Under the pieces are notes generated by a model. That model saw only the letters and a program-made list of their open reading frames with translations, was not told where the DNA came from and did not search any database. From Synergistales bacterium (lineage in GTDB: Bacteria; Synergistota; Synergistia; Synergistales; JAFGMB01): a stretch of DNA of 64,000 nt. The DNA lies in NCBI GenBank assembly GCA_963666205.1, contig OY762654.1:896001-960000 (forward strand), in the 5' to 3' direction. The position numbers and the translations under genes are program-made. Of this stretch, positions 1 to 64,000 are shown one piece after another. Each line of letters starts with the position of its first letter. Within the stretch, counting starts at the first letter, position 1.

Positions 1-1
1 T

Positions 2-715
2 GTTTCAATTTTAGGAGTACCCTTCGAAGTTGGAGAAGAATATGCTATCTATGGTATTTACAGGGATATATCTGACAGTAAAAAGGCTGAGGAAAAGCTT
101 AAGAGGAGTTACCAGCAACTGGAAAGAGCCATGGAAGGGACCGTCAACACTATAGCCAAACTGGTAGAAACTCGCGATCCCTACACGGCTGGGCACCAGG
201 TAAGAGTGGCTGAGCTTGCTTCTGCTATTGCAGAAGAACTTGGTCTTCCACCAGATAGGAAAGATGCCATAAAATTCGCCGCCATGATCCACGATATTGG
301 TAAGATCAGTATTCCGACAGAGATCCTGAGCAAACCCGGCAGGCTTTCAGAACTTGAATTCAGGCTTATAAAAAATCATCCCCTTTCGGCCTATGAGATA
401 CTTGAGAACATCAATTTCCCATGGCCTGTAGCAGACATAGTCCACCAGCACCATGAAAGAATGGATGGTTCGGGATATCCGGACAGGCTCAAGGGGGACG
501 AAATACTTCTGGAAGCAAGGATCCTCGCCGTGGCAGACGTGGTAGAGGCCATGAGCTCGGACAGGCCCTACAGGCCTGGACTGGGGCTGGACAGAGCCCT
601 CGATGAGATACGGGACAAGACAGGCACCTTCTTCGACAAGGCAGTTACCAAAGCCTGCCTTACCCTCTTTCAGGAAAAGGGGTTTTCTTTCAAGAATGAA
701 AGAAGGACCATATAA
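2..715 (+). CDS. PAS/PAC + HD-GYP domain phosphodiesterase (5' partial)
   Basis: Frame is open from position 2 (…YGIYRDISDSKKAEE, PAC end) into RDPYTAGHQ, HDIGK, HHERMDGSGYP and AVADVVEAM motifs. Confidence 0.9.
   Translation, partial: VSILGVPFEVGEEYAIYGIYRDISDSKKAEEKLKRSYQQLERAMEGTVNTIAKLVETRDPYTAGHQVRVAELASAIAEELGLPPDRKDAIKFAAMIHDIGKISIPTEILSKPGRLSELEFRLIKNHPLSAYEILENINFPWPVADIVHQHHERMDGSGYPDRLKGDEILLEARILAVADVVEAMSSDRPYRPGLGLDRALDEIRDKTGTFFDKAVTKACLTLFQEKGFSFKNERRTI
452..525 (+). repeat. 74-nt inverted repeat, copy 1 (partner 2529-2602)
   Basis: 73/74 identical to the reverse complement of 2529-2602. Confidence 0.9.
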
Positions 716-747
716 CAGGTCAATCCGCCGGCCTGACTATTTTTTAT

Positions 748-1089
748 TTATCCCCTCCCGGACATTGTTATGGATCCATGCAAAGCAAGCCAGAAACATC
801 TAGGCTCTGAACTCGTAAAAGTGACCCTGTGCTTCCTGTGGGCTGGAATAAATATCCAGTCACCGGGAACCATTTCTGTTTCTTCGCCGGATTCATAAAG
901 GATCTCTGCTCTACCTTCAAGAAGAAGAACCCATTCATCTTTTTCCTGGTCAAACCATTCTCCCTCTGGAGTTGTATGTCCCGTAGAGATTATCCTTTCC
1001 AGCCTTATATCCTCTCCAGAAAAGAGGGTCTGCAGAAATTCTTCAGAAATGTCAAAATCTACGGGCAGGCTAAAAAGATTTCCTTTCAA
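748..1089 (-). CDS. Cupin domain protein
   Basis: ERIISTGH…WFDQEKDEWVLLLEG…IPAHRKHRV cupin motifs. Confidence 0.85.
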   Translation of the reverse strand: MKGNLFSLPVDFDISEEFLQTLFSGEDIRLERIISTGHTTPEGEWFDQEKDEWVLLLEGRAEILYESGEETEMVPGDWIFIPAHRKHRVTFTSSEPRCFWLALHGSITMSGRG

Positions 1090-1186
1090 TAAAAGTCATC
1101 CCCTCTATATTAAGTATCCAATGGGAAAACTGATACTCTGCCATATTGCAATAACCCCCCATTTCAGAAGGCCTCTTTAGAGTAGA

Positions 1187-2140
1187 TCAGTCCCGGGGCC
1201 TGAAGGAAGATTCTCTGGAAAGCATATCGAAAAGCTCCTTTTCCCGCGCAGAAAGTTTTTTAGGGACGGCAATTCTTATACTAACGAGCATATCCCCCCA
1301 GCTTCCTCCCTTTCCAGGAAGGCCTTTTCCCTTGAGCCTCAGTTTCTGACCGCTCTGGGTACCAGGCGGCAATTTCATATTAACCGTCCCATTCAGTCCT
1401 TTTACAGGGATCATGGAACCCAACGCCGCTTCCCATGGTGAAACTCTTACCTCTGAAATAAGATCATAACCCTGTATCTCGAATCTTGGATCTTTTCTGA
1501 TCCTGATCTTAAGGTACAGATCACCCCTCGGACCTCCTGCAATACCAGGACTTCCTTTACCAGCCAGCTTCAGCTTCGTGCCGTCGGTTATTCCTCCCGG
1601 CAGATTTACCTTAAGATTCCTTCTCTCGGGAACCATCCTGCCATCTGGCGATCTGACATAACTCTCAAGAGAGATGGTCTTCTGCCCTCCCCTGATAACT
1701 TCCTCCAGAGTCAGCTCTATTTCAGCTTCATTGTCCTGCCCTTTACGCACCTTCTGTCTCCCCGGGCTTCCAAAAAAGACATCCTCCATACCGCCCATAC
1801 GGCTACTGCCCATACCTCCGAAAATCGTACGGAAGAAATCACTGAAACCTTCAAAATCGCCAGACCCAAAATCCATACCTCTTCCTTCATAACCTGGAGG
1901 AGGATTAAAGGGTTGGCCATTCTGCCAGGCCGAACCGAGGGTATCATACTTCTGCCTTTTTTCAGGATCTCTCAAAACTTCATAGGCTTCATTAATATCT
2001 TTATATTTCTTTTCGGCATCTGGAGCCTTATTCACATCAGGATGATATTTCTTGGCAAGCCTGCGGTATATTTTTTTTATTTCATCCTGACTTGCTGTCT
2101 TTTTAACTCCCAGAATGCTGTAATAATCCTTGTACTCCAC
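1187..2140 (-). CDS. cbpA: DnaJ-class co-chaperone, CbpA type (no zinc finger)
   Basis: J-domain with HPD, G/F-rich linker and DnaJ C-terminal domain; GTG start at 2140 after GAGGTG. Confidence 0.85.
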
Positions 2141-2353
2141 TGAATAAAACACCTCTTTCCCTTCGTGGAAAAGATATATGGGAAATGCACAGATTAAATA
2201 CTGACCAATACTAACCTTTATTATAAACACAAAAGCCACATATACAAGACTTAAATAAGGGACTTAGAGATGTTTATTCCCTATTTTTGAGCAATATTTA
2301 ATATTTTCAGAGGATTTACCATCTATTGAAGACCTATATCCCCGGTTTTCTTC

Positions 2354-4474
2354 CTAATCTCCCAGGACAAAACCTTTTTCCCTGAAGAGGTTCAGGCACA
2401 CTGACACCACTTTTTCATCATAGGATATCCCCGCCCTGTTCTCTATTTCCTCCAGAGCCTTTTCTATTCCAAGGCTTCCACGGTAAGGACGGTGAGAACA
2501 CATGGCCTCCACCACGTCAGCCACAGCAAGGATCCTTGCTTCCAGAAGTATTTCGTCCCCCTTGAGCCTGCCCGGATATCCCGAACCATCCATTCTTTCA
2601 TGATGCTGATGGACGATGTCTGCTACAGGCCATGGAAAGTCAATATTTTTCAGTATTTCATAAGCCGATTGAGGGTGGTTTTGGATAAGTTCATACTCCA
2701 TTTCCGTTATCTTTCCTGGTTTATTCAGTATCTCACTGGGAACATTGATTTTCCCGATCTCATATAGAAGGGACGCAACTCGAACACCCTCTATCCGTTC
2801 CGGGTCAAGATCCATTTCCTTTGCTATCTCAACTGCAAGACGGGAAGCACGATGCTGGTGACCCGCTGTATATGGGTCTCTTAATTCCACTATTTTAGAC
2901 ATGGTTTGAATAGTGCCCTCAAGGGCAGAGCGGTACCGCTCCTCCGCCTGTCTGATAGTTGTAATATCTGTAGTAATCCCAACTATGCCTGTTACGTATC
3001 CATTATCATCTTTCAGGGGGACTTTAGTTATTGAAGCATATCTTGTATTTTCTGGCGTCTCGAAAACATCTTCAAACTGGAGCATTCTGCCCGTTTCTAC
3101 TAATCTTCTGTCAGTTTCAATATTGAACCTGAGAATTTTTTCCGGTAAAAAAGATTCTCCTCTGGTTCCTATTATCTGGTCTCTGGAAACACCTGCTATC
3201 TCTTCATAAGCCCTGTTTACCTCAAGTAAAATCCCATTTCGATCCTTCATGTAGACTACATCAGGTATAGCTTCAAGAAGAGTATTAAGCCTTATATAGG
3301 TTTCTCTTAATTCATCTTCGGAATGTTTTGTTTCAGTTATATCCTCAGCTATTCCCCCGTACTGGATCATCTCCGGATCTGAATTGTCAAGGGCTGAACC
3401 TACAACCCTGAGCCATCTCCATTCTCCTGCAGCATTTTCCATTCTCAGGACAACAGGTTCAGAAAGTGTTCCTTTCTCTTTGATCAGTTCAAGAGATCTG
3501 ATACCTGTTTCCGAATCCTCCTGATGAACGAATTCCAGGAAATTTTTATTGATAATATCACTGCTCGTATAACCCATTATTCTTTCCCATGCCGGGGATA
3601 CGAAGGTGACCTTACCGTCAGAATCAATGGTAAATATTATCTGATTGGCATTTTCCAGAATATTCCTAAGCCTGGATTCACTTTCTTCAAGAGCTTTTGC
3701 CGCATCCTTCCGTTCTGTAATATCTTTTGTGAAGGTAAGGATGCACTGTTCACCCCCTATATCCAGGAACTCTCCTGAAAGAAGTGCAGTAATGACTTTT
3801 CCGGACTTTGTACCGAACATTACTTCCCGGTCTCTGACTACTCCCTTTTCTATAAGGGGCTTTACGAAGGCATCTCTTTCCTCATCGCTTCTCCAGATAT
3901 TCAGCTCACGGGAAGAGTGACCTATGATCTCCTCCCGTGTATATCCAAAAATCCGCAGGAAACCTTCGTTTATATCTACAAATTCGCCGTTAAAGGCCTT
4001 AGCTATGGCAATGGCATCCGCACTGGTGCGGAAAGCCTTGGCAAATTTCTCCTCACTTTTTTGTAGAGCCCGGGATGATTTCCAATGATGCCACCTGGTC
4101 GTACTCTCCTTAAGTTCCCTTTCTATGGCTGGTACAAGCCTCTGCAGTGAACTCTTCATTATGTAGTCGTTGGCTCCAGCCCTCATAGCATCTACAGCGA
4201 ATTCCTCACCGATAGTGCCTGATACGAAAATAAAAGGGATATGGGGATCTATATCACACCATGTCTCAAGGACATCAAGACCACTGTATTGAGACATGGA
4301 ATAATCGGATAAAATAATATCCCATTCTCCTGACCGAAGTGCCTTACTAAAATCTTCTTTATTATCCACCACGAGATAGTCAGGTTCGTATCCACCCTGT
4401 TTCAATGCTCTTAGAAGTAAGATAACATCGTCTTCCATAGTCTCGACAATTAAAACCCGTATTGATGCTGCCAT
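2354..4474 (-). CDS. Response regulator receiver + 3 PAS + HD-GYP-like domain (HD replaced by YE)
   Basis: REC (ILSDYSM, GANDYIMK), three PAS/PAC repeats, HHERMDGSGYP; LLYEIGK where HDIGK is expected. Confidence 0.88.
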   Translation of the reverse strand: MAASIRVLIVETMEDDVILLLRALKQGGYEPDYLVVDNKEDFSKALRSGEWDIILSDYSMSQYSGLDVLETWCDIDPHIPFIFVSGTIGEEFAVDAMRAGANDYIMKSSLQRLVPAIERELKESTTRWHHWKSSRALQKSEEKFAKAFRTSADAIAIAKAFNGEFVDINEGFLRIFGYTREEIIGHSSRELNIWRSDEERDAFVKPLIEKGVVRDREVMFGTKSGKVITALLSGEFLDIGGEQCILTFTKDITERKDAAKALEESESRLRNILENANQIIFTIDSDGKVTFVSPAWERIMGYTSSDIINKNFLEFVHQEDSETGIRSLELIKEKGTLSEPVVLRMENAAGEWRWLRVVGSALDNSDPEMIQYGGIAEDITETKHSEDELRETYIRLNTLLEAIPDVVYMKDRNGILLEVNRAYEEIAGVSRDQIIGTRGESFLPEKILRFNIETDRRLVETGRMLQFEDVFETPENTRYASITKVPLKDDNGYVTGIVGITTDITTIRQAEERYRSALEGTIQTMSKIVELRDPYTAGHQHRASRLAVEIAKEMDLDPERIEGVRVASLLYEIGKINVPSEILNKPGKITEMEYELIQNHPQSAYEILKNIDFPWPVADIVHQHHERMDGSGYPGRLKGDEILLEARILAVADVVEAMCSHRPYRGSLGIEKALEEIENRAGISYDEKVVSVCLNLFREKGFVLGD
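2529..2602 (-). repeat. 74-nt inverted repeat, copy 2 (partner 452-525)
   Basis: Direct sequence comparison, one mismatch. Confidence 0.9.
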
Positions 4475-4798
4475 GTTGCTAACACTACCTTTCTCAGGCA
4501 GAAAGCCCATTACCTGTGGTGTATGACTTGCAGAAAGGGCAAAACAACACCTTCTCAATATTGTCTTCAGTGAGATATCTCCAGTATAGAAGCTAATGAT
4601 CCCTCGATTTTCTTTATAATGATCTGTTAGCTGCTTTAATACTAACAGCGGTGAGATCGGGAAAAGAATACAGATTAAAGAACTTACCCTGTATTTTAAC
4701 GCATTAGATTACCTGGTAATCATATGATCACTGGTACGACAATGCCTCCGCGGATGATCCTTTTCCTCGGAGATATCTGGAGACCATGGCTTTTTTAA

Positions 4799-6958
4799 TT
4801 ATGAATTCCTTATTCTCATGGAATTAAGTACCACGGAGATAGAACTTAAGGTCATTGCCCCTTCAGCTATCACCGGATGCAGAAGAGCTGCCATAGCGAG
4901 AGGAATAACTATTACATTATATGCGAAGGCCCAGAAAAGATTCTGACCTATGATGGAGAAGGTCTTCCTGGAGATGTGTATAGCATCAGCGATCTTCGAT
5001 ACTCCTCCTTTTACAATAACAACATCGGAACTATCAATGGCGAGATCAGTCCCCGAACCGATGGCAAATCCTATATCCGCACCCTTCAGAGCAGCCGCAT
5101 CGTTCATACCATCGCCCACCATGAGCACTTTCATGTTCTCAGATTGGAAATGGCGTATAATATTGAGTTTTTCTTCAGGTCGAACCTGGGAGTAGACTCT
5201 TTCAATACCTGCCCTGAGGGCGATAGCTCTTGCTGTTATATCATTGTCACCCGTTGCCATTACTGGCATAATACTCATTTCTTTGAGTCTGGATACTGCA
5301 TCCGCTGCATCTTCCCTCATTGGATCTTCAATTGCCAGGTAACCCGCAAGTTCTCCATTTTTTCTCAATTCGACAACTGTCCTGCCCATTGAGTGCTGAG
5401 AATCATAGCGGGAAGGATCCAGAGGTCTCCCGATAAAGAATTCTACCCCTTGGATCAAGGCTTTAACGCCTTCACCAGGAATTTCCTCAAGAGAGGAATA
5501 AGTTATCTCTTCCTGGGAAACCGTCGATATGGCCCTGGCCAGGGGATGATTGGAATTCCTCTCCATGGATGCTACCACCGCAAGATCTGGACCCTCCAGA
5601 TCATGTTCGACAACTGTGGGATTACCCTCGGTTATAGTTCCAGTTTTGTCCATGACCACAACCTGAACATCTTTAGCAGTCTGGATAGCCTCTGCATTCC
5701 TTATGATCATTCCCTTCCTTGATGCAGCACCGGTACCTGTTATCAGTGCCATGGGAGTTGCCAGACCAAGAGCGCAGGGACATGCTATGACTATGGTGGT
5801 AATGAAGGCAAAAACACCGATGGAAAGGGGATCTCTGGCTTTTGTCACCCAGGGCAGAACTTCTCCTGCACGGTCCAGGAAAAAGAAGAATTTCCCTATC
5901 CCGAAGTACCAGAAAGAACCGCTTGCGAGGGCTAACAGGAAAACAACCGGAACAAAGTAATTGGTGACCCTGTCCGCAAATGCCTGTATGGGGATCTTTG
6001 CTCCCTGGGCCTCCTGAATAAGGGATATCATAAGGGAAAGAAAGGTTTCCTCTCCAACTTTGGTAACCTTCACCTGCAATAGCCCCGTCAGATCAAGAGA
6101 ACCTCCGATCACCTCATCACCTGCATTTTTCTCGATAGGGATCGATTCCCCCGATATCATCGATTCGTCAACTGCGGCTCTACCGGATATCACTTCTCCA
6201 TCAACCGGTATCCTTTCTCCCGGACGAATGATCACCACAAGGTCCTTCTTCATGGCCTCTATGGGAACCATAATTTCTTCTCCAGCCTGATCTGCTACTC
6301 TTGCCTCTCTGGCCTGGATTTTTACCAGGGCCTTTATTTCTTTGGAGGCCCTGTCCCGTAACCAGGATTCAATAAATCTTCCCGTAATATGAAGAGCTAT
6401 TATCATAGATCCTATAGCTCCAAAAGAAGCCACAGGAACATTCAGAAGGACGAGAATACTCGTAAACCATGCTGCGGTAGAACCCAGAACAACCAGCACA
6501 TCCATATTGGCATGGGCATGGGAAAGGGCTATCCAGGCCCCTTTGATACTTCCCCTCCCTGCTCCGAATATGACTGCGATCCCTCCCAGAAATTCCATTG
6601 AAAGAAAATAGGGTATATGGCGGCCAGTCATGTGAAAGAACATCAGGATCATGAGAGGGAGAGTTATCCCCCAGCTCAGCAGCAGGTTATTTCTTGCCTC
6701 CCTGTATCGTTTGTTTTCAAGGTCTTCAGGGGCTTCATAGGAAACATCGTAACCTGCAGACCGTACAGCCCCTTCCAGTATCTCCTGAGGTATATCTTTC
6801 TCCAGAACCACAAAGGCTGTTTCAGTTGCGAGGTTCACTGCCGCAAATTTAACTCCCTCTATTTTCCCCAGACTACGTTCCACCATACGTGAACAGGTGG
6901 CACAGGTCATACCTGTTATATGAAAACTGCGTTTAACAGTATCATGATATTTTTTCAT
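4799..6958 (-). CDS. copA: Cu(I)-translocating P1B-type ATPase
   Basis: GMTCATC HMA domain, SGES, CPC, DKTGT, HP, GDGMND and YN motifs. Confidence 0.92.
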   Translation of the reverse strand: MKKYHDTVKRSFHITGMTCATCSRMVERSLGKIEGVKFAAVNLATETAFVVLEKDIPQEILEGAVRSAGYDVSYEAPEDLENKRYREARNNLLLSWGITLPLMILMFFHMTGRHIPYFLSMEFLGGIAVIFGAGRGSIKGAWIALSHAHANMDVLVVLGSTAAWFTSILVLLNVPVASFGAIGSMIIALHITGRFIESWLRDRASKEIKALVKIQAREARVADQAGEEIMVPIEAMKKDLVVIIRPGERIPVDGEVISGRAAVDESMISGESIPIEKNAGDEVIGGSLDLTGLLQVKVTKVGEETFLSLMISLIQEAQGAKIPIQAFADRVTNYFVPVVFLLALASGSFWYFGIGKFFFFLDRAGEVLPWVTKARDPLSIGVFAFITTIVIACPCALGLATPMALITGTGAASRKGMIIRNAEAIQTAKDVQVVVMDKTGTITEGNPTVVEHDLEGPDLAVVASMERNSNHPLARAISTVSQEEITYSSLEEIPGEGVKALIQGVEFFIGRPLDPSRYDSQHSMGRTVVELRKNGELAGYLAIEDPMREDAADAVSRLKEMSIMPVMATGDNDITARAIALRAGIERVYSQVRPEEKLNIIRHFQSENMKVLMVGDGMNDAAALKGADIGFAIGSGTDLAIDSSDVVIVKGGVSKIADAIHISRKTFSIIGQNLFWAFAYNVIVIPLAMAALLHPVIAEGAMTLSSISVVLNSMRIRNS

Positions 6959-6987
6959 TCAACTCTCCAGTTTTATTATCCTTTACT

Positions 6988-7191
6988 CTAGTTTTCCCTT
7001 ACAACAGCGGGATAACCGGCATCATCGAGAACATCCAGGATTTCTGCTATCTTATCTGAATCAAGAGTAACAGTTTTATCTTCAAGGTTAATTTCGAAAT
7101 CTGTCAACCCCATATCCGAAAGGGCTTTATCAATTCTGTATACACAGTGCATACAAGACATGTCCGGAACTTTGATAATATACCTGCTCAT
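6988..7191 (-). CDS. copZ: Heavy-metal (copper) chaperone
   Basis: MSCMHC HMA motif, 67 aa, directly upstream of copA; ATG 7191 after AAGGAGG. Confidence 0.88.
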   Translation of the reverse strand: MSRYIIKVPDMSCMHCVYRIDKALSDMGLTDFEINLEDKTVTLDSDKIAEILDVLDDAGYPAVVREN

Positions 7192-7295
7192 AGTAATATC
7201 CCTCCTTACACCAGCTATAAACCTATTGTGACCTTTCGAATAATTATATCGGATACCTCCATTACATCGCCATCTGAAGAAAGATAGGTCCCGTT

Positions 7296-7703
7296 TTACA
7301 GTTCGTCGCTCAGTAAAAGCCAGAAGGAGGCCGTTATCCCCCAAATGGCATTGAATATCACAACAAACAGAGGTGTCATAGCTCCGAGTTCCAGACCCAT
7401 TATTCCCTTGTTCGCCCTGACAGGGAAAATAATGAAAAGCTGAACCAGAGTAGGAACGATACTGTAGATAAACCCTTTAAGATACAATTTCCCCTTTAAA
7501 AACGGGATAAGAAAAAGGAATCCCCAGATACCGCCCCATACTACCCTTGGATAGAGCCAGAGAGGGCTAAGAGCCGGAGCAATACTCACACCTAAAGCAC
7601 CCGTAAGACCGATCTTTCCGAAAAACCATACTGCAAGGCTATTAGTAAGTCCTCCCATACAGCCTGCCGAAAAGACAAGAGAAACACTTTTCACATAACC
7701 CAT
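7296..7703 (-). CDS. Hypothetical membrane protein (about 4 TM)
   Basis: Hydrophobic ORF; ATG 7703 after AGGAGG. Confidence 0.75.
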   Translation of the reverse strand: MGYVKSVSLVFSAGCMGGLTNSLAVWFFGKIGLTGALGVSIAPALSPLWLYPRVVWGGIWGFLFLIPFLKGKLYLKGFIYSIVPTLVQLFIIFPVRANKGIMGLELGAMTPLFVVIFNAIWGITASFWLLLSDEL

Positions 7704-7799
7704 TTTCGAACCTCCTTTACAGGAAAACCTGAAATTCAACTTCCTTTTCAATGCATATTTTTAATTTGTTTGAATCGGGAGATATGCGTTCTATAGTAG

Positions 7800-8370
7800 C
7801 ATTTTACTACGCCGCATTGTGGGATAGTGAAAAGATCTGACAGAAGAGCTTATATTTAAACAGGTTTGATACGGAGAGTAAGAACTCTTCAGGAAAAAGA
7901 AGCATGGACCCTGAACATGATCCCTTGCTCATAACCGGAAATAAAGTTGAGAAAGGATATAAAGGGTCCATACAGATCTCCATGGTAAAGTCAGGCGGGG
8001 AAGATCCTGACCCCCGAGAATATTGAAAACAGGATCCTCTGACCGGTTTTCAAACATCCAGATAGTCCATTTCGCCATCAACTGTGCCTCCATAAGCTGC
8101 CCCACTGGAGCATGAAGCCTATCGGGGTAACTGGATGAACAGCTTGCGGATCCTGCTGAAAAAAACATAAGAGACGGCAGGAATAATTACTTCAGGGGGA
8201 TACCCTTTACCTTAGCCGGATCTTTTCCTGGTTTCGCCAGGACTCTGGGAATGATTCCCCTCGGATTGATACGTCAATACGCCCATGGCGAACTCAAGGA
8301 AATTACAGGAATAGTTGTAACAGGATAAGAATTAAATTTCTTCCCTGCCGCTGGCCCCTTAAAGACGACC
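7800..8370 (+). pseudogene. DUF547-family protein pseudogene
   Basis: Fragments across frames read AWTLNMI…*PEIK..KDIKGPYRSPW, ENIENRIL*PVFK, VHFAINCASISCP (from 8065), LDEQL, TLYLSRIFSWF, IKFLP; several stops and frameshifts; ends approximate. Confidence 0.75.
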
Positions 8371-8383
8371 ATGAACCCTTAGC

Positions 8384-8650
8384 TCAATAGACCCTCTCGA
8401 AACGAGCCCTTATTCCCAGGATAAATCCTGTTAGAAGGCCCAACACAACTATGGCTGGATAAAGAAGATCGACAATGGCAAGGATAAGTATGGCGGTACC
8501 AGCATTCAGCCGGTATAGTAATTGACCGTTTCTCCTGAATAAAACCAGAACATAACCCTGCCCAAAAGCAGATAACTCCTGAAAACCCTCCGCTATCTGG
8601 CGAAATAAGATCCTGAACCTTTCTGTAAATGACCGATCATGAGAATACAT
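8384..8650 (-). CDS. Small membrane protein (DUF4342-like)
   Basis: 88 aa; short soluble region then a C-terminal hydrophobic hairpin. Confidence 0.55.
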   Translation of the reverse strand: MYSHDRSFTERFRILFRQIAEGFQELSAFGQGYVLVLFRRNGQLLYRLNAGTAILILAIVDLLYPAIVVLGLLTGFILGIRARFERVY

Positions 8651-8704
8651 AAAACCAACCCCTGATAAAGACTATGAAAATTGAAACTGAATACCAGAAT
8701 TATA

Positions 8705-9226
8705 CTATTTTTCTGTTTTTTTAAACTCCAGGGCTGCGGAGTTCAGGCAATACCGTAATCCTGTCGGCGGAGGTCCGTCTTCAAAGATATGCCCCAGGTG
8801 CCCTTCGCACCTGCGACATATAACTTCCGTCCTTCTCATCCAGAAAGACCGGTCTTCTCTTGTTTCAACATTCTCATCATTCAGAGGAGCCCAGAAACTG
8901 GGCCATCCGGTACCGGAATCAAATTTTGTGTCCGAGCTGAAAAGTTCAAGGCCGCAGCCGGCGCAAACATATATACCTTTTTCATGATTATTCCAATATT
9001 TCCCGCTGAAGGCCCTTTCTGTGCCTTTTTCCCGGAGGACATAGAACTGTTCTGGAGTAAGGATCTTCTTCCACTCCTCTTCCGTCCTTACTATTTTTTC
9101 GACCATGGGATCATTCCCTTTCTGGACAGGTTCTGCAGATAAAAGAGTTTCGGGAAAAAATGAAGCAGATAAAAATATCTGCAGAAATATGGCAAAAAAA
9201 ACCGTTGGTTTATACTTTCTTGTCAT
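8705..9226 (-). CDS. msrB: Peptide-methionine (R)-S-oxide reductase with N-terminal signal peptide
   Basis: GTERAF, CxxC, KFDSGTGWPSF, HLGHIFEDGP and RYCLNS motifs. Confidence 0.93.
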   Translation of the reverse strand: MTRKYKPTVFFAIFLQIFLSASFFPETLLSAEPVQKGNDPMVEKIVRTEEEWKKILTPEQFYVLREKGTERAFSGKYWNNHEKGIYVCAGCGLELFSSDTKFDSGTGWPSFWAPLNDENVETREDRSFWMRRTEVICRRCEGHLGHIFEDGPPPTGLRYCLNSAALEFKKTEK

Positions 9227-9400
9227 AGTTTTCACCTCTCGACTCTCTGAGAATGAAGGGAAAATACTTCTTCTTGCCAATGATCTGTTCGATGAATAGA
9301 AAGCCCGAAAGAATAGTGTTTACTTCATTCGGTCTTGCAATGCAGAAATTATGACAGGTTTGATGAATATTAGCGGCATATATTTCATGCATCCATGAAA

Positions 9401-10471
9401 TCAGGCTACTGTTATTTCAGTATTAAGATAAATATCCTGGACGGCATTAATGATTCTTATTCCTTCATCCATCGGCTTCTGGAAAGCCTTTCTTCCAAGG
9501 ATAAGTCCCATTCCTCCTCCTCTTTTGTTAATTACCGCTGTTTTTAAAGCATCAGCCAGATCATTACCTCCGGAAGCTCCGCCCGAACTTATCAGACCCG
9601 CCCTTCCCATATAGCAGTTGGCCACCTGGTAACGTAAAAGATCGATGGGATTATCCGAGGTCAGGTCATTGTAAACAGCGTCACTGGTTTTACCGAAGTT
9701 CAGGGCCCTGAAACCTCCGTTATTTTCAGGAAGTTTCTGTTTTATGATGTCAGCCTCTATGGTTACACCAAGGTGATTGGCCTGGCCGGTAAGGTCTGCA
9801 GCAACATGGTAGTCTGTTCCCTCATAATTGAAAGAAGGATTCCTGAGATAACACCAGAGAATGGTAGCCAGGCCCATTTCATGGGCTATTTCAAAAGCTG
9901 CTGAAACTTCCCGGATCTGTCTCCCTGACTCTACACTGCCAAAGTATATGGTAGCTCCAACAGCAACAGCCCCCATTTCCCTGGCCTGTTTTATAGATGC
10001 AAAAATGATCTGATCATAGGATCCGGGATATGAAAGAAGTTCATTATGATTGAACTTCATGATAAAGGGTATTTTATGTGCGTACTTTCTGGCAACACTT
10101 CCGAGAACTCCAAGGGTGCTCGCCACACCGTTACATCCACCCTCCACAGCCAGTCTGACAATGTTTTCAGGATCAAAATAAATAGGATTGGGCGCAAAAC
10201 TTGCCCCTGCAGAATGTTCGATTCCCTGGTCTACAGGAAGAATGGAAAGATATCCGGTCCCGGAAAGTCTACCGTGTTCAAAGAGGGACTGAAGGGAACG
10301 AAGAACCGGATTGGGCCTGTCCGTATCTCTTACTATCCTGTCTACAAAATCAGGACCGGGAAGATGAATTTGCTCACGGGGAATGGTACTGCATTCATGG
10401 TCCAGAAGATCCCGGGCTTTATCCCCCAGTACTCTTTTTACCTCATTAACAGATATTGCCAAAACAGCCAC
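9401..10471 (-). CDS. fbaB: Class I fructose-bisphosphate aldolase (DhnA type)
   Basis: [25 protein letters not shown] and GRKAFQ motifs. Confidence 0.95.
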
Positions 10472-10635
10472 CCCCTTAATTCAATCTCAAGATAAGAAAT
10501 CAACAATCGGGAAAAGATCTCTCCCAGGAATAGTTTACCATAATACTGAGTGAACGTGATAAGAATTACCCTGGGTTCTATCCATCTTATCTAACATGAT
10601 GATATAATAATTGTTTAGAACAATGCAAACTGGAG

Positions 10636-11331
10636 GTGGTGAAAATGAAAGGAATATCCATAAAAATATTGTTCATTGGGATGACCCTTTTTCTTGTTTC
10701 CTGTCTCTTCCAGATACCTCAGGCCTTTGGCGAGTCTGGAGAGTTAAGATCACTTCTTATTTCAGAAGCACCTGAAGAGGAACTGGTTTCAACCTGGGAA
10801 AAACTTTGGGAGGACATAGATACTGGAGAAAAGGCCTCTCGAGCAATATATCTCATAGAATCCCTTTTCCCCAACGGTGATGTTTCAAGATGGGAAGAAG
10901 TATCTGGATTCTGGTATCCCTCCCTTATTCCCAAATCCCTTGCAGCTCTTGACGCAGTTTACGTTCTTGCCCTCTCTCTTGCCGAAATAGGGGAACCAGA
11001 TGGGAAGGCTCTTGCTGCTGAGATCTTGAAAGATCTTTCCAGATCCCGCAAGGGAAGGATATATGCATTTATGACCGCACCTGAAGAATACCTGGTCATT
11101 CAAGATAGCTTGAAAGACATTAAGGGCCTTTCCCTCCCGGAAGGAAAGATCATTGGCAGTCTGCCCTTTGCCCATCCAGTCAGGGGAAGATATTCGGTAA
11201 CAACAGGAAACCTTACACAATATGTTTCCCTCAATGGATTTGGTCAGCCTGTTTCCACTATGGGTGCCTATGGATGGGACAGGGAAAAGGGAAGGATCTT
11301 CGCCCATATTGAAAGAGAATCGAACAGGTGA
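10636..11331 (+). CDS. Hypothetical exported protein
   Basis: Signal peptide ending QAFG; SD GGAGG; no recognised domain. Confidence 0.7.
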   Translation: MVKMKGISIKILFIGMTLFLVSCLFQIPQAFGESGELRSLLISEAPEEELVSTWEKLWEDIDTGEKASRAIYLIESLFPNGDVSRWEEVSGFWYPSLIPKSLAALDAVYVLALSLAEIGEPDGKALAAEILKDLSRSRKGRIYAFMTAPEEYLVIQDSLKDIKGLSLPEGKIIGSLPFAHPVRGRYSVTTGNLTQYVSLNGFGQPVSTMGAYGWDREKGRIFAHIERESNR

Positions 11332-11430
11332 TGAATGCGCAGTTCAGATGCTTTTCCGGACATTCCTGAATAATGGATCAGGGGGTAAGGGATTTACTGT
11401 ATCAGGACTATATTTCCCTGCACCCCCTCT

Positions 11431-12627
11431 TTGCCGGGCCTGGGGAGGTGTTCACTGATAGAAGGTGGTTTTCACAGGATTATTGTATCCTTGATCAGCG
11501 CTGTAATATTAGGCATTTTCCCCTGGGAACATTCTGCAATACCCTGGAATATTCCTCTGGAAAGTATTTCATGCTCTCAAGGGATGTTTCCCGGTGAAAT
11601 AAAAAACAAACTTAAAGATATTTCCGGTGGCCTTATATGTGGCATTATCTGGGGAATTATCGTAATAAGCACAACAGTTCCTGATCTATCGATTGTCTTA
11701 ATGTTTTTCGTTATTGTTATAAGTGGGGTTGCAGCTCCCTGGAGACATCCTGAAAATATCTTTTTTCCAGCCATGGTTTCGGGTGGCCTTCTCCTTCTGG
11801 CTCCACGGCAATCCCTGGCTATTTTACCCGTAGTACTGACTTTCAGTTTAACTCTGGGCCCCTTAATATCTATTTCAATTATCTTATTCATATCTAGTGT
11901 TCTTCTGGGGATCCTTAAAAACGGATATTCACTCTCCTTTACAATAACCTTGTTTTTTCTGGTCCTTTCCCGATCCATTGCCCTGGACATATCTTTAATA
12001 ACTGCGGAAATGCACTCTGCCAGGAATAGTCTTGAAGAACATCTGATCAGAAGAAAGATATACCGGTATTGCGGACTCGTTTTCCCATTGTTGATCTATC
12101 CGGTCTACGGACTCCCGGTTTTAAGAACAGTTCTCTTTTCAATGACAGCGGCTGCCCTTCTCCTGGAGGGAGGAAGAAGAGTCCTGCCTGGCATTAACAT
12201 AGTTCTGAGAAAGATCTTCAGCCCGGTTGGTAAGGGAGAAGAAGCCTTCCATACTTCCGGGACAACATATTATCTTACTGGTTCAGCCCTGGCATGCCTT
12301 TTCCCAGGTGGAACAGGGCCTTTATCGCTGATAATGCTCACCCTTGGGGATGCATGGGCTGTTCTGACCGGAAAACGATGGGGACAACATTACTGGATAT
12401 CAGGAAAAACCATCGAGGGCAGCCTGGGATGTCTCTTTATCTGCATATTGGCTGGTCTTTCATTTGTTCTATTTACAGGAGGAAATAACATTTCTCCCTT
12501 TTCTGTTGTAATTGGTGCCATTGCGGCAACCCTTACGGAAGCGCTCTTCAGAGGATCTCTGGATAATCTCATGATAGCTCCTTCCACAGCAGCTGTAATT
12601 TACATCTGCAATACATTTATTTTTTAG
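11431..12627 (+). CDS. Membrane protein: degenerate PlsY-like N-half + phytol/dolichol kinase-like (CTP_transf family) C-half
   Basis: C-half has RRKIYR, SGTTYY, GDAWAVLTGK, KTIEGS and DNL motifs; N-half polytopic; start uncertain. Confidence 0.7.
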   Translation: MPGLGRCSLIEGGFHRIIVSLISAVILGIFPWEHSAIPWNIPLESISCSQGMFPGEIKNKLKDISGGLICGIIWGIIVISTTVPDLSIVLMFFVIVISGVAAPWRHPENIFFPAMVSGGLLLLAPRQSLAILPVVLTFSLTLGPLISISIILFISSVLLGILKNGYSLSFTITLFFLVLSRSIALDISLITAEMHSARNSLEEHLIRRKIYRYCGLVFPLLIYPVYGLPVLRTVLFSMTAAALLLEGGRRVLPGINIVLRKIFSPVGKGEEAFHTSGTTYYLTGSALACLFPGGTGPLSLIMLTLGDAWAVLTGKRWGQHYWISGKTIEGSLGCLFICILAGLSFVLFTGGNNISPFSVVIGAIAATLTEALFRGSLDNLMIAPSTAAVIYICNTFIF

Positions 12628-12680
12628 GAGAAAAAAGGTGATCTTTGTAAAGGGCTATTTCAGAACAGGAGGGATCATGT

Positions 12681-15071
12681 ATGGAAAACTTCGAACTGAT
12701 GGGCAAATTCTACCTCGGAAAAGAAATGGATATCGAGAAGAGAAAAATCACCGATAATATACTACTTTATGATTCAAAGGATCTTACAACCCATGCAATG
12801 ATAATCGGAATGACGGGAAGCGGGAAAACAGGGCTTGGAATGGCCCTCCTTGAAGAAGCTCTTATGGACAATATACCGGTAATAGCAATTGATCCCAAGG
12901 GTGATATAACCAATCTCCTCCTCTCCTTCCCAGATCATATGACAGAGGACTATCTGCCTTGGATCAACCTGGACGAGGCTGCGTCAGAGGGTTTTTCTGC
13001 CTCTCAATATGCATCCCGGGAAGCTGAAAAATGGAAAAAAGGGCTTGCTGGATGGGGAATTGGAGGAGACAGGATAATTAAAATGAGAGAATCGGTCAAT
13101 TTCAGCATTTTTACTCCAGGAAGTGATTCGGGGATCAGTGTAAATATGCTGGGATCCTTCCGATGTCCCCCGGAAAATATAATCCATGATCATGATATTC
13201 TTATCGAAAAGGTCCAGAATACTACATCCAATCTGCTATCCCTCCTGAATATTGAATCTGACCCATTATCAGGAAAAGAAAACCTCCTTATATCAAAGAT
13301 ATTTGAACATACATGGAAAGAAGGCATGGACGCAGATCTGCCATTGATAATAAACAGGATCCAGGATCCCCCCTTCAATAAAATAGGTATAATGTCAACA
13401 GATTCTTTCTATCCTCCCAGCGAGCGTTTCAAACTTGCCATGACCATTAACCAGGTCCTGGCATCGCCTTCCTTCAGCCAGTGGATGACAGGAGTTCCAC
13501 TTGAAATGGGAAATTTATTTCATACTCCGGAAGGTAAACCCCGGGCTTCGATCTTCACAATTTCTCATCTTTCAGATAATGAGAGGATGTTCTTCATCTC
13601 CATGCTTCTGGGGGAATTGATCTCCTGGATGAGATCCAGGTCTGGAACTTCAAGCCTCAGGGCTATTGTCTATATCGATGAAGTATTCGGATACATGCCT
13701 CCCGTTAAAGAGCCGCCCTCCAAAGGTCCCCTTCTCACTCTTCTTAAACAGGCAAGAGCCTTTGGCATAGGAGTGGTTCTGTCCACTCAGAACCCTGTAG
13801 ATCTGGATTACAGAGGACTTTCAAATATAGGAACCTGGTTCATAGGAAGGCTTCAGACTCAACGTGATAAAGACCGGGTCCTTGAAGGGATGGAGAAACT
13901 TGCAGATACCGAAGAATATGACCGGCAATTTCTTGACAAGGCTATATCCGGACTGAACAGGAGAGAATTCCTTCTTAACAATATTCACGAGAATAGCCCT
14001 TCAATTTTCAGTACCCGCTGGGTCATGTCTTACCTCAGGGGACCTCTCTCAAGGGAACAGATCCGATCACTTATGAAAGACAGAAAAAAGGGATCTGAAT
14101 CGCCAGGGGACATGGTCAGAGAAGAACCATCCAGGGGAAAGAGCCTGATTAGCCCCATCAAGCCAGTTATCCCCCCTGATATAAATGAATATTTTCTTGC
14201 CCCTCCTGACGGATCAGTTTCAGTAACATACAAACCATGTCTCCTTGGAATCGCAGAAACTTGCTATTCACAATCCAGCATGGGAATTGATGAAAAAATT
14301 ACATACATCCTGGAAACAGAATCTCCCTCCAGCGGCCAGGAACCGGACTGGGGGAAAGCAGTTAACCTGGAAATGGATCCGGAAGATATCCATACAGAAG
14401 CTTTGGCTCATGCTGATTTTATGGAACTCCCCAGCACCATGGCAGAATCCCGTAATTACAGAAAATGGAAAAAGGAATTCATCAAATGGATCAGGCAGAA
14501 CAGACCTCTGGTTATATTCAGGAACAGATCATTAAAAATGATTGGACTTCCTGGAGAAAAAAAGGGGGATTTTGAAATAAGGATAGAAGAAACACTCAGG
14601 GAAAAAAGAGACCTGGATGTTGAAGATTTGAGAAAAAAATATGACAGTAAAATGAAAACCCTTCAAAAACAGCTGATAGTAGCAGAACAATCCATTGCAC
14701 GGGAAAGTGAACAGGCAAACAGCAGGAACATCGAAACTGTAATATCCTTTGGCTCAGCTCTTGCGGGAGCATTACTGGGCAGAAAAAGCATAACCACAAC
14801 TTCCACATACAGACTCGGAACAGCTCTGTCCAGGGCAGGAAGGCTTAGAAAAGAGAAAATGGATGTTGAAAGGGCCCGGGAAAGGGCCCGACTTCTACAG
14901 GAACGGATATCCGCTCTTGAAAACAGCATGTCTGAAGAAATAGAAAGATTAAAGAACAACTTGGGAAAACATAGAAACTCGACTGAAGAATACCCTATAC
15001 GTGCCAGAAACAGTGATATTAACATCAAAGTCTTTGGCCTGGCATGGATACCGCTGAAACCTGACAGATAA
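12681..15071 (+). CDS. HerA/DUF87-like P-loop ATPase with C-terminal coiled coil
   Basis: Walker A GMTGSGKT, IDPKGD, Walker B YIDE, KQARAFG and STQNP. Confidence 0.85.
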   Translation: MENFELMGKFYLGKEMDIEKRKITDNILLYDSKDLTTHAMIIGMTGSGKTGLGMALLEEALMDNIPVIAIDPKGDITNLLLSFPDHMTEDYLPWINLDEAASEGFSASQYASREAEKWKKGLAGWGIGGDRIIKMRESVNFSIFTPGSDSGISVNMLGSFRCPPENIIHDHDILIEKVQNTTSNLLSLLNIESDPLSGKENLLISKIFEHTWKEGMDADLPLIINRIQDPPFNKIGIMSTDSFYPPSERFKLAMTINQVLASPSFSQWMTGVPLEMGNLFHTPEGKPRASIFTISHLSDNERMFFISMLLGELISWMRSRSGTSSLRAIVYIDEVFGYMPPVKEPPSKGPLLTLLKQARAFGIGVVLSTQNPVDLDYRGLSNIGTWFIGRLQTQRDKDRVLEGMEKLADTEEYDRQFLDKAISGLNRREFLLNNIHENSPSIFSTRWVMSYLRGPLSREQIRSLMKDRKKGSESPGDMVREEPSRGKSLISPIKPVIPPDINEYFLAPPDGSVSVTYKPCLLGIAETCYSQSSMGIDEKITYILETESPSSGQEPDWGKAVNLEMDPEDIHTEALAHADFMELPSTMAESRNYRKWKKEFIKWIRQNRPLVIFRNRSLKMIGLPGEKKGDFEIRIEETLREKRDLDVEDLRKKYDSKMKTLQKQLIVAEQSIARESEQANSRNIETVISFGSALAGALLGRKSITTTSTYRLGTALSRAGRLRKEKMDVERARERARLLQERISALENSMSEEIERLKNNLGKHRNSTEEYPIRARNSDINIKVFGLAWIPLKPDR

Positions 15072-15127
15072 AGGGATCGGAAACCGGCTCCCTTCTGTCG
15101 AGGACAGGAATTCAGCAATATTGTTTC

Positions 15128-15156
15128 TTGACATGAAATAAGAAAAAGATTAGTAT
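15128..15156 (+). promoter_or_regulatory. Sigma70-type promoter
   Basis: TTGACA-17 nt-TAGTAT. Confidence 0.7.
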
Positions 15157-15194
15157 TTTGAACACTGCGAAAATTTATTCAAGGAGGGATCACA

Positions 15195-15287
15195 ATGGCA
15201 AAGAATTTCACTGGACTATATGTGTATTTCATATATTTTATTATTTTTGCCTCCTGCGGATCCCCTCCTGGTTTGATCGGTAGTTAA
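15195..15287 (+). CDS. Putative attenuator leader peptide MAKNFTGLYVYFIYFIIFASCGSPPGLIGS
   Basis: AAGGAGG SD at 15181-15187; codons 8-18 are all Phe/Tyr/Ile/Leu/Val; followed by a terminator. Confidence 0.75.
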   Translation: MAKNFTGLYVYFIYFIIFASCGSPPGLIGS

Positions 15288-15306
15288 CGCTATTGTACAG
15301 ATTCAG

Positions 15307-15339
15307 GGCCGGGTTCCGAAAGGGAACCCGGCCTTTTTT
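15307..15339 (+). terminator. Attenuator intrinsic terminator
   Basis: GGCCGGGTTCC-GAAAG-GGAACCCGGCC (11-bp stem) + T6, upstream of the permease start. Confidence 0.85.
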
Positions 15340-15433
15340 ATATCCTTTGATCCAAAAGGAGGTGCTAGCTATCCGGGAATAATTTCGGACAACGGGATTC
15401 AATAAAGGACGTCATTCATTTCCAGTCAGAAAG

Positions 15434-16609
15434 GTGGAGAATCATATGGAAGATAAGAAGAAAACAGGCGGTTTTTCGTGGTTCATGGGTTCAAGCTGGT
15501 ACAAGAAATATCTTTTACCCGGTTTTATAGCTCAATCTGTAGTTGTAGCAGGAGGTTACGGAACAGGGAGAGAACTGGTCGAATACTTTGCCAATTACGG
15601 CCCCCTAGGCGGCCTTATGGGAATGTTCCTCATAACCATCGTTCTCTGGGCCCTGGTCTTCGGTGTCAGTTACGAATTTGCCAGGACCTTTCAGGCCTAT
15701 GACTACCGATCATTTTTCAAGGCTCTCCTGGGACCCGGATGGGTCCTGTATGAGATCTGCTACATCGTTCTACTCCTCCTGGTCCTTGGAGTTGTAGCAG
15801 CAACATCAGGAGCAATATTCCTGGAATCCTTCGGGATGCCCTTCATGGCAGGAGCAGGTCTTTTCCTGATAGGTATTGCAGTCCTTACCTACTGGGGAAC
15901 AAGTGCCCTGGAAGTTGTAATGTCCTGGTGGTCATACCTTCTTTACGCAGTTTTCCTGGCCTTTCTCCTTGTAGGCCTTTCAAAGGTCGGAGGTTCCATA
16001 TCCAGCACACTCAGCCTTGGCGAAGTAAAACCGGGATGGGCTATGGGCGGATTCAAATACGCCTTCTACAATCTTGGGACTTTCCCGGCCGTCCTTTTCA
16101 GCCTTAATTTCATAAAAAGCCGCAGGGAAGCTATTATTTCAGGTATCTGCACTGCCATTATTACCATGCTTCCCGGATTTTTCGTTTACCTTGTAACCAT
16201 AGGTTTCTACCCTGATATTTTATCGGTTGATGTCCCTTCATACTACATCCTCCGGGAGATCAGCCCCTGGCTTCTTCCGATCTTCCTTGTTGTCCTATTC
16301 GGCACAATGATAGAAACCGGAGCAGGATTTATCCACGCCGTAAATGAAAGGATCAATTCTGTCCTCGTCGAAAAAAATAACAGGGGACTTTCAAAAATGC
16401 AGAGGGGTATTCTTGGAGGTGTTATGGCATCCATGGGACTGGGCGTAGCTTCATACGGTCTTATTGGACTTATAGCAAAGGGCTATGGTACCATCAGCTG
16501 GGGTTTCTTTATCCTTCATGGTGTAGCCCTCTTTACAATTGGAATTTATAAAATGCATAAAAGGAAGACCTCACAAGAAAGTGAACCTGCCTATTCAACA
16601 GAAGGATAG
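15434..16609 (+). CDS. YkvI-like membrane permease (probable amino-acid transporter)
   Basis: VVAGGYGTGRELVEYF motif; about 10-11 TM helices. Confidence 0.8.
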   Translation: MENHMEDKKKTGGFSWFMGSSWYKKYLLPGFIAQSVVVAGGYGTGRELVEYFANYGPLGGLMGMFLITIVLWALVFGVSYEFARTFQAYDYRSFFKALLGPGWVLYEICYIVLLLLVLGVVAATSGAIFLESFGMPFMAGAGLFLIGIAVLTYWGTSALEVVMSWWSYLLYAVFLAFLLVGLSKVGGSISSTLSLGEVKPGWAMGGFKYAFYNLGTFPAVLFSLNFIKSRREAIISGICTAIITMLPGFFVYLVTIGFYPDILSVDVPSYYILREISPWLLPIFLVVLFGTMIETGAGFIHAVNERINSVLVEKNNRGLSKMQRGILGGVMASMGLGVASYGLIGLIAKGYGTISWGFFILHGVALFTIGIYKMHKRKTSQESEPAYSTEG

Positions 16610-16675
16610 ATGAACAAGGGTCAGGATGCAGGGAATCATTGAGGCATCCTGACCCTTTTCATACTTCAATAGGGA

Positions 16676-18076
16676 GTGATAATGGTGAAGTTCCAGGGAA
16701 TAGAGAAATATACGACGAAGAATATCAGAAAGAATCTCGAAACTGCTCTTATGGACGAAGAATACATCCCAAGGGGCTCTTCCATCAAGTATTATCCTCT
16801 TGCAGTGGAAAGAGCAGAAGGATCACTCGTCTGGGACAGGGACGGCAACAGGTATATTGATTTTCTCACCAGTGCAGCTGTCTATAATATCGGGCATTGC
16901 CATCCCCGGGTTGTAAAAGCTGTTAAGGATCAGGCAGACAAGGTATTCAACTACATAACAGGCTATTTCTACCAGGAAAATCCAGCCCGACTGGCAAAAC
17001 TGCTGTCGGAAATCACTCCAGGAAACTTTAAAAAAAAGGTAACCTTCGGTTTTTCAGGTTCGGATGCTAACGATTCAGCAATGAAGGCTGCCCGCGCCTA
17101 TACCGGGAAAAAATACATACTTTCCTTCAAGGAATCCTATCATGGAACCACCTATGGTTCTCTTGCCATTACCGGAATTATCGATGAAAGCACAAAAGAA
17201 TGTGTATATCCCCTCGATGGGGTGGGTTTTGTTGAATTCCCGGACCCCCTGAGAAATTCCTGGGGAATTGACGGGTACAGGGAACCCGAGATCCTTTCAG
17301 AAAAAGCACTTCAGGCGATCAGATCCAGGATCGACGAATTACAGGGAGACGTTGCAGGGATAATCCTTGAACCTATCCAGGGAGACTGTGGAGCTGTCAT
17401 TCCTCCGTCAGGCTTTATGAAGGACCTTAAACTTCTTTGTGAAGAAAAGGGGATCCTTTTCATTTCAGAGGAGATACAGTCCGGGATGGGAAGAACGGGA
17501 AAGATGTGGGCTATAGAACTTTTCGATGTGGAACCTGACATAATAGTTGCAGGAAAAGCTCTGGGCGGAGGATTACCCATATCGGCAGTAATAGGAAAAA
17601 CTGAAATAATGGACAGTGTCCCTCCCCCACTCTTCTGTTTTACTCACCTTGGACATGCACTGAATACAGGAGCGGCTATAGAGACAATAGGAGTTACTCT
17701 GGATGAGGATCTGATGCAGCAGGCCCTGGACAACGGAGAATATCTTAAAGCCGGATTTGATTCCATGGCCCAACGCTTCGACATCATAGGAGATATCAGA
17801 TACAGGGGACTGCTGTTTGGTGTTGATATTGTCAGAAAAGGGACAGAAAAAGACCCGGACAGGGATATCGCTCTAAAGATATGCTGGAGAGCCTGGGAAA
17901 AGGGTCTTATCATGATAACCTTCGGCAAACATGGGAACGTCCTCAGGATCGCACCTCCGCTGAATATAGGTAAGGACCTTCTTGATGAGGCCCTCAGGAT
18001 AATTGAAGAATCCATCGTTGACGTTCTGGATGGAAGGGTATCCGATGAAGCAATAAGATATTTGCAGGGCTGGTAG
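16676..18076 (+). CDS. Class III PLP enzyme, probable amino-acid racemase (Ile 2-epimerase/BAR-like, GABA-AT fold)
   Basis: [21 protein letters not shown] (Asp), QSGMGRTG and GKALGGG motifs. Confidence 0.75.
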
Positions 18077-18160
18077 GTAAAAGATAGCCCGGAGACACTG
18101 TCATAAAACGATGTTTCCGGGCCTGAATAGTTTTATCCTGTAACTGCAGGAAACAAACCT

Positions 18161-18880
18161 TTATCTCGAAAAGCTTATAGCCTTCCTGGGGCAGGAATCT
18201 ATACAGTTTCCGCAGAATATACATTCCGGGTCGTACATTGATCCTTTCTGAACCATATCCATCACATCAATGCTCATGGGACAGTTTCTGCTGCATATCC
18301 CGCAATTCACGCATTTGTCTTTGTCTGCAGATAAACGCAGTACCGGCAGACCTGCTTTCCTTGAAATATTCCAGCCTACGACCATAAAAGGCGCAAGCAT
18401 GCATATATAATGACAGAAAGCTCTTTTCCCCAGAATAAATGAAAGACACAGAATAAAGCCCATAGCTCCATAGTAAAGGATATATGCAGAAGGATCGGCA
18501 AGGGATACCCCGAATCTTGTCCTGTAAAACAGATCAAGGGAAGTGAATCCTCCTGCCCCTGTAGCGAAAAGGACTAGCATAATCAACCAGGGAGCCCAGA
18601 TCAGGTATTTTATCCAGTTAAGCCTACCCCCCCTGGCAGGTGCATTATTAACATGAAATGCCCATTCCTGAAAGGCTCCTGCAGGACAGGCCCATCCGCA
18701 GAAAGCCCTGCCCTGGAAAAGAGAAAACAGAAAAAGAAAAAACAGAAAAACGAGACTACCTGTTACTATGCCTTTCTTTGCTCCCTGTATTATAAGAATT
18801 GGCGAAAGGTAGAACATTGTTACAGGGAGAAATAGAAAGGAAATAATAAGAATAGCTTTCCGGATCTCCTGCCGTTTCAT
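18161..18880 (-). CDS. Membrane 4Fe-4S binding protein (NapH/polyferredoxin-like)
   Basis: CGWACP in the membrane part; two CxxCxxCxxxCP motifs. Confidence 0.85.
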   Translation of the reverse strand: MKRQEIRKAILIISFLFLPVTMFYLSPILIIQGAKKGIVTGSLVFLFFLFLFSLFQGRAFCGWACPAGAFQEWAFHVNNAPARGGRLNWIKYLIWAPWLIMLVLFATGAGGFTSLDLFYRTRFGVSLADPSAYILYYGAMGFILCLSFILGKRAFCHYICMLAPFMVVGWNISRKAGLPVLRLSADKDKCVNCGICSRNCPMSIDVMDMVQKGSMYDPECIFCGNCIDSCPRKAISFSR

Positions 18881-19046
18881 ATGCTTTTCCTCCTGGTCTA
18901 ACCTGTCATTAATCAGGCAGTTCCTTAAATGTTAAGTTATTCCCGGATTATCCATTTTCGGTTATCTGGAATGATACAATATTTTCTTTCATGATAAACT
19001 TGGTTAGCCCAAATCACAATAACTTTTACGAAGGGACGGCATAGCA

Positions 19047-19505
19047 TTGGAATATTACAGAAATAAACAAAAAGGAAGAACTGCCCTCATGATACTCAGC
19101 TTTCCCATGACTGTTATCATTGTCCTTTTCACCAGAGGTGTTTCCAGGGGGCATCCTATTTCATCACTTTGGCAGATCCTTGCAGCGGGGCTTATCATGG
19201 GATTCTTCATGTTTCTTCTGAGCTGGATGGAAATCAGCGTGATCGATGACAGGATAGAGATTGTTCTGGGACCGGGATTATACCGGAAAAAACTTGATAT
19301 CAGGAACATACAGGAACTGACCGTGACCAGGATCCCATGGTACGCTACCGGGATTAAGAAAATCAGGAATGGATGGCTTGTAGGAGTTGATTCCTCTCCA
19401 GGAATACGCATAGAGTTTAAGGATGGGAAATGCCTGGTTCTTGGAACTGAGGATGTGGAAAGGCTTATGGCTGTACTCGAAGAAAGGATGGGATCCCTGG
19501 CATAA
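19047..19505 (+). CDS. Hypothetical membrane protein (2 TM + bacterial PH-like domain)
   Basis: Two TM helices then a beta-rich domain ending LVLGTEDVERL. Confidence 0.65.
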   Translation: MEYYRNKQKGRTALMILSFPMTVIIVLFTRGVSRGHPISSLWQILAAGLIMGFFMFLLSWMEISVIDDRIEIVLGPGLYRKKLDIRNIQELTVTRIPWYATGIKKIRNGWLVGVDSSPGIRIEFKDGKCLVLGTEDVERLMAVLEERMGSLA

Positions 19506-19588
19506 ACCGGGGACATGTCCTTCATAAATCAGTCTTTTATAGAGTACAGCTAAAAAATATTTACCAGGGACAGGCGGAAAAGATTAAA

Positions 19589-20353
19589 CTAGCCAAAGTT
19601 TTTCCATGTAGTCCTGAGCCGGGCAAGTTCTTTTTTGTCAGACTCTCGGGATATCCTGTGGAGAAAGACCGGATCAGGAACCGATTCTGTCATGGCTGTC
19701 TGACACAGGACCCGATCTCCATAGAGAGCCTGATCCTGATAATTTATCTCGATCCTGTAAGGACGATAATACTGATATTTCCCCATCATATCCATATTTT
19801 TGCCCCACTGGGGAATGGTTTCGATAGCCCACTCCGGATAAATTGCGTTGTTTACGTGCCGATTTGCATCCAGATCATGGAGTCTGACTTTGAATGTGAT
19901 CTCTGATTCAGATTCCGTAAGAGATGGAATGTTCCGGAAATCGTCTCTTATTTCGTTTTCTCCTCTGAGTATTTCAATAAAGGGCGTCCTGTTCAGACGT
20001 ACAGGGTTACCCTTTGCAAGATCGACCATCAGCCAGCAAGTATTGGCTTCAAAGAGCATTTGCCCTTCCTCATCCCGGACTTCCAGCATCCTCAGTTCAT
20101 AGAGATTCCTCTGCATCCAGGGCCACGTACGAATACTAATGGTCTCTCCCTGGAGGGGATATCGGTTTATTTTCAATCCATATTTATAGAGGATCCATGC
20201 ATAACCATGACTTTGAAGCTGCCCGGCTGATATACCCAGACTCAGGGCATGCTCATCCGCTGCATCCTGAAGGTAGTGGAAAATATTGACAATTTTAATC
20301 CTCTGTGAGGCTCCACATTCAGAATATCTGATCTGATAATCTCTATAATACAT
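19589..20353 (-). CDS. Acyl-ACP thioesterase
   Basis: LQDAADEHA and DLDANRHVNN hot-dog motifs. Confidence 0.9.
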   Translation of the reverse strand: MYYRDYQIRYSECGASQRIKIVNIFHYLQDAADEHALSLGISAGQLQSHGYAWILYKYGLKINRYPLQGETISIRTWPWMQRNLYELRMLEVRDEEGQMLFEANTCWLMVDLAKGNPVRLNRTPFIEILRGENEIRDDFRNIPSLTESESEITFKVRLHDLDANRHVNNAIYPEWAIETIPQWGKNMDMMGKYQYYRPYRIEINYQDQALYGDRVLCQTAMTESVPDPVFLHRISRESDKKELARLRTTWKNFG

Positions 20354-20579
20354 ATTATTCCTCCATGAAAGAGATTTATACTTAAGAACATCCATATTAT
20401 TTTAGGGTCTGAAAAAAAGAAGACAACCCCTATATAATATCAGGACAATTTGGAATACTTTCAAAGGGAGGTTATACTACTCCATATCCATTTCTGATTC
20501 TGTTACATTCAGTAAAATTAGGGATAACGCTTTTCATAAAGCGGGAAATCATTAATATTGCATTGGGGAGGCAGATCCG

Positions 20580-22055
20580 ATGATGGGGAGAATTGAGGAT
20601 CATATTTACAAGACATTCATGGAAGGGCCAGAGGAAAAAACACTCTGGTGGAAAGGAGAATGGTGGAAGAGAAAAGATCTTGAGGAAGCTGTGGAATCAT
20701 GTTTAAAAAAACTCCTTGAAAGCGGTTTCAGGGAAGGATTCAGGATAGCCACTATGCTGCCTAACTGTCCACTGATATCCATCCTTTCCATTGCGGTCTG
20801 GAAGCTTGGCGGAACAATTGTTCCTCTGAACGCTAAAATGGGCCCGGAAATACTTCTAAACACCCTTCGCCTGGTAGAACCGGGCGCTGTGATTCTTTTT
20901 CCAGGAATGGAAGAGGCTGCAGCAGCCCTTGAAGCAAAGGGAATGACCACGGTTATAGCACCCCTGGAGGGACCCCTTCCTTCTTTCAAATGCCGGGAGT
21001 GTACACCGGAAGACAGGTCTCTGGCTGTAATATTTGCAACTTCCGGAACTTCGGGGATGCCAAAGGCAGTAATGCTTTCCCATTCCAATATTCTGGATAA
21101 CACCTTTGGTGTTTATAAAACCTTCAAACACTTTCGAAATGATGATAACGTGATCAATGTACTGCCTAATTTTCATGTCTTCGGCTACAACCTGTGTACC
21201 ATACTGCCCCTGGTGAATGGATTACGTCAGACCGTGGTTCCCACATTCATGCCCATATCCTCCACTCTTCAAGCCATGATAGAGGCTGAAGTTACTGTAA
21301 TAGCTGCCGTACCAACGATGTATTCACTTTTCATGGCAGTAATAGCAAAAGGACATCCAGTTCCAACTACCCTTCGATTCATGGTATCGGGAGGAGATAA
21401 GCTGGATCTCCGCATAGATGAAAGGGCAAAACAGCTTTTCGGAGTAGACCTCTTTGAAGGCTACGGACTTACAGAATGCTCCCCTATCGTTTCGGCCAAC
21501 TGGAGTTTGCAGGAGAAAAAGGCAGGATGGGTTGGTACTCTTCTACCTGGTTACGAAGCCCAGATAAGAGATATGGAGGGTAATGTCATAGATAACCAGG
21601 GGGAAGGAGTACTCTGGGTCAAGGGACCATCCGTTACGAAGGGTTATTTCCGAAGCCCTGAAATAACCCGGGAAAGAATGGTTGATGGCTGGTTCAATAC
21701 CGGTGATATAGCTACATTCGACAGTAAAGGCCTTCTCAGGATCCTGGACAGGGCTGGGGATATGATCATTGTTGGAGGGTTTAACGTGTATCCCCAGGAA
21801 GTGGAAATGGTCATAAAAGGTCATCCGGATGTCCAGGATGCGGGAGTTATAGGAATACGACATGGACTGAGTGGAGAATATGTAAAGGCCTTCGTTATTC
21901 CCAGAGAAGGGTCAGGCCTGGATGAACCGAGGGACATAATCAACTTCTGTAAAGGCAGACTTTCCCATTACAAGATCCCCCGAAAGGTCGACTTCGTAAA
22001 GGAACTTCCTTATTCAGGTATGGGAAAACTATTGCGGAGGGAACTCAGGGCATAA
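20580..22055 (+). CDS. Long-chain fatty acid-CoA ligase (AMP-binding)
   Basis: TSGTSGMPK, GYGLTE, TGD and GK motifs. Confidence 0.9.
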   Translation: MMGRIEDHIYKTFMEGPEEKTLWWKGEWWKRKDLEEAVESCLKKLLESGFREGFRIATMLPNCPLISILSIAVWKLGGTIVPLNAKMGPEILLNTLRLVEPGAVILFPGMEEAAAALEAKGMTTVIAPLEGPLPSFKCRECTPEDRSLAVIFATSGTSGMPKAVMLSHSNILDNTFGVYKTFKHFRNDDNVINVLPNFHVFGYNLCTILPLVNGLRQTVVPTFMPISSTLQAMIEAEVTVIAAVPTMYSLFMAVIAKGHPVPTTLRFMVSGGDKLDLRIDERAKQLFGVDLFEGYGLTECSPIVSANWSLQEKKAGWVGTLLPGYEAQIRDMEGNVIDNQGEGVLWVKGPSVTKGYFRSPEITRERMVDGWFNTGDIATFDSKGLLRILDRAGDMIIVGGFNVYPQEVEMVIKGHPDVQDAGVIGIRHGLSGEYVKAFVIPREGSGLDEPRDIINFCKGRLSHYKIPRKVDFVKELPYSGMGKLLRRELRA

Positions 22056-22283
22056 TTTCAAGCTGCAAGTATTCAATAATGCTTTCACCTTGACAGGCAA
22101 AGGCTGCGTGCTCCTATAATAGAACGCTGCCTTTGCCTGTTATAACGTACTGGAACAGACTTCTGAAATTGATATTCCTCACTTTCCTTTTCCGGATGGT
22201 CTTTCACTTGACTTTGGTTGACTATGTTAGCATAATGAATCAATATAGAAAGTCCCTTTAATCGGTAAAATGAGAAGAAATTC

Positions 22284-23309
22284 ATGGAAGGAGGGGAGCC
22301 TTTGATATACCGTTTCAAAAGGTTTTTTCTTATCTTCCTCATGCTCATCTTGATTCTGACTTTATTCAAACCTGCATATTCCGAACAGAAACCAGGCGAT
22401 CCGATACAGAAAACTGAAAACATCATTATAAGGCTGGAAAAAGAATATGGTCCCGGTATCATTCTGGGAGACCCTCTGGAAGTTGGTGAATACCGCATTA
22501 TACCTGTTACCAGAATAGAGGTCAGGGAAAAACTTCAGGGTCAGGGAAACTGGATATCGGCCCATAATGTGACGGAAGGTTCTATTCGCCCCATGGGTCT
22601 GGTTGTCCTTTCTCCAGAGGGATTCGAATTCATCCGTATTCATGAATCACTGCCAGGACAGATAGTGGAAAGACTCCCTTTGATCACACAATGGATAAAC
22701 AGTTCCATCTTCAGGAGAGGACCCTATGACCCCGGCGCAAAAATACCCTTCGATGAGATGATAGCTTCTGTGGCTTTGCTGGTTCCCGAAAAAGTATTCG
22801 GCCTTGGAATAGTCTCCTGGTGGGTTCAGAAACTGATCTTCGCATCTGCCTGGTATATTCTTGCCTTTATAACCACCCTTCTTTTTTCAGCACAGTCCGG
22901 TTTGATTGCTGAAAACATGATGCATAGACCTATTGCAAGCACATTTGCAGGAATTACAGGAACAATTACCATCATATTTTTCTGTGCAGTCATGACCGCA
23001 TCAATAATTGGAATACCCATATCGATTATCCTGGTAATCTTTTACCTCCTCGGATCCTTTCTGGGAAGAGTCGCAATGGGGGTCCTGCTGGGTTGGCTGG
23101 TCATCAGAGGGTTCAGATCAGGAAATACATCCTCATCATGGATACTCATTGGAGGAGCAATTATGGCTGTAATGAGGATGATTCCCAGGTTTGGTTGGAT
23201 TATATGGCTGGCCTTCGGTGTTCTGGGTTTTGGAGGAGTTCTTGTAACACTTATGAATCATAAAGTTATGGACCAGCTATCAAAGAATGGGAGGAGTGAG
23301 ACAGAATGA
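22284..23309 (+). CDS. Signal peptide + GerW/YtfJ-like domain + polytopic membrane domain
   Basis: ILGDPLEVGEYRIIPV…IRPMGLVVL resembles the neighbouring GerW protein; hydrophobic C-half; true start probably TTG 22302. Confidence 0.65.
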   Translation: MEGGEPLIYRFKRFFLIFLMLILILTLFKPAYSEQKPGDPIQKTENIIIRLEKEYGPGIILGDPLEVGEYRIIPVTRIEVREKLQGQGNWISAHNVTEGSIRPMGLVVLSPEGFEFIRIHESLPGQIVERLPLITQWINSSIFRRGPYDPGAKIPFDEMIASVALLVPEKVFGLGIVSWWVQKLIFASAWYILAFITTLLFSAQSGLIAENMMHRPIASTFAGITGTITIIFFCAVMTASIIGIPISIILVIFYLLGSFLGRVAMGVLLGWLVIRGFRSGNTSSSWILIGGAIMAVMRMIPRFGWIIWLAFGVLGFGGVLVTLMNHKVMDQLSKNGRSETE

Positions 23310-23734
23310 GAAAGTCAATTATCATTTTATTTACCCTGCTTTTGATATCTCTGTTACCTTCTTTTACAATCGCCCAGGAAGGAGTACAGGGACATATCGA
23401 GCTTAGTAAGGCCATCGTTGAACAGATAGGAACTGTTCTGGATGCTGACAATGTTCTGGGAGAACCGGTAATTATTCAGGGTAAAACAATAATTCCCGTG
23501 GTTAGCATGGCCTTTGGCTTCGGGTCAGGCAGGGGAATGATGGAAATGCACACTGGATCTGGAGGCGGCGGCGGTGGAATTGTAATGCCCGTGAGTATGC
23601 TGGTCATTTCCCCCGATGGAGATATAACAGTTCTGGAAGCTCGGAAAAATCAGTTTACCGAGATAATAAAAGGGTTAAGCCTCGCCTATATGGAGATGAT
23701 TAAGGAAGAGCGGGAAACTGCTGACGGAGAATAA
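23306..23734 (+). CDS. GerW/YtfJ family protein with signal peptide
   Basis: VLGEPV…IIPVVSMAFGFGSG…GGGGGGIVMPV signature; ATGA overlap with the upstream gene. Confidence 0.85.
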   Translation: MRKSIIILFTLLLISLLPSFTIAQEGVQGHIELSKAIVEQIGTVLDADNVLGEPVIIQGKTIIPVVSMAFGFGSGRGMMEMHTGSGGGGGGIVMPVSMLVISPDGDITVLEARKNQFTEIIKGLSLAYMEMIKEERETADGE

Positions 23735-23741
23735 ATGATTA

Positions 23742-23780
23742 AAAAATAAAGAGAGGACAGTTTTTCCTCTCTTTATTTTT
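23742..23780. terminator. Bidirectional terminator
   Basis: AAAAATAAAGAGAGGA…TCCTCTCTTTATTTTT between convergent genes. Confidence 0.75.
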
Positions 23781-23787
23781 AATGGAC

Positions 23788-24255
23788 TCACAGGATCATG
23801 GCCTTGCTCTCTTCGAGGTATTTATTCCCCTTTTCCTGTTTAGCCTTTGCCCCCTTCAGCTTCTCTCCCCTGTTACCAACCTTGGCCCGGATATCAGGAC
23901 CCTGTTCATTCGGTTTAAAGATAACCTTTACCTGGGCAAGTTTGCCATGCCAGGAACCTTTCTTCGGAAGATCCACCTGAACGAAGAATCTCTGGGAATT
24001 CACATGAACCTTTACCTTGTCTCCCTTTCCATATTTTCCATTTAATCCGGAAAGATCGATATGGATATTAAGGATGGAACCCTGTGGAAGATCGGTCTCT
24101 CCTCTGATATGCAACTTGTGGCCCTTAACAGATATTTCGGTAAGTTTCAGATTTGAGAAAAAGTCAGCCCCTTGGGAAACAGAAGGTAAAATAAGGATGA
24201 CAAACAGAATGCTGAGGATAACCACCGGGAAAACACGTTGACTTACTCTTTTCAT
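23788..24255 (-). CDS. Hypothetical exported basic protein
   Basis: Signal peptide, SD AGGAGG, beta-rich. Confidence 0.7.
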   Translation of the reverse strand: MKRVSQRVFPVVILSILFVILILPSVSQGADFFSNLKLTEISVKGHKLHIRGETDLPQGSILNIHIDLSGLNGKYGKGDKVKVHVNSQRFFVQVDLPKKGSWHGKLAQVKVIFKPNEQGPDIRAKVGNRGEKLKGAKAKQEKGNKYLEESKAMIL

Positions 24256-24444
24256 ACTTCTACCTCCTGGATAAGCAATTGGAAACTGTATCGAATCCAG
24301 CCTTTAAAGACCACCCTTATAATAACAGACTTCACTACCCGGATCTTCCCTAATGAAAATAGTTACGGGATCCTTAGAAACCCCGTAACTATTTTATCGT
24401 TTCTATGGCTTGCGGAACATATGATACAGTGTCAGGATGGAATT

Positions 24445-25245
24445 CTATTTATCTTTGTCCTTGCCTTTCCCATTACCGCCTTTATTGCCATTATCTCCAC
24501 CCTTGTTCCCATGATCTTCCTTTTCCTTATCTTTGCCAAGAGCTTTACCATTAACTGTCTTCAATGCTGACTGGGTTTTCAGAGTATTCATTTTGGGCGA
24601 TTTTTTATATTGGCCCCAGCTCACCTCTCCGTTAATCAGACCCTGGACTTCGGGTACACTTGTATTAATACCTTCCAGAATTCCAGCATAATCAATTTCT
24701 CCAGCCTTCAGCTGCCCTTTAACCTGGTCCCATAAACTCATGGTGTCTGTAACTACTGACTCGACATCAACGGTTTCATATACAGGATTACCGTCTGAAT
24801 CTTTTACAGTATTACCATCCGCATCTTTTTTCTCGACTTCTACCTGTTCTGTAACTGTTCTCTCCACTTCAACTGTCTTGTTAAATATTTCTTCCTGAAG
24901 TTTACGGCTGGCAGGAACATGATTGTAATGAGCCCAAGCTATGAATGCATGTCTTTCAGCAAGGTCCTCCATTTTTGCCGGATCGGGAAGATCCTCAGCC
25001 TCTTCAGTTTCTTCAGTTTCTTCAGTTACTACGGGATCTACAGGATCAGTCGTAACTGCTTCTTCCTCTGTGTTTGCAAGTTCGAGGGCCATCATTGCTA
25101 TATCCAGCTGATTCTGGACATTCTGAGGTAATGCATCATTCACCGTATCAGTTACTTCAGCTTCAACCGCCATTACACAACCTGCAGTAAGAGTTAACAA
25201 AAGAAATCCCATGAGCAAACAGATCGACTTCTTCACTTTATCCAC
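24445..25245 (-). CDS. Hypothetical secreted protein (acidic, G/N/K-rich tail) downstream of a c-di-GMP riboswitch
   Basis: Signal peptide; T/E/D-rich body; terminator hairpin at 24356-24395 downstream. Confidence 0.8.
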   Translation of the reverse strand: MDKVKKSICLLMGFLLLTLTAGCVMAVEAEVTDTVNDALPQNVQNQLDIAMMALELANTEEEAVTTDPVDPVVTEETEETEEAEDLPDPAKMEDLAERHAFIAWAHYNHVPASRKLQEEIFNKTVEVERTVTEQVEVEKKDADGNTVKDSDGNPVYETVDVESVVTDTMSLWDQVKGQLKAGEIDYAGILEGINTSVPEVQGLINGEVSWGQYKKSPKMNTLKTQSALKTVNGKALGKDKEKEDHGNKGGDNGNKGGNGKGKDKDK

Positions 25246-25254
25246 CCCTTAAAT

Positions 25255-25290
25255 AAAAAAATGTACCACGGGCGGAAGCCATAGGTACAT
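25255..25290 (-). terminator. Riboswitch expression-platform terminator
   Basis: ATGTACC…GGTACAT stem followed by a T-run, just before the start codon. Confidence 0.7.
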
Positions 25291-25308
25291 AAGGAACAAG
25301 TCCTGTAA

Positions 25309-25385
25309 GGCAACCCGGCTGTCATAACCATAAGGCTTTAGACCCGCAGCTTTGCGTCACCGCCTTTCGGCGGTTTTGCCAAATT
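25309..25385 (-). ncRNA. Cyclic di-GMP-I (GEMM) riboswitch
   Basis: Minus strand reads GGCAAAACCGCC-GAAA-GGCGGTGACGCAAAGCTGCGGGTCTAA…TATGACAGCCGGGTTGCC, matching the GEMM-I consensus. Confidence 0.93.
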
Positions 25386-25639
25386 CTTTTCTGACACAAG
25401 ATTAACGCCAGACTATCTCTTTTGTCAAGGACAATCATATTAGACTGACCAGGTATTGTGTTTTGAGTATGACATGGTATCATGTTAAAGGAGAGAATAA
25501 GATATTGTCCAGTATACCATCAGTTCCCTGTAAACTCTCTTCTCAGACATCTTGACTATAGAATACCTTCAGAATTATTCTCAAAGACTTCATCCCGGTA
25601 TTTTCTTCCTCCTCTCCATCAGCTGGAGGAGGTGCTGTA

Positions 25640-26272
25640 ATGGAACATCGAAGAGAAAGAAACAATCTCCTTTTCGAAAATCGATTTATTTCCGTAAGAA
25701 AATTCAGCCTCCAGAGAGGGGACCATATCCTTCTGCACTCTGGAAGGAACAGGGTGCTGTTCTTCCTGTCCGAAGCCCATTTAAAGATCATGGAACCCCC
25801 GGTGGCCAAGGACCTTTACACGGAAACAGAAAGTGTTCTATGGCATGACCATACAGATTTTATTGTTCGGAACATGGATAAGAATACTGCGGAACTGGTT
25901 ATCTTTTCTCTTATGGAGAATACAGAAAAGCTCCCCCATGAACTGACACAGGTACCTTCCATGGATCAGCTCGAAAAGCTGGATATTCAGATAAAACTTG
26001 ATAACCCGGCCGTAAGTGTATTGAAAGTCAGGCTCAAAGCCAGGGAGCGATTTCCTTCACACCCTGGAATCAGGATGATCCTCTTTGCCCTTTCTCCATA
26101 TACCATCCGTTATATTCATGAGCAGTTGGGAGAGATAAGTAAAACAGTAAAAGTAGGGGATGTCCTTTGTCATGGATCTGATGTTTCTTCCATTGAAAAT
26201 CTGGGCCAGAATACTCTGGCATTCCTGGTCCTGGTTTTAAAATCTCCAAGTCTTGAGTCAATAAGTCTTTAA
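25640..26272 (+). CDS. Hypothetical protein, tandem cupin-like
   Basis: Two similar halves (LFENRFISVRKFSL / LDNPAVSVLKVRL…HPG…ENLG); SD GGAGG. Confidence 0.6.
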   Translation: MEHRRERNNLLFENRFISVRKFSLQRGDHILLHSGRNRVLFFLSEAHLKIMEPPVAKDLYTETESVLWHDHTDFIVRNMDKNTAELVIFSLMENTEKLPHELTQVPSMDQLEKLDIQIKLDNPAVSVLKVRLKARERFPSHPGIRMILFALSPYTIRYIHEQLGEISKTVKVGDVLCHGSDVSSIENLGQNTLAFLVLVLKSPSLESISL

Positions 26273-26605
26273 TTGATGAAGGGAGGAATAATAGTGGGGA
26301 AAATAGCACTGGTGAATCCTCGTGAGATAAACTGCAGGGTCTCAATGGGTGATGCTATTCTTGTCTGCGCATATCCCGACGACAGGGACTTTAAGAACAA
26401 CAGGCTGAAAAAAGCTCTCTCCTTCCAGGATTTTGCCTCGAGAATGCACAGCCTGTCAAAAAAGAAGGAGATAGTTTTCTATTGTGATAGTGAAAACGAG
26501 TCTGTTTCTACCGATATGGCTCTTAAAACAGAGGATTTCGGTTTTGAGAATGTCAAAGTCCTTAAGGGTGGAGTTACGGGGTGGAAAGAAGCGGGCCTCG
26601 AATGA
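26273..26605 (+). CDS. Rhodanese-like domain protein
   Basis: EIVFYC…GFENVKVLKGGVTGWKEAG; start probably GTG 26294. Confidence 0.85.
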   Translation: MMKGGIIVGKIALVNPREINCRVSMGDAILVCAYPDDRDFKNNRLKKALSFQDFASRMHSLSKKKEIVFYCDSENESVSTDMALKTEDFGFENVKVLKGGVTGWKEAGLE

Positions 26606-26754
26606 ACTGCCTTCGATGAAAGGTTGAAGGGATCTTGTCTTACCGGAGGATCAGGGAAGCATGGCGGGAGACCTTCAAAGAGCAGGAGCGGGGTCTCGAG
26701 TAGATCATTACGGGGAGAACTGATCAGTACCCTGGGTCTGCAAGGACCGGATCA

Positions 26755-27192
26755 CTACCAGGGATCCCAGCCTTCTGCAAATACAAGGCTGTACTTGCTT
26801 ATCTCCAGATCATGGGGAAGGAGAGCCTTGAACTTTACTGTTTCTTCTGAAGTCAGATCATAGGTCTGATCAAAGGCAGTTCCAAGAAATTGACCACCCT
26901 CTCCATAAAGGGCAAATACGATCCTTACATATGGAAGATTATGGCTGGTTATATTTTTTACCTCTCCTTCAATATAGGAGGATATGCCATCTCTTTCATG
27001 GGAAAATTCCAGGACATTCACAGAAGAAACACTTTCGATCCTCTCTGTTCTCAAGTTACTCAAACTGCCCATAATGCCCCAGAAAAGGATCGTGATCGTC
27101 AGGAAGAAAAGAGAGTTGATCAGAAGGTCTATCATAGCTTTTCCCGAAGATTTCTCCAGCCTGGATGGCAAATTGATTTCCACAGAATTCAT
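26755..27192 (-). CDS. FxLYD domain membrane-anchored protein
   Basis: IEGEVKN…YVRIVFALYGEGGQFLG…VKFKA. Confidence 0.75.
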   Translation of the reverse strand: MNSVEINLPSRLEKSSGKAMIDLLINSLFFLTITILFWGIMGSLSNLRTERIESVSSVNVLEFSHERDGISSYIEGEVKNITSHNLPYVRIVFALYGEGGQFLGTAFDQTYDLTSEETVKFKALLPHDLEISKYSLVFAEGWDPW

Positions 27193-27198
27193 GGATAT

Positions 27199-28056
27199 CT
27201 ATCCTTCTGTGCCGGGTCCAAGATCAAGTATTTCAGAATGAAAGGTCGACATGTCCATAAGTACAAGTTTCCCCCCGGGACCAGTTGTTATTCCAGTTAT
27301 TTCCTCTATTAAACGGGCAGCCTGAAGAGAGGCTATTACAAAGGGTGAAAAGGAAGGTACTCCGGCAACAGTCTCCACTCCTTTTTCAGAGATACCGCTG
27401 TTGCTGAAAAGATCAAGATGTGTTCTGTTTCCTGGATAGTACAGGGCCATCTGCCCGATGAGACCGCCCACTGCTCCATGTATGACAGGAATACCCATTG
27501 CATAGCATGTTTCATATAGCATTTTTCGCGAGGTATTGTTGTCAAGGGCATCTACAGCCATATCTGCATTGTTGAGGATATTTCTTATATTATCCTCCTG
27601 CAGCATCACCGGACAGGAAACTATCCTGACAGCACTGTTAACTGCTGCTATCCTTTCTGCTGCAGCCTCGACTTTAAGCCGGCCTAGAAAAGCTTCTGAA
27701 GAAAGAATCTGTCGATTAAGGTTATCCTCGCTGAAGGAATCTCCATCAACCAGGATCAGGCATCCTATCCCGGCTCTCGACAGTATTTCCACGATGACTC
27801 CGCCAAGGCCACCGCAACCGATAACAGCAATGGAGGAACAAAGGAGTTTTAACTGCCCTTCTACTCCGAGAACCCCAATATTTCTTTCATATCTGCGGGG
27901 AATGATGCCATTCTCAAGAGCGCATTTTTCGATAACGAGAGGATGAATTTCAAATGATATGGCCAGTTTTCTGGAATCTTCGATAGATAAGAGGATCCTC
28001 TTTCCATCATGAAAGGATCTTTTCTCTATTTCCCTTTTCAATCTTACAGGATCCAA
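27199..28056 (-). CDS. HesA/MoeB/ThiF family E1-like adenylyltransferase
   Basis: RYERN, GCGGLG, NLNRQ and DALD motifs; TTG start inferred from SD. Confidence 0.9.
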   Translation of the reverse strand: MDPVRLKREIEKRSFHDGKRILLSIEDSRKLAISFEIHPLVIEKCALENGIIPRRYERNIGVLGVEGQLKLLCSSIAVIGCGGLGGVIVEILSRAGIGCLILVDGDSFSEDNLNRQILSSEAFLGRLKVEAAAERIAAVNSAVRIVSCPVMLQEDNIRNILNNADMAVDALDNNTSRKMLYETCYAMGIPVIHGAVGGLIGQMALYYPGNRTHLDLFSNSGISEKGVETVAGVPSFSPFVIASLQAARLIEEITGITTGPGGKLVLMDMSTFHSEILDLGPGTEG

Positions 28057-28182
28057 TTGCCTTACCCCCTTCAAACAAAAGTAAACCCTGATAATTCCGG
28101 TAACCCTGATATTGCTATTGAAATCTATCATATCCGAACCGATAATAGTATGAGTTCAATAACCCGGGGAGGAGTGCTGACT

Positions 28183-28467
28183 TTGAAAGTTCGTCTTTTT
28201 GCTTTTCTGATGTACGAAGTAGGGAAAAGGGAACTCGAAATTCAAGCGCCACCCGACGTGGCTTCCCTCCTGGAACTGATGTCCGGTAAATACGGAACAG
28301 ACTTTGATAAATGGATATGGAGAAAAGACGAAGGATCCGGCCGCACCCTTATTACAGGTACCCTGATAATGGTAAATGGCCACCATATATTACACCTTGA
28401 GGGTCTTGAGACTCCCCTTGATGACTATGACGTTGTAAGTATTTTCCCTCCAGCTGCTGGTGGATAA
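28183..28467 (+). CDS. MoaD/ThiS (SAMP-like) ubiquitin-like protein
   Basis: KVRLFA…VNG…IFPPAAGG C-terminus; TTG start after GGAGG. Confidence 0.88.
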   Translation: MKVRLFAFLMYEVGKRELEIQAPPDVASLLELMSGKYGTDFDKWIWRKDEGSGRTLITGTLIMVNGHHILHLEGLETPLDDYDVVSIFPPAAGG

Positions 28468-28540
28468 CGAAGGGATCCCCGGTCAGAGGGATCCCTTCTG
28501 CATAGCTTATATTAAAGATTTGCAGACAGGAAATGGAGAC

Positions 28541-29374
28541 TTAATATTGCACTCTCAGTCTGCCATTGTCATATCCGATAGACCTCAGGACCTGATCCAG
28601 CATTATGTCACCATGACTATATATCTTATCTGCAGCCATGACTGCCGGTTCTATCTTATCCCATCTCTTCTGGATAAAGGTTTTATCGCCCCATCTGGCT
28701 TTCGCGTAATCCTGCATCTTTGCCCTTGCGTCATTTCTGAGGAACTGGGTATTTGTATATAAATTCCGTGTTTTAGAACACAGAGAGACAACCTCTGAAC
28801 TTGCGTGTAAAGGTAGCGATAATTCGGAAATAGCAAGGCGGGATTGTGTAATACCCCTTGTGATATCAGGCATTTCCTTTCCAAATGCCTCCATGGAAAT
28901 TTTCCCCAGTATAACTTCCCTGAAAAGCTGGTTGGCCTGCTCCCAGTGAGCATTGGCAAGATTATTCTGCCAGACAAGCTTCTGACAGAAATCAAGGGTC
29001 TCCCTCTCTTCGATACTGTACCTGGCTGGCTTCAGCCAAGTGACTACCTTGCCGGCGCTTCCCAAAAGGGTAAGTACTGCAGATCTCCCTTCTCCAAGTC
29101 TTCGGGAAAGGGCATTCTCCACCTCTGACGCAGACTTGTCCGTAATGGAAAGGTGATCTACTTCTACCAGAAGATCCCTCGCCATAATGCCTGCATATTC
29201 CGCTGGACTATCCTCATATACCCTGGTAACCAGAAATTTACCTCCCTCATCCGGTTCTCCAAGCTCCAATCCGGATACAGAAAAATTCATTTCTCCATAG
29301 GCACTTCCCATAAGAAAGCTAACCGACAAAAGTGCCAGAAAGGATACCAAAAAAGCCATTCGAGTTTTCTTCAT
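28541..29374 (-). CDS. Exported PDZ-domain protein
   Basis: Signal peptide; GLEL…VYEDSPAEYAGIMARD PDZ motif; helical C-terminal domain. Confidence 0.8.
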   Translation of the reverse strand: MKKTRMAFLVSFLALLSVSFLMGSAYGEMNFSVSGLELGEPDEGGKFLVTRVYEDSPAEYAGIMARDLLVEVDHLSITDKSASEVENALSRRLGEGRSAVLTLLGSAGKVVTWLKPARYSIEERETLDFCQKLVWQNNLANAHWEQANQLFREVILGKISMEAFGKEMPDITRGITQSRLAISELSLPLHASSEVVSLCSKTRNLYTNTQFLRNDARAKMQDYAKARWGDKTFIQKRWDKIEPAVMAADKIYSHGDIMLDQVLRSIGYDNGRLRVQY

Positions 29375-29613
29375 TCTGTCACCGCCCTTCATTTTAACTT
29401 TATTAAGATATCAGTATATTGATTCCTGAGGTTTATCTTGCCACGTTGGCCTGTTTTTTTCAATACTTGAATTCGGCAATGAGTAGTCGGAATCATTAAA
29501 AATAATACTCTGGCCAAAAAAGAACATAAAATGGTCAGAATTTGTATACCTGAAATTTCACTGTACATGTCAAGTTATAATATTATTATCCTTGTAAAGG
29601 AGTACTTGTTGAA

Positions 29614-30066
29614 ATGAAAAGGGCCCTGGTTGCCATCGATATGAATGATGAAAGCAATTCCCTGATAAGATTTGTTTTCCCCTACGCTGAGAGACATAAT
29701 CTTCATCACATAGATTTTATTCATGTTGAGGATGAAGATGAGACCCTCGATGTGACCGGGGACCCTCCCCAGATGCAGGGGAAAAACACTCTTGAGAAAA
29801 TAGGGGTGATGGTGGATAAGTGCATGGAGACCCTTCCTTCAAAAGTTGTTTCCTTCAATATACTCATCACCAGAGGGATCCCCGAGGAAGAAATAGTAAA
29901 AAGGGCAAAGGAAATGCACTACGATCTCATCGTTCTGGGTCAGTCCATTGCCAGGAGCATAGAGGGGTTTCTGAGCGGGAACATGGGTATCAGGATAATG
30001 GACAACACCCAGTGCAGCGTTCTGGTCTATAACCCTCGAAAAGTCAAGTGGATGGTTGAGTATTAG
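29614..30066 (+). CDS. Universal stress protein
   Basis: ALVAID, GIPEEEI, DLIVLG and CSVLV motifs. Confidence 0.88.
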   Translation: MKRALVAIDMNDESNSLIRFVFPYAERHNLHHIDFIHVEDEDETLDVTGDPPQMQGKNTLEKIGVMVDKCMETLPSKVVSFNILITRGIPEEEIVKRAKEMHYDLIVLGQSIARSIEGFLSGNMGIRIMDNTQCSVLVYNPRKVKWMVEY

Positions 30067-30231
30067 GCCCCCCTCCTCTACTGGTCACAGAAACCCCTGG
30101 TATTTCATTTTCCCCTTCGAAATGTATTTTATTTTTTATCAATGAATACAAAAAAATCATTTCCCCACAGACCCACCAATCTGCTAGAATAAATCCCAGT
30201 AATGTTATCCTTTATGGGAGGTGTAAACATT

Positions 30232-31386
30232 TTGAAACGTACGGGTATTGCAGTATTAGTTCTTGCAGTGGTGTTGTGTTTGGGAGCAGGAGCGGCCATG
30301 GCAGCCGATACCGTCAAGATCGGTTACCTTGCTGCTCTTACTGGTGATTGGGCAGCCTATGGCCAGACCGAGGCAAATACAGCACAGCTTGCTGTCGAAG
30401 AGATAAACGCCCAGGGGGGGCTTTTAGGCAAGCAGGTTGAGCTGGTAGTTTACGATTTCCGCACCAGGGCTGAGGACGCTGTAAATGCTGTCAGGCGTCT
30501 GGCTGAAGAAGATAAGGTAGTCGGTATAGTGGGAGCCAACGGAAGCGGCATTAATATTGCTACAGCACCCCTTGTAAACAGGTACGGAATTCCCCAGATA
30601 GGGACTGTTTCTACTAACCCGTTAGTGACAGTTGACCAGAAGGGTAAGGTCCGTCCCTACTCTTTCAGAGTATGCTTTACCGATCCCTATCAGGGTAAAC
30701 TTATTGCTTATTTCTCAGCCATGGAACTGAAAAGAATGAATGCGGCAATCCTTTATGATGTGGGAAGCGATTATTCCCAGGGACTTCGAGAGTTCTTCAT
30801 GAAAAGCTACGGGGAATATGGCGGGAAAATGGTGGCCGATCTGGGTTTCAGAGGAGGCCAGGATGTTGATTTCCGCGCACAGCTGACCGAGATCCGGGAT
30901 AAAAAAGCCGATGTTCTTATCCTCCCGAACATGGGTAAGGAAATGGCTCTCATCATGAAACAGGCCCGTGAGCTTGGCATGGACGACATTATCTTCGTTG
31001 GTGGAGACGGCTATGCGGAATTCATGTGGGAGATCGCGGGAGACGCCATGGAGAATTCCTACTGGATAAACCACGTTAGCCCCGAAGACCCGGCAATGGC
31101 TCCTTTCTTTGCCTCTTACAAGGCGAAATACAACGATGAATGCAAAGAATTCGTCAACGGCATACTTGGTTATGATGGTATGTATCTGATGTTCGACGCC
31201 ATCAAGAGAGCTGGAAAAGCAGATCCCAAGCTTATCGCCAAGGCTCTTTCAGAGACAAAGGACCTTCAGCTCCATCACGCCGTTATTACTTTCGATGAAT
31301 TTCATAATCCCCTGGATAAAGACGGTATCATCATCGTAGCAAAAGATGGACATGGTCAGTTCTACATGAAGATCAAACCTGAATAG
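30232..31386 (+). CDS. livK: Branched-chain amino acid ABC transporter substrate-binding protein
   Basis: Signal peptide; LTG…EINAQGGLLGK, STNP, FRVCFTD; first gene of the liv operon. Confidence 0.9.
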   Translation: MKRTGIAVLVLAVVLCLGAGAAMAADTVKIGYLAALTGDWAAYGQTEANTAQLAVEEINAQGGLLGKQVELVVYDFRTRAEDAVNAVRRLAEEDKVVGIVGANGSGINIATAPLVNRYGIPQIGTVSTNPLVTVDQKGKVRPYSFRVCFTDPYQGKLIAYFSAMELKRMNAAILYDVGSDYSQGLREFFMKSYGEYGGKMVADLGFRGGQDVDFRAQLTEIRDKKADVLILPNMGKEMALIMKQARELGMDDIIFVGGDGYAEFMWEIAGDAMENSYWINHVSPEDPAMAPFFASYKAKYNDECKEFVNGILGYDGMYLMFDAIKRAGKADPKLIAKALSETKDLQLHHAVITFDEFHNPLDKDGIIIVAKDGHGQFYMKIKPE

Positions 31387-31471
31387 GAACTTCCAGGACC
31401 AGAAAGTTGTACTTAGCTGGGCGGGCGCGGGAAGTCCGTGCCCGCCCTTCTTCTGGAAAGAGGTGAACTGT

Positions 31472-32353
31472 TTGGATACCTTTTTGCAACAGACCATAAA
31501 CGGACTTTCTCTTGGTTCTGTTTACGCACTTATTGCCGTTGGTTATTCCCTTGTATATTCCATTCTGCTTTTTTCAAATTTTGCCCACGGCGGTTTTCTT
31601 GTTATAGGCGGTTACATTTGTTACTTCGCGCTTCGCTCACTGGGACTGAACATATGGATGGCAGGATTCATGTCCCTTATGGGAGCTGGTTTTTCAGCGG
31701 TACTTACAGAAAGACTGGCTTATAAACCGATCAGAGAAAGGACGAACGTAACTCTCTATCTTCTCATTGCATCAATGGGTATGAGCATAGTTATTGAGAA
31801 TATCTTTGTCATAGTGGTAGGAGGAAGGTTCAGGGCCCTCCCGCCGGTAATACCCACTCACCCTGTACATCTCTTCGGTCTTGCCACAACAAGTGCCTTC
31901 GATATCCTTTCGTTGCTGGCAGCAGTATTCTTTCTTGGAGCACTTCAGTTATTTCTTATAAAAACAAAGTGGGGACTGGCCATCAGGGCAGCAGCCTACG
32001 ATCTGAAAACTGCAGGCCTTATGGGGGTTAATGTCAACCTTCTCATTTCTATCGTATTTTTCGTCGCTGGTTTTCTTGCTGCAGTTGGAGGAATTTTCCT
32101 GTCAGTCAGATACACTCTTTATCCTCAGCTAGGAATGATAACCATAAAGGCTTTTGTAGCAGCTGTCATAGGGGGACTCGGCTCTCTTCCGGGCGCAGTA
32201 GTGGGAAGCCTGATCCTGGGCCTGGCAGAGATGTTGACAGCAGGCTTTATTTCCAGTCAGTTACGAGATATCGTTGTTTTTTCCCTTCTGATAATAACCC
32301 TGCTTATCCGTCCCCAGGGTCTTTTCGGGAAAAACGTCAGCGAAAAGGTATAG
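31472..32353 (+). CDS. livH: BCAA ABC transporter permease
   Basis: NGLSLGSVYALIAVG, NFAHG and GGLGS motifs. Confidence 0.92.
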   Translation: MDTFLQQTINGLSLGSVYALIAVGYSLVYSILLFSNFAHGGFLVIGGYICYFALRSLGLNIWMAGFMSLMGAGFSAVLTERLAYKPIRERTNVTLYLLIASMGMSIVIENIFVIVVGGRFRALPPVIPTHPVHLFGLATTSAFDILSLLAAVFFLGALQLFLIKTKWGLAIRAAAYDLKTAGLMGVNVNLLISIVFFVAGFLAAVGGIFLSVRYTLYPQLGMITIKAFVAAVIGGLGSLPGAVVGSLILGLAEMLTAGFISSQLRDIVVFSLLIITLLIRPQGLFGKNVSEKV

Positions 32354-32365
32354 GGGGTAAGAGGG

Positions 32366-33253
32366 ATGTCTGGCTATACTGAAGGGATAATTATCCTTCT
32401 CTGCATAAACGCCATTGCCGCTATGGGAGTTTCCCTCCTTACCGGTTTCACTGGTATATTCAGCCTCGGTCACGCAGCATATATGGCCGTAGGAGCATAT
32501 ACAACAGCTATTCTTACTGTAGAATACGGTGTTCATTACATTCCTGCCATTCTCCTGGGAGGAGCCATGGCGATGATCGTGGCATATGTCATAGGTGTAC
32601 CCACTCTCAAGCTTATGGGTGATTACTATGCCATCGCCTCAATAGGCCTTGGAGAAACGATAAGACTTATACTGGAAAACTGGCAGTCCGTAACCAGGGG
32701 AGCAAGAGGTTATCCTGGAATAGAGGGATATACAACTCTTTATGTATCTCTTGGATTCTTTGCGGTGATGGCTTTCGGCATGTTCAACCTCATTCACAGC
32801 CGTTTCGGGAGAGCCTTCAAAGCCTGTCGTGATGACTATATCGCGGCTTCACTTCTGGGTTTCAATACTTCGAGGTACAGGGTTTTAAGTCTTGTCCTGT
32901 CTGCTTTTTACTGCGGAGTAGCCGGTGCGCTCCTTGGCGGGTTTTTATCATTCATACAGCCCATCATGTTTGATATGATCAAATCAACGGAACTTACTTC
33001 TGTTGTTGTTTTCGGAGGACTGGGCTCCATGAGCGGGACCCTCATCGGTGCTTCAGTGATAACCCTTGTAACAGAACTGTTCAGACCCATTTCCCAGTAC
33101 CGGATGCTGATCTACGGAGCGGTACTTGTCATAATAATGGTCCTTCGTCCCGAAGGGATAATGGGGCAGTATGAGCTGGGACCCAGGTTTTTCAGGATGC
33201 TTAAAAAACGCTTTACAAAGGGAAGCTCAGTAAAAGAAGGTGAACCATCATGA
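32366..33253 (+). CDS. livM: BCAA ABC transporter permease
   Basis: GFTGIFSLGHAA, GRAFKA and RPEG motifs. Confidence 0.92.
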   Translation: MSGYTEGIIILLCINAIAAMGVSLLTGFTGIFSLGHAAYMAVGAYTTAILTVEYGVHYIPAILLGGAMAMIVAYVIGVPTLKLMGDYYAIASIGLGETIRLILENWQSVTRGARGYPGIEGYTTLYVSLGFFAVMAFGMFNLIHSRFGRAFKACRDDYIAASLLGFNTSRYRVLSLVLSAFYCGVAGALLGGFLSFIQPIMFDMIKSTELTSVVVFGGLGSMSGTLIGASVITLVTELFRPISQYRMLIYGAVLVIIMVLRPEGIMGQYELGPRFFRMLKKRFTKGSSVKEGEPS

Positions 33254-34041
33254 TGACTGCCACCCCCAAAAATATAGTTCTGGAACTGGACAACCTCAAT
33301 AAGTTTTTCGGTGGCGTCCATGCAGTCAGAGATATGACATTCACCATACGCAGGGGAGAGCTCGCTGGGCTAATAGGACCCAATGGTGCAGGAAAGACAA
33401 CGATCTTCAACCTTGTCACCGGAGTATATTCTCCTGACAGCGGTCATATCAATTTTCTGGGAGAGGACATCACTCCCCTCAAGTCTTTCCAGGTCATCAG
33501 GAAAGGGGTTGCCAGGACCTTCCAGAACCTCAGGCTTTTCCCACGCTCTACCGCCCTTGAAAACGTCATGGTAGCAATGCAGCAGCACCATGGTTATTCC
33601 TTTGGAGAAGCAATAACTCATATGGGGAGATGGGGCAAAAAAGAGAGGGAGATACATCTCAACAGCATGGATATTCTTGACCGTGTAGGGCTTGCTGACA
33701 GAGCACACCAGGAATCAGGTACTCTGCCCTATGGAATGCAGAGAAGACTTGAGATAGCTCGAGCTCTTGCTCTTGACCCCGAATTTCTTCTTCTGGATGA
33801 ACCAGCCGCTGGCATGAACCCGGAAGAGGTTAACGAGCTGAACGACCTTATTGTAGGCATCCATGAAGAATTCAGCCTGACCATTCTGGTAATAGAACAT
33901 CATATGGACCTTGTCATGGAAATATGCCCCCACATAATATGTATGAACTTCGGGGCCAAAATAGCTGAAGGCAATCCTGATGAGATACAGGAACATCCAG
34001 AGGTCCTCAAGGCATACCTTGGTGAGGAGGTGGAAGAATAA
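33250..34041 (+). CDS. livG: BCAA ABC transporter ATP-binding protein
   Basis: GPNGAGKT, RTFQN and LDEPAAG motifs. Confidence 0.93.
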   Translation: MMTATPKNIVLELDNLNKFFGGVHAVRDMTFTIRRGELAGLIGPNGAGKTTIFNLVTGVYSPDSGHINFLGEDITPLKSFQVIRKGVARTFQNLRLFPRSTALENVMVAMQQHHGYSFGEAITHMGRWGKKEREIHLNSMDILDRVGLADRAHQESGTLPYGMQRRLEIARALALDPEFLLLDEPAAGMNPEEVNELNDLIVGIHEEFSLTILVIEHHMDLVMEICPHIICMNFGAKIAEGNPDEIQEHPEVLKAYLGEEVEE

Positions 34042-34793
34042 TGGCTGCTCCAAAGGATAAACCTATATTGGAAATTAAAGACCTCCATGTAAGCTACGGA
34101 GCCATCAAGGCCCTGCGAGGAGTTTCCCTTCATGTTGAGGAGGGAGAGATAGTAAGTGTCATAGGAGCAAATGGAGCAGGTAAATCCACCTTAATGCAGG
34201 CCATTATGGCCCAGGTACCCAGGGAAGGCGGAGAGATTTACCTCAATGATGTTCCTCTTTCCAACAAAAGTTTCCAGGTAGTGTCCCAGGGGATAGCCCT
34301 GACTCCGGAGGGAAGGAAAGTCTTTGCTCCTCTCACTGTTTACGAGAACCTTATGATGGGAGCTTTTCCCCGTAAGGACAGGGGAAAAATACCAGAAGAT
34401 CTGACCTGGGTCTTCTCCCTTTTCCCCAGGCTGGAAGAAAGACGTGAACAGTATGCAGGAACCCTTTCTGGCGGAGAGCAGCAGATGCTTGCCATTGCCA
34501 GATCCCTCATGTCCAGGCCAAGGGTCCTTCTCCTTGACGAGCCGTCTCTTGGACTGGCTCCCATAATAATCAAGGATATTTTCAGAGAGCTGAAAAGGAT
34601 AAACCTGGAAGGAGTAACCATACTTCTGGTGGAACAGAATGCAAGACAGGCTCTTATCCTGTCGCACAGGGCTTACGTCCTTCAGACGGGTAATATAATT
34701 TTACAGGGAAAATCAGAAGATCTCCTGGCCAATCCAGAGATAGAAGCTGCTTATCTCGGAACCGGCAAAAAGAAAAAATCCAGGCTGCACTGA
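34041..34793 (+). CDS. livF: BCAA ABC transporter ATP-binding protein
   Basis: GANGAGKS, LSGGEQQM and DEPSLGLAP motifs. Confidence 0.93.
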   Translation: MAAPKDKPILEIKDLHVSYGAIKALRGVSLHVEEGEIVSVIGANGAGKSTLMQAIMAQVPREGGEIYLNDVPLSNKSFQVVSQGIALTPEGRKVFAPLTVYENLMMGAFPRKDRGKIPEDLTWVFSLFPRLEERREQYAGTLSGGEQQMLAIARSLMSRPRVLLLDEPSLGLAPIIIKDIFRELKRINLEGVTILLVEQNARQALILSHRAYVLQTGNIILQGKSEDLLANPEIEAAYLGTGKKKKSRLH

Positions 34794-34820
34794 AGCTACT
34801 TAAATTAAAACCAAATGTCC

Positions 34821-34865
34821 TTAACAACAGAGAGACGGAGTGGGAACCCGTCTCTCTGTTGTTAA
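34821..34865. terminator. Bidirectional terminator
   Basis: 18-bp inverted repeat TTAACAACAGAGAGACGG…CCGTCTCTCTGTTGTTAA. Confidence 0.8.
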
Positions 34866-34878
34866 ATCGTTGACTCTA

Positions 34879-35907
34879 TCAAGCAGATCTGACAAGCTGT
34901 TTCCGAGAAGAAGTGAAAAAAAGATTCCCCAGAAACTGCTCAGTTGCGCTGTTCCAGGACCTTTGTAAAGCAAAGTCCCTGCAATCCTGACGATCCAGGA
35001 ATAGGGCTCCTTCAATGGCTTCATGAAGGTTCTCTCTGAGACATCCCGTTCGCCCCTCAAGGATTATATCTTTCGGACCTGTAACAGGATATGCTGCAAC
35101 AGGAACTCCACAGGCAAGTGCTTCCAACATGACGATTCCAAAAGTATCTGTTCTGCTGGGAAAGACAAAAACATCTGCAGAGGAATATATATCGGCGAGG
35201 TCTGTGCCGAATCTGGGTCCAGTGAATACGACATCAGGATACTCTTTTTTGAGCAGTCCAAGGTCTGGACCATCGCCTACAACCATTTTTGTCCCTTGAA
35301 TATCAATATTCAGGAAATCTCTCAAGTTCTTTTCCACAGCCACACGACCTACATACAGATAGAGAGGTGATACTCCGCTTTCAACATAAGGTCTCCAGGG
35401 ATTGAAAAGCTCTGTGTCAACACCCCTTGACCAGAGGACAATGTTCTTGAAACCCTGTTTTTGAAGTTCTATTTCCATTGAATTGTTAGCTACCATGGTA
35501 GCAGAAGCAGCTCCATGGAACCACTTGAAATATCCATAGGAAACTGTAGAGGAAATGGGAAACCTCAAAGAGATATATTCAGGAAATCTGGTTGTGAAGG
35601 AAGTAGAGAAGGGAAACTGGTTAAGTACACACCATGTCCTGACCGCAAGACCTACTGGTCCTTCTGTAGTTATATGAATAGCATCAGGCTCGAACTCCCT
35701 GATCATCTTGCCCACAGGGGCAACTCCCCAGGCAAGTCGTATTTCGGGATAGGTTGGACATGGTAGAGACCAGAACCTTTCAGGTGAAAGGACAGAAACT
35801 TCATAGCCCTTTTCCTCAAGACACGCAATTGTATTTGTCAAAGTTCTTACTACCCCGTTGATCTGGGGTTCCCAAGCATCGGTCGCAATAAGTATTCTCA
35901 TCTTCAT
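34879..35907 (-). CDS. Glycosyltransferase family 4
   Basis: TDAWEPQINGVVRT, YVGRVAVEKN and DTFGIVMLEALACG motifs. Confidence 0.92.
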   Translation of the reverse strand: MKMRILIATDAWEPQINGVVRTLTNTIACLEEKGYEVSVLSPERFWSLPCPTYPEIRLAWGVAPVGKMIREFEPDAIHITTEGPVGLAVRTWCVLNQFPFSTSFTTRFPEYISLRFPISSTVSYGYFKWFHGAASATMVANNSMEIELQKQGFKNIVLWSRGVDTELFNPWRPYVESGVSPLYLYVGRVAVEKNLRDFLNIDIQGTKMVVGDGPDLGLLKKEYPDVVFTGPRFGTDLADIYSSADVFVFPSRTDTFGIVMLEALACGVPVAAYPVTGPKDIILEGRTGCLRENLHEAIEGALFLDRQDCRDFALQRSWNSATEQFLGNLFFTSSRKQLVRSA

Positions 35908-36054
35908 CTCTCCTGAAAGTTTTAGATTAAAGATAATATATTCGATCCTTCAGGAGACTAATATCGGGGAGCTAACGCTTGTTGTCAACGGGAATAACTT
36001 TTGTTTTACACTGCTGTTACAGCAATGTAACCCCTTAGTTACACTGGTGCTGGA

Positions 36055-36252
36055 TCAACCCCCTGCGACCATATGTATTGCCTGTACCGTAGCACCGTCA
36101 GGGATCTCAGTGGAATCAAAGACATCAGGATGAACGGGATTATCATTTATCCAGACAGCTATGAGAGGATAGGTCCACTTACGCTTCTGCAGCATTCCCC
36201 TCACGGTCATACCTTTTTCCCAATCCATATTATCTCCATTAACGATTATCAT
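36055..36252 (-). CDS. thiS: ThiS-family sulfur carrier protein
   Basis: MIIVNG…AGG C-terminus, 65 aa. Confidence 0.8.
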   Translation of the reverse strand: MIIVNGDNMDWEKGMTVRGMLQKRKWTYPLIAVWINDNPVHPDVFDSTEIPDGATVQAIHMVAGG

Positions 36253-36302
36253 ATAAAACACCATCCAGTTTTTTCAGTAATTATAATCTAAAACAAGAGA
36301 AT

Positions 36303-36340
36303 AAAAGAGGAGCTGCGGACTTTATCGACGCAGCTCCTCT
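36303..36340 (-). terminator. hut operon terminator
   Basis: AGAGGAGCTGCG…CGCAGCTCCTCT stem + T-run on the minus strand. Confidence 0.75.
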
Positions 36341-36359
36341 GGATCCCGAAGAAAGGATT

Positions 36360-38381
36360 CTATTCAAAAACTTTTCCAACTGTTTCTCTGACAAGATCCT
36401 CGTCGGCTATATATGGAATGGTAACGTGATTACCTTCATCTTTTCTATTGAAATCCAGCATCACTTCTATGGCATTCCCGCAGCGTCCCCATGCCCGCCT
36501 TGCAACTCCTCCCATGACATCCCACATCATGGCTGACCTGAGTATCTCATCTACCCTTTGGCTTCCATCAAGGACCATGCCGAAACCGCCGTTGATCACC
36601 TTGCCGATTCCCACTCCTCCACCGTTATGAAGGGTGACAAGGCTCATTCCCCTTGCCGCATTGCCGGCAAAGCACTGTGTGGCCATATCTGCCATTATGT
36701 TACTTCCATCCTTGATATTCGAAGTTTCACGGTAGGGTGAATCTGTCCCTCCCGTATCATGATGATCCCTGCCAAGCATGACGGGGCCAATCTCTCCCTT
36801 ACGGACCATCTCGTTGAACTTGAGGGCTATATCCCTTCTGCCTTCCGCATCCTGGTAAAGGATCCTCGCCTGGGTTCCCACAACAAGGGCATTCTTTTCA
36901 GCATCCCTTATCCATACATAATTGTCCCTGTCCTGGGGTCTCCTGCTGGGGTCTATACATTCCATGGCGGCATGATCGGTCTTCACCAGATCTTCATGGC
37001 GGCCGCTGAGACATACCCAGCGGAAAGGACCATAACCGTAATCGAAAAGAAGGGGACCCATTATGTCTTCCACATAGGACGGGAATATGAATCCGTCATG
37101 GGTGTCTTTTCCGTTTTTACATATCTCCGTTACCCCGGCGTCATAGACAGCCCTCAGAAAAGAGTTGCCGTAATCAAAGAAATAGGTACCCCGGTCCACC
37201 AGGGTTTTGATAAGTTCAAAATGTTTTTTCAGGCTCTGATCCACCAGGTCTGCAAATTTATCATGATCCTTGCTGATCATCTCTGTTCGTTCTTCAAAGG
37301 TAAGTCCCTGGGGACAGTAACCTCCATCATATACAGCATGACAGGACGTCTGGTCGGAGAGAAGCTCTATTGCTATATCCTTATCCACAGCATATTCCAG
37401 AAGATCCACTATGTTTCCATGATAGGCTATGGATACTGCTTCTTTCCTGTCCATGTACTCCCGGGCCATACGGAAAACCTCTTCCAGGTCAGAAGAGACC
37501 TTTGTCACCCAGCCCTGTTCATGCCTGGTCTGTATCCTGGAAAGGTCCACCTCTGCTATTATTCCCACTCCTCCAGAGATCTCGACGGACTTGGGCTGGG
37601 CTCCGCTCATCCCCCCAAGCCCTGATGATACGAACATATGGCCTGCCAGATCATCACCATCTGCCAGGTCCAGCTTCATTCTTCCTGCATTCAGAATCGT
37701 GTTGAAGGTTCCGTGGACTATACCCTGGGGACCTATGTACATCCATCCTCCTGCTGTCATCTGACCGTAGTTGGCAACTCCAAGCTGCATCGCCCGATGC
37801 CATTCCTTCTGGTTGTCAAAGATGCCTATCATAAGACCATTGGTGTTGATGACCCGCGGTGCATCGGGCTTCGACCTGAAAAGTCCAAGGGGATGTCCCG
37901 ACTCCACCACAAGGGTCTGATCCTCCGTAAGTTCCTCCAGGTATCTTTTAATAAGCTGGTACTGCATCCAGTTCTGGCATACCTGGCCAGTCTCTCCGTA
38001 GGTAACAAGTTCATAGGGATAAAGGGCAACATCAAAATCCAGGTTATTGTCTATCATCACCTGGAAAGCCTTGCCCGCAACACATCTGCCTTTGTATTCA
38101 TCTATGGGCCTGCCGTATATCCTGTTCCGGGGCCTGAAACGGTAACCGTATATTCGCCCTCTTGTCCGGAGTTCCTCCATGAATTCCGGGGCCAGTTCCT
38201 CGTGATATTCCTCGGGAATATAGCGAAGAGCGTTCTTCAGGGCTATTTCTGTCTCCTGACGGTTAAGGGTAAAACCCCTGTCAGGCGCCCGCCTGATCCC
38301 TTCCTCAAAAACTGCCCCTTCCCGAGGCACTTCTTCAAGCTTTATGGTCATGGCCTCCGATATGAATTTGTTCACTTCCAT
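36360..38381 (-). CDS. hutU: Urocanate hydratase (long form)
   Basis: GQMTAGGWMYIGPQGIVHG, SDQTSCH and GRDHHD motifs. Confidence 0.96.
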   Translation of the reverse strand: MEVNKFISEAMTIKLEEVPREGAVFEEGIRRAPDRGFTLNRQETEIALKNALRYIPEEYHEELAPEFMEELRTRGRIYGYRFRPRNRIYGRPIDEYKGRCVAGKAFQVMIDNNLDFDVALYPYELVTYGETGQVCQNWMQYQLIKRYLEELTEDQTLVVESGHPLGLFRSKPDAPRVINTNGLMIGIFDNQKEWHRAMQLGVANYGQMTAGGWMYIGPQGIVHGTFNTILNAGRMKLDLADGDDLAGHMFVSSGLGGMSGAQPKSVEISGGVGIIAEVDLSRIQTRHEQGWVTKVSSDLEEVFRMAREYMDRKEAVSIAYHGNIVDLLEYAVDKDIAIELLSDQTSCHAVYDGGYCPQGLTFEERTEMISKDHDKFADLVDQSLKKHFELIKTLVDRGTYFFDYGNSFLRAVYDAGVTEICKNGKDTHDGFIFPSYVEDIMGPLLFDYGYGPFRWVCLSGRHEDLVKTDHAAMECIDPSRRPQDRDNYVWIRDAEKNALVVGTQARILYQDAEGRRDIALKFNEMVRKGEIGPVMLGRDHHDTGGTDSPYRETSNIKDGSNIMADMATQCFAGNAARGMSLVTLHNGGGVGIGKVINGGFGMVLDGSQRVDEILRSAMMWDVMGGVARRAWGRCGNAIEVMLDFNRKDEGNHVTIPYIADEDLVRETVGKVFE

Positions 38382-38454
38382 CCAAAAAACCTCCCCATAG
38401 GATAAACTTCTATCCGTTTAAGACCGCCGGATAGAGAAATATCAACTTCAAGGA

Positions 38455-39090
38455 TCAATACTTTGTAAGGATATGCCGGATTGCAGATCTGATCTCCCCG
38501 TCCTCTTCTTCTATCTCCAGAAGCAGGCTATCCATACGTTCCTTCACTTTCTCCGTATAGGAAAGATCCTTGATACCTGCCAGGTTTATGCTGATATTAT
38601 ATGCTGCAGATTCTGCTCCTGACCGGGCAAGGAGTGCTGCAGTTCCTGCATCGGTGACAGCATTGGGATTACCGTCCCTGACCGCGGAAACTGCAAGGTG
38701 GATCAGTTTTACACATTCAGAAAGGGTGCGAAGGGGAATTTCAGTTGCCTTCTTCATGGCATTCTGCATCATTTCTCCTCTGATCTCTTTTTCCTCTACA
38801 GTATCCTTCGGCAGTTTGAGAGCCTCCATAAAGGTATTGAAGGCTATGGTATCCTCGTGCATCAGATCAAGAAATGTATTCACAAGTATCCTGCTTTCAT
38901 CTCTTATACGGGACATCTCGGCCCAGTGTTCCAGGTACTTCTCTCTTCCAACCGTAAGTCTTGATACCATGGTGACCAGGCCTGAACCAAGAGCTCCGGA
39001 AAGAGCAGCCACACTGCCTCCTCCTGGCGCAGGTGAGTCAGATGACAATTCATTGAGAAATTCCTTTATCGTAAGATCTGCGAGAGACAT
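38455..39090 (-). CDS. fchA: Formiminotetrahydrofolate cyclodeaminase
   Basis: SPAPGGGSVAAL and GNPNAVTD motifs; located in the hut operon. Confidence 0.9.
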   Translation of the reverse strand: MSLADLTIKEFLNELSSDSPAPGGGSVAALSGALGSGLVTMVSRLTVGREKYLEHWAEMSRIRDESRILVNTFLDLMHEDTIAFNTFMEALKLPKDTVEEKEIRGEMMQNAMKKATEIPLRTLSECVKLIHLAVSAVRDGNPNAVTDAGTAALLARSGAESAAYNISINLAGIKDLSYTEKVKERMDSLLLEIEEEDGEIRSAIRHILTKY

Positions 39091-39102
39091 ATTCCCACCT
39101 CC

Positions 39103-40353
39103 TCAGGCGACCAGTTCGCCAAGTTTATATACTGCCATTACCGGAGAGACCCCAGCATGGTAGGCCAGTATGGTGGGAGAATCTCCATCCAGAAGTAACA
39201 GGTCCGCCTGTTTGCCGGGTTCAATACTACCTACCCTGGCAGCCATTTCTATAGCATAAGCGCTGTTCAGAGTTGAAGCTACAAGGGCTTCTTCAGGTGT
39301 CATACCCATATTCATTACAGCCAGGCCGAAAACAAAGGGCATGGATTCTGTAAAACATGAACCGGGGTTACAATCGCTGGCCAGGCCAACGGGAACACCT
39401 CTTTCTATCATTTTCCTTGCAGGCGCATATTCTTTTCTCAGACTGTAGGCAGTTCCAGGAAGAAGATCAGCTATAACTCCAGACTCAGACATGGATGAGA
39501 TGTTATTTTCGTTGGCAGCAAGAAGATGTTCCGCTGAAATCGCACCAAGGACAGCGGCCAGCCCGGCACCTCCTGTATCAATGACCTCATCTGCATGGAT
39601 CTTTGCCTTGAAACCTGCTCTTATCCCGGCTTCAAGGATCCTTCTGCTCTGTTCCAGGGTAAATACTCCTTCTTCACAGAATACGTCTATAAAATGAGCT
39701 ATTCCCTGTTTTTTTACTTCAGGTAACATTTCCTCTACCACAAGATCAACGAAACTGTCGGGATCGCTCCTGAATTCCTCTGGCACAGCATGGGCTCCCA
39801 TAAAGGTAGGGATAACATCCAGTGGTGTTTCAAGACCTATGCGCCTTATAACCCTAAGCATCTTCAGTTCATTCTCCGTATCCAGACCATATCCGCTTTT
39901 TATCTCCACTGTGGTAGTTCCCATGGAAAGAGCGGACTCCACATTAGACAGGGTTGTCAGAAAAAGGTCCTCTTCTCCGCTGTCCCTGAGAGACCGGACA
40001 GAAGAAAGAATACCTCCCCCTCTCTTGTGGATCTCCATATAAGAAGCTCCTCTCAGGCGCATGGAAAATTCTTCCTCACGCCTGGATGCAAAACACATAT
40101 GGGTATGGGGATCGACAAATCCTGGTATCATACACATTCCTTCACAGTTAACTACCATATCGACCTTACCGTCACAGACAAGCTTCTTTATCCGTTCCTC
40201 TTCGCCAACCTCTTTAATTATCCCGTCCACACAGTATACGGATCCTCTTTCATAACTCTGTACCAGGCCCTGGTCTTTTCCGGATGACGGTTTTCCTTTA
40301 TCAATAGGAGTAACGATCCTGGCATTTACAAACAGTTTTTTTGACATCATCAA
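39103..40353 (-). CDS. hutI: Imidazolonepropionase
   Basis: PGFVDPHTH, EIKSGYGL, HADE and DCNPGS motifs. Confidence 0.95.
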   Translation of the reverse strand: MMMSKKLFVNARIVTPIDKGKPSSGKDQGLVQSYERGSVYCVDGIIKEVGEEERIKKLVCDGKVDMVVNCEGMCMIPGFVDPHTHMCFASRREEEFSMRLRGASYMEIHKRGGGILSSVRSLRDSGEEDLFLTTLSNVESALSMGTTTVEIKSGYGLDTENELKMLRVIRRIGLETPLDVIPTFMGAHAVPEEFRSDPDSFVDLVVEEMLPEVKKQGIAHFIDVFCEEGVFTLEQSRRILEAGIRAGFKAKIHADEVIDTGGAGLAAVLGAISAEHLLAANENNISSMSESGVIADLLPGTAYSLRKEYAPARKMIERGVPVGLASDCNPGSCFTESMPFVFGLAVMNMGMTPEEALVASTLNSAYAIEMAARVGSIEPGKQADLLLLDGDSPTILAYHAGVSPVMAVYKLGELVA

Positions 40354-41264
40354 CCCTCCTGATCCATCTCGAGAAGCTTAAGTTCGAGAATCTGCCCTGG
40401 GTCAAAACCAGCTATCTGCATGTAATAAGCTGCACTATCAAGAATAGCCCTGGCAGGAACCATGCCATAGATTTCAGTTTCCGCAACCTCTACACCCCAT
40501 CTCCTGGCTTCCATCCGTACCATTTCCAGCACACGATAGAGGGCATTCTTTTCATGGTCAACAACATTCATGCTTACCTGAACCAGTCCACGATCCTCCA
40601 GGGACAGCCCTATGCCCTTGACATGGCAAAGACCGCCACCTGAAGCCCTGACTGCTCTGGCAATGCTCTTCGCCACTTCAACATCGGAGGTTCTCAGGTT
40701 AATATTGAAGGCCACCAGAAATTTACGAGCTCCAATCACTGTAGCACCCGCTGTTGGATGCAGTCGAGGTTCTCCTATATCCGGGTGACGCTCCGAACGT
40801 ACGATTTCCTCCTTTAGAACTTCATACTGCCCCTTGCGGATCACCTCAAGTTTTTTACGCTCCGGGATGTAGGCGGAATCTTCGTAAAAATAGACTGGAA
40901 CACCTGTAACCTCATGAAATTTCTGACCGAAGCTTCGGGAAATTCCAACACATTCTTCCATGGTGACACCGCTTACGGGAGTAAAGGGGATCACATCCAC
41001 GGCTCCAATTCTTGGATGAGCACCCTGGTGATTATTCATATCAATGTTTTCTATTGCTATCTGACAGGCCTTCAACAGGGCTTCCTGAAGGGAATCCGGA
41101 TTACCGGCCAGGCTTACTACCAGTCTGTTGTGATCTTCATCAGCCCTGTAATCAAAAAGGTAACAATCTTTCCTGGATCGGAAGGGGGCAACTATAGCCT
41201 CAATAATGTCTTTTCTTCTACCTTCACTGAAGTTCGGTACACATTCTACTAAACCTCTGGACAT
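40350..41264 (-). CDS. ftcd: Glutamate formimidoyltransferase
   Basis: ECVPNFSEGR and HPRIGAVDVIPF motifs. Confidence 0.95.
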   Translation of the reverse strand: MSRGLVECVPNFSEGRRKDIIEAIVAPFRSRKDCYLFDYRADEDHNRLVVSLAGNPDSLQEALLKACQIAIENIDMNNHQGAHPRIGAVDVIPFTPVSGVTMEECVGISRSFGQKFHEVTGVPVYFYEDSAYIPERKKLEVIRKGQYEVLKEEIVRSERHPDIGEPRLHPTAGATVIGARKFLVAFNINLRTSDVEVAKSIARAVRASGGGLCHVKGIGLSLEDRGLVQVSMNVVDHEKNALYRVLEMVRMEARRWGVEVAETEIYGMVPARAILDSAAYYMQIAGFDPGQILELKLLEMDQEG

Positions 41265-41407
41265 GATTATTTATCCTCCTTACAAATGAAGCACTTCAAA
41301 TGATTGTTGCACTGGCTGACATAATATATGTTAGCACTTTTTCTGATCTACTGTCTGAAGGCACAGATCCAGGAGGAGAAATGTCCTGTACCCCTGGAAG
41401 TTCCTGT

Positions 41408-42943
41408 TCAGGAAAAATCACTTATCTCGCTCCGGACTGCCTGAAGGATCTTTCCCTCTTCCAACAGAACTTGCATTTCCTGTATCAGTGGGTACATGTA
41501 CTGATCTTTTTCAAGAAAGGGAACCCTTGACCGGATAGTATTGAACGCGGCTAATGTACCTTGACCCGGTTTAAGGGGAAAACTGAATTCCAGGGCCTGG
41601 CATGCCGTGAGAAACTCTATGGATAGAACCTTGGACAGGTTCGAGGTAATAGTTTGTGCTTTTCTGGCACTGTAGGCTCCCATGGAAACGTGATCTTCCT
41701 GGTTAGCCGAAGTAGGAATTGAATCCACTGATGAGGGATGAGCCAGGACTTTGTTTTCAGAAACAAGAGCAGCACAAGTATACTGGGGGATCATGAATCC
41801 GCTGTTAAGACCGCTATTCTTCATGAGGAATGGAGGAAGCCCTGAAAGCTTGGCATCTACCAGGCGAGCGACCCTTCTCTCTGAAATATTCGCCAACTCA
41901 GCTGCTGCTATCGCAAAGAAATCCATTGAAAGTGCTATGGGCTGTCCATGAAAATTCCCCCCGCTTAAAGACTCCCCATCTGAAGGGAATATCAGGGGAT
42001 TATCTGTAACAGAATTCATCTCCACCTCAAGAATACCCTTTATATAATTAAAAGCATCCCGGCTGGCTCCGTGAACCTGTGGAACACATCTGAGTGAATA
42101 GGCATCCTGAACTCTATCACGCTTATATTTTTCAATGATCTCACTATTTCTGATCAGTTTTCTTATATTTCCGGCTACTTTACGCTGCCCTTTATAGGGT
42201 CTCAGTTCGTGGGTCCTGTCATCGAAAGCATAGGGAACACCGTGAAGGGCTTCAAGGGATATTGCAGCACTGACATCTGCAAGGGCGGCAAGCTCCTGGA
42301 CATCCGCCAGGGCCAGAATGCTGACCCCTGCCATTGCTGCTGTTCCGTTATTAAGTGCAAGTCCTTCCTTTGGACCTAGTTCAACGGGTTCAAGACCTGC
42401 CTCATTCAAAGCCTTGCGGGCCGGCATTCTCTCTCCATGGAAAAAGACTTCCCCCACTCCGATGAGAGGAAGGGCAAGATGAGAAAGGGGGCAGAGATCC
42501 CCACTTGCACCGACAGATCCCTGGGAAGGAATTACAGGATGAATACCCATATTCAGAAAATTAACAAGCTGTATGACAGGAGAAGGGCTTATCCCGGAAA
42601 ACCCTCTGATAAGACTGTTAAGTCTTAACAACATTATTGAACGTACAACATCTTCGGGATATAGATCCCCGACTCCACAGGCATGGCTTTTAAGAAGATT
42701 TTCCTGAAGTAATCTGCTGTTCCGTGGAGATATGACTACAGAAGCCAGATCACCAAAACCAGTACTGACCCCATACACTATTTTGCCGGAATTTACCCAT
42801 TCCCTGACAATCCCGGAACCTCGTTCAACGAAGGCCAGAGCCGAAGGATCAAGTTCTACCTGACAGTTTTTTCTTGCTACCCTGATAACATCTTCCAGAT
42901 CCAGAGAATGTCCATTTAATAGTACCCTGTCGCTGTCATTCAT
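41408..42943 (-). CDS. hutH: Histidine ammonia-lyase
   Basis: YGVSTGFG, GASGDL (MIO), QDAYSLRC and GGNFHG motifs. Confidence 0.96.
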   Translation of the reverse strand: MNDSDRVLLNGHSLDLEDVIRVARKNCQVELDPSALAFVERGSGIVREWVNSGKIVYGVSTGFGDLASVVISPRNSRLLQENLLKSHACGVGDLYPEDVVRSIMLLRLNSLIRGFSGISPSPVIQLVNFLNMGIHPVIPSQGSVGASGDLCPLSHLALPLIGVGEVFFHGERMPARKALNEAGLEPVELGPKEGLALNNGTAAMAGVSILALADVQELAALADVSAAISLEALHGVPYAFDDRTHELRPYKGQRKVAGNIRKLIRNSEIIEKYKRDRVQDAYSLRCVPQVHGASRDAFNYIKGILEVEMNSVTDNPLIFPSDGESLSGGNFHGQPIALSMDFFAIAAAELANISERRVARLVDAKLSGLPPFLMKNSGLNSGFMIPQYTCAALVSENKVLAHPSSVDSIPTSANQEDHVSMGAYSARKAQTITSNLSKVLSIEFLTACQALEFSFPLKPGQGTLAAFNTIRSRVPFLEKDQYMYPLIQEMQVLLEEGKILQAVRSEISDFS

Positions 42944-42974
42944 TTTTCGATCACATCCTCCTGCTATGCTAGTT

Positions 42975-43028
42975 AGAATAAATAGAATTTTGCCTTCACT
43001 TTAGTGTACACCATAAAGTGAAGGCAAA
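42975..43028 (-). promoter_or_regulatory. Leader hairpin upstream of hutH (terminator-like and/or operator)
   Basis: 15-bp perfect arms 42989-43003 / 43014-43028, loop contains GTGTACAC, T-rich tail on the minus strand. Confidence 0.55.
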
Positions 43029-43147
43029 CAAGCGTTATGAACCAGATCAGGAATTCTTCCACATAAGATAGATGATTTTTGACTAAAAATCCGGCATATC
43101 TTCTGGAACTCAACATGGATCTTTCCAGATTCCCCGAATGCAGGATA

Positions 43148-43181
43148 GCTCAATATTTCTCTGTACAGAGAAATATTGAGC
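43148..43181. repeat. Perfect 34-bp palindrome
   Basis: GCTCAATATTTCTCTGT|ACAGAGAAATATTGAGC. Confidence 0.9.
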
Positions 43182-43233
43182 ACATAGTCCCAATATCCAT
43201 AATATAAAAGTCCCGTACGGTGACCTTGATTTT

Positions 43234-43785
43234 GTGCTATTCCTATTAAGGAGAAGCGTTATTTTAATAAAACAAAAAGGCAAGGAGTGGATTCCCATCA
43301 GGACAGGAAGAACAGGCTTTACCCTGATCGAGACGATGATAGTCATGATAATTATCGGCATCCTGGCCAGCATGTTGCTTCTTGCATCTTTCAGCGCCAC
43401 GACCAGGGCAGAAGCCACCAGACTCGTAAGCAACATGGAAAACCTGAGGGTTGGATGTGTGATGTATTACTGCGACAAAGAGGTATGGCCGGAGGATCTC
43501 TCCCAGCTTGCCGGAACAATGGATATCCAGTACAGTCCCGAAAAATGGGCTTCAATGGGATATGCTCTAACAGATTCAGACTCAGACCTCTGCTGTGTTA
43601 TTTGTGATGTTACAGGAATTTCAGAAGGCATAAGGAACAGTCTGGGCAGGATGGCACAGCAAAGCTGCATATTATATTCGCACACCAACGGAGCGATAAA
43701 CTCTAACCAGGATTTAGACCTGTACGCTGCACAGGATACCGGATACGTACTTATGGTGGTTTATAACAAATCCAGACATCAGTAG
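43234..43785 (+). CDS. Type IV pilin/pseudopilin-like protein
   Basis: G|FTLIE prepilin motif + hydrophobic helix; start uncertain. Confidence 0.85.
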   Translation: MLFLLRRSVILIKQKGKEWIPIRTGRTGFTLIETMIVMIIIGILASMLLLASFSATTRAEATRLVSNMENLRVGCVMYYCDKEVWPEDLSQLAGTMDIQYSPEKWASMGYALTDSDSDLCCVICDVTGISEGIRNSLGRMAQQSCILYSHTNGAINSNQDLDLYAAQDTGYVLMVVYNKSRHQ

Positions 43786-43874
43786 ATTCTTCCTTCTGTC
43801 CTGCCTGTCTACTTTAGATGGAACATATCAATAAAAAGTGCTTTCAGATCTTATACCTGGAGGAAAGAACTTTG

Positions 43875-44345
43875 ATGAAAAGGCAGAGAGGGTTCACCCT
43901 TATAGTTATTATTATTGTTATAGCGATCATGGGAATACTGTCTGTCAGACATATGACGGCAGTCTTTCAAGGGGAAGAAGAATCTCCCCGGGAAACAATT
44001 ACCCTTGCTTCCTCTATAAGAATAACGGGGGATCTTGAAGAACTTAAAACCGCAGTAAGCGCTTTCTACGTGGATAAAGGAAGATGGCCCGGGGATATAG
44101 AAGAAATTGCTGGAATTGTTGGCAGAAGGGATCTTTCACAAAGGGGATTCAGTTTATTCAAGACCGACAGCAGCCTGTATATCCTTGCTAAACTCCCTGA
44201 CGATCAACCTGCGCTCAGGGAAATTCTTTTATCGGAGGCTTCGAAAAAGGGACTCATGGGATGCATATCCGCAGAAGAACTTGAAAATTCAGACCCTGCC
44301 CCCTTTGATAGGTCACATCTCTATCTGGTGACAAAGGTACGATAG
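43875..44345 (+). CDS. Type IV pilin/pseudopilin-like protein (no Glu5)
   Basis: MKRQRG|FTLIV…, FYVDKGRWP. Confidence 0.8.
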   Translation: MKRQRGFTLIVIIIVIAIMGILSVRHMTAVFQGEEESPRETITLASSIRITGDLEELKTAVSAFYVDKGRWPGDIEEIAGIVGRRDLSQRGFSLFKTDSSLYILAKLPDDQPALREILLSEASKKGLMGCISAEELENSDPAPFDRSHLYLVTKVR

Positions 44346-44622
44346 CTTGAAATACCCATAACTTCCTCCCATGCTTTGCTTATTCGGCTATTACCTGATC
44401 TTGTTTGACATCTTCCCACTCCGGATAAAGGGTATAATAAAATTCAGTATAGATCTTTTCCTTCATTAAACATGAAAATACCTTTTCAATCCAGAAAATA
44501 ACCCGTTCCAGTTCTGAATTACAATGATGCCTGAAAATACTTTTCCATTTAATGTTTAAGCATCGGTAATACTCCCTTCTTTACGTAGAGATAGTATCCT
44601 TAACGAAAAGAGTTGATGCCAA

Positions 44623-45123
44623 TTGCTCAGTCCCACATGGGGTTATCTGACCTTGGATGAGACGATCCACAGGATCAATGATTTTCTGTCCAGGAAAAAA
44701 GAAGAGGACTATCGGTTTATAGTAGGAACGGACTCCCAGGTCTATCCTGACCTCAGGGTCGTTTTTATATCTGCCGTAATAGTGCACCGGATAGGGAAGG
44801 GGGCCATCTATTTTTATGACAGGGAACTGATAATCAAAAGATTCGCCCTTGAGGAAAGGATGTTCACGGAAGTGTCCCTGAGTCTGAAAATGGCTGGTGA
44901 TCTATTGAAGGCCATGGAAAGATCTCCTGAATTTATTTCATCCCATCTTCCCGAGATCGAGATCCATATCGATATTGGTAATAATGGACGAACCAGGGAA
45001 CTTGTCAGTTCGGTTGTTGGAATGGTCAGAGGAAGCGGGTTCGCATGTCAGACCAAACCTGACGCATGTGGAGCGAGTACCGTAGCGGACAGGCATACTA
45101 GAATCCAATCCATGGCCTATTGA
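44623..45123 (+). CDS. Ribonuclease H-like YkuK family protein
   Basis: IVGTDSQ, HRIGKG, EIHIDIG and KPDACGASTVAD motifs. Confidence 0.9.
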   Translation: MLSPTWGYLTLDETIHRINDFLSRKKEEDYRFIVGTDSQVYPDLRVVFISAVIVHRIGKGAIYFYDRELIIKRFALEERMFTEVSLSLKMAGDLLKAMERSPEFISSHLPEIEIHIDIGNNGRTRELVSSVVGMVRGSGFACQTKPDACGASTVADRHTRIQSMAY

Positions 45124-45305
45124 GCTCCCTTCTATTTCCATAGAGGATCACCTGCACCACCCTGCACTGAATTATGATTCCCCCTTGCAAAATAACTCGA
45201 CATGGTGTTACATTAGACAATTAGAATGATACTGTAGTATCTTGCCTGTCTAAACCTGGTGACTTTCTGAAACCCTGCAGAAAGGGGCAGGATAATGGTG
45301 GGGAG

Positions 45306-45953
45306 GTGAAGGATTTGTCTTATTCGTCTGAATCAAATCATAATATTCAGCTCTATGACAACTGGTTCAGTAATTATCCCTACGCATATGAGTCTGAACT
45401 AAGTCTTGTCAGAAGTCTACTTACCGATTTTGAGAAAGGATTGGAAATTGGTGTAGGAACGGGCAGATTCGCAGAAAGACTCGGGATAAGGATCGGACTT
45501 GAACCTTCCATTACCATGGCCGAAACAGCAAGAAGCCGGGGAATAAGGGTTGTGGAGGGCACAGCAGAAGCCATACCCTTTGAAAATAACAGCTTTGACT
45601 TTGTACTGATGATAAATGTGATATGTTTTATTTCAGATCTGGAAAAAGCCCTTGCAGAATCCTTAAGAGTTCTTGAACCGGGAGGGTTTCTCATTCTTGG
45701 TTTTATAGATGGGAAAAATCCTTCCGGACAAGCATACCAGGATGTCCGTTTCAAAGGACTTATGTGCAGGGAACCATGGTTCTACTCGGTAAGGGAGATC
45801 TCATACCTGCTCACTAAGACGGGCTTTGAAAACCTGGACTATGCACAGACCATATTTATGGATTTCCATAAAATGACAGAACCGGATAGAGTCAAGAAAG
45901 GATTCGGCGAAGGAGCCGTTATTGCGATACGGGCACAGAAGGAACTCGAATGA
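45306..45953 (+). CDS. Class I SAM-dependent methyltransferase
   Basis: LEIGVGTGRFA, AEAIPF and RVLEPGG motifs. Confidence 0.9.
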   Translation: MKDLSYSSESNHNIQLYDNWFSNYPYAYESELSLVRSLLTDFEKGLEIGVGTGRFAERLGIRIGLEPSITMAETARSRGIRVVEGTAEAIPFENNSFDFVLMINVICFISDLEKALAESLRVLEPGGFLILGFIDGKNPSGQAYQDVRFKGLMCREPWFYSVREISYLLTKTGFENLDYAQTIFMDFHKMTEPDRVKKGFGEGAVIAIRAQKELE

Positions 45954-45998
45954 ATCTATTTATTCAATTGTCACATCCGGACCATAGTCACAAAAGCT

Positions 45999-46043
45999 AA
46001 AAGAGCCGGGAATCTTCCCACGAAAGGATAGTCCGGCTCTTTT
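45999..46043. terminator. Bidirectional terminator
   Basis: AAAAGAGCCGG…CCGGCTCTTTT between convergent genes. Confidence 0.7.
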
Positions 46044-46086
46044 ATTATTTACAGGTAGTCCCGGAGAGGCATCTATCGATGAATAT

Positions 46087-47760
46087 TTACCCTTCCCGAT
46101 TAAGCTCACAGATCCTCTGGACAGCGTAGGAAAGCAAACCCGGGACTATTTCCAGACCTGAAGCAAGATCAAGTCTTTCGGTATTTTTGTGGCAATCCTT
46201 ACCTACAGGTCCAATATTCATAACAGGAATATCCAGGCAAAGCAGTTCTTCTACCGGAAGGCTGTATATCTTACCCCAACCCGGAGTATTTTCCACAATT
46301 GGTTCCAGGTCGTCCCTGTCTCCCTGGAAACCAACATAGCTGAGGTCCGTTATACCCTCAAAGACCTCTTCTATGGATATTTCCTGTTCATATCTATCTC
46401 TCGCGAAGTCCACCATCTCTTCTGCTGTTCTGATTATAACCAGTTCCCTCACTGACTTTCTACGATTGACACGATAAGGGTTATAGGGGGGCAGGAACCC
46501 GATAACAGCAAAGGGGCCTTTATAACCTGAAACATCTATCATCCAGTTAAGGATCGCTATACCCCTGTCCCTTTCATCATCCTCTTCGGAAAAGGAAGAA
46601 ATAAGATCATCAAGGGCGGTGAGATAGTTATCTCCCAATTTCCCCCTGGCCTTTTCCTCTATTTCCTGAACGGTGAAAACCTTCGGTTCTATCTCGTAAT
46701 CAGGTAGATTCTTCTGTCCCATCTGCCTGTAACAGCCTGCAGAATTCTTGAGATGAAGAAAAGTTCTTTCAAGGGCAAGGGAAGCAAGGGAATTCATTTC
46801 TTCCATTACCACAGCAGGAGTCTTGGATACGGTCAGACAATTGTAATAGGCAACAGCCCTCTCAGGCATAGTAACAGAATAGGAATCCCGAAGATCCTTG
46901 ATCTTGAGACATGTCTGGGGTGGAAATAATCTGTTCCCGAGCATATCTGAATAGGATGGATTACCCTCAATGAGTATATTGAGGTGGGACGCAATTAGAG
47001 AAGCGCTTATTCCCTCGAAATACTCTCCTACGTGTGATTCCTTTCCTACACAAAGATAAAAGGGCATTATTTTCCCGATTGAACCGGTGTAAATACTTCC
47101 TGAACCCACCTTGTCTATGGTAACAGTAGGCTCCGTATTTATGCAGGCAAGCAGATCAAGACCCATTTCCTCCTGAAAACCGGCTATATACGGAACGGCC
47201 CCCCTCATTCCTGCGGAAGTATTCTCTTCATCCGGTACTGCAAGAAAAAGCAGATTGCCTTTCAGATCCTCTCTTTTCCTGGAAAAATCAGCAATAAGGG
47301 CCATTTCCATGGCTATTCCGGCTTTCATGTCGGCAACACCTCTTCCAAAAAGGTAGTTGCCGCTTTCAAGATCCAGTCTGGCCTCTTCTGAAATAGGCAT
47401 TTCACCTATCCTTCGGGTATACTCTTCGGGATCAAAGGCAATATCCCTGAGAGGACCGCATACGTCAACATCAACAACATCAAAATGACCTGTTACGATA
47501 ACAGTTTTTCTTGTTTCCGGAACAGCCCTGACAAGAGCTGTTACTATATTACGACCCAGGTGATCACCTTCAATAGGGAGTAGTTGAAGATCTTCAGGAT
47601 GATCTCTGAAATAATCAAGTTCAGAGAGCCTGTTGTATATCATTGCTGCAGCCAGATTTTCTCCTTCCGGTGATGCCGAGATACTGGGAACTGAACATAG
47701 TTCAATTAATAGTCTGTAAATACCATCCCTGTTGTATTGGATCAAAATATCTCCCTCCAC
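46087..47760 (-). CDS. rocB: M20 family metallohydrolase, RocB-like
   Basis: GHFDVV, GRGVADMK, PDEE, GSIGK, GITDLSY and GKDCHK motifs. Confidence 0.85.
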   Translation of the reverse strand: MEGDILIQYNRDGIYRLLIELCSVPSISASPEGENLAAAMIYNRLSELDYFRDHPEDLQLLPIEGDHLGRNIVTALVRAVPETRKTVIVTGHFDVVDVDVCGPLRDIAFDPEEYTRRIGEMPISEEARLDLESGNYLFGRGVADMKAGIAMEMALIADFSRKREDLKGNLLFLAVPDEENTSAGMRGAVPYIAGFQEEMGLDLLACINTEPTVTIDKVGSGSIYTGSIGKIMPFYLCVGKESHVGEYFEGISASLIASHLNILIEGNPSYSDMLGNRLFPPQTCLKIKDLRDSYSVTMPERAVAYYNCLTVSKTPAVVMEEMNSLASLALERTFLHLKNSAGCYRQMGQKNLPDYEIEPKVFTVQEIEEKARGKLGDNYLTALDDLISSFSEEDDERDRGIAILNWMIDVSGYKGPFAVIGFLPPYNPYRVNRRKSVRELVIIRTAEEMVDFARDRYEQEISIEEVFEGITDLSYVGFQGDRDDLEPIVENTPGWGKIYSLPVEELLCLDIPVMNIGPVGKDCHKNTERLDLASGLEIVPGLLSYAVQRICELNREG

Positions 47761-47863
47761 TCAGTTTTTCAGAAAGTAATCGATCTCCATGAAACTGATG
47801 GCAGATCTGGGTCCGATTGTATCATTTTAGAGGTGAGATAGTAGAAGCGGGGTCATCATAAGA

Positions 47864-48910
47864 TCAGATAATACTCATTAAGCCAGGAATGGCCAATTCC
47901 AGGATTGAGATGGAACTCGAATATTCATTCAGATCTATTCTTTCCTGATCAGTATGGTCAAGGTGACTGTCTCCCGGACCATAGGCTGCCATAGGACAGT
48001 TCCATGCCGCAGCAAGGTTGAAATCCGCGGTTCCACCCTTTGCAAGCAACCTTGGTTTGAATCCGGATTTTCTTATTCCCACCCTGAAAGCTCTTATCAC
48101 CGGGTCACTGGTTGGAACGACATGGGCCTTTATCGCAGAGCGGACTTCTGCTTCGACTCCCCACTTTATGGCATATTTCCTGGCTATTTCGATCCATCTA
48201 TCGGGATCTGTGCCAACAGGAAGCCTGATATCAAGATCTATACAGGCAGAACGACCCACATTTTCTCTTCCCTCCATAAAAGCAACTGCTCCACTGGTCC
48301 GTTCTATGATCGGTTTATCGCGGATATCCACCAATTCAATACTTTTCAGAATTTCTGCCGATGCCAGAAGACAACCAGTAAGAGGTCCTGCATCTCCACT
48401 GCGGTGAGCACCCCCATCTTCTCCTTTGATCCACATTCTGAGGCTTCCCCGGTATCCAAGGGTGACTCCGTCATAACCGGAAGGTTCGCCGATAATACAG
48501 GCAGCAGGAGAATGGAGGGGTATTCTGAAACGGGCTCCCATGGAATCTGTTTCCTCTCTTACAGCAGCGATTAAGGTCAACCTCCAGTCTTCAGGCACAT
48601 CTATCTTTCCTCCTGCTACTGCTAACGAACAGAGTGGCCCCTTCGCGTCCACCGATCCTCTACCCCAAAGGACATTCCCATCAAGTTTAAAGAGAGGACC
48701 TCCCGGAACAGTGTCAACGTGACAAAGAAGGACGAGCTCCTTTTCCCCCTTCCCCTTTCCGGCTACAAGATTTCCTGCATCATCAATGAATGCCGAATCC
48801 CAACCAAAACCGGGTAGGGTTTCAGCAAGATATTTGACAGCTTCTCCTTCTTTTCCGCTTATGCTCTGGATACCCACGAGGTTAACCAGAAAAGCTTCAT
48901 TGGTCGTCAT
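47864..48910 (-). CDS. lysK: [LysW]-lysine/ornithine hydrolase
   Basis: HVDTVPG, GRGSVDAKG and YGPGDSHLDHT motifs; cluster context. Confidence 0.88.
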   Translation of the reverse strand: MTTNEAFLVNLVGIQSISGKEGEAVKYLAETLPGFGWDSAFIDDAGNLVAGKGKGEKELVLLCHVDTVPGGPLFKLDGNVLWGRGSVDAKGPLCSLAVAGGKIDVPEDWRLTLIAAVREETDSMGARFRIPLHSPAACIIGEPSGYDGVTLGYRGSLRMWIKGEDGGAHRSGDAGPLTGCLLASAEILKSIELVDIRDKPIIERTSGAVAFMEGRENVGRSACIDLDIRLPVGTDPDRWIEIARKYAIKWGVEAEVRSAIKAHVVPTSDPVIRAFRVGIRKSGFKPRLLAKGGTADFNLAAAWNCPMAAYGPGDSHLDHTDQERIDLNEYSSSISILELAIPGLMSII

Positions 48911-50030
48911 TCCATATCACTTCCAGAGTTTCTGCAAGTACAGATATGACTGTGTCATAATCTTCTTTTCCAGCAGTAAAGGGAGGCATAAATCGAAGGA
49001 CCATGGGACCTGCCGGAAGGGCCAGGACACCCTTCTGCTGAAGGATGGACACAACCTGGCTGGCCTTGACCGAAAGCTCGATCCCCGTAAGGATACCCTG
49101 TCCCCGAACCTCCCGAATTAATGGGTTTTTTAATTGTTTAAGGGCTGAGCGGAATTTACTTCCGTCTTCTATTGCCTTAGCTGGAAAGTTTTCTTCCAGG
49201 AGAAGATCAAGGGCTGCAAGACCCACTGCTGAAACAAGGGGATTACCACCATATGTTGACCCATGTCCCTTGGCAGGAAAATCGCCAATTTCACCCTTCC
49301 ATATGGTTACTCCTACAGGAAGACCTCCCGCAACACCTTTTGCGAGGCAGACAATGTGTGGATCCATTCCTGTCAATGAACTGGCAAGAACATGTCCACA
49401 GCGCCCCCAACCACACTGGATCTCGTCAGCTATAAGAAGAGATCCATTCTCCCTGCAGGCAAGGTTGATCCGCTGTGCCAGTTCCTTTCCCAGAGAATAC
49501 ACTCCACCCTCTCCCTGGACAGGTTCCACAAAGACTGCCGCAGTATCCTGGTCTATCGAAGCAGGAAGATCTTCCGGGGAAACATGAAGGACTGATGGCA
49601 ATATATCTTTCCAGTATTTTTTATACTGAGGATTAAAGGTCAGAGACAGGGCACCAAGGGTCCTTCCATGGAAACCCCTCCTCAGGGCTATGATCTTTGT
49701 TCTTCCCGGTTTCAAAGCTACTGCAAGCTTGAGGGCCGCTTCGATCGCCTCTGCTCCGCTGTTACCCAGATAAACACGCCCTTCCGGAAGGAGTCCTCCC
49801 AGTCTTAACCTGAATTTCTCCCTGGCAGGTGAATTAAATCCGGCTCCAAGTGTCCAGGGATAATGTGAAGCTCTTTCCAGAGCTTTTACCAGTACTGGAT
49901 GGGAATGTCCGAAAAGAGCCGCTCCATGACCGCACATGAAGTCAATATATTTTCTGCCATCCCTGTCCCAGACAAGAGCCCCCTTCCCACCAGCTATTTC
50001 CAGTTTTCTGGATCCATAAATCAATGACAT
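48897..50030 (-). CDS. lysJ: [LysW]-aminoadipate/glutamate semialdehyde aminotransferase
   Basis: NSGAEA, FHGRT, EPVQGEGG and DEIQ motifs; cluster context. Confidence 0.88.
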   Translation of the reverse strand: MSLIYGSRKLEIAGGKGALVWDRDGRKYIDFMCGHGAALFGHSHPVLVKALERASHYPWTLGAGFNSPAREKFRLRLGGLLPEGRVYLGNSGAEAIEAALKLAVALKPGRTKIIALRRGFHGRTLGALSLTFNPQYKKYWKDILPSVLHVSPEDLPASIDQDTAAVFVEPVQGEGGVYSLGKELAQRINLACRENGSLLIADEIQCGWGRCGHVLASSLTGMDPHIVCLAKGVAGGLPVGVTIWKGEIGDFPAKGHGSTYGGNPLVSAVGLAALDLLLEENFPAKAIEDGSKFRSALKQLKNPLIREVRGQGILTGIELSVKASQVVSILQQKGVLALPAGPMVLRFMPPFTAGKEDYDTVISVLAETLEVIWNDDQ

Positions 50031-50860
50031 AACATGGTTCCTCCTCCCGAAAGGGCTTTTTCTAAAGGTTCTTCTTCTCTGCTGTCAGCTATAAACACCC
50101 TCTGCACTTTCTGCTCCAGAGCTTCCCTGGCAGCCAGAAGTTTTCTTTTCATGTTCCCTTCGGCACATTTCTCCAGTCTGTCCCACTGGGAAAGATCGGC
50201 CTTCCGGATCAGGCTGGCACTGTCAGACGGGTCTGAAAGCAGACCGGGAACGTTGCTCAGAATAACAAGTACATCCCCTTGCAGAGCTCCTGCTGCTGCC
50301 GCTGCCAATCTGTCGCCATCTACGTTAAGGGCGCTCTTATCCTCTAGAGACAAAGCAATGGGAGGCAGAATGGGAAGGGCTCCCATAGACCAGGCCTTCC
50401 TTACCCACTCGGGGTTGAAAGACATAACTTTCCCGCTGTAATTACCTCTGAGTATCCTTATACGCCCATTTTCCACAGACCTGAGAACATCCTTGCGTTT
50501 TCCGAAAGCTGATGGGAAATACTGCGGGTACAGAGGCAATACCCATAGTCCAAGGAGAGCCGCTGCCGAGACAAGGTCTATGGAAAACTTTGTACAGGCG
50601 AATTCAAAGAGCTCCCGTTCCTTTTCTCCAACGTAGCGGCTGCGGAACCCGCTCGGGCTTATCACATAATCGGGTTCCAGGCCGGAAGCGATACAGATAT
50701 CCTCCATGGATCCGCTTGCTCCATGAACAAGAAGCCATTTTTCTCCCCGTTCTGTTCGTACAGCAAGATCTTTCAATAATGGCATCACATTGTTACCCCT
50801 TGCTCCGCCGATCTTCACGACACCCGTTCCGAGAGTTTTCATTTTTTCAGACCCTTTCAT
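50021..50860 (-). CDS. lysZ: [LysW]-aminoadipate/glutamate kinase
   Basis: VKIGG, SPSGFRSR, GKRK and NVDGDR motifs. Confidence 0.9.
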   Translation of the reverse strand: MKGSEKMKTLGTGVVKIGGARGNNVMPLLKDLAVRTERGEKWLLVHGASGSMEDICIASGLEPDYVISPSGFRSRYVGEKERELFEFACTKFSIDLVSAAALLGLWVLPLYPQYFPSAFGKRKDVLRSVENGRIRILRGNYSGKVMSFNPEWVRKAWSMGALPILPPIALSLEDKSALNVDGDRLAAAAAGALQGDVLVILSNVPGLLSDPSDSASLIRKADLSQWDRLEKCAEGNMKRKLLAAREALEQKVQRVFIADSREEEPLEKALSGGGTMLCH

Positions 50861-50875
50861 TGTCAGTCATTTCCA

Positions 50876-51916
50876 TCAGGCAGGATAAAGGGGTCTCATT
50901 TCCAGACCACTTGTCTCTTCCAGACCAAGCATAAGGTTGGCACACTGAAGAGCGGAACCGGAAGCTCCCTTCATCAGATTATCAATGGCAGAAACAACGA
51001 TAAGTCTGTAACCGTCTTCATGGAGAGAAAATCCGGTAAGAACCCTGTTACTTCCCATTACAAGCCTCGGATCCGGCAGTCTGAGGTGGGAAGGCCTGGC
51101 AGGACAAAGATTCATAAAGGGTTCACCCTGGTAATATTTCCTGTAGATCTTCCACAGTTCTGATTCCTTCATCTTTCGTGCAAGTCTTACCTGGGCCAGC
51201 ATCTGTACACCTCTGACAATCCCGGCAGCCGTCATTGTCATTGTAAATAACTCTTCTGGAGTTTTCAGTTCCTGGATGATCTCTGCAAGGTGACGGTGCC
51301 TGAAGGGTTCATAAACTCTCAATGTTCTGCTTCGATAAGGATGATGGCTGCCCGTATTAGGGTTGGATCCTCCTTCGGAGGATCCAACCCTGAGTTCAAG
51401 CCTTGCATCCTCCAGCAGCCCTTCACTGGCAAGAGGAAAAAGACCAAGGATTGAACATGAAGCATTACATCCAACCCCGCTTACCAGGTCTGCCCCACGG
51501 ATCTCTTCCCTGTGGACTTCCGGCAGACCATAAACACTTCTTTCAAGGAGGTGGGGAGCACCATGGATTGAACCGTACCACTTTACATAGTCTCCGGGGT
51601 TGGAAAGCCTAACATCTGCAGAAAGATCTACAACTTTAACTTTTTTCTGAAGATATCGTTCTATTACCGGCCAGGAACTTCCATGGGGTAAAGCCAGAAA
51701 CACAAGATGACTGTCCCTCCCCAAGGCATCCTCGGGTGCGATGAATGTCGCCGAAGGAAAATCCTGACGAAGATGGGGATGTACATGCCAGACAGGCTGG
51801 CCAGCTCTGCTCCTGGAAACCGCTCCTTCCAGTTCTAATTCCGGATGACCGGCAAGAAGCCGCAAGAGTTCCCCTCCAGCCATTCCATTTGCACCCCATA
51901 CGATGATCCTGAACAT
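50876..51916 (-). CDS. lysY: [LysW]-aminoadipyl/glutamyl-phosphate reductase (ArgC family)
   Basis: LALPHG, DLSAD, GCNA, GSSEGG and IDNLMKGA motifs. Confidence 0.9.
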   Translation of the reverse strand: MFRIIVWGANGMAGGELLRLLAGHPELELEGAVSRSRAGQPVWHVHPHLRQDFPSATFIAPEDALGRDSHLVFLALPHGSSWPVIERYLQKKVKVVDLSADVRLSNPGDYVKWYGSIHGAPHLLERSVYGLPEVHREEIRGADLVSGVGCNASCSILGLFPLASEGLLEDARLELRVGSSEGGSNPNTGSHHPYRSRTLRVYEPFRHRHLAEIIQELKTPEELFTMTMTAAGIVRGVQMLAQVRLARKMKESELWKIYRKYYQGEPFMNLCPARPSHLRLPDPRLVMGSNRVLTGFSLHEDGYRLIVVSAIDNLMKGASGSALQCANLMLGLEETSGLEMRPLYPA

Positions 51917-51971
51917 AATAGCAACCTCCTTGCAGTTAAATAGATCTTAAAGAACTATTGAATCCTCCGTT

Positions 51972-52008
51972 AAAAAATAAAACCCACATGGCCTCTGGCC
52001 AGTGGGTT
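51972..52008 (-). terminator. Intra-operon terminator between lysX and lysY
   Basis: CCCAC-TGGCC-AGA-GGCCA-T-GTGGG followed by TTTTATTTTTT on the minus strand. Confidence 0.75.
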
Positions 52009-52173
52009 AAAGGGATATTTTCAGTTTTGCCATAAAAGACCTCTTAAAGATCATCCCTTCAACCATAAAGAAATAGAGAACCTCCTCGCCTGAGGCTCTC
52101 TTCCCGTCCTGCTCTGCACTTTGATCTCGTGGAATAGAATCGCTGTTTATATAACAAGATAAAGTCCTTTCCT

Positions 52174-53013
52174 TTAATCCCTGGAGACCAGAGACCATGC
52201 ATGTTCGACTATCAGTTCAGGAAGGTCGACACCCGTAGTTTCGATAGAGCTTCTGAATTCGGGCTGGCCGTTGACTTCATTCAACAACCATCCATCCCGG
52301 GTCATAAAGAGGTCTACTGCAAGTATATCTCCACCAATCGCTCCATGAACCTGTTTCAGGATATTTTCAAGGGTACTATCCAGAGAAAACCCTTCCGCCC
52401 TGGCACCCCTTGCAGTATTGGTTATCCAGTGTTCACTGCATCGGCGAATAGCGGTTACAGGCTTTCCTCCAATAACTGTCGCCCTTAGATCCCATCCATC
52501 TTTTTCTATATACTTCTGAATAAAAAAGACCTGGTGCTGTGGTCCCATGTAAGATTTATGTTCAACAAGAGCTTCAACCGCATCCCTGTCGTTCATCTTG
52601 GCCAGTAACCTGCCCCAGCTTCCCACCGGCGGCTTGAATACAACAGGATAACCAAGTTGTTCAGAAGCCAGAACAGCTTCATCGGGGGAAAAGGCAACAC
52701 GATATGGAGGCTGGGATATCCCAGCATCATCAAGGACTGCAGCTGTAGCGATCTTGTCTCCACAGAGAGCTACGACTGAAGAAGGATTGACTGTTCGGAT
52801 CCCCTTAGACTCCAGAAGCTGACAGATGGCCTGGTTCTGAGTCTGGCTTACCACCCGGCCTACTGCAACATCCCCGGGAGATATATCCACATCAGGCCAA
52901 ATCAGACTTCTGACATCGATAAATTCAAAGGGAATTGCCAGCTTCTCAGCTGCTTTAAAAAGCTGTTTTTCCTCTGTTCTGAGCCTGGAGTAGAAAAACT
53001 TCAGGGAAGACAT
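52174..53013 (-). CDS. lysX: ATP-grasp LysW ligase (LysX/ArgX, RimK family)
   Basis: KPPVGSWGR, HWITNTARG and EVNGQPEF motifs; ATG immediately after the lysW stop. Confidence 0.9.
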   Translation of the reverse strand: MSSLKFFYSRLRTEEKQLFKAAEKLAIPFEFIDVRSLIWPDVDISPGDVAVGRVVSQTQNQAICQLLESKGIRTVNPSSVVALCGDKIATAAVLDDAGISQPPYRVAFSPDEAVLASEQLGYPVVFKPPVGSWGRLLAKMNDRDAVEALVEHKSYMGPQHQVFFIQKYIEKDGWDLRATVIGGKPVTAIRRCSEHWITNTARGARAEGFSLDSTLENILKQVHGAIGGDILAVDLFMTRDGWLLNEVNGQPEFRSSIETTGVDLPELIVEHAWSLVSRD

Positions 53014-53014
53014 C

Positions 53015-53182
53015 TTATTCTCCCCAATCCTCCTGAACTTCCGGCGCTTCTTCAACTGTCAGGGGATCCATGCTGACCAGCTCCAGTTCAGTTCCACAAT
53101 CAGGACATAACAAAAGTTCTCCCTCCATAACATCTTCCGGCATGGTAACGATACCTTCACATACAACACAATTGACAGTCAT
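53015..53182 (-). CDS. lysW: Amino-group carrier protein LysW (55 aa, absent from the ORF track)
   Basis: MTVNCVVC…CPDCG…APEVQEDWGE: two CxxC motifs and the diagnostic C-terminal EDWGE; SD AGGAGG. Confidence 0.95.
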   Translation of the reverse strand: MTVNCVVCEGIVTMPEDVMEGELLLCPDCGTELELVSMDPLTVEEAPEVQEDWGE

Positions 53183-53214
53183 CTGTAATTCCTCCTAAAA
53201 AAATGTATGGGGGG

Positions 53215-53244
53215 ATTGTAAACTACAGTATATGATTTTGTCAA
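53215..53244 (-). promoter_or_regulatory. Sigma70-type promoter of the lysW operon
   Basis: TTGACA-18 nt-TACAAT on the minus strand. Confidence 0.6.
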
Positions 53245-53338
53245 GTGGTGTACTTTTGTTTATTTTTATGAAATAAAAAAGGGAGGGAACCATGTTCACT
53301 TACCACGATCCCCCCCTATAACGGTCCCATAAATAAAT

Positions 53339-54970
53339 TTATCCGTGTCTCTGATCCTGTCCTCTCACTTTTGCGACATCAATAACAATAAATGAGAGGT
53401 TGTGGGCATGATCTCCTATTCTTTCCAGATTGCTCAGTATATCAATAAAGACAACCCCGGACGAAGGATGGCAATCTCCCACGTTAAGGCGTTTGATGTG
53501 ACGAAGCCGCAGTTCCTTTTCCATGGTATCTATTTTACTTTCAAGAATGTCTATTACCTCCCTGGCCTTCTCCACATCTTCACCCGCTATGGCTTCCAGG
53601 CTAAGTTCCAAAGCCAGATTGGTCGTACTGAACATCTCTTCAAATTCCTCCATAGCCTTTTCAGAAAAGGGGAGCCTGTTTTCCCTCTTGTAATCATAGA
53701 GCTCAATAAGATTCTGGGCATGGTCACCTATCCTTTCAAGATCTCCCAATCCGTTAATGTATGAGGATAGCACTATAGACAGATCCTGGGAAAGGCTTTT
53801 CTGCCAGAGTTCCGAGGAATACTGGGCAACCTTATGGGTAAGTTCGTTCACTATCTTCTCTGTCTGATTAACCTGTTCTATCATGTGAGCATCATCCAGC
53901 GTAAAGGCATTATGAACATCCATCATCATCTGACCTGCAAGATCTCCGATCCTCAGTATCTCCTGTCTCACAGCATCAACTGCAGCCGCAGGAGAGGCCT
54001 CGATTAGCCTGACATCAAGGAACTGTGGACCCGTGTATGAGATAGTCTCCTTTGACGGGATGACAAGCTGGATGATCTTCACGAAAAGGGATGTAAAGGG
54101 CAGAAAAAGAAGGGTGTTCGTAACGTTGAAAAGAGTATGGGCATTTGCAAGCTGCCTGGCGATATCCCCGGAGGTCATAATAACGGCACTCCTGAAGAGA
54201 GGAAGGATCAGCAGGAATATAACAACACCTATGACATTGAACAGCACATGTGCCGCGGCAGCCTGTTTGGCGCTACGGTTAGACCCCATACATGCTATAA
54301 CAGCTGTTATGGTGGTACCGATGTTATCTCCAAGGAGGATTGGAATTGCCGCATCCAGGCCGAAAAGTCCCTGGGTCGCCATGGCAATGGTCAGACCTAC
54401 CGTAGCAGAACTGGACTGTACAAGCATGGTCAGACCTGCTCCTGCCATCACACCAAGGAGCGGGTTATGGCTGAAAGCAAGGAATATATCCTGTCTTCCC
54501 CTGAGAAACTTCATGGAATCTCCCATATATTGCATCCCCAGAAAAAGAAGACCGAAGCCTACCAGTCCATTCCCAAGATATTTCTGCTTCTTGGTCCTTC
54601 CGAAAACAGAAAGCATCATACCAACAGCTATTATGGGAAGTGCATAATGTTTGATCTTGAAAGCAATTAGCTGGGCCGTTACTGTGGTGCCTATATTAGC
54701 TCCCATGATAACCCCGACTGCCTGTTTGAGGGTCATAAGCCCTGCATGCACGAAACTGACGCTCATTACCGTCGTAGCACTGCTGCTCTGTATCAGCACC
54801 GTGACAAGAGTTCCAACCAGTACTCCCTTGACAGGGGTGCTGGTAAGTGAAGATATAAGCTGACGCAGTCTGTCCCCGGCCAGATCCTGAAGGGATTCTC
54901 CCATAAGCTTGATAGCAAAGAGGAAAAGCCCTATTCCTCCAAGAAGTTGAAATATCGTCCCGCTGGACAT
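53339..54970 (-). CDS. Na+/Pi cotransporter family protein with PhoU domains
   Basis: Two QSSSAT repeats, GANIGTT and LERIGDHA motifs. Confidence 0.92.
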   Translation of the reverse strand: MSSGTIFQLLGGIGLFLFAIKLMGESLQDLAGDRLRQLISSLTSTPVKGVLVGTLVTVLIQSSSATTVMSVSFVHAGLMTLKQAVGVIMGANIGTTVTAQLIAFKIKHYALPIIAVGMMLSVFGRTKKQKYLGNGLVGFGLLFLGMQYMGDSMKFLRGRQDIFLAFSHNPLLGVMAGAGLTMLVQSSSATVGLTIAMATQGLFGLDAAIPILLGDNIGTTITAVIACMGSNRSAKQAAAAHVLFNVIGVVIFLLILPLFRSAVIMTSGDIARQLANAHTLFNVTNTLLFLPFTSLFVKIIQLVIPSKETISYTGPQFLDVRLIEASPAAAVDAVRQEILRIGDLAGQMMMDVHNAFTLDDAHMIEQVNQTEKIVNELTHKVAQYSSELWQKSLSQDLSIVLSSYINGLGDLERIGDHAQNLIELYDYKRENRLPFSEKAMEEFEEMFSTTNLALELSLEAIAGEDVEKAREVIDILESKIDTMEKELRLRHIKRLNVGDCHPSSGVVFIDILSNLERIGDHAHNLSFIVIDVAKVRGQDQRHG

Positions 54971-55287
54971 GTATTATTCCTCCCAAACCGGCATTTTAAA
55001 AAAACATCAGGTCATACATAAATATCTTTTTTAAAAACTTATGGTTTACGAATAGATTTTCAATACATTATTATCTCAAAACATTATTTTTTGTTATTAA
55101 ACCACGGAAAAGATAAACACAGTCATTTTAGCATTGATAGATCCCCTCTGAAGATGGAAATTCGCAGTCTTCAGAAAGTATAAGTCAGAAACTGTTCAGT
55201 TATTATTCTATAAAGAGGGGACCGGAAACTCTCGTTTTCCGCCCCCCTCTTTATAGAATACTTATAATAAATCTCTGACAGCTATTC

Positions 55288-56934
55288 CTATTTTTTCAGT
55301 TTGGGAATCCTCTGAATATTTCTCACACCTACCACGTCAAGAACTATATATGAAAGATTATGGGCATGATCCCCTATCCTTTCAAGGTTGCTCAGAATAT
55401 CTATGAACACGACTCCTGAAGATGGTTGGCACTTCCCCGTATTGAGTCGCTTGATATGGCTCTTGCGGAGCATTTTTTCCTTCCTGTCTATCTCTTTCTC
55501 AAGTACATCGATAACTTCTCTGGCCTTGGACTGGTTTTCTTCCGCCATGGCCTCGATACATAGATCGACAGCTCTTGAAGTGGTATTGAACATATCTTCA
55601 AATTCCTCCATACCCTTTTGAGAAAAAGAAAGCTTATGTTCAAACTTGTATTCAAAGAGTTCTATAAGATTCTGTGCATGGTCGCCTATCCTCTCGATAT
55701 CACCGAGTCCGTTGACATAAGAAGAAAGAACTATGGAGAGTTCTTCCGATAGACTCTTCTGGAAAAGCTCTGATGCATAAGAAGCGATAGTATGGGTTGT
55801 CTCATTCACTATCTTTTCTGTTCTGTTGACCTGATTTATCATGTGATAATCATTTTTTTCGAAGGCATCGAATACATAGGACATCATATTCTGGACCAGA
55901 CCGCCAAGGCGAATCAGCTCTTTCCTGACTGCATCCACACCTGCAGCCGGAGAAGCATTCACAAGTCTCCTGTCAAGGTATTGAGGACCTGTAAATACGA
56001 CCTCACCCCGGGAAGGTACCACTTTTTCTATGAGCCGGGAAAAAGGCCCTATAAAGGGAAGCAGGATAAGGGTATTTGTAATGTTAAAGAGAGTATGGGC
56101 ATTGGCCAGCTGACGGGCTATATCATGGGAAGTTAAAACAACTACTGATCTGAACAATGGAAGAATGGTCATAAAGATTATGGTTCCGATAACCTTGAAG
56201 AATACCTGCGAAACTGCCGCCTGTTTAGCTGTTCGTCCTAATCCCAGTGAAGCAATGACGGCTGTTATCGTTGTACCTATATTATCTCCGAAAAGTATAG
56301 GGATGGCTCCGTCAATATTGATCAGTCCCTGGGAAGCCATTACCATGGTCAGACCGACAGTGGCAGAACTTGACTGGACAAGCATGGTAAGTCCCGTACC
56401 GGCAAGAACACCAAGAAAGGGGTTGTCACTGAAGGCCAGAAATATATCCTGGCGATCCTTCAGAAAAGCCATAGCGCCCTCCATGTGTATCATTCCCAGA
56501 AAGAGGAGGGCAAATCCGACCATTCCGTTTCCCAGGTATTTCTGCCTCTTGTTTCTTCCAAAGACTGCAAAGATCATCCCTATTCCTACAAGGGGAAGTG
56601 CAAAATGTTTGATCTTGAAGGCAATGAGCTGTGCTGTGATCGTAGTACCTATTGCGGCTCCCATTATTACGCTTATTGCCTGTTTTAATCCCATGAGGCC
56701 GGCATGAACAAAACTGACTGCCATGACTGAAGTCGCACTGCTGCTTTGTATTACCATGGTAACTAAAGTTCCAACGAGTATTCCCTTTACAGGTGTACTC
56801 GTAAGTGAAGCTATCAACTGTCGAAGTCTGTCTCCTGCCAGGTCCTGCAGGGAATCACCCATCAACTTTATGCCATAAAGGAAAAGACCTACTCCTCCGA
56901 GGAGTTGAAAGGCCATTGCTGTATTCATTGGCAA
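55288..56934 (-). CDS. Na+/Pi cotransporter family protein with PhoU domains (tandem paralogue)
   Basis: Same motifs as the downstream copy. Confidence 0.92.
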   Translation of the reverse strand: MPMNTAMAFQLLGGVGLFLYGIKLMGDSLQDLAGDRLRQLIASLTSTPVKGILVGTLVTMVIQSSSATSVMAVSFVHAGLMGLKQAISVIMGAAIGTTITAQLIAFKIKHFALPLVGIGMIFAVFGRNKRQKYLGNGMVGFALLFLGMIHMEGAMAFLKDRQDIFLAFSDNPFLGVLAGTGLTMLVQSSSATVGLTMVMASQGLINIDGAIPILFGDNIGTTITAVIASLGLGRTAKQAAVSQVFFKVIGTIIFMTILPLFRSVVVLTSHDIARQLANAHTLFNITNTLILLPFIGPFSRLIEKVVPSRGEVVFTGPQYLDRRLVNASPAAGVDAVRKELIRLGGLVQNMMSYVFDAFEKNDYHMINQVNRTEKIVNETTHTIASYASELFQKSLSEELSIVLSSYVNGLGDIERIGDHAQNLIELFEYKFEHKLSFSQKGMEEFEDMFNTTSRAVDLCIEAMAEENQSKAREVIDVLEKEIDRKEKMLRKSHIKRLNTGKCQPSSGVVFIDILSNLERIGDHAHNLSYIVLDVVGVRNIQRIPKLKK

Positions 56935-57134
56935 ACCTCCAGAATTGAAACAGGGTTCTTCTAATACTGTGGAATAACTGCCGGATTCTCAAACCGAATC
57001 ATCATACCATATGAATCGCCATGGGTAGACCATAAAAGAGAAATTATTTCAACATATGGGGAAAAATTCTTTCCTTGTCAACTCTTCTGGAACAGAAATC
57101 CAGAGTCTGTCCGGAGGAACCTGCAAGATGAGTA

Positions 57135-59432
57135 TCAACTATCCCCTCCAGGTTGTTCCTGGACTTTTTCAGAACCCATCCCGGGGATAACATCCACGTG
57201 AACATCCATCTGGGGAAAGGCTATGACAATACCATTTTTCGCGAATCTGCTATCTATCATGTAACGCATATCACTTGCAACGAAAAACCTTGATGCTTCC
57301 TTCATGTCCACGTAAAAGTACAATTCGAAAAGGAGGGCACTGTCTCCGAATTCGCGGAACACAACGTAAGGATCAGGCTTTTTCAAGACCTTTGAGTGGT
57401 CCTGGGCAACTTTGAGAAGAAGTTTTTCAACTTCTCTCACAGGGGAGCCATAGGCCACCCCCACATTGACAACTCCCCGGATAAGTTTGTCACTATGGGT
57501 CCAGTTGATTATTTTATTGTTCAGAAAATGACTGTTGGGGATCATTATCTCAACGTTATCAAAATCCCTTACTGTGGTGGCCCTGGATCCTATCTCCACA
57601 ACAGTGGCCACGTTATCGTCAACCTGGACAATATCGTTCACCTTGAAGGGTTTCTCAAACATGATAATGAAACCTGTTATGAGGTTGCTGAAAATGTTCT
57701 GGGCACCAAAACCTATGGCAATGGCAAGGGCACCACCAAGGAATGCAAAGGCTGTCAATGGGATGTTGACCATCTTCAGAGTGATGAGTATGAAGGTTAT
57801 AATGAGAACGTAATAGGATATTTTCTGAATAGCCATTGTGGCCGACGGGTCTACATTTCTTTTTTCCAGTCTCCCCTTTACAGCCATGGTCATTTTATTA
57901 CTTATGGAAAGCCCGGTAACAAGGATCAGGATAGCCAGAATAAGTTTTCTGACGGTCATGGAATACCCATCTCCGGACCACAGTTCTGTCTGTAATATTC
58001 CTAATATCCTCTCTCGTCCAAAGGTGGATACTTTCTTCGTTAACTGGACAGCGGCCAGTTTGTCTTCAACTTCTTCCAGGAGACGGCTGTTCAGCGAAAG
58101 GATCATGCTCAGTTTTGAAGTGTAATTCAGGTGATCATCTTCAAGATACTTCTCAAGGGCAAGGGCGATACCTTTAAGATAAGGCTCTGCCTTTTTATTG
58201 ATATCAGACCTCGAAAGCTCCTCTTCAGCGGCAGTGAGGAGGGAATTGATCGACGAAAGACGCTCCTGTTCCTCCAGAAGGTTATGTTCAAGCTTGTCGA
58301 TCCTGGCCGATATGCTGTTCCTGATCTCGAAGAGGGTCTCTGTCTTTGTATCCCCATTGAGCAGGGAATATCGTGAACGCCATATATTCTGGGCTTCGGC
58401 AAAATATTGCAGGATCTCCTCGCTGTGTTCTATCCTTGACTGGTAATATTCCCACCAGGTCTGCTGTTCCTTCAGTGCTATATTGGCAATTAGCAGTTTG
58501 TCCGGGTCCTGAGTCGTCTCAACAGCAGCCTGGGCCTTGATGAGGTTCTGTTCTACCTTAACCCTTTCCGTTTCCAGGATTTCCATTTCCTTTTTCAGGC
58601 TCTCAATATTTTTCTGAAGATCCTCAACCTGTTTCTGGAGATCTGCAGCATCGTAGTGCAGGTTGTCCCTGATCCAGTTTATTCCCTGGGAATTCCTGTC
58701 TCGCACTATTTGAGAGGATTCTATCTCGATCTTAAGATTGGAATCCTTTATCCCCTGGAAATCAAGAATAACGCTGTAAAGTTCCGATTCAGTCTGGGCT
58801 GTACGGTATTCCCAGGCCAGTTCGGGAACAGAGCCCTGCTCTACCTTCTCGACCTGTTCCTTGAGTATCCGTACCCTGCTCGAGGCCTTTTCAAAGGCAG
58901 ATTTTGCAACATTGCGGGCTGACTCGACCTGAGCTCTTGAACGTTTAAGGGTTTTTATTTTGTTATCAAGGGCTTCAAGATTTCTGAGATAGGTTTCATA
59001 AAAGGAAAGGGAATAGGGAGGTTTTTCCGGCACAAGAGATTCCACCGCCTGCTCGGCAGTGCTATTGAGCCTCTCCATCTCCTTGGAGAGAGTGTCTCTT
59101 TTTTCAAGGGCGGTGATGATACGCCTGTAATAGGATGTAGTCGCATTAAGACGAACGATCTGGTTTGAAACCTCTGTTTCGGGGATGCCGTTCTGAACAG
59201 CAAAAATAGAGTTATCCGTCTTTTCCCATTCAGAAAGGCGAACATTGATTTCATCCAGTCTTTTCTGGAAAGTGTCCTTTTCAGAAAGAACGGTCTGTTC
59301 TGACTGGCTATCGGAAGGAGAGGCCGAAAGAGGCTTGTCCTGGGCCCCTGCAGATATGCAGAAAAGGGTCAACAGAACAGTCAATAACAGAATTACTGAA
59401 ACGGACCGCCGAAAACATCTGTATTCTCTCAT
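57135..59432 (-). CDS. MscS-family mechanosensitive channel with large periplasmic coiled-coil domain
   Basis: Signal peptide; GFGAQNIFSN, IPNS, VGVAYGS and IAFPQ motifs. Confidence 0.9.
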   Translation of the reverse strand: MREYRCFRRSVSVILLLTVLLTLFCISAGAQDKPLSASPSDSQSEQTVLSEKDTFQKRLDEINVRLSEWEKTDNSIFAVQNGIPETEVSNQIVRLNATTSYYRRIITALEKRDTLSKEMERLNSTAEQAVESLVPEKPPYSLSFYETYLRNLEALDNKIKTLKRSRAQVESARNVAKSAFEKASSRVRILKEQVEKVEQGSVPELAWEYRTAQTESELYSVILDFQGIKDSNLKIEIESSQIVRDRNSQGINWIRDNLHYDAADLQKQVEDLQKNIESLKKEMEILETERVKVEQNLIKAQAAVETTQDPDKLLIANIALKEQQTWWEYYQSRIEHSEEILQYFAEAQNIWRSRYSLLNGDTKTETLFEIRNSISARIDKLEHNLLEEQERLSSINSLLTAAEEELSRSDINKKAEPYLKGIALALEKYLEDDHLNYTSKLSMILSLNSRLLEEVEDKLAAVQLTKKVSTFGRERILGILQTELWSGDGYSMTVRKLILAILILVTGLSISNKMTMAVKGRLEKRNVDPSATMAIQKISYYVLIITFILITLKMVNIPLTAFAFLGGALAIAIGFGAQNIFSNLITGFIIMFEKPFKVNDIVQVDDNVATVVEIGSRATTVRDFDNVEIMIPNSHFLNNKIINWTHSDKLIRGVVNVGVAYGSPVREVEKLLLKVAQDHSKVLKKPDPYVVFREFGDSALLFELYFYVDMKEASRFFVASDMRYMIDSRFAKNGIVIAFPQMDVHVDVIPGMGSEKVQEQPGGDS

Positions 59433-59585
59433 AAAGGTCCCTCCTCTTAAATATGATGGAATGGATCGCACTTCTATTGTAACAATACTTCAGGTCTTTA
59501 CAAGGACTGAACGGGTCAGAAAGACCTGTCTGCATTAAAAAGGCGGGCTGGGCCCGCCTCGGTCTGTCTCTTCAGTTTTCAGGGA

Positions 59586-60656
59586 TCATTCCACAAAAAG
59601 TTCCCTTATTATATCCTCCACATGTTCCATCTTTGAGCAGCGTGTAACGTTTGAACCACAGAAGAAAAGGCCTTCCTCCCAGTTCCCTTTCAGGGCATCC
59701 ACAAGGGCCTGGGCTATACAGAAGGTCTCTCGGGTCTTCTTGTACCGGCAGTGAGTAAGACAGTTGGCAATACAGGGTTTGCTTTCCACATGTCCCTCGA
59801 GGTAATCCCTGATGAAGGGATTCTTTATAGCCCGTCCAGGTAAACCTGCAGGACTATGTATAATGACCACATCATCTTCCGTTGCATCTATATATGCCTG
59901 TTTGAACCTGTCACTTGCATCGCCCTCGAAGGTACAGGCAAACCTGGTTCCCATCTGAACCCCCATGGCTCCAAGGCTGAAGGAATGTTCAACGTCTTTT
60001 CTATCCCATATTCCGCCTGCAGCTATGACCGGAATATCAAGTTTAAGTTCTTTTTCTATGTAATCGACCAGTTCGGGAACAACTGTTTCAAGGGAAAAAG
60101 CATCATCGTCCACCTGATCTGCCTTGGTAACTCCAAGATGGCCTCCTGCATATTTAGGTGTTTCAACAACAAACCCGTCAGGGATCCGCCCGTAAAGCTT
60201 TTCCCATCGCCTGACAATAAGATCTGCCGCTTTTCGGGAACTCACTATTGGAACAAGTGCAACATCCGGGAAATCCCTGGTGTAGTCAGGCAGCTTCAAA
60301 GGAAGGCCGGCACCGGATATAATTACATCCGTTCCTCCTTCACAGGCAGAACGTACATGGAGTTCATAATCAGTCAGGGCTACCATGCAGTTGACCGCAA
60401 GAACGCCCTCCGGTGCTATCTTTCTCGCCTTTTCAAGGGCATCCTTTACTGCCTGCTGATTAGCCTCAAAATAGTTTTTCCCGTTATAGAGCGGAGAACT
60501 TACTGCAAGGCCAACGCTGGCAATCGTTCCCACACCACCGTGAAGAGCCACTGTGCCGGATAGGACCGGACCTGATATACCTACACCCATGCCACCCTGT
60601 ATCAGGGGATATCTCGGCTGGTGTTTGCCAAGCCTTAAAACAGGTAATTTAAACAA
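59586..60656 (-). CDS. Nitronate monooxygenase/FabK family flavoprotein with Cys cluster (FabX-like)
   Basis: IQGGMGVG, AGGHLG, AAGGI and CIANCLTHC…C motifs. Confidence 0.85.
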   Translation of the reverse strand: MFKLPVLRLGKHQPRYPLIQGGMGVGISGPVLSGTVALHGGVGTIASVGLAVSSPLYNGKNYFEANQQAVKDALEKARKIAPEGVLAVNCMVALTDYELHVRSACEGGTDVIISGAGLPLKLPDYTRDFPDVALVPIVSSRKAADLIVRRWEKLYGRIPDGFVVETPKYAGGHLGVTKADQVDDDAFSLETVVPELVDYIEKELKLDIPVIAAGGIWDRKDVEHSFSLGAMGVQMGTRFACTFEGDASDRFKQAYIDATEDDVVIIHSPAGLPGRAIKNPFIRDYLEGHVESKPCIANCLTHCRYKKTRETFCIAQALVDALKGNWEEGLFFCGSNVTRCSKMEHVEDIIRELFVE

Positions 60657-60878
60657 TAGTATCTCTCCTTCTCAAACCAGTTACGGAAAATAAATCAAAC
60701 TCGTGTATTATCTCATATTTTGTTAAATTGACAAAAAATACAGCATTTTCTTTATAACAGAGAATCTCTTTCATTTCAATTTTATGAATAGTATTTTCCG
60801 ATAATTCCTTTCCGTATAGGACCCTGGTCTGAAAAAGAAGAGGGGTCTTTTAAGGGACCCCTGAAGCATAAAGAAATA

Positions 60879-61097
60879 TCATTTTGTCAGAATAAGTTTC
60901 TGCCAGTCTCCGTGATCTTCTGTCTCAACTTTCCAGCCCTGCTTTCTTGCAAATCGGGCGACATTCTCCCTGGAAGTCACCGTATCAACATGGACTTCCA
61001 CACATCCGCCGGCCATTCCAGATATAACTTTGCGGGTCTCCAGTATTGGCTGGGGACATGAAAGACCTTTAGCATCAACAATTACGGTTTCACTCAT
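60879..61097 (-). CDS. TusA/YedF family sulfurtransferase
   Basis: DAKGLSCPQP motif; downstream of yedE. Confidence 0.9.
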   Translation of the reverse strand: MSETVIVDAKGLSCPQPILETRKVISGMAGGCVEVHVDTVTSRENVARFARKQGWKVETEDHGDWQKLILTK

Positions 61098-61109
61098 CCT
61101 GATCCCCTC

Positions 61110-62204
61110 CTAGTCAAATTTATCGCGCATCAGAAAACCTGTGGCAATGCAGAAAATCAGGCCTATCACAGTAGCAGCCGGGCCAAAAGCACCGGGACCA
61201 TTGGGAGAACTGGCAAGACTGAAATTGTGCGCAAAACCTGCACCTACAAGCATGCCCAGAACAAATATGGAAGAGTCTCCATCTCCTTCACCGCTCATGA
61301 TGAACTGTCTTCCAGGACAACCTCCTGCAAGGGTGAAACAGAGGCCCGCAAGGACCATGCCCATAAAGTTCCAGAGATGATCTGTATGAGCTACAGGTTG
61401 TCCTTCAAAACCCGGATTGAACTGGCCCAGTGCCAGATTTACGATAAATGCCACAACGATAAAAGCCATAACACCATTGAAAAGATGGGGGTCTTTGATC
61501 ATTACCAGATCCCGAATGGCACCGACTGTACAGAAACGGCTCCTCTGAGCCAGCCAGCCTACAAGAAGTCCTACAGCCAGGGCAAACATCCAGGGTGCAT
61601 AAGCCGCTCCCGGTCCCTTTTCTGAGAAGAAGACAGGACCGGCAGTCCCTCCCCCACCAAAGGTCGGTGCCATAAGCAACAGTACCATCAGAACGACCGC
61701 AGCGACAGGCATGATATAGCCTGCGCCTTTTTTCACCTCATATGATCTTCCCAGGTTGTATCCGTTCCAAAGGAACATGATACCAATGACGATCCCCGTG
61801 ATAAGGCCAAGAATACCAGGAATGGCATTCCAGTCACCGCCGGCAAGTCTCAGGTAAGCTCTCCAGGGACATCCCAGAAAGACCAGGGCTCCGATCATTG
61901 CAAAAAATCCGAGGAAGAACCTTACAAGAGGGGATGAACCCGTTCTTGGCAGGTATTCCCTGTAAATCAGGGCAGAAATAAATGAGCCCAGAATAAAACC
62001 AGCTATTTCAGGCCGGATATACTGTACTACCGCCGCGTGATGAAGACCAAGTGCTCCGGCAATATCCCTGGTAAAACATGCAACACATATCCCCATATTT
62101 CCCGGGTTCCCCAATTTCACAAGAAGTGCTGCCAGAGCCCCTACAATACCTCCGGTGATGATAGGTCCCCAGCGGGACATCAGTAATTCGTTAACTTTGC
62201 TCAA
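61110..62204 (-). CDS. yedE: YedE family putative selenium/sulfur transporter
   Basis: GNPGNMGICVACF, GCP, SRFC and GGCP motifs. Confidence 0.9.
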   Translation of the reverse strand: MSKVNELLMSRWGPIITGGIVGALAALLVKLGNPGNMGICVACFTRDIAGALGLHHAAVVQYIRPEIAGFILGSFISALIYREYLPRTGSSPLVRFFLGFFAMIGALVFLGCPWRAYLRLAGGDWNAIPGILGLITGIVIGIMFLWNGYNLGRSYEVKKGAGYIMPVAAVVLMVLLLMAPTFGGGGTAGPVFFSEKGPGAAYAPWMFALAVGLLVGWLAQRSRFCTVGAIRDLVMIKDPHLFNGVMAFIVVAFIVNLALGQFNPGFEGQPVAHTDHLWNFMGMVLAGLCFTLAGGCPGRQFIMSGEGDGDSSIFVLGMLVGAGFAHNFSLASSPNGPGAFGPAATVIGLIFCIATGFLMRDKFD

Positions 62205-62468
62205 CTACTTTCACCTCTTTCTCAAGTTTTGATGTGCACGGATAAGATCATGGAAATACCGTACATAACTGATTCTTCCCTTAAACCTCGGGTAAACATA
62301 CAAAAATTCAGGAATAATCCTTTAATTGAACTATTCCTGAATTTAATAATAATTATAACCAAATATGATTATTTTTCAATAATAATTATCTCAAATGGAT
62401 CGCCAGAGGAGGAAGAGCTTGGATAAAGGTTAAAAAAATGAGAGGCAGGATCTGCCTCTCGGGAATAT

Positions 62469-63254
62469 TCATGAAAAAGTGTTCCGGTGAATCCTTTCCT
62501 GTACCATCTCAAAGACCGGTGCGGAAGCAGTGTCAGATGAAAGCTGTTCCCTGAGCCAGTCTAATGTGCCATTAGCTTTCAGTATCCTGAAGCTGGGCTC
62601 ATAATTAAGATCAAGTATCCAGGTGGTCTGAACCATGAGAAAATCCAGAAGCGTGGAAACATTCGAGTAGGAAGCACTCCCCTTCTGCTCGATCTCTCTG
62701 ACCAGCCCTTCTGAAACCTTTTCTTCCAGGCTTATTCCCGGAAGAAGATCCTTTACCCTGTCTGTGGAAACATGTTCCCTTACTACTTCAAAGACATCCA
62801 GTTTGTCCGCATCCCTGACAATTTTCAGATAGGGAAGGATCTCTTCATCCATTCCCTCAGGGATAATCTTCTTATTATGGTACTTGACGGATGACAGGAT
62901 CTTTGAGGGCAAGGGTTCATCGAAATATTCCCATGGAAAATCTTTGACAAGCACTTCATGTCCAAGATCTCCGTGATCAACAGAAGAAGGGTCATAAAAT
63001 GTTCCATACTCTGTGTACTGGGGAAAACGCCCCACATCATGAAGAAGTCCTATCGCCTGAGAACTTCGGATATCACGATCTGCCCATTCCATTTCTCCGG
63101 CAATCCGGGAAGCCAGTTTTTCTACCCGGAATGAATGTTCATATTTCACCTGCAGCAAGGGCACAAATATCATGCCTTCGCCGGCGAAAGAATGGGAATA
63201 ACTATCAAACCACTGTCTGGAAATACTGAGTTGAAGGCTGTTCAATACTATCAT
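62469..63254 (-). CDS. HD domain protein
   Basis: KYEHS, LLHDVGRF and RDADKLD motifs. Confidence 0.88.
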   Translation of the reverse strand: MIVLNSLQLSISRQWFDSYSHSFAGEGMIFVPLLQVKYEHSFRVEKLASRIAGEMEWADRDIRSSQAIGLLHDVGRFPQYTEYGTFYDPSSVDHGDLGHEVLVKDFPWEYFDEPLPSKILSSVKYHNKKIIPEGMDEEILPYLKIVRDADKLDVFEVVREHVSTDRVKDLLPGISLEEKVSEGLVREIEQKGSASYSNVSTLLDFLMVQTTWILDLNYEPSFRILKANGTLDWLREQLSSDTASAPVFEMVQERIHRNTFS

Positions 63255-63636
63255 TTCCTTTCCTGATACATTTCAGCTGTCAGAGAAGTCAAGGCTGGAA
63301 TTAATCCGGTATGTCCGGATATGACGTCCTTCCAGCATCATTCCTCTACAGGATCTGCAGAGATCCTGTACTCCTCTTCCGAAGGTGAAATTACAGGCAA
63401 TACTTAACTCAAAAACCATTCTTTGTAAAGGCCTGTCAATTTGGTCTCCGTACATTTGCAGAGGACCATTCCTGATATCCTGTATTCCAGGATAAATATC
63501 CGATATTTCCCTCTCTTCGGGATATGGGCAGCTTTTGTAGAGATTTTGTACAGGATTGAAACACTGATAGATAAGCTAATTTGTGGTATCCTATTGCTCA
63601 GGTAACTTCTTAATATTTTAAAAAGAGGTGATCAGG

Positions 63637-64000
63637 ATGGCTACTGCATGGAAAGTAAGATCAATCCTGTTACTTATAGTTGCTGTTTTGTCAGTGGTTT
63701 TTTTCGCCCGGGGAAATGCATATGCAGAAAGTCCCATGTTCAGAGTGAACAGCGCTCAGACTGGACGATATGATAACAGCCCTCCGCCGTCCCAGGGTAA
63801 GATCAAATGGATTTTTGAAGCGGATACCGGAATATCCGGATCCCCCTGCTATTCTGATGGACAGGTCTACTTCGGTGATTCCCTAGGAATTGTCTATGCA
63901 CTTGGAAGCGAGAATGGCAACCTGATATGGAAATATGATACAGGTAACTCCATATATGGAGCACCTGCAATAAAGGGGAACAGACTTTACCTTGGGAATA
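63637..64000 (+). CDS. Exported PQQ-like beta-propeller repeat protein (3' partial)
   Basis: Translated by hand: signal peptide, MFR..AQTG, KWIF…SP…VYFG…VYAL…GNLIWKY; runs off the window end. Confidence 0.85.
   Translation, partial: MATAWKVRSILLLIVAVLSVVFFARGNAYAESPMFRVNSAQTGRYDNSPPPSQGKIKWIFEADTGISGSPCYSDGQVYFGDSLGIVYALGSENGNLIWKYDTGNSIYGAPAIKGNRLYLGN

Follow-up and report, generated by a model that had tools for sequence, protein, structure and literature searches.

Results

Genes and features of the locus

The window analyzed in the present study is a stretch of 64,000 nucleotides from a Synergistales bacterium (contig OY762654.1). It contains a gene for a YkvI-family membrane permease followed by a gene for a predicted amino-acid racemase, and a short leader with its own promoter and terminator lies upstream of the permease. 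The features are as follows, in coordinates of the window.

15128..15156, plus strand: sigma-70-type promoter, with TTGACA at 15128-15133, a 17-nt spacer, and TAGTAT at 15151-15156
15181-15188, plus strand: leader ribosome-binding site AAGGAGGG, 7 nt upstream of ATG 15195
15181..15191, plus strand: region 1, the leader ribosome-binding site (AAGGAGGGATC), able to pair with region 2
15195..15287, plus strand: leader open reading frame of 30 codons, translated as MAKNFTGLYVYFIYFIIFASCGSPPGLIGS
15216..15248, plus strand: control codons 8-18 (L Y V Y F I Y F I I F); 9 of the 13 codons before region 2 encode Phe, Tyr, or Ile
15257..15275, plus strand: region 2, C-rich (CGGATCCCCTCCTGG...), within the leader reading frame; its partner is region 1 or region 3
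15278..15295, plus strand: central hairpin found in the folds; its loop holds the leader stop codon TAA (15285-15287)
15303..15318, plus strand: region 3, the terminator 5' arm and the 3' strand of the predicted antiterminator (truncated-transcript fold)
15305..15339, plus strand: intrinsic terminator with a 13-bp stem, a 5-nt loop, and a T-run (terminator scan)
15354..15364, plus strand: orphan box resembling a ribosome-binding site, AAAAGGAGGTG, 3' of the terminator
15446..16609, plus strand: YkvI-family membrane permease, 387 aa, named after its homologues
16610..16662, plus strand: hairpin followed by UUUU in the permease-racemase gap (fold energy and z-score)
16682..18076, plus strand: predicted PLP-dependent racemase with a class-III aminotransferase fold, broad-specificity (BAR) type (Pfam PF00202, 3.5e-101)

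The start of the permease was placed at ATG 15446 in place of GTG 15434, and that of the racemase is most likely ATG 16682 in place of GTG 16676. No Pfam or NCBIfam model matched the permease. In their sources, homologues with 55-86% identity carry the name 'YkvI family membrane protein' or 'uncharacterized membrane protein YkvI'; the permease itself was 96% identical to a protein of an Acetomicrobium hydrogeniformans MAG.

The PF00202 domain spans residues 41-445 of the racemase. The best structural match, which extended from end to end, was PDB 9wrf (E 2.5e-194, 649.9 bits), which from its name alone we take to be the broad-specificity racemase of Pyrococcus horikoshii. The next-best solved racemase relatives (E about 1e-103) were isoleucine 2-epimerase (PDB 4ysn, 5wya, and 5ll2) and alanine/serine racemase (PDB 9wqz). 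These enzymes have PLP dependence and the class-III fold in common with the window racemase, but are much more distant from it than BAR (about 350 vs 650 bits), and GABA transaminases scored 256 bits or less. No NCBIfam equivalog cut-off was reached by the racemase (best score 470.5 vs 608). With BAR as its closest characterized relative and the PF00202 fold, the protein agrees with its initial annotation as a probable amino-acid racemase. The comparison places it in the BAR group, nearer to BAR than to the transaminases, and predicts activity on hydrophobic amino acids.

The hairpin between the two genes had been overlooked in the initial annotation. The 86-nt fold has an energy of -33.1 kcal/mol (z = -5.24), and the hairpin is kept in locus L001. 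In the window, it may partially uncouple the two genes and lower the co-expression of the racemase. The downstream neighbors encode a NapH-like ferredoxin protein (18161-18880, minus strand), a 156-aa protein without a family match, and an acyl-ACP thioesterase. Searches of the neighbors with Pfam and NCBIfam found no gene for an Lrp/AsnC-type regulator adjoining the operon.

The leader upstream of the permease

The initial annotation described a TTGACA-17-TAGTAT promoter, a ribosome-binding site, and a 30-codon reading frame with LYVYFIYFIIF at codons 8-18, and each of these elements was present as described. The promoter had 10 of 12 matches and was the best of 8 promoter-like sites found by a simple scan of 14500-18600. 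A separate promoter beyond the terminator, which would have spoken against control by the leader, was not found by simple scan on the plus strand up to the permease start. The terminator and its T-run were also located; however, the stem (15305-15335) has 13 pairs, 9 of them G-C, rather than the 11 bp originally assigned. The stem alone has an energy of -26.8 kcal/mol, and the T-run reaches 15339.

The minimum-energy fold of a transcript cut before the terminator 3' arm (-26.9 kcal/mol) contained both pairings that had been proposed for an antiterminator, CGGATCCC (15257-64) with GGGTTCCG (15311-18) and CCTG (15267-70) with CAGG (15304-07). In the full-length minimum-energy fold, the leader ribosome-binding site (15182-15191) paired with 15259-15269. 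This second interaction had not been noticed previously. The fold of 15160-15345 had a z-score of -4.70 and that of 15240-15345, the segment suggested for folding by the initial annotation, had a z-score of -3.21; in each case 0 of 200 shuffles were as stable. All folding energies were computed for 37°C, and the host genus is presumably thermophilic.

Conservation in related loci

The window was compared with 80 related loci, all of the relatives being metagenome-assembled contigs (658,103 bases with the window). The search for Phe/Tyr/Ile-type leaders and terminators before homologous permeases, proposed in the initial annotation, was positive: a promoter-leader-terminator unit lies upstream of permease homologues in 23 of the 80 loci, which gives 24 further copies and 25 with the window. 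A covariance model derived from these copies recovered exactly the same 25 from the window and the 80 loci (64-141 bits; next match 24.6 bits), and nhmmer agreed with this set. All 23 leader-bearing loci are labelled Synergistota, Synergistales, Synergistaceae, Thermovirgaceae, or Acetomicrobium.

A TTGACA-17-TANNNT promoter occurs at a similar upstream distance in 24 of the 25 copies. Every copy has a leader reading frame with its own ribosome-binding site and a terminator at the equivalent position, and all 25 units lie directly 5' of transporter genes on the same strand. The box TTTCATAATGCATAT is conserved in the 5' UTR of 10 leaders, and a G-rich box was found by eye 3' of the terminator in about 23 of the 25 copies. 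In locus L027, a DUF997 protein precedes a sodium:solute symporter.

A racemase homologue adjoins the permease on the downstream side in 12 loci and on the upstream side in 11 Bacillota-type loci. In the latter, a crude scan found no leader upstream of the racemase (0 of 11). Since leaders also precede some permeases that have no racemase, the permease is considered to be the core target of the leader.

No Rfam 15 family reached its gathering threshold in the window region, the best overlap being the L20 leader (21.4 bits vs 58.7, E 0.77). Across the window region and 17 related loci, no T-box and no other Rfam family reached its threshold.

Alternative RNA structures

Regions 1 and 2 paired over at least 5 nt in 22 of 25 full-length folds, and regions 2 and 3 paired in 23 of 25 truncated folds. 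The earlier claim that the terminator 5' arm can pair with a segment following the control codons holds for 23 of the 25 copies. The terminator-state model was 80.6% paired (71.9% in shuffles) and had a covariation score of 0.334 (0.210 in shuffles); for both values, 0 of 500 shuffles reached the observed level. When partners were slid by 1-3 columns as a control, terminator-state pairing was 49-62%. Changes on both sides were found in 6 of 8 pairs of helix 2 (the central hairpin) and in 7 of 10 pairs of helix 3 (the terminator), which was 87.3% paired.

Matched duplexes were also compared with swapped duplexes in 21 representatives. The matched duplex was more stable for 1:2 (-20.3 vs -18.8 kcal/mol, p=0.003), for 2:3 (-23.8 vs -20.3 kcal/mol, p<5e-5), and for 3:4 (-26.7 vs -18.1 kcal/mol), and no such difference was present in three control pairings. 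With rank 17 among 22, the 2:3 duplex of the window belongs to the weaker ones. Covariation of the antiterminator on fixed alignment columns was not significant (70.8% paired vs 69.3% in shuffles, 38 of 500 reaching it). Regions 2 and 3 are conserved and have a high G/C content, so that some of the complementarity between them could follow from the anti-ribosome-binding-site segment and the G-rich terminator arms.

Geometry and kinetics of the proposed switch

Region 2 starts at nt 55-67 of the reading frame in all 25 copies; its start was placed by pairing with region 3 in 24 copies and by alignment in L008, the truncated fold of which lacks this pairing. Most copies have the last control codon 8-12 nt upstream of region 2 and the stop codon 5-13 nt downstream of it, and in 23 of 25 copies the stop codon keeps to a narrow window. 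In the exceptions, L016 and L020, the leader stop codon is lost and the reading frame runs through the terminator. The ribosome footprint was taken as about -15 to +12 nt relative to the A-site codon. With these positions, region 2 would be left exposed by a ribosome that stalls and covered by one that terminates.

In simulations with a ribosome footprint on any codon, the terminator state always won at equilibrium, even with all 5' sequence masked, and in the window it was 11.6 kcal/mol more stable than the antiterminator. Therefore, antitermination would have to be kinetic. The estimated barrier from the antiterminator to the terminator had a median of 9.7 kcal/mol and was 9.7 kcal/mol in the window.

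Control codons

Across all copies, the 13-codon segments before region 2 comprise 325 residues, of which 142 are Phe, Tyr, Trp, or Ile, vs 14.2% in a background of 78,625 residues. Several codon classes were distinguished: Ile, Tyr, and Phe in the window and 10 other copies, Ile and Leu in L013, L015, and L027b, Tyr and Phe in L027a, and Trp, Phe, and Tyr in 9 copies. A lone Trp codon (TGG) heads the cluster in all 9 second-clade leaders and in no first-clade leader, except for one Trp at the end of the 13-codon segment of L008. On one contig, three leader copies in a row represent two codon classes. The RNA frame is kept and the codon class is swapped between paralogous operons on one contig.

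The initial annotation also pointed out the lipobox-like FASC of the window peptide. The reading of the peptide as a small lipoprotein was rejected; a conserved lipobox is absent, and only 2 of the 25 leaders, those of the window and of its 96% relative L001, carry FASC or a Cys box equivalent to it.

Discussion

Based on these sequence comparisons, we consider it very probable that a ribosome-mediated (leader-peptide) transcription attenuator controls the operon of the YkvI-family importer and the broad-specificity racemase. This reading, first advanced in the initial annotation, is based on the parts of the leader and how they are conserved, on the alternative pairings, and on the geometry, and is supported by the leader units in 23 related loci, alternative pairing in 23 of 25 copies, and the fitting positions of codons and stop.

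Transcription would start from the promoter at 15128-15156, and a ribosome would load at the strong site and translate the 30-codon leader. When Tyr-, Phe-, and Ile-tRNAs are charged, the ribosome would reach the stop codon at 15285, cover the 3' half of region 2, and melt the central hairpin. Region 3 would then be free for region 4, the terminator would form, and transcription would end at the T-run. In the short RNA released, region 2 would bind region 1, such that the hydrophobic peptide would not be translated further. When one of these tRNAs is poorly charged, the ribosome would stall on codons 8-18, just 5' of region 2, and region 2 would pair with region 3 as soon as the latter is made. 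The choice between the two structures would be kinetic; this antiterminator would need to last only until the polymerase passes the T-run, and the permease and then the downstream racemase would be transcribed. If no ribosome is loaded, 1:2 and 3:4 would both form and transcription would terminate. The importer would presumably take up hydrophobic amino acids, and the racemase may convert D-forms into usable L-forms, by analogy with PH0137-PH0138 of P. horikoshii. We infer from this analogy a D-to-L scavenging role in this bacterium.

The switch might instead be set by an RNA-binding protein, a small-molecule ligand, or general translation capacity, with the Ile/Tyr/Phe codons being a by-effect of a U/A-rich unstructured spacer. 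A U/A-rich control tract would encode hydrophobic residues whatever the frame, and the other frames are also open (+2 in 16 and +1 in 8 of 25 copies). L011 has none of the four residues in its 13 codons before region 2. The TTTCATAATGCATAT box and the G-rich box beyond the terminator have no role in the simple attenuation model and could be binding sites, and a switch in which the ribosome-binding site pairs with region 2 would respond to whether any ribosome loads. However, a strong ribosome-binding site precedes the start codon by a fixed distance in 25 of 25 copies, and neither the narrow placement of the stop codon in 23 of these nor the exchange of codon classes within a retained RNA frame on one contig is in line with a mere spacer. 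In every second-clade leader, the cluster begins with TGG, and Trp has no other codon. Furthermore, the alignment contains no conserved, structured, aptamer-like core between regions 1 and 2, and no Rfam family matched. We regard a switch of this type as unlikely.

An independent micropeptide gene with its own promoter and terminator, the product of which would be a small lipoprotein or a transporter subunit in the membrane, with the permease transcribed separately or by leaky read-through, appears highly improbable. The strength of the terminator would fit such a gene, as would the 14-residue hydrophobic run and the FASC of the window peptide, and small membrane subunits accompany some transporters, such as the DUF997 protein before the symporter in L027. 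However, this Cys box is confined to two leaders, the peptides have little in common outside the codon cluster and the part that region 2 encodes, and close pairs (the window and L001; L013 and L015) differ by amino-acid-changing substitutions. The hydrophobic runs lack the length for a membrane span or are interrupted by Gly and Pro (NWFYYPGNPGG, FIYGIILYPAL). The simple scan found no promoter-like site 3' of the terminator, and this explanation gives the conserved alternative pairing of the terminator arm no role. A module of the type I toxin-antitoxin kind, in which a small toxic peptide would have no connection with the genes downstream, is hardly credible: the peptide is short and hydrophobic, its ribosome-binding site is sequestered by a long-range helix in the mature RNA, as in type I toxin mRNAs, and there is a weak promoter-like site on the minus strand (15201-15172, 9 of 12 matches), but this site is directed away from the reading frame, the unit always directly precedes same-strand transporter genes, the peptide sequence is not conserved, and the Trp/Phe/Tyr-clade copies are too weakly hydrophobic for membrane action.

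Leader-peptide attenuation is textbook knowledge where the biosynthetic operons of Proteobacteria are concerned, and certain Firmicutes and Actinobacteria also have it. In the literature, we found no account of leader-peptide attenuation in Synergistota, nor of its occurrence upstream of a YkvI-family transporter or of a racemase. The type of control is known, and the leader before the YkvI importer-racemase pair in Synergistota would be a new example.

T-box leaders before amino-acid transporters of Firmicutes bind tRNA directly and have no translated leader. The proposed attenuator resembles them in reading the charging of specific tRNAs and in the choice between terminator and antiterminator before transporter genes, but would have a translated leader and has no T-box match by Rfam. 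The classical attenuators of Proteobacteria are trpL, pheL, hisL, leuL, ilvL, and thrL (Yanofsky 1981). The present leader is similar to these in its predicted short peptide, its cluster of regulatory codons, its mutually exclusive antiterminator and terminator hairpins, and termination as the predicted default when the leader is fully translated or untranslated. In contrast to these systems, it matches no Rfam leader family in sequence or structure, its host phylum is Synergistota, and its targets are an importer and a racemase rather than biosynthetic enzymes. The arrangement of the RNA also differs: region 1 is the leader ribosome-binding site instead of the control-codon segment, the control codons are located in the loop between regions 1 and 2, and the stop codon follows region 2.

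A supplementary table published in 2019 (PMC6429828) lists a predicted aromatic-amino-acid leader-peptide attenuator before a sodium-dependent tryptophan transporter, further transporters for amino acids, and shikimate-pathway genes. By its description in that table, it is similar to the present leader in the predicted peptide before amino-acid transporters and the aromatic signal; however, its hosts are Bacilli, Clostridia, and Erysipelotrichia, and its transporter families are different. In the same source, the table for Thermovirga lienii gave no match to 'ykvI'.

Kawakami et al. (2026; PMC13628549) describe a BAR cluster in P. horikoshii that consists of PH0137 (a YkvI-family transporter), PH0138 (a broad-specificity racemase), and PH0140 (the DARP regulator). 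According to these authors, the YkvI-racemase pair is co-induced when D-allo-Ile replaces L-Ile, the racemase acts on Met, Leu, Ile, Phe, and others, and a DNA-binding feast/famine protein senses L-Ile versus D-allo-Ile at the promoter. The window operon has the same gene order, permease then racemase, and a closely related racemase, and the rise in expression without L-Ile is similar to the control proposed here. However, no gene for a DARP-type regulator adjoins the window operon. Its sensor would be ribosome stalling, which reads tRNA charging and does not need a D-amino acid as an inducer.

Beyond the attenuator itself, we tentatively propose a wider model, which is plausible but short of probable. 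The leaders would form a modular Synergistota attenuator family built around one C-rich segment that is contested by similar purine-rich elements, namely, the leader ribosome-binding site, the terminator 5' arm, and perhaps the post-terminator box as a third. Sequestration of the ribosome-binding site would limit leader translation to a single co-transcriptional round, codon cassettes (Ile/Tyr/Phe, Ile/Leu, Tyr/Phe, and Trp/Phe/Tyr) swapped between paralogous operons would be labels of YkvI substrates, and D-amino-acid salvage would be switched by tRNA charging. If this is true, the single round of translation would avoid the production of hydrophobic peptide from terminated transcripts, and bacterial D-amino-acid salvage would be switched by tRNA charging, unlike the D-amino-acid sensing in Pyrococcus.

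With the covariance model, the regulon may be mapped in genomes throughout Synergistota, and leaders missed by current RNA family libraries may be annotated. The control codons predict the YkvI cargo of each paralogue, namely, Ile/Tyr/Phe, Ile/Leu, Tyr/Phe, or Trp/Phe/Tyr. The results obtained support the view of the racemase as a supplier of L-amino acids for protein synthesis, and suggest that one salvage module is served by two sensors, an amino-acid-binding DNA-binding protein in Pyrococcus and, apparently, ribosome stalling in this bacterium.

Architecture of the operon and its leader

The initial annotation had described a promoter, a leader open reading frame with its ribosome-binding site, and a terminator upstream of a permease gene and a probable racemase gene. 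All of these features were found where it had placed them.

Features of the operon in the window (forward strand)
15128-15156: promoter TTGACA-17-TAGTAT, the best promoter-like score within 14500-18600 (10/12)
15181-15188: leader ribosome-binding site AAGGAGGG, 7 nt upstream of the ATG
15195-15287: leader ORF, translated as MAKNFTGLYVYFIYFIIFASCGSPPGLIGS
15305-15335: terminator of 13 pairs, with a T-run to 15339
15446-16609: membrane protein of 387 aa, starting with ATG
From 16682: racemase of the class-III-aminotransferase fold (PF00202, 3.5e-101), starting with ATG

Folding of 15160-15345 gave z = -4.70, and 0/200 shuffled sequences were as stable. The shorter stretch 15240-15345, for which the initial annotation had proposed a folding analysis, gave z = -3.21, again with none of 200 shuffles equally stable. 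An Rfam search of 14000-19000 at E values up to 1 returned nothing relevant; the best overlapping match reached 21.4 bits, whereas its gathering score is 58.7.

Source records of homologues of the membrane protein carry the name "YkvI family membrane protein", and the window protein itself had zero Pfam or NCBIfam matches. The racemase aligned best with PDB 9wrf (649.9 bits, end to end); alanine/serine racemase and isoleucine 2-epimerase came next, at approximately 350 bits, with GABA transaminases at 256 bits or less. Its true start is predicted to be ATG 16682 from the 9wrf alignment and the sequence. Among the best 80 of at least 575 relatives, the nearest locus was from an Acetomicrobium hydrogeniformans metagenome-assembled genome (MAG), the permease of which is 96% identical. 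The source organism is a member of Synergistota.

A strong hairpin occupies 16610-16662, between the permease stop codon at 16609 and the racemase ATG. Its stem has about 14 bp with an outer extension of 5 bp, and UUUU comes after it. The 86-nt intergenic fold has an energy of -33.1 kcal/mol (z = -5.24), and the hairpin is kept in L001 (one of the loci fetched by homology to the permease), the changes in which preserve pairing. The gap between the two genes in other loci is only 16-56 nt. The hairpin may serve as a partial terminator within the operon or stabilize the mRNA, and it may lower racemase expression relative to that of the permease.

Immediately upstream of the operon, 11431-15071 encodes two proteins: one of 398 aa, which matched no family, and a HerA/FtsK-like P-loop ATPase of 796 aa. 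The matches of the latter in Pfam, NCBIfam, and PADLOC were weak (mad8 1.9e-14, HerA 5e-11) and all far under the curated cut-offs. These proteins may form a defence or DNA-translocation pair.

Distribution of the leader

Using an alignment of 25 permease homologues with the window protein as the query, a scan of genome contigs yielded at least 575 confirmed relatives. The best 80 loci, mostly on MAG contigs, were kept (L001, L002, and so on), and the 440 nt 5' of the permease were inspected in 32 of them, with terminators and small ORFs being located by a script. The initial annotation had proposed a search for Phe/Tyr/Ile leaders with terminators 5' of homologous permease-racemase pairs. Within the 80 loci kept, a unit with the layout seen in the window preceded the permease gene in 23, all of which carry Synergistota-type labels. 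With at least 575 relatives in total, this number is a minimum, and only for those 80 loci can the unit be called confined to Synergistota. In loci whose permease shares 56% identity or more with that of the window (35 in total), the unit was present in 23 and absent from 11; one locus (L010) was cut off. It was found in none of the remaining 45 loci (Bacillota, Aminicenantes, and others).

An additional copy, detected by nhmmer within L027, lies before an operon of DUF997, sodium:solute symporter, and amidohydrolase genes. A covariance model built on the resulting 25 copies recovered exactly those across the window and all 80 loci (658,103 bases), at 64-141 bits, with the next match at 24.6 bits. 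Neither nhmmer nor this model detected a second copy in the 64-kb window; the leader is therefore single-copy there.

The layout consists of a promoter, ribosome-binding site, ORF, C-rich segment, small hairpin, and GC-rich terminator. A TTGACA-17-TANNNT promoter lies 38-58 nt upstream of the leader start in 24/25 copies, and the ORF has 23-35 codons in 23/25, with L016 and L020 lacking a stop codon. Rfam at gathering thresholds found only tRNAs, and no T-box, in 17 related loci (12 Bacillota-type and 5 leaderless Synergistota). Eleven Bacillota-type loci were crudely scanned 5' of the racemase, and no Phe/Tyr/Trp/Ile-rich small ORF with a terminator was found; L079 had a single 10-residue ORF without a terminator.

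Two other boxes were observed. Between the -10 element and the leader ribosome-binding site, a conserved TTTCATAATGCA(T/C)AT box is present in L004, L005, L007, L008, L009, L042, L013, L015, and the second L027 copy, degenerate in L006 and the first L027 copy, and absent in the window and L001-L003. A G-rich box resembling an orphan ribosome-binding site lies at 15354-15364 in the window (AAAAGGAGGTG; GGAGGTGA or GGGGGTGATC in other copies). It occupies the same position, 10-25 nt 3' of the attenuator T-run, in about 23/25 copies as counted by eye, and is absent from L006 and L011. It has no canonical start codon downstream at the proper spacing and resembles the leader ribosome-binding site and the terminator 5' arm. 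It could offer the C-rich segment a third pairing partner or act as a site for ribosome standby or stabilization.

Putative control codons of the leader peptides

The leader peptides are alike mainly in the residues specified by the C-rich RNA (G-S-P-S-W, G-S-P-P, etc.) and in a codon cluster just 5' of it. Phe, Tyr, Trp, or Ile occupies 142/325 positions in the 13 codons before the C-rich segment, versus a background of 14.2% in 78,625 residues of long ORFs from the same loci. The window leader is the richest (9/13).

Classes of control codons
Ile+Tyr+Phe without Trp: window, L001-L009, L042 (L008 has one Trp at the end of its 13-codon stretch)
Ile+Leu: L013, L015, second L027 copy (..SIIILLSAL..)
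Tyr+Phe: first L027 copy (CYFYGYYFYF)
Trp+Phe+Tyr, with a single Trp codon first: L012, L016, L017, L020, L025, L026, L028, L031, L033

L027 and L015 overlap on contig JAXGNU010000006.1, on which three consecutive attenuators precede three different transporter operons.

Predicted attenuators on contig JAXGNU010000006.1
L027 3708-3871: Tyr/Phe leader before a YkvI permease
L027 5324-5484: Ile/Leu leader before DUF997, sodium:solute symporter, and amidohydrolase
L015 3720-3882: Ile/Leu leader before a YkvI permease and racemase

In these three, the codon cassette varies and the RNA frame is constant. This is exactly what would be predicted of an attenuator that reads codons, whereas neither a functional peptide nor a ligand-binding RNA predicts a constant frame with a changing cassette. 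Some observations count against codon reading. The L011 leader has no Phe/Tyr/Trp/Ile cluster (0/13). The U/A-rich tract would encode hydrophobic residues in any frame, and frame +2 is open in 16/25 copies and frame +1 in 8/25. Furthermore, the leader stop codon has been lost in the related MAG loci L016 (3737-3961) and L020 (from 2002), with TGG versus TAG in relatives, and the ORF extends through the terminator nearly to the permease start. A ribosome translating through would itself melt the terminator, and regulation may be altered or lost in these two loci. Readings of the leader peptide as a lipoprotein, membrane subunit, or type I toxin were rejected.

Alternative RNA pairings and the proposed switch

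We designate the leader ribosome-binding site, C-rich segment, terminator 5' arm, and terminator 3' arm as regions 1 to 4. In the full-length window fold, 15182-15191 (region 1) pairs with 15259-15269 (region 2), followed by a small hairpin, the loop of which holds the leader TAA stop codon, and then the terminator. Pairing of regions 1 and 2 over at least 5 nt occurred in 22/25 full-length folds. When the transcript was ended before region 4 and its first 60 nt were masked as a stand-in for the ribosome, regions 2 and 3 paired in 23/25 copies. In the window, this truncated fold (-26.9 kcal/mol) recovered and extended the antiterminator pairing proposed in the initial annotation. Pairing 2:3 excludes 1:2 plus 3:4, and vice versa.

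From a plain MAFFT alignment, RNAalifold found no more than 6 pairs of the terminator. Since that alignment is not structure-aware, per-sequence folds and a covariance-model alignment were used. On the model-fitted alignment, the terminator-state structure was 80.6% paired versus 71.9% for shuffles, with a covariation score of 0.334 versus 0.210; 0/500 shuffles reached either value. Sliding the partners by 1-3 columns reduced pairing to 49-62%. The antiterminator was not significant on fixed columns (70.8% versus 69.3% paired, reached by 38/500 shuffles). With regions 2 and 3 both conserved and in a register that varies between clades, we turned to a comparison free of any fixed register. In 21 representatives, with the near-duplicates L001, L013, L020, and L042 left out, the duplex energy of matched partners was set against that of swapped ones. 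The control pairings 1:3, 1:4, and 2:4 showed no gain for matched partners in this set.

Duplex energies, matched versus swapped partners (kcal/mol)
Pairing 1:2: matched -20.3, swapped -18.8, p=0.003
Pairing 2:3: matched -23.8, swapped -20.3, p<5e-5
Pairing 3:4: matched -26.7, swapped -18.1, p<5e-5

Region 2 starts at ORF nucleotides 55-67 in 25/25 copies (24 located by pairing to region 3, and L008, the truncated fold of which lacks that pairing, by alignment). In most copies, the last control codon begins 8-12 nt 5' of region 2, and the stop codon lies 5-13 nt 3' of it. The ribosome was assumed to cover about 15 nt on the 5' side of the A-site codon and 12 nt on its 3' side. A ribosome stalled at the control codons would thus have a footprint ending at the edge of region 2, leaving it free, and one at the stop codon would mask region 2 in its 3' half, along with the small hairpin.

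Equilibrium folding with the footprint placed at each codon, whether or not all sequence 5' of it was masked, did not displace the terminator; the exceptions were a handful of codons in L007, L012, and L031. In the window, the terminator state is favoured over the antiterminator state by 11.6 kcal/mol. The switch cannot be demonstrated thermodynamically; since the terminator wins at equilibrium, the choice must be kinetic, as it is in the classical trp attenuator. The antiterminator would form first and would have to persist while the polymerase crosses the T-run. A heuristic path search at 37°C gave a median antiterminator-to-terminator barrier of 9.7 kcal/mol (range 2.6-20.0; window 9.7), and the host is presumably a thermophile.

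Genes under predicted control and biological implications

A racemase homologue lies directly 3' of the permease in 12 loci (L001, L003-L007, L009-L011, L013, L015, and L032). In 11 Bacillota-type loci (L037, L038, L052, L056, L058, L069, L070, L072, L073, L075, and L079), a homologue with 39-49% identity lies directly 5' of the permease, the opposite order to the window, and no Synergistota-type leader was found. Since the two genes adjoin in both groups, the pair is conserved across phyla. A convergent class I/II aminotransferase gene (PF00155) lies on the opposite strand 3' of the permease in L012, L014, L017, L018, L019, L026, L028, and L033. This neighbour, which may be an aromatic or histidinol-phosphate-type aminotransferase, is common to the clade of permeases with 56-61% identity, whether the leader is present or not.

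What the pair does is known from Pyrococcus horikoshii (PMC13628549), in which PH0137 is a YkvI-family transporter and PH0138 is a broad-specificity racemase with substrates that include Met, Leu, Ile, and Phe. The two are co-induced when L-Ile is replaced by D-allo-Ile, and several hydrophobic amino acids can support growth of the archaeon in their D-form. With L-Ile, the feast/famine protein PH0140 occupies the PH0137 promoter, from which D-allo-Ile releases it (PMC13628549). In contrast to that cluster, no feast/famine-type regulator gene was found adjacent to the window operon, which has the leader instead. The leader appears to stand in for the missing adjacent regulator.

Leader-peptide attenuation is already a known kind of control. 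We found no earlier description of this Synergistota leader family, and the leader matches no Rfam family. Literature searches joining YkvI with a leader peptide returned nothing, those on attenuation in Synergistetes returned only unrelated work in which this family is not described, and those on YkvI with a racemase returned only the Pyrococcus work (PMC13628549). A search by term for "ykvI" gave zero matches in the supplementary tables of a Thermovirga lienii survey (PMC6429828), and a search on Acetomicrobium and D-amino acids returned only work on serine racemase homologues. Judging from the sequences, three features would be unusual: the ribosome-binding site of the leader itself serves as region 1, codon cassettes have probably been exchanged among paralogous operons, and the putative target is a D-amino-acid salvage module.

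The permease-racemase pair lies under 11/25 leaders, including that of the window. Leaders of the Trp/Phe/Tyr class precede the permease alone; in the loci of this class scanned further downstream (L012, L017, L026, L028, and L033), the next ORF is the convergent aminotransferase. One Ile/Leu leader heads the symporter operon. These permease-only and symporter targets suggest that the core logic of the family is the activation of an importer by a shortage of charged tRNA, to which the racemase was added in one clade.
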